DNA from: Alloascoidea hylecoeti
Lineage: Eukaryota
NCBI GenBank assembly: GCA_001600815.1
Contig: BCKZ01000015.1
Coordinates: 248,001-312,000 of the forward strand
DNA: 64,000 bases
Reading direction: 5' to 3'
The notes beneath the pieces were generated by a model. It was not told the origin of the DNA and did not search any database. It was given only the letters and a program-made list of their open reading frames with translations. The position numbers were made by a program, and so were the translations under genes. This document shows positions 1 to 64,000 of this stretch, piece by piece; the first letter of the stretch is position 1, and each line of letters opens with the position of its first letter.

Positions 1-212
1 TCTTTGAAGGTTATCAACCAAAACCCGATACTGTTTTTAAAAAATTGACACCTAAACATGCTGCTTGGAGTGTATTTGATAATATTAAAACAGAAGAAAA
101 TCTTAATGTTGTTTATTTAACAAATCCAGAAGAAGAAATTAAGAGTCGTTTGGTTTCGGAGAATGGATCGGTTGCTACTGTGAATAGTTTGAAAAATGCT
201 TCAGTCCGATAA
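1..212 (+). CDS. ARC1: 3' end of an Arc1/EMAP-II-like tRNA-binding OB-fold protein (5' end outside the window)
   Basis: Frame 3 is open from base 3 to TAA at 210-212: FEGYQPKPD...KKLTPKHAAW...RLVSENGSVATVNSLKNASVR*. This resembles the Arc1 C-terminus (FEG..LNPKKK.W..KL....G....V.S+.NA.VR). Confidence 0.6.
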   Translation, partial: FEGYQPKPDTVFKKLTPKHAAWSVFDNIKTEENLNVVYLTNPEEEIKSRLVSENGSVATVNSLKNASVR

Positions 213-384
213 ACCCATACAATATAGAAATAACTAAGATAAAAATGTTATGGGGGTATAAATTATAGTGCGTATGTTCTTTCCTTGTTTAAATTTAATT
301 TTTACCTCCAATACAACTTGGAAGATCTCACAATCGATATCACGTAACCTAATATCATAACCACCAACAGCCAATACAATTTCA

Positions 385-1275
385 ATGTCATTTGTTGCGA
401 CCTGGGTGCCTCCTTTTAAATCGGCTATCTCCAATGAAGGAGCAAATTTTATTCCTTTTTCTTTAGCTACAATCTCCAAAGATGGATTACCAAAAGTACG
501 AACGTGCGTCTTTCGTGGGTTTCTATTTGATGACGAATCAACAAATATTCTTACGTTTTGTACGGATAAAAGAATGGCAAAATTAGATGAATTGAAATCA
601 AATAATAAATATGAAGCATGTTTTTATTTCGGTAAAAGTAATAAACAATATAGATTTTCAGGTTTTACTAAAATTATCGACTTGGATTTTTTAAAAACAA
701 AGGAAGATATTAATATGATTCAAACTAGAAGTTCAACTGATTTAAAACTAGGATTTACTGCTAACAGTGAAAACACTTCAAAAAATGTGGTTGATAGACT
801 ACGTGGGACGGAGAGTTCAAAAGTCGATTTTCAGAATAGTCCAGAAACAGATTTTAGTTTGTATAATGAAGGTCATGATTCATATAGGGTCTTTTCGCCA
901 TCCACCACCTCAGCAGATGCATATTTGAGTAGCATTTCCTTTGACGTTGATTCCATCCCACCACCCACCAAGGAAGAATGGCTCGCAGAAATCCACAGAA
1001 GTTGGAATAATTTAAGCAGTGGAATGAAAGCCAGTTTCCGGAAACCAGCACCCGGCAGTGCGTTAACCAACGAAAAACGGTTACAATTGGATGCGATTTC
1101 CAGGGGAGTTGATGGGGAGAGCGATGATCATGGACTTAATAATTTTGGGGTAGTTTTGCTGTTTGTGGACAATGTGGATATTGTCGATTTGGACGGTGCG
1201 AATGGAGCCGGACGGCGGGTTTTGTTTGAGCGAGTGGAGCGGGATCAATGGAACTCCAATGAGGTTTGTCCATAA
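385..1275 (+). CDS. Pyridoxamine 5'-phosphate oxidase-like FMN-binding protein (YGR017W family)
   Basis: Motifs LATI..DGLPKVRTCVFRGF, TDKRMAK, EACFYF....KQYRFSG and a C-terminal EVCP. It sits next to UGA1, as YGR017W does. Confidence 0.85.
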   Translation: MSFVATWVPPFKSAISNEGANFIPFSLATISKDGLPKVRTCVFRGFLFDDESTNILTFCTDKRMAKLDELKSNNKYEACFYFGKSNKQYRFSGFTKIIDLDFLKTKEDINMIQTRSSTDLKLGFTANSENTSKNVVDRLRGTESSKVDFQNSPETDFSLYNEGHDSYRVFSPSTTSADAYLSSISFDVDSIPPPTKEEWLAEIHRSWNNLSSGMKASFRKPAPGSALTNEKRLQLDAISRGVDGESDDHGLNNFGVVLLFVDNVDIVDLDGANGAGRRVLFERVERDQWNSNEVCP

Positions 1276-1459
1276 TTAATAGTTAATATTTATGTGTATT
1301 TGTTTGGTAATTAGCCGAGTCGTTATTTATCTGTTTACAGTTGTTCGGCGGGTAAAATCGGATCTGAAATAGCCGCTTCCCCGCCGTTGAAAAAAAGTAA
1401 TATAAAACGGTCTTGATCTGCCCAAAAATATCAATCCGTTTATTTATCATCTAATTCCA

Positions 1460-2881
1460 ATGTCTAAATACATTTCTCAAGTTTACTATCCAAACGAACC
1501 TTCCCAGCCCACCATCGTCACAAAAGGTCTTGGCGAAAAGGGAAAAAAGGAACTCGAAAAACTAGCAAAAGTCTTTGATGCCCGTCCTGCTTATTTCGTT
1601 GCTGATTACTACAACTCCACCGGTAACTTCATCAAAGATGTTGATGGAAATGTCTACTTAGATATGTACTCACAAATTGCTTCTATTGCTCTTGGTTATA
1701 ACAATCCTGCTCTAATTGATGCTGCTAAATCTCCAGAAATGATTAATGCTTTGATACAAAGACCAGCTACTGGTAACTTCCCAAGCAACGATTACGCTGA
1801 TATTTTAAGTCAAGGTCTTTTAGCTGCTGCTCCAAAAGGTATGGATCACGTCTGGTGTGGTTTGTCAGGTGCTGATGCTAATGAATTGGCTTTCAAAGCT
1901 GCTTTCATCTATCAACAATCCAAAAAGAGAGGCTTCGATAAGCCTTTTTCAACCGAAGAAGAAGAATCTTGTATGAATAATGTTGCTCCAGGTTGTCCTG
2001 ATGCTGCAATCTTATCTTTTAACCATTCTTTCCATGGTCGTTTGTTTGCTTCTGGTTCTGTTACTAGATCTAAACCAATTCACAAAATGGATTTCCCTTC
2101 ATTTAACTGGCCAAAGGCTAATTACCCTAACATTAAATATCCATCTGATAAATATGCAACTGAAAATGCTATTCAAGAACAAAAATCTTTAGATGAAGTT
2201 GAACAAATTTTTAAAACATGGCATCAACCAATTGCCGCCATCATAATTGAACCAATCCAATCTGAAGGTGGTGATAACCATGCTTCTCCTAAATTTTATC
2301 AAGGATTAAGAGATTTAACACTTAAATATGGTATTTTATACATCATTGATGAAGTTCAAACTGGTGTAGGTGCTACTGGTAAATTCTGGGCTCATGAACA
2401 TTTTAATTTATCTCCAGGTCCTGATCTTGTTACATTTTCTAAGAAATTCCAATCTGCTGGTTATTACTATTCCAACCCTCAATTAACACCAAATTTGCCA
2501 TACAGACAATTCAATACATGGTGTGGTAATCCATCAAGTGCCATTATTTCAAGAGCCATCTATCAAGAAATCCAAAAGAATCATCTTGTTGAAAGAACAG
2601 CAGAAGTAGGTAGTTATCTATATGGTAAATTAGCTGAACTTTCTACTAAATATCCACAATACATTGAAAGCTTACGAGGCAAAAATAGAGGAACTTTTAT
2701 TGCTTGGGATACACCTTCACCAGATGCTAGAGCTAAAATTTTAAATGATTTAAGACTAAATGGTGCTAATGTTGGAAGTTGTGGTGAACGGGCAATTAGA
2801 TTACGTCCTACTTTAACTTTTAATGAAACTCATGCTGACTTATTCATTTCAATTTTGGAAAAAGTTTTAGCTTCTCAGTAA
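1460..2881 (+). CDS. UGA1: 4-aminobutyrate (GABA) aminotransferase
   Basis: Class-III PLP aminotransferase motifs: YLDMYSQIASIALGYN, SGADANELAFK, FHGR, IEPIQSEGGD, DEVQTGVGATG, TFSKK, FNTW. Confidence 0.97.
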   Translation: MSKYISQVYYPNEPSQPTIVTKGLGEKGKKELEKLAKVFDARPAYFVADYYNSTGNFIKDVDGNVYLDMYSQIASIALGYNNPALIDAAKSPEMINALIQRPATGNFPSNDYADILSQGLLAAAPKGMDHVWCGLSGADANELAFKAAFIYQQSKKRGFDKPFSTEEEESCMNNVAPGCPDAAILSFNHSFHGRLFASGSVTRSKPIHKMDFPSFNWPKANYPNIKYPSDKYATENAIQEQKSLDEVEQIFKTWHQPIAAIIIEPIQSEGGDNHASPKFYQGLRDLTLKYGILYIIDEVQTGVGATGKFWAHEHFNLSPGPDLVTFSKKFQSAGYYYSNPQLTPNLPYRQFNTWCGNPSSAIISRAIYQEIQKNHLVERTAEVGSYLYGKLAELSTKYPQYIESLRGKNRGTFIAWDTPSPDARAKILNDLRLNGANVGSCGERAIRLRPTLTFNETHADLFISILEKVLASQ

Positions 2882-3087
2882 ATATTTATGAAGATGAAAA
2901 GGAAAGAAAAATTATATAAATAAATAGTTTTATCAATGTTAATTACGAATAATAATATGTACACCGGTAATGTTTCTTTTGTATTTGTATGTATGGGTGA
3001 TTGGATTTACTACCAATACCTTTATCGAGTCCAATTTCAATTTCAATTTCAATTCCAAACATCTGTTCTTATAATTATTTATTATCA

Positions 3088-5055
3088 ATGGTAGAAGTAT
3101 CTCTCACCGTTGGAAAATTAGATGCTTCTTTGGCTCTATTATTAACCAAAGATCATCATTTAATTGAATTTCCAACAATATTATTACCTGATGGAATAGA
3201 AGCAGGTTCCATTGTTAAAATTAAATGTGAACAAAATAAACAATTAGAAGATGAAAACACTCAAATTTTTGAAAAAGTTCAAAAGGAAATTTATGAAACT
3301 TTTGGTTTAAATTCTCCAAGTTCTCCTTCTTTAAAAATTAGAAATATTACTCAAACAAGTGCTGTTTTAGAATGGGATCCTTTAAAATTAGCAACTTCTA
3401 CTTTAATATCTTTAACATTATATAAAAATGATGTTAGATTAGGTCAAATTCCAAATTCTTTGGTTAATACAACAACAAAATTATCAGGTTTACCAATTGA
3501 TACTCAATTTACTTTTTATTTAAGATTGGAAACTACAGCTGGTGTATATTTATCTGAAAAAGTCACCTTAAAGACTCATAAAATGACAGATTTATCTGGT
3601 ATTACTGCTTGCCTTGGTCCAGTGGATGATGAAGAATTCACACGTTCTGAAATCGAAGATGTTTTAACAAAAATGGGTGCTAAGCCATTACAAGATCAAG
3701 TCAAAGTTGATACTACACATTTTATTGCCACAACAACAAAGGGCATACAATGGAAAAAAGCGGTGGAAACCAATATCCCTGTTGTGAGACCTGAGTGGTT
3801 AATTGCATGTGAATCCGAGAGAAGAATTGTTGGTGTTCGTGCTTTTTATGTGGGGGCTGAAGATAGTGTTCAATTGACAAATTATTCCAAATTGGCTAAA
3901 CAGGCTAGGGAATCCAGAAGAGCCGCTGCTCAACAAGTGAAACCAACTCCAATCGCAAAGGATGAAGAAAATGAACCAGAACCATTGAAAAAAGAGACGT
4001 CTGAAGATGTGAATACTAGCAAGAAAGCTGTGCCAGAGTCATTTAACGACACGACAGTTGCACCTGTTGATACAGAGGCTGTATCACCAAAAGATGAAAT
4101 TGCGGATGATCCTGCCGAAACTGATGCCCCCCTTCAAATTAATTCACATGATGAAACATTATCTATTACTCTGCAACAACAAATTTCAAATGTTGAAGAA
4201 ATAGAGCCTGATCACGAACCTCAATTGACCATAAAAGAAAATGAACCAATTGTTGAAGAAATAGAGCCTGATCACGAACCTCAATTGACTATAAAAGAAA
4301 ATGAACCAATTGTTGAAAAAGAAACAACCAGCCCAGACCTCGGAGTAACAACAGAAGATATAATTCCAAATGATATCGACCTGTTTACCAATGATAATAT
4401 TAAAGTGGATCCAATATCATTAGACATACCCCATGAAACTTCTAATCTAGATGAATCCTCTGATTATACATCCAAAAATTTAAGCTCTACCGCCGTTGAT
4501 CCAATAGTCACACATGATGAAATTCCTAATCAAAAAGAATTCTCAGATCATGAAACCACAGATGTGGGTTCTACTGCTGTTGATAAAATAGCTAAACATC
4601 CTGATATTTTAAATCAAGTTGAATCCTCAGATTTTGAAACCATTGATTTGGGGTCTACTGTTGTTGATGAAGTTCCTGATAAGGTTGGATCCTCTGATCA
4701 AGGAACCATCAATTTGAGCTCAACGACTGTTCCAATAAATGATAATATTGATCCAATAGTTACAAATCAAGTTCCTAATCATGTTAAATCCTTTGATGAA
4801 ACCGCCGATTTGGGTTCTACGGCCTTTGAGCAAATAGATAATACAAGTCTTATTGAATCCACTTCTCCAATAGAACCAGTTGCTATCGAGGAAAAGAAAT
4901 CGTTAGAAATTAGAGAGAATATTGATAAGGAGATTCTTGAAGATGTGACGGTAGAAGATGATGAAAATAATAAACAAAAATCTGAGCCCGAGAACAAAGA
5001 AACAAATAAATCAAATAAACCAAAAAAGACAAAGAAGAGAAAAGGGAAGAAATGA
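3088..5055 (+). CDS. CHS5: Exomer scaffold Chs5 (N-terminal dimerisation region, FN3, BRCT, acidic tail)
   Basis: The true ATG is at 3088 ([34 protein letters not shown]); the ORF track starts earlier at a TTG. FN3 and BRCT ([15 protein letters not shown]) follow, and the protein ends in a KKRKGKK tail. Confidence 0.95.
4191..4317 (+). repeat. Near-perfect in-frame 60-bp tandem duplication in CHS5 ([20 protein letters not shown] x2)
   Basis: 4191-4250 and 4251-4310 differ at one base (acc/act). Confidence 0.95.
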
Positions 5056-5323
5056 ATAATAAGTATTATATTAATAAAGCAACTACATTTATTAACTGTA
5101 TTATATATGTGTTTGCACATGAATGGTTATAAATTTTTATTGCTATTTGAGAAATGCTTCCTTTCAAAGTGATTATTTAAGAATTAGAGTATTATAAATT
5201 AATATCGAATTAACTCGGCCATAGCCTATATCTAATATGACATATACTTCAAATATTGTATTAATAAAATTTAATTTATTTGAGGGTCTTTATTCAATAT
5301 ATATTCACGATAAGAGTAGTATT

Positions 5324-5810
5324 TTATTCGCCAAACAATCTGCGAACTCTTCGCAGCACTGAATCCTTTTCAGGATCTATATAAATGAAGGTGTTAGGCT
5401 GGATAATAATAATCAAGTTATGAAAAGCTATTCTTACCATATGGGTGATCTTTAGAAGGTATTTCTAAGACAGCTGGAAATGCTTGGGTATATGTGTCAA
5501 CTCTGTAACGTATTTTATCAGCAACCTAGAAATTATTAGTAATATTCTTATTATTGTAAGTAAAAGAGTTAATTGGGCATACGTGTTGATTTATTAACAA
5601 AATGGCGATATCTTTCCTAGTTGATGTGTATTCCTCAAAGGCCTTTTCAATATCTTCGGTTGCAGTCTTTGCATCAACAACAACAAAATTTTTCTTCTTT
5701 TCTGAATCTTGAGTGACATGACCAACACCAGCTAGGAGCATACCTGTAACTGTGTCTTCATCTCCTATCACGGCAAGAAAGTTTCGATTTTTATATTGTT
5801 CTGTGGTCAT
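5324..5810 (-). CDS. VMA7: V-ATPase V1 subunit F; 3 exons (5810-5583, 5525-5438, 5376-5324)
   Basis: [71 protein letters not shown]. Introns are GTATGC..TAG (5582-5526) and GTAAGA..TAG (5437-5377). Confidence 0.95.
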
Positions 5811-5982
5811 CCTGAACCAGATTTTCCCGAATTGAAGTTCTAAATTAGTCAATTAATATCAACATCTAAATAAAAGAGGAATATCTCTATCTGAGTTAAA
5901 GTTGGTTCTTACTAAATTCGTTTGCTACCTTTAAGGGAAATGATGAACAATCCTTTGTTTGTGAAGGAGTTGGAGACATCTT

Positions 5983-6020
5983 TTACCCGGCTTTGGCGTA
6001 TCCTTAACCCAAATCACGTG
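5983..6020. promoter_or_regulatory. Reb1-like site (TTACCCGG 5983-5990) and E-box TCACGTG (6014-6020) in the divergent VMA7/DPC29 promoter
   Basis: Exact matches to the yeast Reb1 and Cbf1 consensus within a 273-bp divergent intergenic region. Confidence 0.55.
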
Positions 6021-6083
6021 CATTAAAATTGAGTTTCATTTTGGTTTTTTCACAGATCTATTATTCGCTAATTAATCATTTAA

Positions 6084-7103
6084 ATGTCAACTCCAATTAC
6101 TTTTCTATCTAAGCTCACTACACCGAAGACTTCGAGGGGTTTTTCTCCTATACTGTCTGTATATTTAAAAAGTTTGCACACAACTTCAGCTGTGTTTAGT
6201 GGTCACAGTAGGTGGTCCAACATTAAGCATGATAAAGCAAAAAGTGATACTGAGAAGTCAAAAGTAGTGGAAAAATACGCAAGCAGAATTGCCTGGACTA
6301 TAAAACGCATGTAAACTCATTGATTATTAACATCTAATCTGAATATACTTTGCTAACTTTATGTTACTATAGAGGGAGGGCCAGATCCAACTACAAACTT
6401 TACTTTAGCTACCACACTCGAAGAGGCTAGAAAATCAAATGTCCCAAAGAAAACAATCGAGAATGCTATAAAAAGGGCAACAGGACAAGGAGAAAAAGGT
6501 GAACTAGTGTCATGTACATATGAGTTTTCTGGGCCTTCGGGTATTGCATATATCATGTAAGTTTCTTGAGTATTAAGCTAATTTATGGGAATATCTCTTT
6601 AACAAAGTTGATTATAAAGCGAATGTTTAACTGATAATAAGGCACGAACCGTTGCGAAGATTAAACTGCTATTCACTAAAACTGGTGGTTCCTCGAGTCC
6701 AATTGCCTATATGTTTAATAGGACTGGATACGTTATTGTTGATAATACAGATAAATCATTTGATACTCTTTTTGAAAGTGCAATCGAATTAGGAGCTGAA
6801 GATGTAGAGGAAATTACAGATGACGAAACTGGGGAACCCGTAGGTTTAGTAGAAGTACTTGTCCCTGTAACAGAAACAAACCAGATGGGAGAAGGATTGA
6901 AAAAACTTGACTATGAAATTAAGGAAATTGGTATTGAGTATCGCCCAAATGAAGACACAATGGTTAGTGGTTCACAGCTTACCGAAAAGGACAGAAGGCG
7001 ACACGACCGAATTATGAACGAATTGGAAAATGATAGTGAAGTCACTAATATCTACAACAACCTAGAAATGGAGCCAGAATTAGAATTAGAAGAGGAATCA
7101 TAA
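6084..7103 (+). CDS. DPC29: Mitochondrial YebC/TACO1-family translation factor (YGR021W); 3 exons (6084-6306, 6373-6556, 6620-7103)
   Basis: Motifs SGHSRWSNIKHDK, GGPDP..NFTL, VPKKTIENAIKRA, YEFSGPSG, ECLTDNKART and VTNIYNN. Intron 1 is GCATGT..GCTAAC..TAG and intron 2 is GTAAGT..AAG. Confidence 0.92.
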
Positions 7104-7291
7104 ACTGTATATATCACGAATCACTGGTTGTAAAGGAGATAATGGTTCTACTATAGCTTTTGTTGAAAGTAGCATCTTATAAATATCAAAAACAGCAAAA
7201 TATAGTAAAATTCAATTTCATTAATATATAAATAACTATGATCATCACACATTAAAATGACCACCTAACTTAATAGTCTAACATGGTTCCA

Positions 7292-7559
7292 TCATCTAAC
7301 TTGATAGTCCAGTGGTTTCTGGTGGGGTCTGAGACGGAGCGTATTATCTCCCCTAAACTTTTTAACTGAAAAGTATATACCGGAACAGAAGCTGATTCCC
7401 ATGACTGCAAAAAGGGGATACAATTCAATTGGGGGATTAAGGCCAAATCCTTTAGTGGTAGATTTTTTCTAAAAAAGTTAGTACAAATAGCTCTCTAGTC
7501 GATTATATCCCTTGAAGACAACATACTAAAGCGCTAAATAAGCTTGGCGAAACTCTCAT
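7292..7559 (-). CDS. MIN8: 69-aa mitochondrial membrane microprotein, MIN8/YPR010C-A (NDUFA4/MLRQ-like); 2 exons (7559-7527, 7468-7292)
   Basis: Spliced product MRVSPSLFSAL|KKSTTKGFGLNPPIELYPLFAVMGISFCSGIYFSVKKFRGDNTLRLRPHQKPLDYQVR*. The 58-nt intron is canonical (GTATGT..TACTAAC..TAG). The P+EL.PLF and D.TLRL motifs and the neighbouring YPR011C-like carrier support the call. Confidence 0.85.
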
Positions 7560-7929
7560 TGTTATATCTGTTTGTTTATTGAGGTAAATGTGTAATCAAT
7601 GGTTTATTTGATCAGTGGGATGGTAAGAAGGGAAAAGAGAAGGGAACTAACCGTGCTTTATATCTGGATTAAACAGCTATGTGCATCTAAAATCAATGAC
7701 TCCTAACTCCTCATCCTCATTATTATCCTAAAAATAAAAATTGCGGAGCATTCATGTTAAAAAAAATAACACCACAATAACTAGATAGGAAATAAATCAA
7801 TCACCAGATTTTAGAACATCTCACGGAACGGAGACTAAAATAAATACGCATATGCACGCATATCCTTAAATTAATTACTTTATTCGGTTCAATTGCATGA
7901 TTTTTTCCCAAAATTGCTACAAACTAAAT

Positions 7930-8600
7930 ATTAAGAACTTTATATCCCAATAAAATAGAAATCAAACCTCTATCTTGGGTCATCATTGTTGAAACAATTT
8001 GTCCAATCACATCTTTTATATTCTAAGATCTCACAAATTATGAAATGGATTTTGGAATGCCTGAAAAGCCTTTTGAAATCATCCGATTTAAAGTTCACAT
8101 TTCTCTTAACATTGATATCATTTTAATTCTCTACAGATCTAGAGTCTACACTTAGATATAATATTCTGTAGCCACAGGCCAAAATATACGATGCTTCGTT
8201 CATGAATAAGTTATGCATAACACTATATGGACTCTTATGGAGCCAAAAATTTCTGTTGTGATAATCTTTAGAACTGTATTTGAATCCAATATTAATAATT
8301 AATACATCATTGCTTATATACGGAAAGAAAAGGCTTAAGTTCATCAACCTTTATTAAAATTTAGGGCTTAGATACCTTCGATTCTGAAGTTTGATTGTAA
8401 GGCGAGAAGAACGTTTAAAATGAATATGAAAGAAGAACTGGCATTTCTTATTCAATTTATATTAATATTCGAAGTCTTCTTATGTTGTTAAATGTATGCG
8501 TCTAATGAATTTTTCTTCTAGATTTAAGTTAATTGTTGAAAAGCTCTCTGTTTGCAATTGTGTTGGGATTTGAGTGTTCATATGCATTGGAATAGCCCAT
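7930..8600 (-). pseudogene. Possible heavily degraded hAT-transposase C-terminal remnant
   Basis: The interrupted minus-strand frames include FWLHKSPY...RILYLSVDSRSVE, similar to the hAT dimerisation motif FW....YP.L...IL....SS.SVER. There are many stops. Confidence 0.3.
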
Positions 8601-9264
8601 AATTATTTAAACTTTATAGGTATGTAAGATATTAACACATGTAAGTCTTTTTCATAGCGGTCACTCTTTTGTAAAGGCCTATATAAGACTATAGTTCTTA
8701 CTTAGAAAATGAGGGGGAAGTGGCACATCTAACAGTTCAAATTAGTACCCCTATTAGATCCCCTAGGAGTCTAGGACTAAACAGTTTGCATTTCGAATTG
8801 TCTCCATAACATCCATACATCTATATTCCCCACGGTTTTTTTGCCCAGGTCCTCCTGATCTGAGCATTCACGCCTGGATACTCGCACATTGTACCACCAG
8901 TTATTATTCAATCAGGGTGACTAATTTATATTGTCAATTTGTCTATTTGTTTGGGAGAAGAAAAAGAACAAAAACAAAAAGATGCACGCGTTTCCAATCG
9001 AGAATATCAAACGCACAAAGGCTGCAGGGACCGGCAATGTTGACATACGTTGACAAATAATATTTCCAAACCTTTAAATTTTTTAAAATTTTGCAATTGG
9101 AGTAATTTGACACGTGATGCAGACATGCCCATCAAAAAAATAAAATCGGAAAAGGTTAACGTTTTAAATTTTCCAAAAGACAGAAATTGTGACATTCTTT
9201 ATGGACATGAATATTAACCAATCTTATACTACCTAAATCATAGAAATAATATTTGTATAAAAAT

Positions 9265-10350
9265 ATGGCCGAACTTCCGATACCCTCAACCAAAGAAAAT
9301 GTTAACATTAGCATAAAAGTGAGTAGAACCTAAATTTAAATTATAACACTTTCTCCACTTTTTGATTTTATTAACTGATAATTTGAGATAATGTAGAAAG
9401 ATTTAATCATAACCGGTAGACCAAAGGCATTAATTGCCTCAAATTCAACCATTTCATTCATTGCCGGGGGTGCTGCTGGTGCTATATCGAGAACGATTGT
9501 TTCTCCTTTCGAACGAACGAAAATTATATTCCAAGTTCAAGGACCCGGGAAAGGTGCCTACAATAAAATCGTCCCTACCTTGGCAAAAATATGGAAAGAA
9601 GAAGGTTGGAAAGGTATGATGCGAGGAAATGGCATGAATTGCATAAGGGCTATCCCATATAGTGCTGTCCAATTTTCCTGCTATAGTAGTTTGAAAAATC
9701 AAATGTTAAAATATGATGGTGAATTTGGAGCAATGAGAGGATTAGTAGCAGGGGCGGTTGGTGGTACGGTGAGTGTTATCGCTACTTATCCTTTAGATTT
9801 GATAAGAACAAGACTGTCAATACAGACCGCCTCATTGGCTCCACTTAAAGGTTCCGTGGATAATATAAAAGTTCGACCGCCTGGTATGATGGAAGTAATG
9901 AAGAGTATATACAAGACAGAAGGTGGATTTTTTGCTCTATATCGAGGAATAATCCCTACGACGATGGGTGTTGCTCCTTATGTTGGTATTAACTTTGCTG
10001 TATATGAGAAATTGAGAATGTTTGGTTATTCGAATAATGAGCAACCTTCCAACCTTTGGAAGTTAACTTGTGGCGCTATAAGTGGTGGTATTGCACAGAC
10101 TATCACCTACCCTTTTGACCTTTTAAGAAGACGATTTCAGGTTCTCAGTATGAAAACAGAAACACTGAACGGAGCAAAACAAGATTTGGGATTTAGATAT
10201 AATTCTGTAGGCCATGCTCTACGTTGTATAGTAAAAGACGAAGGGATACGTGGTATTTATAAAGGTTTAAGTGCTAACCTTTTAAAAGTTGTCCCTTCCA
10301 TGGCAGCTAGTTTCTTGAGCTTTGAGATCATTAAAGACATTTTAGAGTAA
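9265..10350 (+). CDS. Mitochondrial carrier (SLC25), YPR011C/MRX21-like; intron 9319-9396
   Basis: Three carrier signatures (PFERTKIIFQ, PLDLIRTRLS, PFDLLRRRFQ) plus GNGMNCIRAIPYSAVQF. Exon 1 (ATG 9265) joins in frame through GTGAGT..TAG. Confidence 0.88.
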
Positions 10351-11204
10351 TAATATCATCTGTATATATATATAGCTATTGTTCAATTGGATTGCAAGTA
10401 GTATTAATATTATCTTTAAATTTAAAGCCGTCATAATGTTAACATTAATTTATTAATTCCTTGATTATTAGGTTAGCTACCGGTATAGTATAAGAAGAGA
10501 TGAAAATGGTTATCATGTGATCAGTTATTTTTTGCATTATGTTATAACACATCTGTACTTCTGATTAAACCACAATATTTCAAGATAGAATCATGATAAT
10601 CATTCCTTACTTACTTCTTGAGCACTTTCAATTTTAACTTGGGTTCGCTTATTGCAGACAATACGAACATCTGATCATTTCCCCTAGATTTTGAAATTTC
10701 AATATACTTTAAAAGTTTAGATATTAAGTAGGTAAACACTGAAAATGACAACTCTTAGGAAATTCAAAAATATTTTAACACCTCTTGCGGAAAATATGAC
10801 CACAACACCAGAATCACTTCAATTATATACTTAACACGACAGAAGATAGATAAATGGCAAATGCAAATCATTTCGTTTCAAAATAGTTTTGGCACTTCTC
10901 TGTCAAAAAATTTCCATATAATCACACATATCACGCATGAATGTTACCTTACTTAGATTAGTGCATAAATTGAAATATTTCCTCATGGCGTATAACTTAT
11001 ACAGTTGCATGCACATGAAAATTTTCGAACAAGAAAAAAGTTGTGAAATTACAGTGGCGCGTATCAAATTACTAAAACATGCTTAATCTCATAGTTCTGG
11101 TGATATAGGTTTTTTATAAATCTTGTTGTGGTGTGAGCGTTCTTCTACAATTTAGCATATTGAGTAAAAGTGTCTACAGTAGGAAGCTAGTAACGAATTG
11201 TTTT

Positions 11205-11452
11205 ATTCGAGTTTGAACTGAGCTTGTTATTCTGATTGTATTTGTGATTGTATTTGTGATTATATTTGAATTGAGTTTGAATTGAATTTGTGATTGTGTT
11301 TGAACTGTATTTGATATTCTATTCTATCTGAATTGTATTTGTTTTTTAATTGAGTTTGAATTGCGTTTATTATTCTGTTTGAATTGACTTGAATTGAATC
11401 GAATTGAATTGATTTGATATGAATTGAATTGATTTTTGTGTTTGTGTTTGTG
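11205..11452. repeat. Low-complexity degenerate microsatellite (GAATT / TTTGA / TTTGTG units)
   Basis: Runs such as gaattgaatcgaattgaatt, (gattgtatttgt)x2 and tttgtgtttgtgtttgtg; the + strand has very few C residues. Confidence 0.8.
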
Positions 11453-12425
11453 AGATAATAGTCAATAATTTAATCAATGAAAAGGTGAAATTTACACATG
11501 GTACAACCCCTTAAATATCACTATGTTGTATTCCTATCTCTTCATATATTCCATTATCATTGCTCATGAGTAACATCTTTCGTTATGAGAACGGTCAGGG
11601 AAAAGTCGGTGATGAACTACTAGTCGTTCATTTTACACATGTATATTTTTGAAGTTCTAAAATGGCGTATTTACTTTACGAAGCAGCAAATTAATAACTT
11701 TCGAAAGCACAAAATATTGGGCTACCAATTCAAAAGCGAAGTAACGAAATAATTGTAAGACAAATGACGCAATTATCTTAAACAAAATGCCCAAATGACT
11801 AAATAGTTTGAAGAGAATTAACGAAATATGTATCACTGTAGAACTGAATATTGTAGAGTGTGGTTAAAATATAAATATATTCACAGATATGCCGAATTGG
11901 AAGGCGAAACAATAAAAATGAAATTACGAACCCTTTGCAATTACTCCGCAAAATGGTGAAAGTATATTCATACCTGTTCAATTTTGTGACGACATAACCC
12001 AAGGTTAAGCCAAAGAGCGAACTATGTGTCACCCGGGATTACTAATATTTAACTTTAAATATCCCCAAAGTGCACACACTAATTTGTCGAAATATCCCCT
12101 CCACGCAGAAAACTGTATCATTCAAACACAAACATATAGAGCTTATAAGGTTTTATAAGTATAAGGATTATAACCTTTATGAAGAGAAAGAAACAGGAAC
12201 TTTTGGAATAACTTCAACAGTCCCTAGATCTTTATATGGTTGATAACGATTGCATCCCAATTGAACACTTATCTATTAACTATAATTCATAAAATGATAA
12301 GTACTTTTACAATATTTTGGACAAGAGATAAGTTTAAGCGCTATACAATATGATCAGTGTTCAATAGTTAGAGTCACTGAAGCGTTAACATATGCATATA
12401 TCACAAATTAATCTTGGAATCATAA

Positions 12426-13394
12426 TTAGGGTTTTGGATCAGTGAGGATATCGTATTCTATTTCTGTTAAATAAGCAGGTAAAAAAGAAATTTCAGGTTC
12501 ACTTTTGGTATATAAAAACCGGTTCTCCCTCATAAATCTGGTACTTTTAATGACATCTGGGTCATCTTTATAATCATGATCATAAGTGTCAACATTAGCT
12601 TTACGACGACGTTTTGGTTCATATGAATCATATCTATCGCCAGGTCTCCATTTATCATCCTTAGACTGCCGCCTTGAATTTTCTGTAAAAGCTGGGGCGG
12701 CTTGTTTCTGCTTTTCTCGTACTTTCGCTTCAATTTCTCGCCGTTGATTTTCCTTTGATATTGCAGAATCAGAGGAGGTGGATTTTTTAATCTTACCCAA
12801 TGTTCCTAGAAGATGCCCAAACATTCTTTTACCTCGGCCCTTTTCTTCTTGTCGAATCTTTGATATTTGTGCCTTGTATATTTTATCTGATTTGGGTTCT
12901 GTAGGAATAGATTCCGAAGCTGGACTCATAGGTTTTTTTATACGATTTGATTCCAAATCTATTGTAGATTCCTTTGACATTTTATTTTCTGTTTCTTCTG
13001 TCATAGAACTAGAAGTTAAAATAGGTTCATTACATTTCGAATTTGCCTTATTCTCGTTGATGATAGGTTGATCATTATAATTGCTGTTGCTATCTTCCTC
13101 AATACCCATAGACGTATTAGACGTATCTTGAGGTTCAATTTCCCGTTGAGAATTTTCGAGAGAGATTTTCGGAGAATCTCTTTGTGAATATATCTGTAAA
13201 TTTCTCTCTGAATCTCCCTCTATCCGTAAATCCCTCTGTGAATCTTCTTGGTTTGAGATATTTACTGGTCCAAACTCATTTAATTTATCTAGCTTCTGCC
13301 TTTTTAAAATAACTATATTAATGTTTTCTTCTTCTAAACCAGTTGCATCTCTCTTCTTGTTTTCTTGTTTATCAATATTAGTCTCAGTAATCAT
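12426..13394 (-). CDS. Pinin/SDK/memA-domain protein (splicing/EJC-associated)
   Basis: EKGRGKRMFGHLLGTLGK followed by QRREIEAK and FLYTKSEPEISFLP, the conserved core of the pinin_SDK_memA domain. The N-terminus looks disordered. Confidence 0.8.
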   Translation of the reverse strand: MITETNIDKQENKKRDATGLEEENINIVILKRQKLDKLNEFGPVNISNQEDSQRDLRIEGDSERNLQIYSQRDSPKISLENSQREIEPQDTSNTSMGIEEDSNSNYNDQPIINENKANSKCNEPILTSSSMTEETENKMSKESTIDLESNRIKKPMSPASESIPTEPKSDKIYKAQISKIRQEEKGRGKRMFGHLLGTLGKIKKSTSSDSAISKENQRREIEAKVREKQKQAAPAFTENSRRQSKDDKWRPGDRYDSYEPKRRRKANVDTYDHDYKDDPDVIKSTRFMRENRFLYTKSEPEISFLPAYLTEIEYDILTDPKP

Positions 13395-13501
13395 TTAAGC
13401 AATCTATTAATAATAAAATTAATTTTACTGGTGAAAAAAGAAGAAAGTTTGTTGTTGTTTGGGTGCTTGGGTGTTTCGAGATGCCCTGCTTACTATTTTT
13501 T

Positions 13502-13534
13502 TGAAATTTTTTTCCTATTGACAGTGAAATTTTT
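13502..13534 (+). promoter_or_regulatory. RRPE-like elements upstream of MAK16
   Basis: TGAAATTTTT at 13502 and 13525, about 100-130 bp upstream of a ribosome-biogenesis gene. Confidence 0.55.
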
Positions 13535-13630
13535 TTTACGTTTAACTCATATCATATTAATTAATATTGAAGAAACTCTTCTCCACGTTTAGGCACAAAT
13601 ATTATTTCCAGTTATAGCATCACATAGAAG

Positions 13631-14671
13631 ATGTCTGACGATGTAAGTATTAAAGAATGCTTGCTATAGTTGTTTTCTTGTTGAGGTTTGGAATTTTGTA
13701 CTAATAAATGATCATATAGCTAATATGGCAAGTTATCAATAATCAATTTTGTTCTTTCAAGCTAAAAACTACAAAGAATCAGAATTTTTGCAGAAATGAA
13801 TATAATGTAAGTATTCAGTATTGAAGATCAATAAAATAAGACGATATTAACATGTGAATAAAAGGTTTCTGGACTATGTAGTAGACAATCATGCCCTTTG
13901 GCGAGTTCACGATATGCCACGGTGAAAAATGTTGATGGAAAATTGTATCTTTATATGAAGACGGTTGAAAGAGCTCATACACCAAATAGGTTATGGGAAA
14001 GGATTAAATTATCAAAACAATACTCAAGGGCTTTAGAACAGATTGATGAACATTTGATTTACTGGCCAAAGTTTCTGATTCATAAAAATAAACAAAGACT
14101 TACAAGATTAACACAGGTTGCTATTACTGAACGACGCTTGGCATTGAAAGACGAGGAAAGACATTATGTTGGTGTAAAACACAAAGTAAAGCGAAGAGAA
14201 GCTACGAGAGAAAGAAAAGCACTCGCTGCTGCTAAAATCGAAAAGGCAATTGAGAAAGAGTTATTAGACAGGCTCAAGAGTGGTGCATACGGAGAAAAGC
14301 CATTGAATGTGGATGAAAAGATATGGAAGAAAGTATTGTCTGGAATGGGAGAAGCAGATGAAGACGAAGACGAAGATGAAGACGAGGATGAAGATGAAGA
14401 AGATAGTGATGTTGGAGAAATCGAGTTTGTCGAGGAAGAAGAAGACGAACTAGTTGATATGGAGGATTTGGAACAATGGCTCGGGGATGAAAGTGATGAA
14501 AGTGAAGAAGCCGGCTCTGATTCTGATTCCGATTCCGATTCCGACTCGGAGGAAGAAGTCAGCAAGAGAAGAAAACGACAGAGAAAAGGACCTTCACGAG
14601 TTGAGATTGAGTATGAGAACGAGCACGAGAGAAGTGCAAATCCTGTTTCACTTACTAATGTTGACTTTTGA
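13631..14671 (+). CDS. MAK16: 60S biogenesis factor Mak16; 3 exons (13631-13642, 13720-13806, 13865-14671)
   Basis: [68 protein letters not shown], with an acidic tail. Introns are GTAAGT..TAG and GTAAGT..AAG. Confidence 0.96.
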
Positions 14672-15026
14672 TTATACTCGTCTTGTTCATAATCTTTTCT
14701 TTTGGCTGTAAATTATTTTTCATTTGTTATACAACAATTCCATATAAAGTTGGGTTTAGTCTATTATTAAACTTAAATATAATACAACATGACATATAGT
14801 ATTCTTATCTCGATGATACTCAGTGTATTATAGTACTGTTTGTATTTATTATATTTATTGTAATTAGTAAATCATTTTCTTCGTATTAGTCGACATGAAG
14901 ATGTACGGATGTCAGCCTGACACGCAAAATAAAAAACAATGTTAACGTAGAATATTAATGGGACGAGTACTAATTATTTTCCATATTCATTTTGTCCACA
15001 AACTCCACTAGCTCCTTGCAATTGTG

Positions 15027-18000
15027 ATGTCTAAAGACTCTCCCCAATCGAATCCGTTTGCTGATCCTTCACATTTAAGGCCTGAAAACCCATTCCAAAG
15101 CTCGGACGGACTTTCAGTTGATAGTGATGAAACTCGTGGCCTTTCAAGAAATGCATCTGCTGCCTCCTGGGCTGGTTATGGCCCGTCAACGAGTGAAATG
15201 GACGTCCCTTTGAATGGAAGTGACCCAGAAAAGAAGAAACCATCTCTATCATTCCTAGCCTGGGCTGGCTCCCTGCTACACAGATCCTCGGACCAAGACG
15301 ATGGTCCGAGGTTTGTCTATTTGAATCAACAAGCTGCCAACCAAGCCTCTAATTTTGCTGATAACCACATTAGTACAACTAAATATAATGCCTTTACTTT
15401 CTTGCCCAAATTTCTGTTCGAACAATTTTCCAAATATTCCAATTTGTTTTTTTTATTAACTGCTATTATTCAACAAGTCCCCAATGTTTCCCCTACAAAT
15501 AAATATACAACTGTTGGAACTTTGCTCGTTGTGCTGTTAGTTTCAGCTGTTAAGGAGTCCATCGAGGATGTTAAAAGAGCGAAAGCTGATAGTGAACTCA
15601 ACAAATCTTCAACTGACGTTCTAATAAACGGGCAGTTTGTACCTACAAAATGGAATAAAGTGGCCGTGGGTGACATCGTTCGTGTTAAATCCGAAGAACC
15701 TCTTCCTGCGGATATTGTAATTTTCACCTCGTCTGAACCAGAAGGCCTATGCTATGTAGAAACAGCTAATCTTGATGGTGAAACAAACTTGAAAATCAAA
15801 CAAGCTCGTTCTGAAACGAGTAATTTGATTTCTCCAGAAGCCCTCTCCCGTGTTAGAGGTGTTTTAGAATCAGAGCCTCCTAATTCAAGTTTATACACAT
15901 ATGAAGCCACATTAAAACTAGAGAACGAAAATAGTACAGATGTGAAACAAATCCCTCTAAGCCCCGATCAATTACTTTTAAGAGGTGCAACTTTAAGAAA
16001 TACTCCCTGGGTTCATGGTATTGTTGTTTTCACTGGCCATGAAACTAAGCTAATGAGAAATGCGACTGCGACACCCATCAAGACTACTTCTGTTGACCAC
16101 ATTATTAACCAACAAACTATTGCTCTTTTTGCCCTTTTAATATTTTTATCTGTTATTTCAAGTATGGGTGACGTCATTACTCTATCAACTAAAATGGATC
16201 ACTTGGGGTATTTGGAATTGGAGAATTATAATAAAGCTAAACTCTTTTTTCAGGATATCTTGACTTACTGGATTCTTTACTCAAATCTGGTCCCGATCAG
16301 TATGTTTGTCACCGTTGAGTGTGTTAAATTATACCAGGCTTATCTTATCGGCTCTGACCTAGACATATATTATGAGGAAACTGATACCCCTACGGTTTGC
16401 AGAACTTCAAGTTTAGTAGAGGAACTAGGTCAAGTTGAATATATCTTTTCTGATAAAACCGGAACTCTAACACGAAATATCATGGAATTTAGATGTTGTT
16501 CAATTGCTGGAAGGTGTTATATTCAAGATGTTGCCGAGGATCGAAAGGCAGTCATTGTAGATGGAATCGAATCAGGTTTTCATACCTTTCAAGAGTTAGA
16601 ACAAGATAAGTTTTCAGAAAATGGCGGCTACATAAGAGAATTTCTTACTTTATTGGCTTCCTGTCATACCGTTATTCCAGAAGTTAAAGATGATACGATC
16701 AAATATCAAGCTGCTTCCCCTGATGAGGGTGCATTGGTTCAGGGCGCTAAAGACCTAGGATACGAATTCATTATTCGAAGACCAAAGACAATAACAGTTA
16801 AAGTAGATGAAAAACAATTAGAATATGAATTATTAAACATTTGTGAATTTAATTCTACAAGAAAGAGAATGTCTGCAATATTTAGATGTCCAGATGGTAG
16901 AATTAGAATATATTGCAAAGGTGCTGATACTGTTATTCTTGAACGTTTAGTAGCAGATAGTGATTTTGTTGAAGCCACAAGTAGGCATTTGGAGGATTTT
17001 GCTGCTGATGGTTTAAGAACCTTATGTTTAGCTATGAGAATTGTTGCAGAAGAAGAATATATACAATGGTCTCAACTTTATGAAAAAGCTTCTACTACTT
17101 TAGTTAATCGTAGTGAAGAATTGGAAAAGGTTGCTGAAATAATTGAAAAGGATTTCCACTTACTTGGTGCTACTGCCATTGAAGATAAATTACAAGATGG
17201 TGTTCCCGAAACAATTCATACATTGCAAACAGCGGGTATCAAAATTTGGATTTTGACTGGAGATAGACAAGAAACCGCTATTAACATTGGTTTGAGTTGC
17301 AAACTGTTAAGTGAGGATATGAATTTATTGATTGTTAATGAAGAAACAAAAGAAGCAACAAAAGAAAATATACGAAAAAAGGTTTCCATAATTCAAGGTC
17401 ATCAATTATCAACATCCGAAGAAAATTCATTAGCTCTAGTTATTGATGGTAAATCTCTTGGTTATGCCTTAGAACCTGATATCGAGGAAGATTTGTTAGA
17501 ACTAGGGGTCGCCTGTAAAGCCGTTATTTGTTGTAGAGTCTCTCCTCTACAGAAAGCTCTAGTGGTGAAGCTCGTGAAAAAATACAAGAAGAAATCGGTT
17601 CTACTATCTATAGGGGATGGTGCTAATGATGTTAGTATGATTCAAGCCGCCCATGTTGGTGTTGGTATTAGTGGTATGGAAGGAATGCAAGCCGCTAGAA
17701 GCGCCGATGTTGCTATCGGTCAGTTTAAATACCTGAGGAAACTTCTTTTGGTTCATGGAGCCTGGAGTTATCACCGACTTAGTCAATGTATTTTATATTC
17801 TTTTTACAAAAATATTGTCTTGTACTTGACCCAATTTTGGTTTGTTTTCCACGATGGGTTTTCTGGTCAATCTATTTATGAATCTTGGACTCTTACATTT
17901 TATAATGTTTTCTTTACTGTTTTCCCACCATTTGTTATGGGAGTTTTTGATCAATTTGTAAACGCTCGACTTTTAGATAGATACCCTCAACTTTATCAAT

Positions 18001-18692
18001 TGGGTCAGAAAGGTCAATTTTTGACCATTAGAGGGTTTTGGGGTTGGATTATAAATGGCGTTTACCACTCTTTTATTATATATGTAGGGTCTTTCTGCAT
18101 ATATAGTTATGGTGCTCAGCGATCGGATGGATTGGTTATGGATCATTGGGCTTGGGGTGTTGCTGCTTTTACTGCTTGTGTTTTTACGGCATTGGGAAAA
18201 GCTGCTTTGGTGACCACCGTTTGGACGAAATTTACGGTATTATCTATCCCAGGTTCAATCGCTCTTTGGTTAGTGTTGTTTCCTATTTATGCCATTGTGG
18301 CTCCTCTAATTAATGTTTCCACTGAATATGAGGGTATTGTACCTTACACCTTTGGATCCTGGGTATATTGGGCTTGCTCTATTGTTTTACCAGCCTTGTG
18401 TCTTCTTAGAGATATTGCATGGAAATACTATAGGCGTATGTATCGACCGGCGCCCTATCATTATGTCCAGGAAATCCAGAAATTTAATATTGCTGATTAT
18501 CGTCCAAGAATGGAACAGTTTCAAAAAGCAATTAGAAAAGTTAGACAGGTTCAAAGAATGCGTAAACAGAGGGGATTTGCATTTTCCCAAGCAGATGAAG
18601 GACAGGAGAGAATTATTAGAGCTTATGACACTACACAAAAGAGAGGAATTTATGGTGAAATGAGAGACACTAATGAAGTATCTGAATTCTAG
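15027..18692 (+). CDS. DRS2: P4-ATPase phospholipid flippase
   Basis: Motifs NLDGETNLK, PISM, SDKTGTLT, WILTGD and GDGANDV, plus the Drs2-specific C-terminal YHYVQEIQK..RKQRGFAFSQ. Adjacent to MAK16. Confidence 0.96.
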   Translation: MSKDSPQSNPFADPSHLRPENPFQSSDGLSVDSDETRGLSRNASAASWAGYGPSTSEMDVPLNGSDPEKKKPSLSFLAWAGSLLHRSSDQDDGPRFVYLNQQAANQASNFADNHISTTKYNAFTFLPKFLFEQFSKYSNLFFLLTAIIQQVPNVSPTNKYTTVGTLLVVLLVSAVKESIEDVKRAKADSELNKSSTDVLINGQFVPTKWNKVAVGDIVRVKSEEPLPADIVIFTSSEPEGLCYVETANLDGETNLKIKQARSETSNLISPEALSRVRGVLESEPPNSSLYTYEATLKLENENSTDVKQIPLSPDQLLLRGATLRNTPWVHGIVVFTGHETKLMRNATATPIKTTSVDHIINQQTIALFALLIFLSVISSMGDVITLSTKMDHLGYLELENYNKAKLFFQDILTYWILYSNLVPISMFVTVECVKLYQAYLIGSDLDIYYEETDTPTVCRTSSLVEELGQVEYIFSDKTGTLTRNIMEFRCCSIAGRCYIQDVAEDRKAVIVDGIESGFHTFQELEQDKFSENGGYIREFLTLLASCHTVIPEVKDDTIKYQAASPDEGALVQGAKDLGYEFIIRRPKTITVKVDEKQLEYELLNICEFNSTRKRMSAIFRCPDGRIRIYCKGADTVILERLVADSDFVEATSRHLEDFAADGLRTLCLAMRIVAEEEYIQWSQLYEKASTTLVNRSEELEKVAEIIEKDFHLLGATAIEDKLQDGVPETIHTLQTAGIKIWILTGDRQETAINIGLSCKLLSEDMNLLIVNEETKEATKENIRKKVSIIQGHQLSTSEENSLALVIDGKSLGYALEPDIEEDLLELGVACKAVICCRVSPLQKALVVKLVKKYKKKSVLLSIGDGANDVSMIQAAHVGVGISGMEGMQAARSADVAIGQFKYLRKLLLVHGAWSYHRLSQCILYSFYKNIVLYLTQFWFVFHDGFSGQSIYESWTLTFYNVFFTVFPPFVMGVFDQFVNARLLDRYPQLYQLGQKGQFLTIRGFWGWIINGVYHSFIIYVGSFCIYSYGAQRSDGLVMDHWAWGVAAFTACVFTALGKAALVTTVWTKFTVLSIPGSIALWLVLFPIYAIVAPLINVSTEYEGIVPYTFGSWVYWACSIVLPALCLLRDIAWKYYRRMYRPAPYHYVQEIQKFNIADYRPRMEQFQKAIRKVRQVQRMRKQRGFAFSQADEGQERIIRAYDTTQKRGIYGEMRDTNEVSEF

Positions 18693-19139
18693 GAAAAACA
18701 TGAAATTATAATAACAATAGTTAAATTTAGCTGGCTCAGTTTAGTCCAGAAAGATTTTGGTTTCGAATACATCTTGCGATCGCATTTTTTTTCAATTGAC
18801 TTATTTTCGTTTGAAAAGTTAAGCATTAATATTAATTGATTTAGAGGACAGATGATGAAACTATATGGAACTTGATAATAGTTCAAAGATAATAAGATAA
18901 AGGATGAATTCCGGATTATTAGTTATAGACTCTATATAACATTTGCATTTGCATTTGAAATGAAAATTGTCTTTTTTTTTTTGGCTCCATTACAAAGGCG
19001 CCTTTTCCATTGAATATATCATTATTATTTTTATTATTTCTTAGAATATTCCACTTGAATAATATAATAATAGTCATGTGAAAAGTTTCATGTGTAATAT
19101 GGCCATACGGTATATGGATACCACCATTATAACTTGGGG

Positions 19140-19976
19140 GTTGAATTTACGACTTTCATGATATTAGTATGGTTTCGGGTAAATCAACACCTCTTTCTAG
19201 GCGTCACAACAAAAATGCCATATTAAATCTATATAGTCCTTTTCTTCTTGCATAGATTATCGCTGGTATAAAAATATTTCTGATCTGTAGAGAATCTCTT
19301 TGCTGAGACTCTGGAACGTCATATTCTACCCTATTGAAGACTAACAACCTCCTCTGTAGGAAAAAAACAGTAACAGTTAAAACCTTGTTTCATCACGATT
19401 ATGACACTCGCTATTAAGGCTCCCCTGTACCTTTTTTTATACCACCGCTCAAGGTCTTCTTTATCATACTAAGAAACCGATATGCGTCTAATCCCTTTGA
19501 TTTCTTTTATACCAATCTTCATATTCCTCTTTAGATAGCTATCCGCCCAATTAGCACATAATTGGTAATAATGATATGTTCTTTGTTAGCTTTTTGGTGG
19601 TGGGTACAGCGTGCTCCGATCAACCAACTAACCTACGAAACAATAAATCAGTTCTTTGTCGGCCATTTTTGCATAGTAGAGAACCACGTTAGTTCGTCGA
19701 TTCCCTTCGGTATCAGTCGAAGTTTGGAAGCTTCTTTAGCTCTTGATGGGGATTATCCACTACATTGTTACAACATTGGAGGATTAAATGGGATAATCTC
19801 TAGAAATATATTTAATCTGTATGTTCAGCTAAGGATGACTAGTACTTCTTGTCATGGCTTTCAGCATTCTCACTTACTTGTCTCTTGATGCAAGTGCTCT
19901 GAGATAACTCTTCGATTTTCCCACCGTTGGCGGTTGTGAAAAAGAAAACCGGGTATTTTTAAAAGTCCGGTCCCTA
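19140..19976 (-). mobile_element. Degenerate pogo/Fot1-type (Tc1/mariner superfamily) transposase remnant
   Basis: Minus-strand fragments NWADSYLKR, EDLERWY and N.DETRF (19394-19380). The ~67-bp block 19379-19312 is clearly homologous to 37153-37219, which follows a DETGF motif. Confidence 0.6.
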
Positions 19977-20403
19977 GTCTAACCGATTACAATTGGAACA
20001 CCATTATACTACTATGGTACATGTGTAGCTACTCCAACTACATTCAGATATTCTTTAGATTTAAAATAATAATACAATTATATTAGTATATATGGAGATG
20101 AAAACTCGAGAGAAAATGTTACATTATTGAACAAGATAAGAAAATAAACTCCAAATATAAGAATGAACTCATAAAGTAAACAAAAATTTATGATGATTAT
20201 AAAGAAATTAAAACATAATTAAGAACCAAATGAAGATAACTTTTTAAAAACGGCGAAATGATAATGAGAATTAGAAAAAAAAAAGCGAATAATAAATAGT
20301 AAAATAAATTTTATTTATATAAATTGCAAATAAGACGGAAAAGGTGATATAAATATTATCAATGACATTTAAATTAATATAATGTAAAATAATAGATAGT
20401 AAA

Positions 20404-23400
20404 TTATGGATCAATCATATATCCGTAACATAAGTCCATTTCTTCTTGTGTTAAAGATTTAATATAAAGACATTTTGATAAAATATCTTCATTTTTTTCA
20501 AATGTATAAAAATTAGACCATTCAATATATTGAATTAATGTTTTAACTATTGATGCACTTTTTTGAAACTTTGAAAAATTAATTAAATTATCATCATTGT
20601 CTTTTGGATAACTAGCATAGTCTATTTTTTTCAAATCTTTTGATACGTTTTCAATTTCTATATTGTTTTGAATGTTGTGTTCAGTTTCAAGTTCAGTTTC
20701 ACGTTCATGTTCAAGTTCAAATTCAGGTTCAGTTGTTTCTGATTGTTTTTGATCTAATTTGGTTTCTGTTATGGAATTAACTGGAGATAACGGTAAAGTA
20801 GGATCCGATACATTATTTGCTACTTTAGTGGTTATTAATGATTCAGAAGAATTAAGATTTGTTATATAAGTTGGTCTTTCGGCATTAAAAGTAAGGTCAG
20901 ATAAATATAAACCAACAAAAGGAATACAACCCTTTTCAGGTTTAATATCTTTTAATTCTTGTCTTAAATTATTAAAATTTTTAAAAGGCCAAACAATTTT
21001 CTCCAATTCCATTAATATTTTCATATCTTCATTATTAATTAATTTCCAAGTATTTTTCAATTTCAATAGCCTTTCAGAAGATAAACCTAATACAATTTGC
21101 ATTAAAGTTGAAAAATTTTGATATTCTTTTGCTCTTTGAGCAATATGAATAAATCTTGATAATGTATGAATGCGTTCCCTTAAAGTTTTTGTCAATAAAA
21201 CTTCTGATATAACCCAATTTACCATTAAATTAAAACGCGATATAACTAATTCAACACCTTGAGACTTTCTTTCAATTAATAATTCCAACCAACTTTGAAT
21301 TGGTTCAATTTTTTGATTCCATTTCATTTCAATAATTTCTTTCCAATCAATTTCAGCTAATGCATCTTTTTCAATAAGTGTAAATTGTTTTGCTAAATCT
21401 TCAGAACTATAACTTAAAATAAATGGAACATGCCTATTTTCGTTCATAATTTGAGTAACACTTAATATACTCATATTTGAACCAATGCCAAAGCTTAATT
21501 CTGATTTATTATTATTATAATTAAACACGGGTGGTGACATTAAAGGAGGTGATAATAATTTTTTTCTAGTATCATCATCATCATCATCTTCTTCTTCTTC
21601 TTCTTCATTTTCAATTTCACCATCAGGTTCTGAAATACTCGAATCTCTAATTTCTTCTTCTTCAGAAGCTGTTTCATTTAAACTTTTATTTTTTTTCAAT
21701 TCATCATTTTGTTTTTGTTGTTGCTGTTTATAAGTACCTTCTAATTTCATTAATGTTACTTTTAAAGCATCTTCATCAAGGCTTTCATCAGGAATAGCGG
21801 CTAATTTAGCAACAGCGTTTGCATCAACACCGGGAGGATAAGTTAAAGGGCTTGAATCCGATACTGTATCAGAACAAACACTTATATTTGATAATGATTT
21901 TCTATTTTGATTATCACCTGGTGGAGTTAACATTAGAGAAGCTGAGGATGATAAGTCAATTGGTATTGTTGATATGATATTATTGTTATGTATTATATTA
22001 TTTGAATTTTCAACATCTATTGGAACCATAAATGAACTTGCAGCTTCAAATAAAGAGGATGGAACAGAATGAACACTACCAATATATTCTGAACTAATAT
22101 CAGAAAAATCTGCATTTTGACGAAGATTAGTTATGCCAGTTCTTTTTCTCAAACCACCACCTCCTCCGATATTGACACTATTTACAGGTGTATCATCAAA
22201 TATTGATGAATCATCACGAGATTTGTATTTTGATGAAATTTGTTCATCAACAGGACTTGAAGTTTGTCTTGAAAATACAGAATCATAAGATAAATGAGAA
22301 TAAATTGTTCTTGATGACATTATACTTTGTCTATTATTAGTACTGAAGGAAGAGGTTGCCCCATGCAGTTGCTGTTGATTATGTTGATAAATTGAAGAAA
22401 GTAATTTTGGTTTTTGAGAATTTATTGAAAAATCGGTCATTTCAGAAACATTCAAAGAATCAATAAATGAATTTCTCAAATTTGAGTCATTTAATTTTAC
22501 GTCATTTAAAATATTATTTGATGGAGTGATTAATGATAATGATGAATTTGAATGAGGTGATAAATTATTATTAACATAATTATGATTTATTGTATCTTGA
22601 TTTAATTGTTTTGGCGTTGCAACATTACTAATGTGATAGTCTTCTGAAGGTAACACCTCACCACTTATATGAGGATTATGATTAGTAATATTATTATCAC
22701 GTGTTAATATCGATTTATTTGATTCAAGTTGATATTCTTCTTCTTGTTTTGCGATTAATAATTGCAGTTCTTGAATAACCATTGCTCCTAATACATCAAG
22801 TCTTGGTTTTTCAATTTCAGTATTTGTTAAATTATTAATTGAATTATCATTATCATTTTCATCTTCATCTTCATCTACTTGTAATCCATTTTCAATTTGG
22901 TTTCCATCTACCTGTAACTCATTTTCTTCATCATTTTCAGCTTCAGGTAGTTCAGGCTCGGGTAATTGAAGTTCAAAATTTTCATCATTTGATAATCTTG
23001 GAGATACTGAATCATTTAAAGCACTTTCTTTCCTTTTATGTTTATGTTTTTCAGCATTTAAAGAAGAATTTTTTTTTAATAAATTTTTTTGTTTTTTTTG
23101 AGGCTCAATTGATGCAACTTTTGCAATGAAAGTTGATAATTTTTTATTTTTCCTTGAGATTGTTGCTTTCCAACCAGTTCTTTGATGATGATGGTGTAAT
23201 TTTGATTCTTCTTCAATTGGCTGTAATATTTCATAGTCATTATTGATATTGTTATTAGTAGTAGCAATAGTATTTATTCGTTGTTCATTATCTTCAGTTT
23301 CCGTTTCCGTTTCAGTTTCAGTTTCATCTTCAGTCTCATCAGGAGTATCTATAGGAGTAGGAGGTATTATGGTATCAATGCTTGAATTTGAAGGTAATGG

Positions 23401-24546
23401 TAAATCACCACGAATTAAAGTTCCTAATAACGATTTTGAAGAAGACCATAGATTATCAGAAGAATCATCATTAATATCAGATAAAATTGATTTTCTTTGA
23501 GAAGTGATATCATATAAACTATTAGTTGCTGTATCGGATAAATTTAAAATATTATTTTCTTGTCTACCTATAGTCATTCTTGTTGTATCAATTGGTTTAT
23601 TTAAGTAATTTTTATAGGTTGAAAAAGAATTTGGAAAACATTGAAGCATTGTTTTCATTACTCTTGAATCATCTTCTAATTGACGATTTTCATTTTCATT
23701 ATCCATTGGATTTGAAGATGAAAGATGAGTGTCTTGTTGTTGGTGATGTATTGTATCACCATAAATGGACAAAAGTTGAGACCGTCTAGTACTAGGATTA
23801 TTAATTGCATTTTCAGCGGATTTAGAAGTTGGATTACCGACTTTACCACCGGGAGTTATTGGTAAGGATAAGTATAATTTAGTATTAAGATTTTCTTCAG
23901 TATTTTCATCCAATACCCAGTAATTTGAACAAGCGTTAATCCAACATTTTTTCAAATCACTGATAATCCTCGAATTTAAGGTACATTCTTTCACTTCAGA
24001 CATTTCAGACATTAAATTTATAAGATGAGTAAACTCCTTGCGTAGTTTTAAAGAAGGAACCCAATCATCAGCAAAGTAGTTAAGTATCCAATGTCGTAAA
24101 GCAACAAAAATGCGAACACATATCATTCTGCCGAAATCTCTTGGGGTTGTAGGATTATTTATATCAGTTGGAGTCATCTGCTGCATTAAGTGGATTCCGT
24201 ATAAGTAACGAGTTATCAGTTCTATTAACAGTTCGTGAGCTTTGAAGAACATTCTGTAAGTCAAAAAGAAATCCGATAAGAACTTATAGTCGATAACGGT
24301 CGGGGAGGTTAGGTGAGCCACGATGCCCTTGGCGGAGGAGGCGGACAGGACAGGGGGGTCATGATGACTCAACCGTAGCAGGTTGGGGGACGAGTCCCTG
24401 AACAGCACCGATAGGTTGATTTGCGAGCATTCGGCTATGGACTGCCGGGGCTGCCGGATCTGCGGTGGGTGCGAATCCTCATTCGCTTGGGGGGACATTT
24501 GCTGTGTAAAAGGAAAGAGGGTAGTCGCGCTGCTCGGGCAAAACAT
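20404..24546 (-). CDS. LTE1: Lte1-like RasGEF (N-terminal REM domain, C-terminal CDC25 domain); alternative ATG at 24498
   Basis: Motifs IDYKFLSDFFLTYRMF, RIFVALRHWILNYFADDW, HVPFILSY..LAKQFTLIEKDAL.EIDWKE, GCIPFVGLYLSDL and SKCLYI. Syntenic with MAK16/DRS2. Confidence 0.9.
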   Translation of the reverse strand: MFCPSSATTLFPFTQQMSPQANEDSHPPQIRQPRQSIAECSQINLSVLFRDSSPNLLRLSHHDPPVLSASSAKGIVAHLTSPTVIDYKFLSDFFLTYRMFFKAHELLIELITRYLYGIHLMQQMTPTDINNPTTPRDFGRMICVRIFVALRHWILNYFADDWVPSLKLRKEFTHLINLMSEMSEVKECTLNSRIISDLKKCWINACSNYWVLDENTEENLNTKLYLSLPITPGGKVGNPTSKSAENAINNPSTRRSQLLSIYGDTIHHQQQDTHLSSSNPMDNENENRQLEDDSRVMKTMLQCFPNSFSTYKNYLNKPIDTTRMTIGRQENNILNLSDTATNSLYDITSQRKSILSDINDDSSDNLWSSSKSLLGTLIRGDLPLPSNSSIDTIIPPTPIDTPDETEDETETETETETEDNEQRINTIATTNNNINNDYEILQPIEEESKLHHHHQRTGWKATISRKNKKLSTFIAKVASIEPQKKQKNLLKKNSSLNAEKHKHKRKESALNDSVSPRLSNDENFELQLPEPELPEAENDEENELQVDGNQIENGLQVDEDEDENDNDNSINNLTNTEIEKPRLDVLGAMVIQELQLLIAKQEEEYQLESNKSILTRDNNITNHNPHISGEVLPSEDYHISNVATPKQLNQDTINHNYVNNNLSPHSNSSLSLITPSNNILNDVKLNDSNLRNSFIDSLNVSEMTDFSINSQKPKLLSSIYQHNQQQLHGATSSFSTNNRQSIMSSRTIYSHLSYDSVFSRQTSSPVDEQISSKYKSRDDSSIFDDTPVNSVNIGGGGGLRKRTGITNLRQNADFSDISSEYIGSVHSVPSSLFEAASSFMVPIDVENSNNIIHNNNIISTIPIDLSSSASLMLTPPGDNQNRKSLSNISVCSDTVSDSSPLTYPPGVDANAVAKLAAIPDESLDEDALKVTLMKLEGTYKQQQQKQNDELKKNKSLNETASEEEEIRDSSISEPDGEIENEEEEEEDDDDDDTRKKLLSPPLMSPPVFNYNNNKSELSFGIGSNMSILSVTQIMNENRHVPFILSYSSEDLAKQFTLIEKDALAEIDWKEIIEMKWNQKIEPIQSWLELLIERKSQGVELVISRFNLMVNWVISEVLLTKTLRERIHTLSRFIHIAQRAKEYQNFSTLMQIVLGLSSERLLKLKNTWKLINNEDMKILMELEKIVWPFKNFNNLRQELKDIKPEKGCIPFVGLYLSDLTFNAERPTYITNLNSSESLITTKVANNVSDPTLPLSPVNSITETKLDQKQSETTEPEFELEHERETELETEHNIQNNIEIENVSKDLKKIDYASYPKDNDDNLINFSKFQKSASIVKTLIQYIEWSNFYTFEKNEDILSKCLYIKSLTQEEMDLCYGYMIDP

Positions 24547-24722
24547 CACTCAAAAACACGCCTGGACGCACCCGATCGCGAAGAATGCCCGGCCAGGGAG
24601 CACCCGACAGGCCATCGGTCTTACGTAATGCATATTATCTGGATTATGTAAGTGTTTACAACCCTATTTATCCAGTTAAACCACCTACTGTTTTTGGGTT
24701 TTGGTTCTGATTTTCCTCCAAA

Positions 24723-25867
24723 ATGTCCAACCAGTCCGGTATTAAAGGTATGCTTTTCTCCAGATACGGCCACTGTGTCCCATTAACACCTTCTTCTCAG
24801 CTTCACGAGATCTCAAGACGGCCTACGCTGACTTCCTCTCCTCACAAAAGAGAGCCCTATTGATTGAAATCAAAAATGGTAATTATAGACACGTTTGTAT
24901 ACTTAACTATCACTCTTTCTAACATTGTCATTAACCTAGAATCCCTTGAACCATTCTCATTAATCGAAGGGACCTCCGATTTCCTTGCCGATTTTTCTTT
25001 AGTCAATTCTATCCTTAAAGATGATCAACCCCTTTACATCGTTTATAGAGATGAAAACGTGTCTTCAATTCTTTTCTCCTATGTCCCTGATACTGCAAAA
25101 GTTAGAAGTAAAATGATTTACGCTTCAACAACTAATTCTTTAATCAATGAATTAGGCGGTTCCGAACAATTCTCTTCAAATATCTTTATAACTAATAAAA
25201 ATGAATTTTCAATTCAGGGTTGGAAAAATCATTTAAAACATGTTAATGCAAAACCACCATTAACAAAAGAAGAAGAATCTTTACAGGAAGTTTTAGAAAA
25301 AGAACAAGATTATATTTTAGGTACAAATTCAAGAAAAAATCATTTACCAATTTCTAATTCCGTTGGATTTAAAGTTGATCCATCTTTACAATCTAATTTA
25401 CAAAATTTTAAAGATGAAGACTCAATTTCTGCTTTATCTGCTAAAATTGATACTTCAAAAGAAGTAATCATATTAGATGATACCTATTCTAATATCTCAA
25501 CGAATGAAATCCCTTCAATCATATCATCTTCATCTCCACAATTTACTTTTTATAAACTTAATGGTAAATTCATATTCATTTACACTTGTCCTTCATCTTC
25601 AAAAATCAAAGAAAGAATGATCTATGCTTCAAATAGACAACCAATTATTAAAATCGCTGAATCTTATGGTATTAAATTTGAAAAAATTGTAAGTACCTTC
25701 ATTTCTAACAAATTATATAAAGATGTTATTTCACTAACGCTCTCTATTTATAGCTTGAAAGAAGTGAACCTTCTGAGATTGAAAGTTCAGATTTTGAGAT
25801 TGAAGGCGGTGGCCGACTACCTTCTCAAACTAGATTTGCTAGACCACGTGGCCCTGGCCGTCGTTAA
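24723..25867 (+). CDS. TWF1: Twinfilin (two ADF-H domains); 4 exons (24723-24747, 24801-24878, 24940-25688, 25754-25867)
   Basis: MSNQSGIK|A.., SYVPDTAKVRSKMIYAS, FIYTCPSSSKIKERMIYAS, and a tail RFARPRGPGRR*. All three GT-AG introns keep the frame. Confidence 0.93.
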
Positions 25868-26459
25868 TTAGTTAATGCTATAGTAATAAATTAATTAAAG
25901 ATACACCTCAAATGTGTTTGTGTTTCCTCAGAAAAGTCATTTTAATGGTTTTAAATTAATTGACATATGCATCTGTGCTAGTTAAGCACAATGGCTATTG
26001 TTCTCCGAACAATATATTTTTCAATTTTAAATGCAATTTGCCAATTCACAGAATGTAATAAGTAATCAATTAATTAGCTTCTGTGCCGTGTATATTTCAA
26101 ACTCAGCCAAACGATGGGGCAGTGATCAATTCACCCGTGTGGTTTTAGGTGGCCGAGTTTATTGTTCGGTACGGGTACCCTTATTAATAAAATGGTACCG
26201 GTCCAAAACAATGAATTCGATCACTCCAAAAGTACATACGGGTACTGGTTGTTTGGCCGAGATTGGCTTATACTACAGCTGTGTTAATATACGTTTGTAC
26301 TATTAAACAATTAGGAGCCGATTCACGATCTTAAAGCGATATCAAGAATAACAACTATTATAAAACTAAAAACTAAAGAATTCAATTATAAGAAAGAAAG
26401 GAAAAAACTTATTTACTGCACTCACTCAGTAAAGTTTTTATAAGGCCTATGCCAAACAT

Positions 26460-27020
26460 AGAGCAATTTCGGTGCGAAACTCGTCCGAAAAATAGTTGTG
26501 AGAGTGTCCGATAATTCGTGATAAGAATGTCCGATATTAAGTATATTGCACCAAATAGAGTTTGGGCATTTGGCAAATGTCCACTTTTCTCAATTAGGAC
26601 ATAATAAAATGTTCACAATAGAGTGGGAATTTGAACAAAATGTTTATTTTTCTTATATGATTAAGACATGCACTGTACAGATAAAGATGGAAAATGAACA
26701 AAATGTTCACTCTTCTCAATTAGGAAAATAAACAAAGTTCGATCGAATTCAATATTGTCATTATGTAAGATTTTGTTCCACCTATCAATAGTACTATTTC
26801 CGAAATTAATTAGCGATATACCTGGGAATTAATTAACGTTATTTCCGCAAATTAATTTGCCTTATCTTTAATAGGTGGAAACAGAAAGACTGTAATTATA
26901 ATATGTTATAATTAGGGCTGCGACCTATAGTGATTTGACTTAATTTCGGACATTCTGAATACTAATTAATTCCCACACCTTTCGCTAACAGTTTTTGAAA
27001 ACATCGTTAACAATTGCAAT
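26460..27020. mobile_element. MITE-like non-coding element with inverted repeats and an internal 63-bp tandem triplet
   Basis: 26524-26542 matches the reverse complement of 26938-26956 at 18/19 positions, with weaker homology extending about 60 bp outward. The outer boundaries are approximate. Confidence 0.5.
26552..26740 (+). repeat. Three degenerate copies of a 63-bp unit
   Basis: The core AAATGT.CACT.TTCTCAATTAGGA occurs at 26575 and 26701, with a diverged copy at 26638; the period is exactly 63. Confidence 0.8.
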
Positions 27021-27460
27021 ATCAATAAGTATATAGTACCTAATACTTAGTATAAGTACTAGTGGAAGAACTTTATTATAGTAAGGCTAATGACCAGTTT
27101 CAAGTTTTAGAAAACCATATAATATATAAGGTGTATATATAAGCCCCTTATAGCCAGCAATTGCAAACAAAAAATAACCAGCAATAAAACAAATCATATG
27201 CAAATTTAAAGTATAGTAAATTGCGAGTAGAAAAAATGATATGTAGCATGAACAAATGAGAGAAGTCCATATATATGTATAATTATATACATACTCCGGT
27301 GAAGTCGTATATAATAATCTATAGCTAAAAAAAAATGAATCCCAAAAATAATTTAAATATATGAAAAGCAACATGAATCATCATCAAAATTTTAGAAAAA
27401 AAATATATATATCAAAAAATGGAAATAAAGAAAAAAGCTACACAGTCATCATCATTAAAA

Positions 27461-30097
27461 TTATTCATTTTCATCAACATTAAAATTATAATTTTTATCA
27501 TCTTTATGTTTAAGATGATTATCATCTGGATTAGATAAGAATGGTTCCAACTTTAAGCGAGGTGGTGTTTTGATCATTCCAATACCAATTCTACTACCAA
27601 CGCCAACACCATTTCCAAGGCTAATATTTGAGTTTGAAGTATTTTCACCAGAATCAGATGTTAAATCTGCAACAAGATTAGTTAATTCATCATTAGCATC
27701 TAAACTAATTAAAGATGAATTTCTACCAAAACCTGGAAATCTTTTTTTAATAATTTTAGAATCATTACCATCATGCCTAGTACCAGAACGTTTGAGGGTA
27801 TTTGCATTTGCAGTAACAGCCGCCGTCGTATCATCGATACTACAATCAGGAGGAGGGGATGATGTCATTGTGTTTAAGGAAGGCGGTTTTGAGTCCTTTA
27901 AAGCAGGAGTGGAGGCATGCTTATTATCCGCATCGGAAACATGATCAATAATATTGTAATTTTCGTGAGCTATGACCAATGATAAGGCATCATCTTTTAG
28001 AACCTCTTTAGATTTAAAATCAGTTTTTGATAAATCAGCAGGTTTCTTCGCTTGTTCCGTGACTTTCACAACATTAGAATTGTTGGTAGCTTCATGTGAA
28101 GTGGCATCATTTTTTTTTTCTTTACCCGATTCTAAGATATTGGAGTTATAATTATCGGTGTCAACTTTATTCAAAGCTTCTTTATCAACAATATTAGTAA
28201 TGGAAGTATCTTTATTATCAATTGAATCTTGAAAAAGATTTTCAGTGGATGAATTTATTTTAAATAGATTGTTCAATGGTGAAGCATTACCATTCTTTTT
28301 ATTTTGTGTGATATGTAATTCATCTTCATCATCTTCATCATCTTCATCATTAATAGTAAACATATGACTTTGTGGCATGTCTTCATCTGAATCACTAATA
28401 ATAGGTAAAACTTCTTCTTCTTGATCATTTTCATTTAAGTTAAATTCAACTTTTTCATTATCACCATTATTATGATGAATCCTTTTTATTTTATTTGTAA
28501 TTTTTGTATGCTTTTCTTTTTCTTTTTCGTTTTCTTTTTCGTTTTCTTTTTCTTTCACCTTGTCTTTAAACTCCCATTGTTCATTATCATCACCATCTGA
28601 TAAATATGTTTCAACTTTAGTTAATTCCGAATCAGCAACACTTTGATTTGAACTGAATATGGATCCTAAACTATATTTGTCTACAGGAGGATTTAGAATA
28701 ATATCACCCCAGTCACCAAGTAATTCTTTAACCAAAAATGGATGTCTTAAAGCATCTTGTGAAGAAGCACGCAATGAATGATCTGGTTCCAAAATATACA
28801 TGAAAAAATCTTTTGCAAGTAAATATTCACCTTCATCTTCAATATCAAAATTTTCAGGAACAAAAACTTGATTTAATAAAGTAAATTTTGGAGTTTTATC
28901 TTCTTCATCAACAGCAAATCTTTCGACATCTGAATCATAAATTGAACCTCTTCCAGCATAACAATCAAATCCACCAAAAAATTTAATAATTTTAAAAATT
29001 GTTTCTTCCTCATTCTCAGAGGCTAATAATTTCCAATTTTGAGGTAACTCAGATAATCCCAAAGAATAAATAAAAGCTTCCAATAAAACAATACCTGCAC
29101 TCCAAACATCAATTTTAGGGGTAAATGAAGAATCACCAGCAAAAATTTCGGGTGCGCGATAAGCAATAGTTTGTAAGTTAAAATCATCATAATAAATGGG
29201 GAAATTATCAACTCTAACGGTATTGCTGAAATCAATTAATTTTATACCTGCGCCATCACTAATAACGGGCTGATTTAAGGTAATTGAAGGTGAGTGGGAC
29301 TTTGATATGAAAGAATTAGGTAATTTATACATTACATTTTCAGGTTTTACATCGCAATGCGCCCATCCAATTGAATGTAATTGATGTAGAGCCATGAATA
29401 GTTGAACAGCGAGTTTAGCTAATTCTTTTAATTTACCTTTTGCTGTAGTTGAAGTAATTTGTAAATGACGCGAGGAATCCAATAATTCATAAACAACATT
29501 GACACTTAAATTATCAGTGAAAAAATCAATTGGATGAACAATATATTGAGAATTTGATAAAGTCGAAAAAGTTTGTTTTAAAAATTCATTTTCTTGCATA
29601 CCGATCTCTGCATAAGTTTTTTTCAACTTCTTGACAGCTACAAGGGTTTTTTGTGGTGATGGAGCATGAGAACCCATTGGAACCTGCTCGGCCATATAAG
29701 TGACTGCAAATGCTCCTTTACCCAAGGGTTTTTTCAGAATATAACGAAAACCATGGGGTTCGACGGGAAGATCTTCAGAGTGTTCAATGTATGGTTGTTT
29801 GAGGTGATTGCTTTTGGTAGGTTTATCATGATAGGAATGTGGAGGGGAGGGAGGGACAGCATATTCACCATCAAAATCCTCATGGCCACCTTCCATTTGG
29901 TCATCATATTCGTAATCGTAGGATTGATTATCAGCTGTATTTTTATGATAGGTTAACTTATATTCGGAAGTGGTACGGGTTTGATAAGAGTAGGGGCTAG
30001 GGGTGGATGTTGAAACAGGAAGAGAAGATGCCGATTTTGATTTTGAAAAGACACGATCGGACATGGATCTTTTCATATAAGGAGCAACATTAGTCAT
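27461..30097 (-). CDS. Divergent CMGC (DYRK/HIPK-like) Ser/Thr protein kinase with a long low-complexity C-terminal tail
   Basis: Motifs LGKGAFA, VAVKK, HCDVKPENV, IKLIDFS, QTIAYRAPE, IDVWSAG and R.S..DALRHPF. Confidence 0.85.
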   Translation of the reverse strand: MTNVAPYMKRSMSDRVFSKSKSASSLPVSTSTPSPYSYQTRTTSEYKLTYHKNTADNQSYDYEYDDQMEGGHEDFDGEYAVPPSPPHSYHDKPTKSNHLKQPYIEHSEDLPVEPHGFRYILKKPLGKGAFAVTYMAEQVPMGSHAPSPQKTLVAVKKLKKTYAEIGMQENEFLKQTFSTLSNSQYIVHPIDFFTDNLSVNVVYELLDSSRHLQITSTTAKGKLKELAKLAVQLFMALHQLHSIGWAHCDVKPENVMYKLPNSFISKSHSPSITLNQPVISDGAGIKLIDFSNTVRVDNFPIYYDDFNLQTIAYRAPEIFAGDSSFTPKIDVWSAGIVLLEAFIYSLGLSELPQNWKLLASENEEETIFKIIKFFGGFDCYAGRGSIYDSDVERFAVDEEDKTPKFTLLNQVFVPENFDIEDEGEYLLAKDFFMYILEPDHSLRASSQDALRHPFLVKELLGDWGDIILNPPVDKYSLGSIFSSNQSVADSELTKVETYLSDGDDNEQWEFKDKVKEKENEKENEKEKEKHTKITNKIKRIHHNNGDNEKVEFNLNENDQEEEVLPIISDSDEDMPQSHMFTINDEDDEDDEDELHITQNKKNGNASPLNNLFKINSSTENLFQDSIDNKDTSITNIVDKEALNKVDTDNYNSNILESGKEKKNDATSHEATNNSNVVKVTEQAKKPADLSKTDFKSKEVLKDDALSLVIAHENYNIIDHVSDADNKHASTPALKDSKPPSLNTMTSSPPPDCSIDDTTAAVTANANTLKRSGTRHDGNDSKIIKKRFPGFGRNSSLISLDANDELTNLVADLTSDSGENTSNSNISLGNGVGVGSRIGIGMIKTPPRLKLEPFLSNPDDNHLKHKDDKNYNFNVDENE

Positions 30098-30367
30098 GTC
30101 CGGAGGGAGGGAAGTTTATAAGGGATTGGCGAGTGGTGAAGAAGAAGAAAAGGAGATTTTAAATGTTGGAAAGGTAGTCGTAACAACCGTGCATCTGGAT
30201 CACTTTAACTACGTAATCGATAAGCTGCAGCATTTGAATATTTATTCTTGTTTATTTTTTATTTTATTTTATTTTATTTTATGTATCTATTTACTTATTT
30301 GTTTATTTGTTACTTCTTCTTTGTGGCCTGACTGCCTTCTTCAGCAGCAACATCACCATATCTCTAC

Positions 30368-31495
30368 TTAAATGTGCGTCTCGTCGACCTTCTCTGCTAA
30401 TACTGTAACCTCCTCGTCCTCTTCATCCTCTTCATCTGAGGGCTCTTCCATATCTTCTAATTCATCCAATTCCCCAAACCCTCTTTCTTCAAATAGATTG
30501 GTTATCTCCTCAACTGTAGAATCATCTTCTGAGAAGTAATTACCATTTAACTCTAAGGTTTGTAGTTTGCTTAGGTTCTCTTTGATTGCATTAAAGATTA
30601 GCTTTACACCCTTGGAATCAATCTCATTGAATTGTAAACGCAAAATTTCCAATGTAGGAACAGGAACATCGATCAATGCTTGGCCCAATAATCTACCACC
30701 CTTGGACGATAGCAGACAATCACTTATAGCTAATTCGACTAATTTAGTCCATTTTGGTAATTCTTTAACCAAAGCACGAGACCCTTTCACCGTAAATGTA
30801 TTGTCTTGTAGATCTAATCTTTCAATATCAGGACAATAAGAAAGCCCCTTTTCCATTAATAACTCAATTCCTTCTTGTCTAATGCCATTTTGTTTTAATC
30901 TTAATTCTTTAATATATTTGTGTGTGGATAGTGCTTCTGACCATGCTTCCATTGATCCATTTTCCAATCGATTCCGACCACAAACAATCTTCTCTAATTT
31001 AATATCACTTTTTGATTCTTTTTTAGCATTAGCCAACTTTGTTAACGCTTTACCAATTCTTGATCCTGCATTTGGTCCTAATCCATTATTTTCTAAAATT
31101 AAATTCTTAAGAGGAACATGTTTTGATAAAAAATCTTCTAAAGGTCCAACTGTTACTAAACCGAAGGCATTATCAGATAAATCAATTGTGTTCAACTTTG
31201 GACATTTCAACAATGCTGGTAAAAGATAAGTTAAAGATTCTGGAATTTCTTCTTTTAATCTACCAGTAAAAATATCAGCAAAATTAATTGAATTTAAGGA
31301 ATCTTTAACATTATCGAGTACTAAAATTTCAGAAATAGCTTTAGATGCTTCAATACCATAAGTATTACCACTTAAATCAATACTTGTAACTTTTGATAGT
31401 TTTTTGATTTCATCTGAGATTGATTTAACACTTTCATATGTATCAAAATGAATATTTATACTTCCTACTGAAAATGAAGTTGATTCTGTAGACAT
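30368..31495 (-). CDS. RNA1: Ran GTPase-activating protein (LRR)
   Basis: LRR repeats with DLSGNTYG, ADIFTGRL, DLSDNAFG, CGRNRLENG, QNGIR and DLQDNTFT, plus an acidic tail. Confidence 0.96.
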   Translation of the reverse strand: MSTESTSFSVGSINIHFDTYESVKSISDEIKKLSKVTSIDLSGNTYGIEASKAISEILVLDNVKDSLNSINFADIFTGRLKEEIPESLTYLLPALLKCPKLNTIDLSDNAFGLVTVGPLEDFLSKHVPLKNLILENNGLGPNAGSRIGKALTKLANAKKESKSDIKLEKIVCGRNRLENGSMEAWSEALSTHKYIKELRLKQNGIRQEGIELLMEKGLSYCPDIERLDLQDNTFTVKGSRALVKELPKWTKLVELAISDCLLSSKGGRLLGQALIDVPVPTLEILRLQFNEIDSKGVKLIFNAIKENLSKLQTLELNGNYFSEDDSTVEEITNLFEERGFGELDELEDMEEPSDEEDEEDEEVTVLAEKVDETHI

Positions 31496-31918
31496 TTATA
31501 TTTTAATTTTATAGTTGTAATCGATTTAAAATATGTTTACCTTTGGGGAAAAAAATTATGCAAAAAAAAAAACAGACAGAAGAATGCCAACAATCCAAAA
31601 ATGATCCATCAAACATCCAAACATCAAAATTGTTCATTATTTACACAAAAATGGGGTTTGAGATAATTATAAGAATGAATTGCAAAGAATGACATTCAGA
31701 TGATTTTATTACCTATTTATATATTAATCTACTTAATGCCTGATATGAGACCGGAAGGATGAGGTAGAAGTATAGTGGTACCCGGAAGTGAGAGTGGAAT
31801 GTTAATGAGTTCGTAGTTGAAGGTTAACTCATGGTTCTATCTTATTATGTCAGTTTTTAATATTTTTGCAGGTTTAAATTAATCAAATAAATAAATATAG
31901 TTTATAAATAACGAACTA

Positions 31919-32293
31919 TTAATTCTGTGTTTGTAAATATGAATCTTGTTCCCATATTGGCAATTTTGAAATTAAACCTGGACCTCTTGATTTTTTCGTA
32001 GCAGTAACACTGAGTGTTTTTCCTAAAAATTCGCTTTGATCATAATTTTCAATAGCTGCCTGGGCGTCATCTTCATCTTCATAATCTATATCGGCATAAC
32101 CTCTGATTACACCATCTGGTGTTAAAGGAATACGAATATCAAGAATATTTCCAAACGTTAAAAAGTGGTTATAAATGTGTTCTTTTGTTGTTTCGGCGAT
32201 ATTTGCTTTTGTGAGATAGTGTTAGAATATATGATGAACAGGCTATGAGTAGATTGGGTTGTACTTACCTACATGAACCGTATAGGCATCCAT
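31919..32293 (-). CDS. 103-aa single-RRM protein resembling the RRM of cyclophilin E (Cyp33/PPIE); 2 exons (32293-32269, 32205-31919)
   Basis: MDAYTVHV|ANIAETTKEHIYNHFLTFGNILDIRIP..RGYADIDYEDEDDAQAAIENYDQSEFLGKTLSV..GLISKLPIWEQDSYL..*. The intron is GTAAGT..CTAAC..AAG. Confidence 0.8.
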
Positions 32294-32452
32294 TATATTA
32301 TATTATATGTTATAATTATACAAGTTGTTACAAGATGTAGCCTACCCATCTCAAAGATTATCAACCAGCTGCGTAATCATCATACCGGGTATATGGGTTT
32401 TGAACCTTATGCGATTGTTTCGGTTTTCACCAGACAAAAGATTACTCTACAA

Positions 32453-32902
32453 ATGAATTTATTCAGGCCTTCGGGCAGAATGTTCCAAATGGCTCCAAGA
32501 ATGACTGTTTCTTCCTTAAATTTACTCGGTGCAGGTTTTAAATCTAAACGTTTCTACTCCACTGGTACAACTCCTTACAGATATCTTACAACTGTTGATG
32601 AAGCCGAAACAGCCCTCAAAGCTGATAAATTTGTAATTATTGATTTTTATGCAGATTGGTGTGCCCCATGTAAAATGATAGCACCAACTTTTGAAAAATT
32701 AGCAATTGAGAATCCAGGTGCAAAATATTATAAAATTGATGGTGATAAGAGTCCAGAACTATTTGAAAAATTTGAGGTTTATAAAATACCAACAATTCAA
32801 TTTTTTAAAAATTCAGAGAAAACATATTTAATTGAAGGCGCTAATCCAAAATTATTAATGGATAAAGTACCACTGTTTGTTGAAGATAAAGATCTTGTTT
32901 AA
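32453..32902 (+). CDS. TRX3: Mitochondrial thioredoxin (Trx3-like)
   Basis: An Arg/Ser-rich presequence from ATG 32453, then IIDFYADWCAPCKMIAP, IPT.QFFK and GANP. Confidence 0.75.
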   Translation: MNLFRPSGRMFQMAPRMTVSSLNLLGAGFKSKRFYSTGTTPYRYLTTVDEAETALKADKFVIIDFYADWCAPCKMIAPTFEKLAIENPGAKYYKIDGDKSPELFEKFEVYKIPTIQFFKNSEKTYLIEGANPKLLMDKVPLFVEDKDLV

Positions 32903-33496
32903 AGGAATTATATTATTTTTTGTGACAATTACCATTTAAAGTTTCTATTGTAGAACAAGAGATTTGTATTTTAATTTCGTTAAATTATACGAACCAAGGC
33001 CAACAATGTTTTGGCCATTTTATGCATGTATTGAAAGAATTCCTCTTTTCATTTTTTAACATCTTCATCATGTTTGTAAAGAAAACTCACATTGTCCAGA
33101 TAAATATCAAGTTTTATTTTTAAATCATTATTAATATAAACATTGAGTTCCTTCTAAAATTTAGGATTACTTGACCAGTTTCAATATTTCAGGATCTATA
33201 ATATTGTAGAGTGAAGTTCTATACCATATAAAATGCCATGATGAATGCAAACACTGATAATGGGAAAGACGAGAACGTAGTCACCCGGGTTACGAATTAT
33301 TCAGTGCCAATATTTTGAAAATATACATATTAGATTGACGAAATTGTTTCTCCAATGTGACGAATTAAGAGAGGAAAAACGGTGAAGACTAAAAGAAATT
33401 TCCACCCACGTGATCAAAATAAATATTTTTTTTGCTGCGACTTTAAGCTTAAATTTAAAAAAACTTTTATTTTTACAAAAGCGTGGGAATTCAAAA

Positions 33497-36032
33497 ATGT
33501 GAGTACTTATTGGGGTTTACAAATGCATTATACAATATATCTAATTATCTTTTTAATAAATATAGGTCACGAATAATAGTAAAAGATTTACCGAAATATG
33601 TTACGGAGGATAGATTAAGAGAACATTTTGGGAAAAAAGGAGGAATTACTGATATCAAATTAATGAGAAGAAGAGATGGAGAATCTCGTCGTTTTGCATT
33701 TATTGGTTATAAATCAGACGATTTTGCCTTAGATGCTGTCAAATACTTTGATAAGACGTTTATTGATACAACTAGAATTGCTGTTGAATCTGCGAAATCA
33801 TTTGCTGATGTATCTGTACCACGATCTTGGAAAGAGAGAAAAAGAACTATTGCAATGAGAGATGCCGAAAGGGATCAGAGGATTAAAGAAGAGGAAGAGC
33901 ATAGGAAAGAAATGGAAAAGGAAAAATGGAGAAGAAAGAAGCAGAAGTTCAATGATAATGAAGATGAAGATGAAGATGAAAAATTAAAAGAATTTTTAAC
34001 AACAATGAATCCAAACACTGTGAGGAAATACGGTGATGATAAGGATTTCAATAATGATCAAGAAGTGAATACTTCTAAAGAAGGGGAGGTAGCGGATCAT
34101 CAAATTCATAAAGAAGCAAACAAAGATGTGAATAGGAATGAAACTGATATAGAGATGACAACAGAGAAAGAAGAAATTGAATTAAAAAAAGAGGAAGAGA
34201 AGGAGGAGGATGGATATAAAGCAGCAGTTGATAATACGATATCTGATTTGGAATGGTTAAAATTAAGACGAACTCGAATCAAAGAAAATGAAGATGAAGA
34301 AGCTAAAGAAGACAACAATAGTAAACCAACGATAGAAGATAAAGTTACCGAAGTAACTACCGAAAAAGCTATCGAAGAATCTCCATTGCCTGAAGCTATA
34401 GATACGCCAGAAGAAAAAGCGATAAAAGTCATTTCAACAAATGGCCGTTTATTCTTAAGAAACATTTCATATGATGCAACAGAAGATGATTTTAAAATTT
34501 TATTTGAAAAATATGGCGAATTAACAGAAGTTCATGTACCAATTGATACAAAAACAAATAAATCAAAAGGTTTTGCATATATTCAATTTAAAATTTTCGA
34601 TGATGCTTGTAAAGCTTATTATGAATTAGATAAACAGATTTTTCAAGGTAGATTATTACATATTTTACCAGCACAGAAAAAACGGGAAAACAAATTAGAT
34701 GAGGAAGAATTAAAAAATTTACCATTGAAAAAACAAAATGAATTGAAAAGGAAATATGAAGCAGCAAAACAACAATTTTCGTGGAATTCATTGTATTTAA
34801 ATCAAGAAGCTGTTTTAGAAGCAGCTGCTGCAAAAATGGGTATTGATAAAACTGATATTATAAATCCGGACACTACAAATGGTGCTGTTAGACAAGCATT
34901 AGCTGAAGCGAGTATAATCAATGATGTACGAACTTTTTTTGAGACACATAAAGTTGATTTAACAAAATTTTCAGAAAAGGAAAAATCTGATACAGTTATC
35001 TTAGTTAAAAATATTCCTTTTGGCACAACCAGTGGAGAATTGGGTGAGTTGTTTAGTGAACATGGTCAATTAAGTAGAGTAATTGTCCCACCATCAGGTA
35101 CCATTGCTATAATTGAATTTAAAAACGCACCAGATGCTAGAACAGCTTTCGCAAGATTAGCATATAGAAGGTTTAAAACTTCTATCATATATCTTGAAAA
35201 GGGACCAAAAGACTTGTTTACAGCTGAAGCTTCTTTATCTGACAATGTGGAAAAGACTACAGATGGTAAAATCATAGAAATTGAAGATTCTGCATCAGTT
35301 TTCCCATCCGCCAAGGAAGAAGAGGACGCTGAAGAAGATTTATCTGGTCCTACTATATCATTATTTATCAAGAACATCAATTTCACTACTACAACTGCAG
35401 ATTTAAAAAATCTTTTTAAGCCCTTGGAAGGATTTGTTACGTGTCAGGTAAAGACGAAGCCAAATACTAAAAATCCAAGTAAACCCTTAAGCATGGGCTT
35501 TGGTTTTGTTGAATTCAGAACTAAAGAACAGGCTAAAGCAGCATTAAAAGCAATGGATGGATTCGTTTTGGCTAGCCATAAACTTCAAATTAAAATATCG
35601 CATCGAGAAGGGAGTAGTACTCAAGAATCATCTTCAGGAAGATCTAAAAAGAGACTACAATCTAAGATTATCATTAAGAATTTGCCATTTCAAGCAACAA
35701 GAAAAGAATTGGTTGAACTTTTGGGAGCATTTGGACAGCTTAAGAACGTCCGTGTTCCTAAGAAAATTGATAAGACAACTCGTGGTTTTGCATTTGCTGA
35801 ATTTATGATACCCAAAGAAGCAGAAACAGCCATGAATTCATTAAAGGGAACACATTTATATGGAAGAAAACTAATAATGGAATACGCAGAACATGATGCA
35901 TCTGATGTAAAAGAAGAGATTGAACGAATGCAAAAGAAGGTCAGATCTCAACAATCCAGAAGGGAGATTGCTTCGATTCAAAACATGTCCAATAGAAAGC
36001 GTGTTGAACTGGAAGGTGATGAGGATATGTAG
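33497..36032 (+). CDS. MRD1: Multi-RRM 40S biogenesis factor Mrd1; start codon split by intron 33499-33565
   Basis: AT|G TCA CGA gives MSRIIVKDLPKY. Five RRMs are recognisable (SRRFAFIGY, RLFLRNI, ILVKNIP, SMGFGFVEF, RGFAFAEF), plus FSWNSLY. Confidence 0.95.
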
Positions 36033-36429
36033 TCATGTAGACAGATGTATTGAATATCATCTTTCATGATGCAGTAAAAAACAGTATAGCTAAAAATATT
36101 TTTAGTATATTGAACATGCATATGCATAAAAAGAGGAACGGCTACACAAAGTTAAGCTTGTGTTCATCTCTCACCCCAACTGTGATCAACCAAAAGATAT
36201 CCTTCAATTGGCTAAATAATATATATATAGATCGATATGAACAAAATTATTTTAAAAACCCATAAGGAAGGAACTACAAAATTTGCATAGTTGTGTCCCA
36301 ACCACCTAAAAGCCAGCATTATCTTTGAATATGCAATCGTCATGATCTAGAGGTAAAGGGGTCTAATAAGAAAGTGTAAAAAAGTCCGACAAAAAACACG
36401 CGATATTCGGCCGTTGTGGAGAGATTTCG

Positions 36430-36600
36430 GGTGCCCTCCAGGAAAATTCAGAGAAATCTAAATAAATTGCCTTGAAGTCGATGCTAAATGCAGAACATAG
36501 AAAACGGATGCTCGAATCTGCCATAGATCATATTAATTGGACTGTAGATGATTGGAAACGTCTAATACCCTGAGATGAATCCTCTGTGTCAAAAATCAGC
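36430..36600 (+). mobile_element. Tc1-like transposase fragment (pseudogenised)
   Basis: 36481-36590 translates to MLNAEHRKRMLESAIDHINWTVDDWKRLIP*DESS, matching the Tc1 consensus L...H...RL.FA..H..WT..DW..V+.SDES, with a TGA in place of the Ser codon. Confidence 0.8.
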
Positions 36601-36899
36601 TCATAAGCTGCAAATGTTGGATATATTACACTCTTAGAACAGTTCACTAAAGAGTCGATTGGCTTTTTGGCGCAACTGGGAACAGGCACTTTGAACTTTA
36701 ACAACAAAAACTGTTTCCAACTACACGGCGACTGCACCAAATCTCTATTTTCGTTGTTTTTGTTTTTTGTATCTTGCCTAGCTGACTCTGTGTTGGTCAG
36801 CTCAACTCTTATAGTATCAATGGTGAAGCAGCAGTTGAAGAAGTGTTCCCAACTTTGACCATAGTAAAGGGGATTCGCTAATTACTCTGCTACTTTATT

Positions 36900-37560
36900 A
36901 CACAAAAATGGGGTGTGGGAACTAACAGAGAACCGATTTATTACATCGTCGACTAGTTGAGGGAGCGATTAAATACAGAGGAGTGAGCACCCTATCACTA
37001 ACCTTCAAACAAAAGCAAATATATCGGCCATCATGTTTGTGCCAATTCGGTTGGCGTACGTAGCATTGGCTGTAATGGCCCAAAATTATTACCTACCACA
37101 GCTCATTCAAAAAATTTGACGAGACGGGCTTTAAGCTGAGTGAGACAGCGGATAACTGGTACTGATTTTTCCTACAGAGGAGCCTGCTAGTCCTCAATTG
37201 GGTAGACGATGGCGTTCCACAGGTTTAACAAAACGATCTTCTACATAACATAATTAAGTCACCGACAGAAAAAGAAGAACTTCGATACCGCCCATTATTT
37301 GTACAAGGAGAACAGGATTTACTTCATATTTACTAGAATATTGGGGTTCTTTCCCAGGAAAATTTGGTGGCGATAATGACTGAAAACACAATGTTCGGAG
37401 ATGTATCCTAGATTTAGAGTTCACTATTAACGATCAACAAATAATTCAACTGTCACCCTTAAACAATTAGAGCTCTTGGAAAACAGAATAAAGCAGTCAA
37501 GTAAGGGTAGCAGATCCAAGGCAAATATGCTCATTGAATATCCAGTAGTTGGTGATGTCT
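36900..37560 (+). mobile_element. Degenerate pogo/Fot1-type transposase remnant
   Basis: FDETGFKL with DETGF at 37118-37132, and a VGTN-like motif upstream. The region is homologous to 19312-19394 in inverted orientation; frames are broken and boundaries approximate. Confidence 0.65.
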
Positions 37561-38286
37561 AGGAGGGCTCACGATAGACACAATCAAAAATAAAGTATAT
37601 AATAAGAATAAACTCTCCAACTTTGAACCGAAAAAAAAGAACAAGCAATATGTCAGGATATTACATTAGGATAAGTTGTTTAACTATAAGAAATACCCAA
37701 TGAATTCAAATTTTTTGGTAATATTGGTGGTTGATTTTTGTGTTTTGGGTGTCCAACCACCGTGGAGTGGTCAAGAAGAGTGTCAAGTTTATATATTTTT
37801 TGATTGATGGAGTATCTCTATTTATTCAATTTTTTTTTTGAGAAAGATGAAACGCAATATCCCAATCGGCATGTTCGATTAATTCATCTTGTGTTTTAAA
37901 TAACTTTTGACATTTTTGACATTCTAGGTCAACGTCACTAGCAAATAAACTGCTATTATCCTGTGGTTCATTCTCTTATATTGTCTATTGGTTGTTGTTT
38001 GTGTCCATTCTTCTTGTAACCTTTTTACATCAACGAATAATCGAATAATATATAAATTTGTAAGAAACTAATAATTGAAGATGATTGGGCAATTGTTTTA
38101 TTATCTTATTAATTCTAACAGGCTAATTTTGAAATTGTTTTGGTTTTTGAGATTCCTGTTGTATCCTAAATTTGCGACTTGAATTTACGAATTATATTAC
38201 CCCATTTTAAATTTTTCTCCAAAATTGAGATTTTTCAATTTGTTTTTTAAAATTTATTATTAAGCAGAATTTATTATCACCACAAG

Positions 38287-39375
38287 ATGAGTTCTTTTAT
38301 AAGAACACAGGGAAGGGGCTTTTTCTTCAGCAATCCGCCCATGATGGGAATGATTGGGGTCAAACCTCCGACTAGACTAGGAACAACGATCATGAGTTCG
38401 ATATCAAAGAAATGGCAATCTAAACCACCAACAGTCCTAAAAGCTTCATTGTTAATGTTTCCGACGGGAAAACCATCAATCACTTCACTTGGAAAGAACT
38501 TAAAAACCTTCAAATCATCCATTTTGAGTGATTTATTTATTGGTGCAAAGAAATCCTACAGTAATAGTACGAGAAAGATGGCAACATACGAAGTAACAGG
38601 AAGAACAAGAACGTCAAACGGTTTTAATAATAGTAAATGGTCAAAAATAAAGCACCCTTTATTGTTTACAATTATATTTTGTGGGGTTTCTACATTATTA
38701 ACACCTTATCTCCAATATGTGCCACCGTTTCAATATTTCAGAAAACATCCAGATCATCTTATATTTACTATTATGGGGATAAATACAGCTGTTTTTGGTC
38801 TATGGAGAATTGGTAATTCACAAATCGTATCAAGACTGTATAAATACGGTTTGCTGCACAAAGATTCTAATTTTAATTACTTCAGTATGATTGGAAGTGC
38901 TTTCAGTCATCAACAACTTTTCCATTTAGCAGCAAATATGCTTTGTTTTTATTCATTTAGCACAACAATTCTAAGATTTGTTGGGCCTGAATTCTTCACT
39001 ACAATGTATTTAAATAGTGCCGTTTTTTCATCATTAACATCATTTATGGCACCAATTTTAACTGGAGGTGCTTTAATTCCAAGTCTTGGAGCAAGTGGAG
39101 CAATTTATGCATTTTTTGGCACTTTTTCTTATTTAATTCCACATGCAAAATTGGCATTATTTTTCATTCCTTTGCCCGTCGGTGCCTGGGTAGTATTTTT
39201 ATGTGCCATGGGATTTGAATTTTCTTGTATTGTACTTAAAAGAGGAATATTTGATCATGCCGGCCATTTAGGTGGTGCTATATCTGGTATATTTTATGGA
39301 TGGTGGATTAAGAAGAAGTATAATGAACAACAAAAAAGACGAGAAGCTGAGAGATTAAGAATTTGGGGTCGATAA
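38287..39375 (+). CDS. PCP1: Mitochondrial rhomboid protease
   Basis: A basic presequence, then GSAFSHQQLFHLAANM, catalytic SLGASGA and FDHAGHLGG. Confidence 0.93.
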   Translation: MSSFIRTQGRGFFFSNPPMMGMIGVKPPTRLGTTIMSSISKKWQSKPPTVLKASLLMFPTGKPSITSLGKNLKTFKSSILSDLFIGAKKSYSNSTRKMATYEVTGRTRTSNGFNNSKWSKIKHPLLFTIIFCGVSTLLTPYLQYVPPFQYFRKHPDHLIFTIMGINTAVFGLWRIGNSQIVSRLYKYGLLHKDSNFNYFSMIGSAFSHQQLFHLAANMLCFYSFSTTILRFVGPEFFTTMYLNSAVFSSLTSFMAPILTGGALIPSLGASGAIYAFFGTFSYLIPHAKLALFFIPLPVGAWVVFLCAMGFEFSCIVLKRGIFDHAGHLGGAISGIFYGWWIKKKYNEQQKRREAERLRIWGR

Positions 39376-39408
39376 ATATATACATATATAAAATATTAAT
39401 TGCATTAA

Positions 39409-39960
39409 TTAATTTTCATTTTTTATTAAACCTTCTTTAACGATATAATTGTTCGCTTCATGTTCAGAGGCTAATTTTATTGGATCCCATTTAATAGCAT
39501 CTAAGCCCATTGCATTTTTAGTATCTGATTCAGCAATTTCATCAAACGATAATGGGCTCGGATCAGGAACCAACCTATTCAATGGCTTGTCAATATCATC
39601 AGTATTAACATTGTGAATCTGATTAAGAAACTGTAATTGATTATATAGAATCTGCACAAGGTGTTTCTTTTCAGTTTCATCTGACGGTTCACTAAAACCA
39701 GATAGTTTCATTAATTTTGGTAGTTTTTGTTCCAATTCTTTAAAAGTAGTGCTATTTTCAATTGATATTTGCGATTCATCTTCATTAAATGAAAATAAAT
39801 CGTTTATTGAATATTTTGTACTTTCAAGTAACCTATCTAGATCTTCAGACGTTTTGATTGGTTCACCAATCCTTGAGTTTGAAAATAAGCAATATGAACG
39901 GCAAAGAATCTTCGAGTATCTGAAAGAGGCTCTCACTACTTGTCTTGATAAAGGGGACAT
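39409..39960 (-). CDS. GTF1: Mitochondrial glutamyl-tRNA amidotransferase subunit F (GatF)
   Basis: Presequence, IG.PI.T..D+..LL, LMKLSG, L.NQL.F+..+H and a C-terminal YIVKEGL. It lies between PCP1 and NOP7, as YGR102C does. Confidence 0.8.
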   Translation of the reverse strand: MSPLSRQVVRASFRYSKILCRSYCLFSNSRIGEPIKTSEDLDRLLESTKYSINDLFSFNEDESQISIENSTTFKELEQKLPKLMKLSGFSEPSDETEKKHLVQILYNQLQFLNQIHNVNTDDIDKPLNRLVPDPSPLSFDEIAESDTKNAMGLDAIKWDPIKLASEHEANNYIVKEGLIKNEN

Positions 39961-40036
39961 TTTAGTGTGAATAATTCAATAATTCAATACATTTATAATT
40001 ATGCCTAGTAGTTAAGATTGAAATTTGGAGGTTAGT

Positions 40037-40114
40037 CCGGGTAATACTCATCAACATTTTCGGGCACATGACTTTTATGGGAAAAAAATTTTGTGAAGTG
40101 AAAGTGAAAAATTT
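40037..40114. promoter_or_regulatory. Reb1 site, PAC core and RRPE in the divergent GTF1/NOP7 promoter
   Basis: CCGGGTAA at 40037-40044, CTCATC at 40047-40052 and TGAAAAATTT at 40105-40114. Confidence 0.65.
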
Positions 40115-40161
40115 AACTCTTCTCTTCTTTAAAATTTAATTTTTTAATTGATCAAGCAAAT

Positions 40162-41985
40162 ATGCCGGGAGGAAAAAAGAAGCACCAGTCTGGAGCTTCC
40201 AAGAATTTTATAACAAGAACTCAAGCTGTTAATAAACTTCAAGTATCATTAGCTGACTTTAGAAGATTATGTATTTTCAAAGGAATCTATCCAAGAGAAC
40301 CAAGAAATAAAAAGAAGGCTAATAAAGGTTCAACAAAGGCAACTACTTTTTATTATTCAAAAGATATAGATTATTTACAGCATGAATTGGTTTTAGGTAA
40401 ATTCAGAGAGCATAAGGCTTTTGCTAAAAAATTAACCAGAGCTTTGGGAAGAGGAGAAGTTGGTGATGCAAAAAGATTAGATGATAATAGACCAAAATAT
40501 AAACTAGATCACATTATTAAAGAAAGATATCCAACATTTATGGACTCTATAAGAGATATTGATGATGCATTAAGTATGTTATTCTTATTCTCAGCAATGC
40601 CTGCAACAACAAGAATTTCTCATGCTGTAACTGCTGAGGCTGAAAAACTATGTAATCAATGGATGGCCTATGTTGCCAGAGAACACTTGTTAAGAAAAGT
40701 ATTTGTCAGTATTAAAGGTACTTATTATCAAGCGGTTATCAAGGGTGAGCCGGTATTGTGGTTAGTTCCTTTTAAATTCCCCCAAAATTTACCAAATGAT
40801 GTGGATTTTAAAATTATGTTAACATTTTTGGAATTTTATACAACTTTATTAAAATTTGTTTTATTCAAATTATATACTGATTCGGGTTTAGTATACCCCC
40901 CACCAGTTGATAGCAAAAAAATATCTGGTGTTGGTGGTATTAGTGCCTATGTTTTAGAAGCAAAATCTTCTGGCATTGAATCGGTTTTACCAGCTTTAAC
41001 TTCAAACAACTCAAATGGTTCAAACGATAATTTTGATAAGGCTGTTAAATCAATTGAGATGGATAAGGCTATTGCTGAAGATCTCAATAATGAAGATAAT
41101 GACGAAATTGAAGAAGATGAAGAAGAAAATGAAACCAAATTAGATTCTTTCACTGTCGTACAAGGTAAAAGTGTTACAGATTCGTTAGAACAACCAACTT
41201 TAGAAAGTGATTCAGTTGCTCAACTATTTAGTAAATTTGTCTTCTATATTGGAAGAGAAGTCCCATTAGATATATTAGAATTTTTGATTTCTAGTTGTGG
41301 TGCTATTGTTGTCTCTGAAAGTGCTTTAGATGAATTGATAGGACAAGATGAGGATGAAATTTCCCAAACTTCTAAAAATATGAGAGGTTATTTAGATAAA
41401 ATTACTCATCAAATTTGTGATAGACCTTCAGCACCAAATAAAGTACCTGGTAGAACATATGTTCAACCTCAATGGGTTTTTGATTCTATTAACAAAGGTG
41501 AACTTTTGCCTGTTAGTGATTATGCTCCTGGTGAAACATTACCCCCACATTTAAGTCCATGGGGTGACTCTGGTGGTTATGACCCAGAAGCTCCATTAGA
41601 AGCAGTCGAAGGTGAAGATGAAAATGAAGATGAAGATGAAGAAATTGAAGTAGAAGAAGATGATGAAGAGGAAGAAGAATTGGATGAAGCAGTTACAAAT
41701 CAACGTGAAATTGAACTTGAAGCAGCTGGTGTTAAATACTCTGAGGTAGCTGAAAAGAAGGATAATAAATCGAAGAACAGTAAAAAGAGATCAGCTTCTG
41801 ATAATTTATCTAGAGAAGAAAAAGAAGAAAAAGACTTGAGAAAGATGATGATGTCCAATAAACAAAAGAAATTGTATAATCAAATGCAATATAGTAATCA
41901 AAAGAAGGAAACAAGACAGGAGGATTTGAGAAAGAAGAAAAGAAAGATTGAAAAAACAAAAGGAAAGTTAAACCAGAAGAAATAA
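40162..41985 (+). CDS. NOP7: Pescadillo homologue (PeBoW complex)
   Basis: Motifs [31 protein letters not shown], a BRCT domain ([12 protein letters not shown]), LPPHLSPW and [10 protein letters not shown]. Confidence 0.97.
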
Positions 41986-42189
41986 ATGTATCTGTAATTA
42001 GATATTCGATTACAGCTATAAGATCTTATTAGAAGACGAAGAAAAGTTGCAGTTGAATATAAACTATAATTATTATTTTATTATATAATTTTTGTTTTTG
42101 AAATATTCGTTTTATGTGTTAGATAATGTATTTTTTTTTAAACAACCCTTTTGAAATGATTTGTTAGCCAATCATAAAATATATTAATA

Positions 42190-42991
42190 TCATTGCATTG
42201 CATTTCTATCAGGAATTTGTAGTTGAAATAATTCAATTAATTCATATCTCAATTTTTCTAATTCATTTGTACCTTTTGCAATACTATCTAAGTCCGTTAT
42301 TTTTTCAACATTAACATAGGCTTTTACAAAAAAAGTCCTCGCTGGATCAACTAATCGAACCTCCGATAAATTTGTAGTATTATTCTCATCTTTATCAATA
42401 ATCATATCTGTGTCACTACCATCGTTTTTAATATGTTTGCCAAAATATTTATATAATTTAAATATTTCAATTATTGTTGAACCATGATAAAATCTAATAC
42501 CTTTATTCCAGTATTCAAAACTGAATTTAAAACTTAATGATTTTATATAATTAAAAGCATTTCCTTGATCAATTGAACTTTCAAATATCGATTGTGATGA
42601 AACTTTTCTTTTGCCAGCTAATGGTATATCACTTATTGATAAACACCTGAATAAATTTTTATTGTGTTAGTATTAGTATCTTCAGTAAAACAATTTCAAA
42701 GGAGCAAACATACCACGATCGATCCACTATTGAATTTTGGGAATCTTTATAGCTCTTCGTTATTATTTGCGTTTCGTTATTATCAATAGATGTAATACCA
42801 GACGTTGATGTTAAGTGTATACGTCTTTGTCCTGTCGTTTGAGAATCTACAGATGGGTCTGAAAATGAAAACACCAGAGTATGAATGAAATAGGGCTGTG
42901 GATTCATGCCCGTCAAAGCTACAAGTGTTTCTATTGTAATTTGTTCCTGATATGGAGTGAAGGAAGAGACTAGACTTAATTGTTGAACCAT
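42190..42991 (-). CDS. SRB5: Mediator subunit Med18; 2 exons (42991-42714, 42646-42190)
   Basis: MVQQLSL..TLVALTG..W|CLSISDIPLAGKRKVSSQ..FEYWNKGIRFYHG..FFVKAYVNV..L.IPDRNAM. The intron is GTATGT..ACTAAC..CAG. Confidence 0.92.
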
Positions 42992-43134
42992 CGCTCGTAT
43001 AAGTTTTTATACTTAAACGTTGGGATGTGATGAAATATCGATGAGGTGGTGGAGGTTGAACCCAGATCATATAAGATCTTATACATAATATTAATACTCA
43101 CCATCTATAAATTGTATTTATCTATTTATGGCTA

Positions 43135-44454
43135 TCAATAAACATACGGAATTATTTTATAAGGCACCAATTCGCAATATTCTTTCCACGTTTTTCCATA
43201 TTTCACACTGCATTTGGCTTCATCTCGAGCCTGTCGGTGAAGCAGTAAAGTTGCAAAGTAAATAGGATAAAAGTAGGTCAAAGGAGTATTAAATCCAGTT
43301 GGTAGGCACATTGCCAAAGCCATTAACCAATCTCCAAAGTAATTGATATGCCTTGACATCCCCCACCAGCCAGATGTGATTAGTTTACTACCAGTTGGAG
43401 TTGAAATATATGTTAAATTTGAAGTCGATGGATCATTACTTTTAAATAAGCTCTTTTGTTTATTAGCACTATGGAAAATAAAATAACCAACCGCATATAA
43501 TCCAATGATGGCAGATGATGACGGTATTCCCAATTCAATTGGATTGTTTGCCAGATACCTTGCTTGCATTGTATAACTGAATGGAACCCAAGCTAAGTCA
43601 CCAAAACATAACATGAAACCAAATCCATCAGTGGTAATATCAATCATCGATATAACTCCTTCTTGATTCAATACGCCGTCAAAAATATAAAATCCTTGTA
43701 AAAGTAGAACAATGATCATTGAATCTGTTACCTTACCAAGTTCTAGATATTGATGATGAGCCAGGGCTAAATCAATAACTAACCATAATAATAAGCCAGG
43801 ATTTAATTCACAAAATAGTTTTATATCGAAATTACCAATTCTTGGATTTAATTCTCTTCCAATGAACCAGTCATAAATGAAATTCCCAGTATTACCACCC
43901 AATGCCAAAATCTTTTCGTTTGTATCCTTACCATTTTTACTATTTATTAATGGTACAAACGAAGCAATATAGCAATATGTCGCTAATAGAAATGAAAATA
44001 CTATTGTTACGCCGGTTAATGACAATAAATTTTCATAGACAACTATCAATTCGGGGATTTGACCATTTGTGTTATAAATCCGAGTTAGAAATACACCGCA
44101 AAGTAAAGTAAATAATAATTTCCCATTTATTTTATAATCCAATGTTGAACCATCTCTTAATTGAATACCTTTTAATTGTTTACCAGGTAAAATTCTATCT
44201 AAAACTGTAAGAAGTCCAAACCAATAGATATACATTTTCCATGCTTCAAAATTGAAAAAAACAGCTTCATAGCCTGGCCATTTAAGTAAAATCTGTTGCT
44301 TTGTTAATTCCCAGGATGATAGAGATGCTGGGCAGCCCTTATCATTACATGTTAAATACATTAAAGTGATTAAAGCTGGTAAACCAAAGGTGATCCCTAT
44401 CGCACCAATAACCCCACCAAATTCTGTATGTGTTGTTTTAGGATTCAGACCCAT
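43135..44454 (-). CDS. ERG24: Sterol C-14 reductase
   Basis: Motifs LNPKT..EFGG, GNTGNFIYDWFIGRELNPR, DITTDGFGFML.FGDL, LITSGWWG.SRHINYFGDW and PYKIIPYVY. Confidence 0.96.
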   Translation of the reverse strand: MGLNPKTTHTEFGGVIGAIGITFGLPALITLMYLTCNDKGCPASLSSWELTKQQILLKWPGYEAVFFNFEAWKMYIYWFGLLTVLDRILPGKQLKGIQLRDGSTLDYKINGKLLFTLLCGVFLTRIYNTNGQIPELIVVYENLLSLTGVTIVFSFLLATYCYIASFVPLINSKNGKDTNEKILALGGNTGNFIYDWFIGRELNPRIGNFDIKLFCELNPGLLLWLVIDLALAHHQYLELGKVTDSMIIVLLLQGFYIFDGVLNQEGVISMIDITTDGFGFMLCFGDLAWVPFSYTMQARYLANNPIELGIPSSSAIIGLYAVGYFIFHSANKQKSLFKSNDPSTSNLTYISTPTGSKLITSGWWGMSRHINYFGDWLMALAMCLPTGFNTPLTYFYPIYFATLLLHRQARDEAKCSVKYGKTWKEYCELVPYKIIPYVY

Positions 44455-44582
44455 TTTGTTATTTGTTTCTTTGCTTGGTGATCAATTGAATGTGAAAAAA
44501 GAAGGAGAGTAGAAATATATATCGGACATATATTTATACTTAATTGTTTGATCCAAGTTATATTTTCATGTAAACCGTTTAT

Positions 44583-44590
44583 TTACCCGG
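44583..44590 (+). promoter_or_regulatory. Reb1-like site upstream of ERG24
   Basis: TTACCCGG about 130 bp upstream of the ERG24 ATG. Confidence 0.5.
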
Positions 44591-44880
44591 GGTTGGTAAA
44601 GATCATACTATAGTTTTCAGCCAATTGGAATTTGGATCAACTAGCAAATATCGGAATAAGTCAAAAGATTAAATATAACTATTTACACTTATAATTATAT
44701 TATATTTCGCATTCATCTCAATACTAGAGCACTGATCATCTATTATCATCAGGCTATGTAATACATGCGTTACATTGTGTGAGTCCTATTTCAAAAGAAA
44801 TAATAAACAATATGATTTTTTTTAATTAAATGTAAATTTGTATATTTAATAAATATATATGAGAATGCTTCCTTTTTAAT

Positions 44881-45774
44881 TTACTGTTTGGTATAAATAT
44901 CTGGCTTTTTTTCAAATGATTTATAACTAATTTGTAAGTCGGATATCCATGATAAAGCAACAATTAAAACAGATACTAAGAATAATGAAACAAAAGTTCC
45001 CATGAAAATACCTGGGGTGAAAAATTGATATTTGGTAAACAAATTATCATTACCCGGAATAACTGGTTTAGTTGAATTTGACCTTAAAATTTTACTTGAT
45101 GGTGACCATGTTCTTGTATCTTTACCTAATGTTGGTTCTTCATAGAAAGTAGAAAAATAAACAACGAACAAATTATCTTTTCCAACAGTGTCCAAAGCAG
45201 CTTCAATAATATTATCGTGTGCTTCCAGTTGATTTAGTCTGTTATTAGTAACTGTAGTTAGTTCATCAAACCGAATAACGATAATATTCTTCTCGTTGGA
45301 ATTATTTTCAATTTCAAAAATTCTCTTTGTGTCTGCTGTTATAATTTCACCACCACAATTTTCTTTGATATAGGTCGCAAATTCTTCAATAGATAAAGAA
45401 TCTTCTTTACTTTGGGCGACATTTGAAATTATAGCAACATTATCATTCCCTGCATCTTTTAATAGTTTTGAGAAATTGGGAACATTTTTTGATAATGAAA
45501 TATCACCAGTATTAAGACCTGGGTTTTCAATAAGTATGAAGTTTGAAGTGACACTACAAAAATCATCTACTTTATCCTTGACGAGGGAAATAAACCCATC
45601 ACTTGATGAAGCAAATGATGAAGCATCTGATAATGGAACAAATGATATTGTATTTTGAGATTCGTCTTTGTTGGAGGTTGATAAGATTATTCCGGGAAGA
45701 CCACTTCTCAAGGCATTAACCGTAGTAAACCCAACAGTGGATATAATGATGGAGGTCCAGCTCGATAACTTCAT
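44881..45774 (-). CDS. VOA1: V-ATPase V0 assembly factor, Voa1/Ac45(ATP6AP1)-like type I membrane protein
   Basis: Signal peptide and C-terminal LFTKYQFFTPGIFMG..TM..WISDLQISYKSF motif. It lies in the PCP1-SRB5 syntenic block (YGR106C). Confidence 0.75.
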   Translation of the reverse strand: MKLSSWTSIIISTVGFTTVNALRSGLPGIILSTSNKDESQNTISFVPLSDASSFASSSDGFISLVKDKVDDFCSVTSNFILIENPGLNTGDISLSKNVPNFSKLLKDAGNDNVAIISNVAQSKEDSLSIEEFATYIKENCGGEIITADTKRIFEIENNSNEKNIIVIRFDELTTVTNNRLNQLEAHDNIIEAALDTVGKDNLFVVYFSTFYEEPTLGKDTRTWSPSSKILRSNSTKPVIPGNDNLFTKYQFFTPGIFMGTFVSLFLVSVLIVALSWISDLQISYKSFEKKPDIYTKQ

Positions 45775-46256
45775 CTTTCAAACTGATGGGATTATAATGT
45801 TTAATTAGACGTAGAACGGAAGTAAGCAAACAGGTTCGTATAACTGAAGTAAAATGGAGGTTTGGAGCAAGACAGGGTAATTATGTCATGAGATTATTTG
45901 CTTTGTCCAAAATAACGTTGGCAAGTTTGGGATAGAATTACATAATCCAACGTGAAAGTTACTGTTCATTTTTTTAGCCATTTCATTGGAAATTTCAATG
46001 ATTCCGGTTTTTCCTGACTATTTTTTCTTATCTTGGCTTTTGTCCAATGAGCTCCAGTGGGGAATAATGCCCACTGATCAGTGATAAAGGATTAATTGTA
46101 ATCTTGTTAAAAAAATGGCAATTATTCTCTTTGTGTTTGATGATAATGAGAATTTTATTCGTAAATTTATATGTATAAATGTATATTATATATATCGATA
46201 CTTATGCCCTAATTTCAAAAGCTATCTATAGCTATAGAATCTAAAATCGCGTACCC

Positions 46257-48020
46257 ATGAATTCAAACCAATTCAATGATTCACTTTTAAGTGATAATGG
46301 CTTAAAAGACTTGCAATTGGTAAGATCAAATGACCCTTTAGATAACAGATTCTCTGATAATGATACGGGAAAATCCGTATCAATTTCCTCAAATCTCGAT
46401 GGACCATCTGAACAAGAAATGGAAACTTTAAGGCATGTTGCTGATAAATTACCAGTTTCTGCTTGGCTGGTTGCAGTGGTTGAGCTTTGTGAAAGGTTCT
46501 CTTATTATGGATTAAGTGGTCCATTTATGAATTATATGATGTATGGGCCAAACGATGCTACAAAAGGTGCCCTGGGATTAGGGCAATCTAGTGCAACCGC
46601 TTTATCTTATTTCTTTCAATTCTGGTGTTATTTAACTCCAATATTTGGTGCATTTATTGCGGATACATATCTCGGTAAATATAAAACAATTCTATATTTT
46701 TCTTTAATTTATATCATTGGCATAGCTGTTTTATTTATTACCTCATTGCCTATGGCAATTAAATCTGGTGCTTCAATGGGTGGACTAGTCGTTGCCATGA
46801 TCATTATTGGTCTGGGGACTGGTGGGATAAAATCAAATGTATCTCCATTAATTGCTGAACAATATACAAATACAAAACATTTTATAAGGGTTTTGAAATC
46901 TGGTGAAAGAGTCATAGTCAATCCAAATGTTACTATTCAATCAATTTTCATGATTTTCTATCTTTGTATTAATATAGGTTCATTATCTGCAATTGCAACA
47001 ACAACAATTGAAAATAAAGTTGGGTTTTGGGCTGCTTATCTCTTGCCATTATGTTTTTTCACGTTAGGTTTGCTTTTCTTATTTCTTGGTAGAAACAAAT
47101 ATATTAAAAAGCCACCAATGGGGTCAGTTATACCTGATTGTTTTAAAATCATTACCATTACAATGAAAAATAAGGGTAATTTTGAAGCCGCAAAACCTTC
47201 AATTCGTGAAGAAAAAGGTGAAAGCAGAGTAACCTGGACAGATTTATATGTTGAGGAAGTTAGGACAGCTTTAAACGCTTGTAAAGTATTTGTATTTTAT
47301 CCAATTTACTGGGTTGTATATGGGCAAATGGTAAACAGTTTCATATCTCAAGCTTCAACGATGGAAACACATGGTATCCCAAATGATATAATGCAAAATA
47401 TTGATCCGTTGTCAATGATTATCTTCATACCAATTTGTGATAGATTACTTTATCCAGCTTTAAGAAGAATAGGCATTAAATTTAAACCAATTACAAGAAT
47501 CACTTGGGGATTTTTATTTTCTTCAATTGCAATGGCCTATGCAGCAATTATCCAGAATATAATTTATAACTCTGGTCCATGTTATAAATCTCCATTGAAT
47601 TGTGATGCTTCCGAAAATGGTACTATACCGAATAAAGTACATGTTGCTTATCAAACTCCTGCTTATGTATTTATTGCATTCGCTGAAATTTTTGCTTCTG
47701 TTACTGGCCTAGAATATGCTTACATAAAGGCCCCAGAAAATATGAAATCATTCATTATGTCCATGTTTTTATTAACAAATGCTTTTGGATCGGCAATTGG
47801 AATGGCCGTTTCACCTGCTGCTAAAGATCCAAATATGGTATGGGTGTTTACTGGTTTATCAATAGCTACATTTTTAGCAGGATGTATTTTTTGGGGAATT
47901 TTCCATAAATATAATGAAATGGAAGATGAGAATATATCTATAAATGTGATTGATGCTGATAGCATGAGTGACGTAGAAGAAGTTGAAGTGTATCACAGAG
48001 TTAAAGGAGGAGAGGTGTGA
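46257..48020 (+). CDS. PTR2: POT-family di/tripeptide transporter
   Basis: Motifs ELCERFSYYG, GTGGIKSNV, FYLCINIGS and GLEYAY.KAP..MKS. Confidence 0.93.
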   Translation: MNSNQFNDSLLSDNGLKDLQLVRSNDPLDNRFSDNDTGKSVSISSNLDGPSEQEMETLRHVADKLPVSAWLVAVVELCERFSYYGLSGPFMNYMMYGPNDATKGALGLGQSSATALSYFFQFWCYLTPIFGAFIADTYLGKYKTILYFSLIYIIGIAVLFITSLPMAIKSGASMGGLVVAMIIIGLGTGGIKSNVSPLIAEQYTNTKHFIRVLKSGERVIVNPNVTIQSIFMIFYLCINIGSLSAIATTTIENKVGFWAAYLLPLCFFTLGLLFLFLGRNKYIKKPPMGSVIPDCFKIITITMKNKGNFEAAKPSIREEKGESRVTWTDLYVEEVRTALNACKVFVFYPIYWVVYGQMVNSFISQASTMETHGIPNDIMQNIDPLSMIIFIPICDRLLYPALRRIGIKFKPITRITWGFLFSSIAMAYAAIIQNIIYNSGPCYKSPLNCDASENGTIPNKVHVAYQTPAYVFIAFAEIFASVTGLEYAYIKAPENMKSFIMSMFLLTNAFGSAIGMAVSPAAKDPNMVWVFTGLSIATFLAGCIFWGIFHKYNEMEDENISINVIDADSMSDVEEVEVYHRVKGGEV

Positions 48021-48166
48021 TACATACATGTATATTTATAACAGAGGTTAAATTTTTGATTATGATGCTATATGAGAGACAATAATTAACATAATATAAT
48101 ATACATGAAGTCCTGGAATATTCTAGAGCGAGTGTAAAGTTAACGATAATAATACTATCATTAGTT

Positions 48167-48881
48167 TTAAGCAAAGCTAACCTTAGGTTTTGAATGTTTA
48201 TCTCTCGAAGCTGTCTTTTCTTCTAAACGTTTTATCTTTTTAGAAATATTTCTTTTATTTTTTAATTCGGATTTTTTACTCTCTAGAATAATTTTTCTCT
48301 GTTCATCTTTCTTTTCAATTTCCTTTCGTTTTAATTCTCTGATATCTTCCAATTTTCTTGCTTTTTCAAGTTTGGATGCAATTGAATCATCTGCTACATC
48401 TGCTACTTGGTTCAAAATCCTCATAATAGTATCCTAAAGTAAATTAATTGTTAGATTATCCAATTTGAAAAAATAAGAAATAAATTGGAACATACTTTAG
48501 ATGCAAATACTTTTCCCTTTTTCCCTTTTATTCTCTTGACACCTGGATCGACTGCCCTATTTAATTTAGGTATATCGAGCTCTTTTTCAGTATACACACG
48601 TGGTTTTTTCTATCAAAAATAGTATTGTTAGGTCATAAATATATAATATAGATATCATTCTTTATAAAACAGCATACCTTTCCATATAAAAGTTTTTGTC
48701 TTAAAATTTTCTTTTCCATTCCTTTATTAAATTTTTTTTCCTTCTTTTCAGTCCGTTTAATAATCGATGTGGATACATTTCTGGCTTGCGAATCAGAGAC
48801 AATAGGTTGTTCAACTTGTCTTGTTTTATTCTGAGTCGTTGCTCTTTTCGATTTTTGTGATTTAGCCCGTGGTCTTCCCAT
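48167..48881 (-). CDS. LOC1: 60S biogenesis / mRNA localisation protein Loc1; 3 exons (48881-48678, 48609-48496, 48433-48167)
   Basis: [51 protein letters not shown]..|..[28 protein letters not shown]. Both introns are GTATG..TAG. Confidence 0.92.
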
Positions 48882-48931
48882 TTCTATAATATATTCAAAT
48901 AAATCAATATTGATAGAAAAAAATATGAGAT

Positions 48932-48962
48932 AATTTTTCATTTTGTCGATGGAGTTACCCGG
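48932..48962. promoter_or_regulatory. RRPE and Reb1 site upstream of LOC1
   Basis: AATTTTTCA at 48932-48940 (TGAAAAATT on the minus strand) and TTACCCGG at 48955-48962. Confidence 0.6.
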
Positions 48963-49290
48963 AATTGTGGGTGAAGCATATCAATAATTAAGCATATTAT
49001 ATATTTAAATATTTGTGTTCGTTATAAATACTGTAAAACACGATTAATAAAGAAAGTCCATTTCCCGTGTAGTTTATAGATAAATATGTAGATATCAACA
49101 TTCCTTAAGAATGAAAATATGTATAATAAACCGAATATCTCTGTATTTTGTGTTTGTATTTGTGTTTGTGAATGCCCTTCGTCCGATCGAGATCGTAGTT
49201 AACATTCTTATATTCTTCAATTATATTCATATTCATTTCATCAATCTTTCAATCCCAATCTTACTGATCAGTCTACAAATATCCAATAAT

Positions 49291-50013
49291 ATGTCCAAAT
49301 TTACCCTAGAAATTATTAATAAGCTATCAAAATACACCTCTTGCGATCTATCCGATTCCCTAGTCAAGAACGGTATTAAAGATGGTGGGTTCATTCCAAA
49401 CTTAGTCCAATTCTCCCCCAAATCAAATTCCGCAATAGAACCAGTATCCGGATATGCGTACACTGCTCTATATGCTCCTTTGGATGACCCAAGACCTGCT
49501 GTTAAAGGTGGTTATATTGATAAAGCCCCGAAGGATTCGATTGTGGTTGTGGGTACCACTTCTGATCTTCAAATTCCGTTTGCTCCATATACCTTGGTAA
49601 CAAATGCATTATATGGTGGATTAATGTCTACAAGAGCTCAATATTTACAATGTCGAGGGTCTGTAATCATTGGGAGAATTAGAGATGTTAATGAACATCG
49701 CGATTTAAATTATAACGTTTGGTCCTATGGTTTAGGAACGACTGCTCCTGGTAGTGCTGTCAAACTAATTGGGGTCAATGTTCCAATTGAGATCGTAACT
49801 GGTAAAACGACTATCAAAATAATTCAACCTGGTGATTTTATTGTTGGAGATGAAAATGGAATTGTCACACTCTCTGCTGGTGATCAGGAATTTGTTGAAA
49901 AGGTAATTAAGGCAATTCCTCCAAGAGTCGAAGCAGATACACTTGTTGCCCAAGATATTAAAAATGGTATTGAAGCTGGTAAAGCTCAAAAGCATCGAAG
50001 AAGTGCATTATAG
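49291..50013 (+). CDS. RraA-like HMG aldolase / oxaloacetate decarboxylase (YER010C family)
   Basis: The likely ATG is 49291. Motifs TSCDLSDSL, NALYGGLMSTRAQYL, GRIRDVNEH and PGDFIVGDENG. Confidence 0.88.
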   Translation: MSKFTLEIINKLSKYTSCDLSDSLVKNGIKDGGFIPNLVQFSPKSNSAIEPVSGYAYTALYAPLDDPRPAVKGGYIDKAPKDSIVVVGTTSDLQIPFAPYTLVTNALYGGLMSTRAQYLQCRGSVIIGRIRDVNEHRDLNYNVWSYGLGTTAPGSAVKLIGVNVPIEIVTGKTTIKIIQPGDFIVGDENGIVTLSAGDQEFVEKVIKAIPPRVEADTLVAQDIKNGIEAGKAQKHRRSAL

Positions 50014-50049
50014 TTAAAGAAAAATGATATATAGGCCTATAAATTACAT

Positions 50050-50215
50050 ATAATTTAAGATTTGTGGCCTTTTTTGGCTAGAAGATCCTAGTTCTTCAAA
50101 CAGTCTCGATTCTTCAGCTTCTTCAGCTTCTTCTAGTGTCTTTAAGTGTTCCAATTGTTATCAAATCATATGCTCTTTCTTTTTTTCTCCGATATCTCTG
50201 CTCGTCCGAAGATGG
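50050..50215 (-). pseudogene. Decayed copy of the DJP1 3' end
   Basis: The minus strand encodes EEAEESRLFEEL, homologous to DJP1 EEAEESRIFEEF (50839-50985). Confidence 0.75.
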
Positions 50216-50719
50216 TGATACCTGATATTATTTCCAGTTGTCTTTATATTATTTAAACTTGTCTGTGATTATTAAGTGATTTGTTTGTGTGATTACCGAC
50301 ACCTTCTAGTTAGATGAAGTTGCCTGATTTAGTGCCTCATGGGAGTTGACTTTACCAGTAATCTAATCTTTGGATCTGAAGGAACATTGAGGGAGACGAT
50401 ACCAGTATGTGTAAGTTTATGTAGTGGATCAATATTACTAAACAGCCTTAAGGTCAAGAAAATCATACGAGGATCGAATCGCTAATTACTTTGTTTTATT
50501 ATCAGGACTGGATTCAACCTGCTTATTCGCTCGACTATGAGCTACAAGCGTTTAGCTCATGTTTGTTCTTTAATATTACAACTCCTAAATCTTCAATTAG
50601 AATGGTTAAACTAGTTAATGGAGATTTGATAATTAGAGAAGAACACAATATATTCCGCTTCCCGATGTCACGTTAAAGTTTCTGTTAATGATGATAGAAA
50701 GTAAAATCTCTAATAAGCT

Positions 50720-50803
50720 ATATAGTTGAGCGGAAAACACTTCTTGCTCAAGATAGTGAAACTGTCCATACTAAAAGCTCAAAAACATCGAAGAGGTGCA
50801 TTA
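50720..50803 (+). pseudogene. Decayed copy of the 3' end of the RraA-like gene
   Basis: acacttcttgctcaagata..aaagctcaaaaacatcgaagaggtgcatta matches acacttgttgcccaagata..aaagctcaaaagcatcgaagaagtgcatta (49939-50010). Confidence 0.8.
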
Positions 50804-50838
50804 AAATGTAAATTTTACACGAGTGTAACTTATATAAA

Positions 50839-52363
50839 TTAAAATTTGTATGGTTTTGAAGTAGTGGCTACAAATTCCTCAAATATTCTTGATTCTTCTG
50901 CTTCTTCTGGTGTCCGTTCAGTGTTCAAGTAAATAGTCCCAATCATCATTAAAGCATCTGCTCTTTCTTTCTTTTTTTCTGATGAAACTCCTCCCTCATT
51001 CAAAACCGCATCACATACATCTCTTAAAACTCCTTGTATTTCAAACTTAGACCCCGACCACGCTGCTGATAACACTTTACCCATAACTGATTTTTCTAGT
51101 TTAGCCATATGTTCGGCATCAATTTCTTTGCCGGCATCTTTCTCCTCCTGAGCTTTTGTAATTTCCTGTACTTTCTTTTGAGCTTCAAAGGCAATTGATA
51201 AAATTTTTATAGTATCAACAACCACAGATCCTCTTTCTTTAACCGAATTGAAAAATCCGGTTACACCAAAATATTTCTGAGATTTAATGAAATTCTCACC
51301 TTTAGCTAAATAAACACTACCAATGGTTTGCAAAATTTCAATACCAAATGATTCCAATTTTAATAGTTCTGCTTCATACCTGATTTTTTCATTAAAAGAA
51401 AAAGTTATATCATCTTGTTTGTCAGTCTCTGTCCATAGCGATAAGGTTTCAATTAATTTATCAGTCAATTTATTAATTCTCTTTATCCTTTCTTTACGTC
51501 GTTCTTCTTCGTATTTATCAATTTCTGCCTCTCTTGCTGCTGATGACTTATGTTTCTTTTTTGTAGAAACCATATCGTATGTATCGCCATGGCCATTTGT
51601 TATCATTTGTAACTTTGAATTGTTGGTATCACTTATATTAGATTGAGATATATTTTCATCTGTATATCCTGATAGTTCTGCTAGTCTTGTTAGATCTTTC
51701 ATGAGTGTTAACTCTCCGAATCTATTACATATTAGTGTTAAATGCTTGTAATTAAGTCCCTATAATTAAGTTTGAAATTTATTGTAAAAATTAGATTAAA
51801 CATACATATGACTGAAAGCATTCCCACCAAATATTTTTGTGAAGTATTCATTTGGGTCCTCTTTGTGTCTCGTTAGTACCATATGATTAATACATATATT
51901 ATGTTATATCTCTTTTTAAAACCTACCAAACCCAGCAGCTGGAATAGCTTCTTTTTTTCCATATTGATCATAACGATTTCTTAATTCCGAATTGCTTAAA
52001 ACTATTGTTGTTATTTAGTTATAAATTAGTACTTTGGTATTTTCTTATATTCTAAAGATATAAGCTTATAATTCTGATATAATATATATATACCTTGATA
52101 TGCTTCGCCGATCTATTTTCTCAAAAGAAGTCATAATTAATTACAGTCTTATGTGTTAATAAATAATAATAACAATTCTATTATTTATATTTGACTGTTA
52201 AAGAATTACATACAGATTGAAATCGTTCGCTCGCCGTAGGATCATTGGGATTTTTATCAGGATGGTGTATGACAGCTTGTTTTCGGTAAGCCCTTTTGAT
52301 TTCTAGTTTCGTTGCATTTGAAGGTACTCCAAGAAGTTTGTAGTATGTTTTATCAACAACCAT
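50839..52363 (-). CDS. DJP1: J-domain protein Djp1/Caj1 family; 5 exons (52363-52214, 52112-52094, 52001-51927, 51860-51806, 51721-50839)
   Basis: MVVDKTYY..HPDKNPNDPTASERFQS|IGEAYQ|VLSN..YDQYGKKEAIPAAGF|EDP..IFGG.AF..|FGELTL, then a DnaJ-X domain (LKLESFGIEIL, AWSGSKFEI). Confidence 0.88.
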
Positions 52364-52684
52364 TCTTTGAGTTGTTATAGCTTATACAAGGCGAATCGAT
52401 ATTTAGGTTTTATAAAAAAAAATTAAAAAGAAAATAGAATTTAATGGGGAAAAGTTTGAATCTTTCCCCTTTGTTTAATTTTTATTTATTTTTTCTCTAG
52501 ATCTTTTTCGAATTTTAGATCTAGAGCTATCTTCAGGAGCTGATTATAACTATTATTTGAAGAACTTGTAAAGATACACGTGTGCATATCCACTATGTAC
52601 TATGCAGAGAAAACTATTGGGTTGATTTTGTATTCTAGTCCTCAAACTAATTATTTTTTAATTGTGCCTCAACTGCTATTGTAT

Positions 52685-52903
52685 TAGGGTGAGTGGAATA
52701 ACAACCGCGAGCAGATAACTAACACATTTTAAAATTTAACAAACTTTTTATTGCCTATATAAAAGGCACTCATAGAAGTGAGACACATAAAAACCTTGTA
52801 GTTTTTTTTTTCTAAAAAAGAATGTGCAAGCATCTGGTGTAGTTCAGCAGAGATGAATTTCTGAACTTGCGGTTGGGGTCAAGTTGTTATTTCATTCACC
52901 CTA
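52685..52903. mobile_element. ~220-bp MITE-like element with terminal inverted repeats
   Basis: TAGGGTGAGTGGAATAACAAC (52685-52705) matches the reverse complement of 52883-52903 (TAGGGTGAATGAAATAACAAC) at 19/21 positions. A CAACCGCGAG/CAACCGCAAG match lies further inside. Confidence 0.55.
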
Positions 52904-53044
52904 TAGTGCTATAGCTGTATGAAGACGAAAATGACGTTAATATTTAGATTTCTTCAAAATACTCAAATAGTAGCTATATAGATATATACAAATCATTAAT
53001 ATGACTATTTAAATTGTTTTAAAGAAAAAAAATGCTTTGTTTAT

Positions 53045-54022
53045 TTATAAAGTATTATAGTAGGCTTTGCGTAAATCAATCGATTTTTTACCTCTACCCA
53101 ATGCCAATTGTTCAGGTGGAACTTGTGAATTTAAAGCAATTAAGGTAGCCTTTGCAACATTCATTCGATTTCTTGACTGCTTCACCTTACCAGATAAATC
53201 TTTAATACCAGCTGCTTTACAAATTTCATAAACAATATGATTAACCCGTAAACCGTCACCAGGAGGAGATGGGCGTAGTGATAATTTAATTGAATGGTAT
53301 TTAATATCGATCTCTTGGAAAATTGTTCGATCTTCATATCTTGGAATTTTGGTCATATTCATAATTGCATTGGCTGTAGCTTTACTTTTCGCAAGAAACA
53401 CATCGGCATTACTATCTACACCTTGACCTATACCAACCATTCCGTTTTGATCACCAACAACGCAAATGACATACATACTGAATGATTTACCCTTTGATGT
53501 CATATTTCTAATTGGATGAAGACTAAGTGTTTTAACAGTTAATTTTGAGAGAAAGTCAGCTGAATAACCTGTCATTTTTGATAACTTTACGAATCCTTCT
53601 TTTCTGGCATTACCAGCTTCTTTTGAAATTTTAACAAATTCTGGAACATCTTGAGGAACCGGTTGATACGGTTCATTGAAATCTTTCCATTCATGTACAC
53701 CAAAATCATAAAATGGATCATATTTTGATAAATCATCTAAATAAGGAGGTGCAAATTCAAATTTAGTATATTTTCTTCGTTTCCAATCATCAGGTTTAAT
53801 GAAAGTTTCAGCTCTCATGATAGATTCTAATAATTCGGGACTATAGTATTTTTGTAGCCTTGCAAGATGTTGCTTTTTTAAATCGTCATCTACAGGCCCC
53901 TCTGGTATTTGACTAATATTTCGAGACTGGATCACTGAAAGATTTGTAAATCGAGAATTGATTATTGATTTTTGTAATAGCTTGAAGCATGGTGCTTGGG
54001 AAGCAAGTGGTCGCAAAGACAT
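53045..54022 (-). CDS. MRPS5: Mitochondrial ribosomal protein uS5m
   Basis: Presequence, KYYSPELL, VVGDQNGMVGIGQG, IPRYEDRTIF, GLRVNH..EIC..AGIKDL and SRNRMNV. Confidence 0.95.
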   Translation of the reverse strand: MSLRPLASQAPCFKLLQKSIINSRFTNLSVIQSRNISQIPEGPVDDDLKKQHLARLQKYYSPELLESIMRAETFIKPDDWKRRKYTKFEFAPPYLDDLSKYDPFYDFGVHEWKDFNEPYQPVPQDVPEFVKISKEAGNARKEGFVKLSKMTGYSADFLSKLTVKTLSLHPIRNMTSKGKSFSMYVICVVGDQNGMVGIGQGVDSNADVFLAKSKATANAIMNMTKIPRYEDRTIFQEIDIKYHSIKLSLRPSPPGDGLRVNHIVYEICKAAGIKDLSGKVKQSRNRMNVAKATLIALNSQVPPEQLALGRGKKSIDLRKAYYNTL

Positions 54023-54086
54023 CCTGGATCTCTTGATTGTGTTCTTTATTATTTGCTACTGAAAGAGGTTGAATTTTTTCATTTGA

Positions 54087-54094
54087 TTACCCGG
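54087..54094 (+). promoter_or_regulatory. Reb1-like site upstream of MRPS5
   Basis: TTACCCGG about 65 bp upstream of the ATG. Confidence 0.5.
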
Positions 54095-56037
54095 ATATGA
54101 TACTTGGATTGGCCCATAACTAACCTGTCAATTGGCTCACTAACAGCTTGTTTATATTGGTGCACTGCGCAGTAGGAAGTATATCATTACAACCGATCAC
54201 CTCAATAATATAAAAAGTATTAAAAACCGTAAAACTAAGTCAGATTTGAGGCCTATTTTATTTTTGGGGCGTAGTCATTTCTATATAGGTTGATATTTAT
54301 TTTGATTGATTACAAGCACAATTGTGAATTTGTGATCATGATCGATCAAGATTCAAGAGCTGTATGACCGGTATACCTTGTAATGTATTTATAAGTTGTA
54401 AATAACAGCTAAGCTTTAATAATTAGTATATGCAGGAACTGAGGTACATGAACTGGCAAAAACAGCGGTTCAGTTTCTATGGGCCTTGAAGTTCTAAATC
54501 TAGATCTTGAGGAAATTTGGGAGGTTAAGGATGGCCTGGAAAGTAACCTGGAAATGGTCTGGCGCTCTCAAAACTATACGTAACTACTGTAGCTTGACAG
54601 TGTTTATGATTCAGCAATTGCAAGATTTTATATTTGCGAGGTTCTCGGCAAAATATAACTGTCAATACAGGTGCGTACACATAAAACCCAAACGAAGTTA
54701 ATAATCCGAGTTATAGTTATACATTTGTTTTTGTATCGATTCAAAAGATTTATAGTTACTTACGGGCGAGATGCATAAGACATCCCAATATTTCGTTGCC
54801 GTGCTCGGGCACAATCATCACATCTAGTATTTTGGTTCCGTACTACGGATATAGCGGTCTTATGGGAGAATGACTTACATGAGAGGCATTGAGACAATTT
54901 GGGAGCATGACGCCTTCTAACTAATAATTAATTTCGATCTCATCTGAAAATTTTGTAGAGAGAATCAACAAATTTCATCAACTTTCCAATTGCAATGCTG
55001 CGGTGGGAATATTTAAATTTAATATTTAATGTTCTGCTGAATTCCGCAATAGCTTCCAAATATTTCCAGAACGTTCGATTCAACCCATTAAAAGTGTACT
55101 TTGGAATTTTAAAGTTTACTGGCCCTGGCACTGTAATTTAAGCAGCGCCAGTTACTTCTAACAGCTCAATAATTGCAAAAAAGTATTTGGGTTCCAATTG
55201 GAACCAATTTGGATTCGTTTGGGGTTTATAAGCCGAGAATTTCTGTTAACGGTTTTCGTTGCGTCTCTTTCCACTTTGTGGGTATTTGATTACCTAATCA
55301 TTAACTGGCTCATTTTTGTGCATAAAAGAAATAAAAAAATATCTGGAATCCGAATATGTTATCGTTCCAGTTCCAATCGCACTTTAGGAGAATCAATTCG
55401 AAGAAATTTTGGCTCCAATACGAAATAACAGAACCGAGAAAACCGGTATAACAGATACATCGCTTCTAGGATCGTGGCTGGTGAATAGTGGTCAGACCAT
55501 TATTTTTAATAATCCTATTTTAGTTGTAGTTTAAATTCCAGATCCAGAGTTCTGCAAAAAAACCCGCTTAATTAGGATGTGTTATTATAATCAGTACGGT
55601 CGGCACGGAAGTCAGATATTCTTTTGGACGGCAAGTAACAACGACACCGAAAAAGTTTCTAAAAGGTTCTCTTAAGCTTCCTTATGGGGGGGCTATATTT
55701 AAATTGAAAAGAAAAAGGTTTAATTTCCTGAAAACTCAGATATTGAAACCGCAAAACTATCTTTTTAATTGGTGGAATTACTGATATAAAACTAAACCCT
55801 TTGTATTAAAAATAAAGTATACCATGTAAAACATTATTTTTAACTAATCGATCATGAGATTTGTCTTTGATTACAAATAATTTGAAATATTTATGTGGAA
55901 CATATTTAAATATTATCAATTTTTGTTATATTAAGTCAAAAAAATATTTTTCTTTTAAGGAGAATGAGAAATATAAATAGCTCCGAAGTTGCTGATATTG
56001 AAATTACACATATTTCTAGTTTATAATTGGCTCTAAA

Positions 56038-57789
56038 ATGACAACCTCACCCGAAGGTTCACCTCGTTCAAATCGAACCGGAAATTTGGAAGGTAAGTTG
56101 TCGCCTTCTGCTTCAACTTCTTCATCGTCTTTGCCTATATCAACAAATGATAATCTTATTCCATTCAGTGGTGTTAATGGCGCCAATAGAGAAAGTGAAG
56201 ATATTGAGTCGCATCCAATAGCGTTAACAAGGACGCGAAGTAACGTTGAATCAATACAGGAACAAGATAGATTATCAAGGATTTTATCTGGTGTAACAAC
56301 AAGATCTAATAAAGATTACTTAAACAAACCACTTCCTGAAATGGGGGGAGGGAGAGAGTTACCACCCAAATTACCTGAACAAGATATTTACACGGTAGAT
56401 TTTACGGGTGCAGATGACCCGTATCATCCTCACAATTGGCCTCTTGGGAAAAAATTAAAAGCGTGTGTTGCTCTTGGATTTTTAACTTTATGTTCCGCTT
56501 GGGCATCTGGTGTTTATTCATCTGCAGTTCCTTTTGTTAGCGAGGAATTTAATGTTGCTTTGATCGTTGGAACTCTTGGTGTTTCCTTTTATGTTCTCGG
56601 TTTTGCTTCCGGACCAACTATTTGGGCTCCGTTATCGGAATTATATGGTAGAAAACCAGTGTTAGTAATCGCATCTTTTATTTTTACTGTTTTCCAATTT
56701 GCTGTCGCCGTTGCCAAGGATTTACAAACTATTTTGATATGTAGGTTTTTCGGTGGGTTCTTTGGTGCGGCTCCTATTGTAGTTGTTGCTGCGGCTTTTT
56801 CAGATATGTTTGGTAACCAGACAAGAGGTATTGCTATTTCTATATTCTCAGCCTGTGTATTTGTGGGTCCAAATCTTGCTCCAATTGCAGGTTCCTTTAT
56901 TTCTTACTCATATCTTGGCTGGAGATGGACGGAATATATTACAGGAATAATGGGAGCGGCCGCCGTAGTTCTGGTTGTAATGTTATACCCTGAATCATAC
57001 CATCCTATTATTTTATGTGATAAAGCTGAAGAATTAAGAAGAAGAACTGGTGTATGGGGAATAAGAGCAAAACATGAGAGTTTCAGATTGAGTATTAAAG
57101 AAATTGTTAACACCAATTTAACAAGACCTGTTCGAATGCTTTTTACAGAGCCAATCATTTTCTTGATTACAATTTATAATGCTTTCATATATGGTATTCT
57201 GTATTTATTCTTAACGGCTTATCCTTATGTCTACGCATATAAATACCATTGGACTGGTGGTTTGACAGATATGGTTTTTATTCCTCTTGCAATCGGTCAA
57301 ATTTTAGGTGGTTTGGGTTGTGTATGGAGTGAAACAAATTATAATAAAGTTATTTCGGCTAACGGTGGTAAGCCAGTTCCAGAAGCAAGATTACCCCCAA
57401 TGATGGTTGGTTGTTTTTTATTTCCAATTGGTTTAATGTGGTTTATGTGGACAGGTAATTATCCCGACAAAGTACATTGGGTAGTTCCAATGGTTTCAGG
57501 TATATTCACTGGTGCTGGATTAATTACAATTTTCTTACCATCTATGAATTATATCGTCGATGCTTATTTAATGTTTGCAGCATCTGCTTTAGCCGCAAAT
57601 ACAATGTTACGTTCCTTATGGGGTTCTGCTTTTCCCTTATTTGCTAAGTATATGTTAGATGGTATGGGAGTTAATTGGGCTGGATTATTACTTGGCTTAC
57701 TTGGATTTGCAATGTGTCCTGTTCCATTCTTATTCTATAAGTATGGTAAAAGAATCAGAGGTCGTTCAGCCTATGCTCCTGATATCTGA
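56038..57789 (+). CDS. MFS DHA1 drug/polyamine:H+ antiporter (Tpo1/Flu1-like)
   Basis: Motifs DDPYHPHNW...KK, WAPLSELYGRK, GWRW, RPVRMLFTEPI, PEARLPPM and YIVDAY..FAASALA, consistent with 12 TM helices. Confidence 0.9.
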   Translation: MTTSPEGSPRSNRTGNLEGKLSPSASTSSSSLPISTNDNLIPFSGVNGANRESEDIESHPIALTRTRSNVESIQEQDRLSRILSGVTTRSNKDYLNKPLPEMGGGRELPPKLPEQDIYTVDFTGADDPYHPHNWPLGKKLKACVALGFLTLCSAWASGVYSSAVPFVSEEFNVALIVGTLGVSFYVLGFASGPTIWAPLSELYGRKPVLVIASFIFTVFQFAVAVAKDLQTILICRFFGGFFGAAPIVVVAAAFSDMFGNQTRGIAISIFSACVFVGPNLAPIAGSFISYSYLGWRWTEYITGIMGAAAVVLVVMLYPESYHPIILCDKAEELRRRTGVWGIRAKHESFRLSIKEIVNTNLTRPVRMLFTEPIIFLITIYNAFIYGILYLFLTAYPYVYAYKYHWTGGLTDMVFIPLAIGQILGGLGCVWSETNYNKVISANGGKPVPEARLPPMMVGCFLFPIGLMWFMWTGNYPDKVHWVVPMVSGIFTGAGLITIFLPSMNYIVDAYLMFAASALAANTMLRSLWGSAFPLFAKYMLDGMGVNWAGLLLGLLGFAMCPVPFLFYKYGKRIRGRSAYAPDI

Positions 57790-58278
57790 TGATTTATTAT
57801 TTTAGACATTCATAATTGAACACTTTGAATTGCTTATAATCATGAAAGATACAAATACTACAAATTGTATTTCTTTCGATATTTTTTTACAAATCTCTAA
57901 TCTACTTTGCTATATAGTATTTTTTTTTTTTTTTTATTATCGTTTTTAATGGCTTGAATCTTTTATAAATTTGTTCTTATTGTTTTGCATCATCATTGAT
58001 TATTATGAGTTTTTATTTTTTTGTATATAAGTCTTATAGCTATAAGTTTATTTAAAACAGTTATAGCCAGTTATAATAGCATGCTCTATCTTTATGCTAG
58101 AGCTAGATTTCAAATTTTTACTTGGTAATTAGTTTTCTGTAAGTCGTTGTAGATTATTATATTACAACCTTAACTATATAGACTATAAGTATCATATAAC
58201 AATATTCAATATTAATATTTATATTTATATAGAATCTCACAAAAGAAAGATTATTTAATATCTCTATATTGCTATTAT

Positions 58279-60426
58279 CTATTGTCCATCAATATCATTC
58301 CAATATAGATCTGAATAAGTATCACTATTGTAAATATCTGCCATTTGGCCCAGATCGGAAGGTAAAGGCATTTTTATTTCACACTCTTGATTCTGTTCAT
58401 TTACATTATCGTCAGCTAAAAAATCTAGTTGCTTGTCATTAAGACTAGAATTATGTTTCGAGTGACTTAACTTGTTAATCTTTTTTATTGGACTCGTATT
58501 AGCACTCGCTTTTCCATGTGTACGCATATCTGGTACATTGTTCATATCTGTACCACCACAACATATGTTTCGTTGTTGATGGCGTATCAGAGCATCACTT
58601 CTTGCGAATTTCTTACCACATGGACATATATGTTTATATTCCATATGTATTGTAAAATGTCTTTTGAGATCATGCTGCCTAACGAAATTTGCCCCACAAA
58701 CTGTACAGATAAAAGGACGATCTGCAAGATGGGTTTGAACATGAGAACGGATGTTGTATCGTCTTTTAAATTTCTTACCACAATGATCAAAAGTACAAAC
58801 AAATTCTCCATTAATATCTGGACCAATTGTATAACTATCTATGCAATTCTGTGGGAGAGAAGATTTTTTTATTGTCATTGCACTGATTTCTGGATGCAGT
58901 TTAATATTTGAGCTCGTTTCAGAAGAAAAAGTTCCGGATTCAAATATTGTATGGTTTAACTTCTTTTTTTTATTTTTTTCTTCTTTCTTGAGAAGTTGTT
59001 GAGAGTCAACGAATTCAGTTTTTGGTATAATTGTAGGTCTCCACCTTAAGTTTCGTTTTGGTGAAGGGGATGATGAACTCGCATCACTTTTATTGAATAT
59101 ATAATTGTTTGGAATATTTGAGGGTGAATCGAGCTTTCGTCTCTGAGTTGGTGATGGAGAAGCCGAATCTGGTAATGCGAAGTTATTGCGTTTCTTTGGA
59201 GAAGGTGTTTCATAAGGTAATGATATGAAACTATCTTCCAAATCTACAGGTCCCAATTGAGGAGTAATGGTAACAACATCTGGTGCTTGTGGTAATGGCA
59301 TATTTAGGTGTATGTTCGATATTGATTGCAAGTATGGTGTAGGATCTGATGTATTATCTTGATGAATAAAATCATTTGGATAGAGCATATTATCTTCAAA
59401 CAGAGGATTTAGTGCGTTAATACTGTGATCATAAGTTAAATATTCTGAAGATTTTACTTCATTATTAGAAATATTTATTATTTCCGGATATATAATAGGA
59501 GTTTCAAAATGTTTATCCCCTTTTTCAAATCTTGACAATTTGTTAAGATATTCAAGTTTAAATCTGTAATAATCAATTTGTTGTTTTTCAGAAATATTAA
59601 AGTTTACATTTTCAGGTTGATAAGAAGGGATTTCAATTTTAGGAGTACTTGGTGGAAATTTATATCCAACTGACTCTATGATATTATTTTCTAAATTCTT
59701 ATTTGTGACAGGCCGAGGTGGTGATAGATTCTTCGGTATTAATGATGGTTCTAATGATAAGTCAGGTAAAGGTTGAATTGATAATCTTGATCTATTCATG
59801 TTATCTAAAGTCATCTCCTTAGAATAATCACCGGATAAAGATGTATTTCTTGTTAAATTTAAGTTAGTTGTGTTAAATTTAGTGGTTGAATCACTAAAGG
59901 TTAAAGACTCTGGATCGATCCCAAAAATTGAGGTACCCGTAATCTGTCTTTTGTGTTCCCTTTTAAAATTCATATTTTCAGATGCAGTATGTGATCTGTT
60001 CCTGTTGGAGTTTTGATATTGGATTGAATTATTAACAATATCATAATTGTCCATTTTGTAATTGGAATCTTGGAAATTAAAATTATTATTGATGTCAAAA
60101 CTCATATCAAGGTGTCTAACAGTTGGTATATCTAGGTCTTGTAAATTTTTCAATGTTTGAGAGAGCAGATCGTCATATTGTAAGGTTTGCGGTTGATAAA
60201 ACGAATAAAAATTCAAGTCATTTGTTTTAGGTGCAAGCACTTGGTCAACATCCAAAATACCATTGAAATTATTTGGTTCAATTTTGGAATTATTAAATTT
60301 TGTATCTGCATCTTGCAATTGGTCTTGAGTCGTTGGGTTTTCAATTAAGTTAACTGAAGATTTGTCTGATTGATTGTGATAACTGTACTGATCGATATCT
60401 AAGAAGGGATTGATAGTTGGATGCAT
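58279..60426 (-). CDS. ACE2: Ace2/Swi5-family C2H2 zinc-finger transcription factor
   Basis: Zinc fingers CGKKFKRRYNIRSHVQTHLADRP, FVRQHDLKRH and CPCGKKFARSDAL, an N-terminal HKRQITGTSIFG (Cbk1 site/NES-like motif) and many SP/TP sites. Adjacent to KGD2, as SWI5 is. Confidence 0.88.
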   Translation of the reverse strand: MHPTINPFLDIDQYSYHNQSDKSSVNLIENPTTQDQLQDADTKFNNSKIEPNNFNGILDVDQVLAPKTNDLNFYSFYQPQTLQYDDLLSQTLKNLQDLDIPTVRHLDMSFDINNNFNFQDSNYKMDNYDIVNNSIQYQNSNRNRSHTASENMNFKREHKRQITGTSIFGIDPESLTFSDSTTKFNTTNLNLTRNTSLSGDYSKEMTLDNMNRSRLSIQPLPDLSLEPSLIPKNLSPPRPVTNKNLENNIIESVGYKFPPSTPKIEIPSYQPENVNFNISEKQQIDYYRFKLEYLNKLSRFEKGDKHFETPIIYPEIINISNNEVKSSEYLTYDHSINALNPLFEDNMLYPNDFIHQDNTSDPTPYLQSISNIHLNMPLPQAPDVVTITPQLGPVDLEDSFISLPYETPSPKKRNNFALPDSASPSPTQRRKLDSPSNIPNNYIFNKSDASSSSPSPKRNLRWRPTIIPKTEFVDSQQLLKKEEKNKKKKLNHTIFESGTFSSETSSNIKLHPEISAMTIKKSSLPQNCIDSYTIGPDINGEFVCTFDHCGKKFKRRYNIRSHVQTHLADRPFICTVCGANFVRQHDLKRHFTIHMEYKHICPCGKKFARSDALIRHQQRNICCGGTDMNNVPDMRTHGKASANTSPIKKINKLSHSKHNSSLNDKQLDFLADDNVNEQNQECEIKMPLPSDLGQMADIYNSDTYSDLYWNDIDGQ

Positions 60427-60496
60427 GTTAAGATCCTATCGTCGTTATTGTTACTGAGCTCGAGTAATGACCTATCAAGAACCTATTTCGCTACAG

Positions 60497-60503
60497 GTAA
60501 ACA
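60497..60503 (+). promoter_or_regulatory. Possible forkhead (Fkh) site upstream of ACE2
   Basis: GTAAACA about 70 bp upstream of the ATG; ACE2 and SWI5 are known Fkh targets in S. cerevisiae. The motif is short and may be chance. Confidence 0.3.
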
Positions 60504-61507
60504 GTATTTGTATTTATTAATTGAAAGTTAGGCAATCGATATGTAGACTAAATAAAAAAAGCTTTAATTCCACGATATCACGAAGAATTAATAAAATGTA
60601 TACTATGATGTGTAGTCAAAAAGCAGAAATAATAAGAAGAGTTGATCGAGAACCTAATGCAATAACAACAACAATAAAAAGAGCAATAACAATAACATAC
60701 TATAAATACATATTACATAATCGCAAAGTTGAAAAGATACGTCAAAAAGCGTCCAGGGAAGTCCGAGAGGAGCCCGAGGGACTAAATAACTCTTAAGATA
60801 CAATGAAATTGCGCCCAAATCATTGAAAATGAAATATGGTTAGTCAATTAGGTTTGATTAATGAGAGATTAGCGTTCTTGTAGCTCATTACGGATTCGGT
60901 TAAGCATCGATTTGCTCGAACTTCTTGGTGATATTTTCGAAGGCGAAACGATGCCTCTGATGTGGAGTTTTTGTTCGAGCGATTCAAGAGCCAAAACACG
61001 CAGTGGAGGAGCAAGCATTTTGTTCGAAGAGCGTTAATTGCAACTGTTGTTGTTATGCCAGATGGAGGAAGACAACAACACGTGCAGCCAAAACCAGATT
61101 CGGGCGATGCGGGATACACGTGACGTCCGTTAGTAAGCCGTTATATAATACCCTCGGAGCCGTAGCCGGGTCCCGTCATGTGTGATCCGACTTCGGGTTT
61201 TCTAGCACTGGGGAACGTGGAGTTATTAGGCCGCGGGCCCCAAAAGCTTGTCCAATGGCCTTCGAGATGATTTGACACCCAGGTGGTACAGGTCCTTCAG
61301 TAATGAAGCCCCACCGGAGATGAGGGCTTGCTTTGCGCAGTCAGGCCGAGTCTGTGTTCTGGCTTCTCAGCATAAACCCATCCGGATACCCATCACCTGC
61401 ATGTATTTTGGTTGTGTCCGACTCTAATAAATATTTTATCTCTTTCTCTTTAGCCTTTAAGTTGAAAATTTCTTTCTCCCACAAACCTTCTTCCCAGTAA
61501 TTCAATC

Positions 61508-63224
61508 ATGCTGCAAAGCTCCCTACGGAAAAACAGTCTGAAATTAGCCAGATCCTTCTCGGCTTCTCTCCCAAAATCGGCCAGAGCCGTTTCCACAATT
61601 GCTCAAAGATCAATTAGACCCAAGTAAGCACTTACCCCGAGTTATCGCATTTAATGTTTATACTAACTTGGCATTCATTGTTCCTTAAAGCCACAAGCCT
61701 ATTCTCTCCATCCCTTTGTCCCATTATGGCCCGGCTTCGACCTGTTTTATTCGTACCTATGCCGAAATTGTAAAGGTCCCAGATATGGCCGAGTCAATTA
61801 CTGAAGGCACTCTTCGATCTTTTGAAAAAGAAATCGGGGACTATGTCGAAATAGACGAAGAAATCGCAACCATTGAGACTGATAAAATTGACGTCCCGGT
61901 TCAAGCACCCTTTGCTGGTACTATTACTGAATTTTTAGCTAAACCTGAAGATACAGTTGTTGTCGGCCAACCTTTGGTTTCAATAGAGCCTGGTGAGGGT
62001 GGAGCTCCTGCAAAGGCATCTAAATCTGCAGAACCTGAAAAATCTGAGGATAAAGCTGAAGCTGCCATTCCCAAAGAAACTGCACAAGCTGCCGAGCCTG
62101 CTGGTGAACCACAGGTAGTCAAAGTTCCTGATATGGCCGAGTCTATTACAGAAGGCACTCTTAGATCTTTTGAAAAAGAAATTGGAGAGTTTGTTGAAGT
62201 AGATGAGGAAGTCGCAACTATTGAAACCGATAAGATTGACGTCCCAGTCTTGGCCCCATTCTCGGGAACAGTTAAGGAGTTCTTAGCTAAACCTGAAGAT
62301 GCTGTTACTGTTGGTCAAGATTTGTTTGTCTTGGTCCCTGGTGGAAGCCCATCTCCAAAAGCTGCTACACCCGCACCAACATCTGCTTCTCCATCATCTG
62401 ATGCAACACCGGCTCCCAAGACAGAAGCTCCAAAGAAGGAAGCCCCAAAGAAAGAAGCTTCAAAGAAGAAGGAAACCGCTGCTCCTCCTCCTGCAGAAGC
62501 TTCAAAAGCTTTCGCCAGATCTGAAACCAAGGTTAAGATGAACAGAATGAGATTAAGAATTGCTGAACGTCTTAAGGAATCCCAAAACACTTCAGCATCT
62601 TTGACTACTTTTAATGAGGTCGATATGTCAAATCTTATGGATTTACGAAAATCATATAAGGATGCCGTTTTGGAAAAGACTGGCATTAAGTTTGGTTTCA
62701 TGGGTGCTTTCTCAAAAGCTTGTACTTTAGCCATGAAAGATATTCCAACTGTAAATGCTGCCATTGAAGGTCCAAATGGTGGTGATACTATTGTTTATAA
62801 AGACTATGTGGATATTTCTGTTGCAGTTGCTACTCCAAAAGGTTTAGTTACTCCTGTTGTTCGTAATGCTGAATCCCAATCTATTATCGAAATTGAAAAA
62901 TCAATCAGTGATCTTGGTAAGAAAGCCCGTGATGGTAAGCTCACTCTAGAAGATATGGCAGGTGGAACTTTCACTATTTCAAATGGTGGTGTTTTTGGTT
63001 CATTATACGGAACACCTATCATTAATATCCCACAAACTGCTGTATTGGGATTACATGGTATAAAAGAACGTGCTGTTGTTGTTGATGGAAAAGTTGTAGC
63101 TAGACCAATGATGTATTTGGCTTTGACATATGATCATCGTTTATTAGATGGAAGAGAAGCCGTCACTTTCTTGAAGACTGTTAAAGAATTAATAGAAGAT
63201 CCAAGAAGGATGCTCCTTTATTAG
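61508..63224 (+). CDS. KGD2: 2-oxoglutarate dehydrogenase E2 (dihydrolipoamide succinyltransferase) with two lipoyl domains; intron 61624-61690
   Basis: The presequence exon from ATG 61508 splices through GTAAGC..TACTAAC..AAG. Two ETDK lipoyl domains precede the catalytic core ([28 protein letters not shown]). Confidence 0.97.
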
Positions 63225-64000
63225 ATATTGGAGTGTTAGTTTAGTGAATAATATTATATAGAGTATTAGTTACTAGGCCTAAAATTAATCTGATTTTTAC
63301 CGTTTAGTTTGACCATATATGTTGATAATACACATGTAATACATGTATTTTACATTGCTTGCGAAAAGTGATCAAAAGTTTTTGGGGGAATTGAAGTGAA
63401 AGCTAGTGGTCGACATTCTCAATCAAAAAACTAAACTTAATTATAATATATAAAAATGTTATAAAAACCCTTCTATGTATAAGAAAGTGAATAAGTATTT
63501 TGGAATCTAGGAATTAACTTCCAACACCCAATATAAGTTATAAATTTATAATATATCTATAAATGAATAATTTATATTATAAAGATCTGAAGAGCCAAAA
63601 AAAAGTTACAAAAGCATTAAAAAATATAAAAAGTTAAGAGAGAATTATAAAATAGCCTTACCAAGGAGATAAAGAACTATATCTTCATCATCATCATCAT
63701 CATTATCATAAATAATACTGTAGTGTGTGGTGTGTAAAGCAAATCAAATAAAAATTGAAATATTCTTATTTCAATTTATAGATTATTGATAAATATGGCC
63801 ATAATTTCACACATATTGTAGAAGTATTTTTTAGTTGTTTATACATGTAATCAACTGAGACAGTGAAGATAATGTTACAATTGGGAGCTTCCGAGGCAGC
63901 TCCAAATGAGAGAGAATATTTTTAGAAAGCACAGAAATCTTTTGAGAAACTCTATTTATCCCAATTTTTTACTGGTGATTATTGATCTTAATTTGGAGAT

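Follow-up and report, generated by a model that had tools for sequence, protein, structure and literature searches.

The E2 subunits of 2-oxoacid dehydrogenase complexes generally carry one to three lipoyl domains, tandem copies being a textbook feature, and the extra arms of the Escherichia coli pyruvate dehydrogenase (PDH) are dispensable. Work on E. coli PDH long ago posed the question of what favours a second or third arm in some E2s, given that a single one can be enough. The KGD2 gene of Alloascoidea hylecoeti, which lies in the 64,000-nucleotide stretch of DNA analysed here (the window), raises this question for the mitochondrial 2-oxoglutarate dehydrogenase (OGDH) complex: its product, the OGDH E2 (E2o), has two predicted lipoyl domains, and the available text of three accounts describes OGDH E2 with one arm (PMC11436768, PMC7448341, PMC10203282). 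Judged by sequence comparison, the two-arm Kgd2 is a real, selected and lineage-specific variant, yet a recurrent one and not a one-off. What is new here is the loss of an acidic residue at position 75 of the inner arm.

Identity of KGD2 and its partners

KGD2 appears in the window as a 479-codon open reading frame at 61785-63224. Splicing of an inferred intron yields a frame of 549 residues that begins further upstream, at 61508; the initial annotation contained neither this intron nor this start (Table 1). The GTAAGC donor and TACTAAC branch of this intron are the sole such matches in 61450-62500, and the acceptor next after its AAG (61697) is out of frame. Given the inferred intron, the first 62 residues include 10 lysines and arginines and no aspartate or glutamate, a composition that fits a presequence.

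Table 1. Features of the KGD2 locus, in window coordinates (lysines and residue 520 in precursor numbering)
Feature	Position	Strand	Evidence
KGD2 exon 1, first part of mitochondrial presequence (inferred)	61508..61623	+	spliced frame
KGD2 intron (inferred), 67 nt	61624..61690	+	GTAAGC donor, TACTAAC branch at 61661, AAG acceptor
KGD2 exon 2: putative presequence end, both lipoyl domains, linkers, catalytic domain, stop	61691..63224	+	
Outer lipoyl domain L1	61764..61994	+	Pfam PF00364; AlphaFold2 beta-domain, block pLDDT 77-88
Predicted lipoyl-lysine K104 of L1	61884-61886	+	IETDKID motif
Domain position 75 of L1: Glu, the single- and outer-domain state	61986..61988	+	
Linker 1, 39 aa, Ala/Glu/Pro/Lys-rich	61995..62111	+	predicted disordered, pLDDT < 50
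Inner lipoyl domain L2	62112..62342	+	Pfam; AlphaFold2 fold
Predicted lipoyl-lysine K220 of L2	62232-62234	+	IETDKID motif
Domain position 75 of L2: Val, acid lost, as in 21/21 fungal inner domains examined	62334..62336	+	
Linker 2, ~60 aa, Ala/Pro/Lys/Ser-rich	62343..62519	+	
Succinyltransferase catalytic domain	62520..63218	+	PF00198 E 8.6e-84; TIGR01347 578 bits
DHRLLDG motif, residue 520	63132-63152	+	invariant in the alignment

By every feature that can be tested on the sequence, Kgd2 is a member of the Kgd2/DLST family. Pfam finds two Biotin_lipoyl stretches and one acyltransferase catalytic domain, with no E3-binding (PSBD) domain among its four matches. The NCBIfam succinyltransferase models score well above their cut-offs (TIGR01347, 578 bits against 379; NF004309, 520 against 449), and all acetyltransferase models of that collection fall under theirs. 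The catalytic domain contains DHR..DG, which we take to be the catalytic motif of E2, and nests among fungal E2o in a catalytic-domain tree. Its best structural matches are solved E2o cores; Kgd2 is alike in this domain to the eukaryotic E2o of C. thermophilum (7q5q, 8oiu; 80% identity to the core) and of mammals (7uol, 8x02, 6h05). As in those proteins, a PSBD is missing (available portions of PMC9681731 and PMC9974300) and a match to the Kgd4 adaptor is present in the genome (PMC9974300, in part). Kgd2 differs from the canonical single-arm eukaryotic E2o in having two lipoyl domains (Pfam); the latter has one, 24 per complex, in what is available of PMC11436768 and PMC7448341. A PDH E2 identity (of the AceF, Lat1 or DLAT type) was rejected on the failed acetyltransferase models, the absent PSBD and a separate Lat1 gene on contig C12.

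A search of the genome returned two catalytic-domain matches, KGD2 and Lat1, one Kgd1-sized E1 and three ligase-family matches, each count being a lower bound for the best candidates scored. KGD2 is almost certainly the sole mitochondrial OGDH E2 gene of this organism. Neither a branched-chain 2-oxoacid dehydrogenase E2 nor a second E1o-like gene was matched among the best candidates scored. The initial annotation had regarded multiple arms as typical of PDH E2; in this organism the situation is reversed, with one lipoyl domain each in Lat1 and Pdx1 (again lower bounds for the best candidates scored). Its suggestion of changed Kgd4 docking finds no support, a PF10937 (Kgd4/MRPS36) match above cut-off being present on contig C34, where the match covers the C-terminal part only. 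Loss of Kgd4 as the reason for a second arm was likewise rejected for this genome on this match.

Maintenance of both lipoyl domains

The window holds one long direct repeat, with a spacing of 348 nucleotides and both copies within one open frame. The repeat, the Pfam matches and the translation bear out the two intact tandem lipoyl domains, each with its IETDKID motif, that had been proposed for this locus, and the Ala/Pro/Glu/Lys character ascribed to the linker between them holds as well, these four residues making up 74% of linker 1. AlphaFold2 predicts L1 and L2 to be alike in fold and the linkers to be disordered. The domains share 60/77 residues and 174/231 nucleotides, with identities at the three codon positions of 63, 70 and 41 of 77; the 57 nucleotide differences are mostly synonymous. 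The corresponding distances (pS 0.65, pN 0.12, dS ~1.5, dN 0.13) give a dN/dS of ~0.09, with a bootstrap range for pN/pS of 0.11-0.30. This substitution pattern shows purifying selection maintaining both L1 and L2, as had been suspected from their synonymous differences. Recent gene conversion between the two was not seen: synonymous changes number 9, 9 and 9 over three blocks, and pS stands at 0.65.

A contrast is provided by a decayed copy elsewhere in the genome. The segment 58208..62004 of the window is duplicated on another contig (G000:C9, ~425664-429224), where it comprises an intact zinc-finger gene copy and a decayed L1 only. The latter matches window 61734-62001 at 82% identity, stops at the end of the L1 domain, and has three gap openings and two stops, whereas the tandem pair has none; its differences from L1 by codon position are 14, 7 and 12. 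Because the neighbouring zinc-finger pair (598/712 residues identical, dN 0.08) has a dS of 0.19 compared with ~1.5 for L1 and L2, the C9 duplication is far younger. The unselected copy thus decayed within about one-eighth of the synonymous distance that separates the still intact L1 and L2. We rejected this copy as a source or relic of the tandem duplication, since it sides with L1 at 50/52 diagnostic sites and is much younger.

The two domains appear to present the same surface to E1. According to the available text of PMC6270654, the main E1 determinants are the loop between strands 1 and 2 and the lysine turn, and strands 1 and 8 and both termini lie on the side opposite the lysine and E1 face. 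Positions 3-25 of L1 and L2 are identical at 23/23 residues, although nine synonymous changes separate their codons, and the lysine turn is likewise identical, which together show a common E1-facing surface at the level of residues. Where the two domains differ, at 17 positions, the columns are naturally variable ones (entropy 1.33 compared with 0.66, p=0.0006). Rare states occur in L2 at positions 47, 64, 73 and 75 and in L1 at 30, 47 and 73. The L2 branch is the longer (0.27 compared with 0.04), and a relative-rate test finds L2 faster at p < 0.05, uncorrected, with three of ten outgroups and not with the other seven; the indication that L2 evolves faster is weak.

Distribution and origin of the second arm

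Among close relatives, two-arm Kgd2 is rare. When 120 matches were ranked by catalytic domain alone, 112 had one lipoyl domain, seven (fragments) had none and one had two; this sole two-domain protein among the 113 with a domain is the Kgd2 of the window itself. At least 25 residues precede the domain in 87/112 of the one-domain matches, and the other 25 are possibly cut at the N-terminus. The concern that two lipoyl domains might simply be common in fungal Kgd2 is therefore answered for these relatives by the domain count (1/113). Searches that favour two domains, and so give no estimate of frequency, returned 11 two-arm proteins among 119 non-self matches, others in a further search and 27 among 150 cluster representatives.

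These searches place two-arm E2o in Saccharomycodes ludwigii, Hanseniaspora guilliermondii and H. valbyensis, in the chytrids Chytriomyces, Podochytrium, Physocladia and Siphonaria, and also in bacteria, in eukaryotes other than fungi and in proteins of ascomycete- or basidiomycete-like type. For some proteins, designations of this kind (basidiomycete-like, alga-like, bacterial) were read from trees and sequence, not from database names. Wherever the domains are whole, the other two-arm proteins of fungi keep both lysine motifs and the E1 loops; in four chytrid gene models the first lipoyl domain is incomplete. By these comparisons, two-arm E2o occurs in about six separate fungal lineages. The lineage-specific architecture proposed initially thus stands in one respect, the duplication being specific to this lineage by the sister grouping of L1 and L2, and falls in another, as two-arm Kgd2 recurs in other fungi, eukaryotes and bacteria.

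Some further database proteins have unusual domain numbers. The DLST of the animal Gordionus (P0350) has two lipoyl domains, a eukaryote-like E2o (P0142) has three, and two E2o proteins (P0003, P0006) have a repeated catalytic-domain stretch that is probably an assembly or annotation error.

On a catalytic-domain tree of 57 rows selected from 338 proteins, KGD2 branches off early within the budding yeasts, at a point above the Lipomyces group, and proteins with two arms lie interspersed with those that have one. The fungal tree (50 rows, 14 of them two-arm) requires at least six changes in arm number, with one-arm taxa in between; such counts do not separate gain from loss. A single ancient origin is less likely because it would require many losses, and the AU test narrowly rejects uniting the two-arm yeasts in one clade (p-AU 0.044). 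L1 and L2 come out as sisters on the lipoyl-domain trees (98/92, with the bootstrap unsettled, and 97/86 in a second tree), a grouping that gene conversion could mimic, and they have rare residues in common, such as the proline at position 45. AU tests reject the grouping of every yeast outer arm in one clade (p 1.6e-5) and the corresponding clade of inner arms (p 3.7e-5), and do not reject L2 united with the inner arm of protein P0004 (p-AU 0.12). Taken together, the trees point to a second arm that was very probably gained independently in this lineage.

The arms of Saccharomycodes are 90% identical and those of Hanseniaspora ~70%, and the AU test does not reject a clade that unites every arm of the Saccharomycodaceae (p-AU 0.50). 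The single arm of Lachancea (P0243, P0256) groups with the outer arms of Hanseniaspora (P0005, P0007, P0010) in one tree and not in a second; the residues shared by the two would fit an older duplication followed by loss in the S. cerevisiae family.

Loss of an acid at position 75 of the inner arm

Position 75, in the last strand (strand 8), is acidic in 154/161 distinct single-domain fungal-type proteins. In two-arm proteins the acid is present in the outer and absent from the inner domain in 6/6 fungal lineages and 21/21 fungal proteins, with V, A, S/T, Q or N as the inner residue depending on the lineage. Total acidity in Kgd2 is matched, with 18 and 17 aspartates and glutamates in the two domains. 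The pattern was first spotted by eye and then scanned, on an automatic alignment; in the blind scan of columns, position 75 gave p=0.0034 in 142 tests, which fails Bonferroni correction, and the only other column to stand out was position 51 (7 compared with 0, p=0.016 uncorrected).

A held-out non-fungal set of 24 proteins from outside the alignment, whose bacterial rows may be related, shows the acid in the outer domain only in 12, in the inner only in two, in both in three and in neither in seven (p=0.013); among the 77 columns, position 75 takes first place. The ten eukaryotic rows of this set are by themselves not significant (4 compared with 1, p=0.38). Of 21 related bacterial-type E2s with three arms, 18 have the acid in the first arm and none has it in the second or third; among 43 two-arm bacterial-type E2s the pattern is weaker (8 compared with 1). 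Across lineages, these residue counts show a convergent loss of the acid at position 75 in the inner arm. Most simply, the acid would probably pair with the free N-terminal amino group, which the outermost domain alone possesses, and the linker on the N-terminus of an inner domain would then leave the acid unpaired.

In a mostly open-access literature, supplements aside, we found neither a description of a eukaryotic E2o with two arms nor one of the pattern at position 75. A broader proposition, which we consider possible but doubtful, is that the number of lipoyl arms in mitochondrial OGDH has changed repeatedly in evolution, a trait apparently not reported before, and that each gain of a second arm drives the loss of one strand-8 acid from the inner arm.

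Possible reasons for keeping two arms

The explanation that we favour, with some confidence, is one of redundant arms by analogy with E. coli. The second lipoyl domain arose in this lineage by an old tandem duplication within the gene, and both L1 and L2 would probably be lipoylated by Lip3, which can transfer lipoate from Lat1 to Kgd2 according to the available text of PMC7831266. The three arms of E. coli AceF are 73% identical, all lipoylated, and act redundantly (PMC8421416, in part), and by analogy L1 and L2 would swing between E1o, the E2 core and E3, with either arm able to replace the other. A 24-mer core would then carry 48 arms instead of 24, with more reach and more acyl and redox buffering.

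Alternatively, the arms could divide their labour, the outer one serving distant E1o and E3 or lipoate uptake and the inner one the core or the tethering of peripheral subunits, with the loss at position 75 as a mark of the role. The convergent difference between outer and inner arms in 21/21 fungal proteins and the longer L2 branch speak for such a division, as do the Lip3 transfer from Lat1 to Kgd2 (PMC7831266, in part) and a structural role suggested, in the available text of a cryo-EM and cross-linking study (PMC10203282), for a lipoyl domain that is unloaded while another, loaded, goes through the cycle. We nevertheless consider it unlikely, as the E1-facing loop and lysine turn are identical, position 75 is on the side of the termini, opposite the lysine, no further column except position 51 emerged from the scan, and Kgd4 is present.

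It is also rather improbable that the extra arm brings no benefit, having been fixed by drift and kept in shape since a domain that misfolded or went without lipoate would damage the complex. The one-armed state of 112/113 domain-bearing close relatives, the lack of a testable shared ecology among two-arm lineages and the other duplications tolerated by this genome would all agree with such a history. However, a clean in-frame deletion would end the harm, yet has not spread, and the lysine motifs and E1 loops have been kept over a dS of ~1.5, and likewise in other fungal two-arm proteins with whole domains.

Very unlikely, in our view, is a single ancient duplication with many losses, in which gene conversion makes the arms of each species look like sisters. 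Common descent would yield the shared difference at position 75, the closeness of the Saccharomycodes arms relative to those of Hanseniaspora hints at conversion there, and the grouping of L2 with the P0004 inner arm survives its AU test. The inner residue at position 75 varies by lineage, however, the fungal tree has six changes with one-arm taxa in between, and the pS of 0.65 reveals no recent conversion in KGD2; the AU rejection of all-outer and all-inner yeast clades also counts against it, though conversion would give the same result.

An assembly artefact or the splicing out of one domain, for which a GTGAG word weakly resembling a donor, where L1 ends (61993-61997), might be cited, can practically be discounted, as the copies differ at 57/231 nucleotides, mostly synonymously, an independent contig spans both domains, and the 5' part of exon 2 downstream of this word has no canonical branch site. 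That contig, from metagenome run X4 of a study other than those of the possible source runs, covers 61400-63300 in one piece, and its differences from the window, an insertion and four substitutions, all lie upstream of L1; the check uses assembled contigs, not raw reads, from four of 11 runs, of which X5 and X6 yielded short pieces alone. Because it spans the whole gene, the two-domain KGD2 is not an assembly artefact.

Comparison with other multi-arm E2s

The redundant-arm reading draws on E. coli AceF (7b9k), which has three tandem domains. Arm divergence is similar (73% identity there, 78% here), and in the available text of PMC8421416 the linkers are Ala/Pro-rich and arm differences lie, as in Kgd2, away from the interaction face. 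AceF is, however, an acetyltransferase with a PSBD, and Kgd2 fails its model (328 bits against a cut-off of 722). The actinobacterial multi-lipoyl E2s (SucB_Actino, DlaT, AceF) have two or three arms, but Kgd2 scores under the model cut-off (333 against 423) and catalytic identity is ~40%. Mammalian PDH E2 resembles Kgd2 in having two tandem arms (L1, L2) in a mitochondrial E2; we know of no regulatory kinase for OGDH such as the one that works through those arms. In mammalian PDH, what is available of PMC6270654 describes arms that also serve kinase regulation, with kinase docking. The two-arm Kgd2 of Saccharomycodes, Hanseniaspora and chytrids and the Gordionus DLST have the same architecture as Kgd2 here, and the fungi have the position-75 state in common, but the trees suggest separate origins.

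A second arm involves no new chemistry and probably has a modest practical effect. As fungi gained it separately about six times, including twice in culturable yeasts closely related to S. cerevisiae, the reason for keeping it is nonetheless testable by complementation, and the convergent change at position 75 offers a specific residue to mutate. Should the loss from the inner arm be selected and lend this arm a role or mobility of its own, these natural repeats would offer both a direct yeast-genetics test of why extra lipoyl domains are kept and a residue-level rule for tandem swinging arms.

Other duplications in the genome

Duplicate genes seem to be numerous on several contigs of this genome. 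There are two genes of PDH E1-alpha-like type (C3, C14), and six biotin-domain matches lie in frames of 1111-2192 residues, more than one carboxylase set needs. Just past the window is a second MFS transporter frame (G000:C15:316093-317907; L021:5093-6907), which by eye resembles the frame at window 56038-57789.
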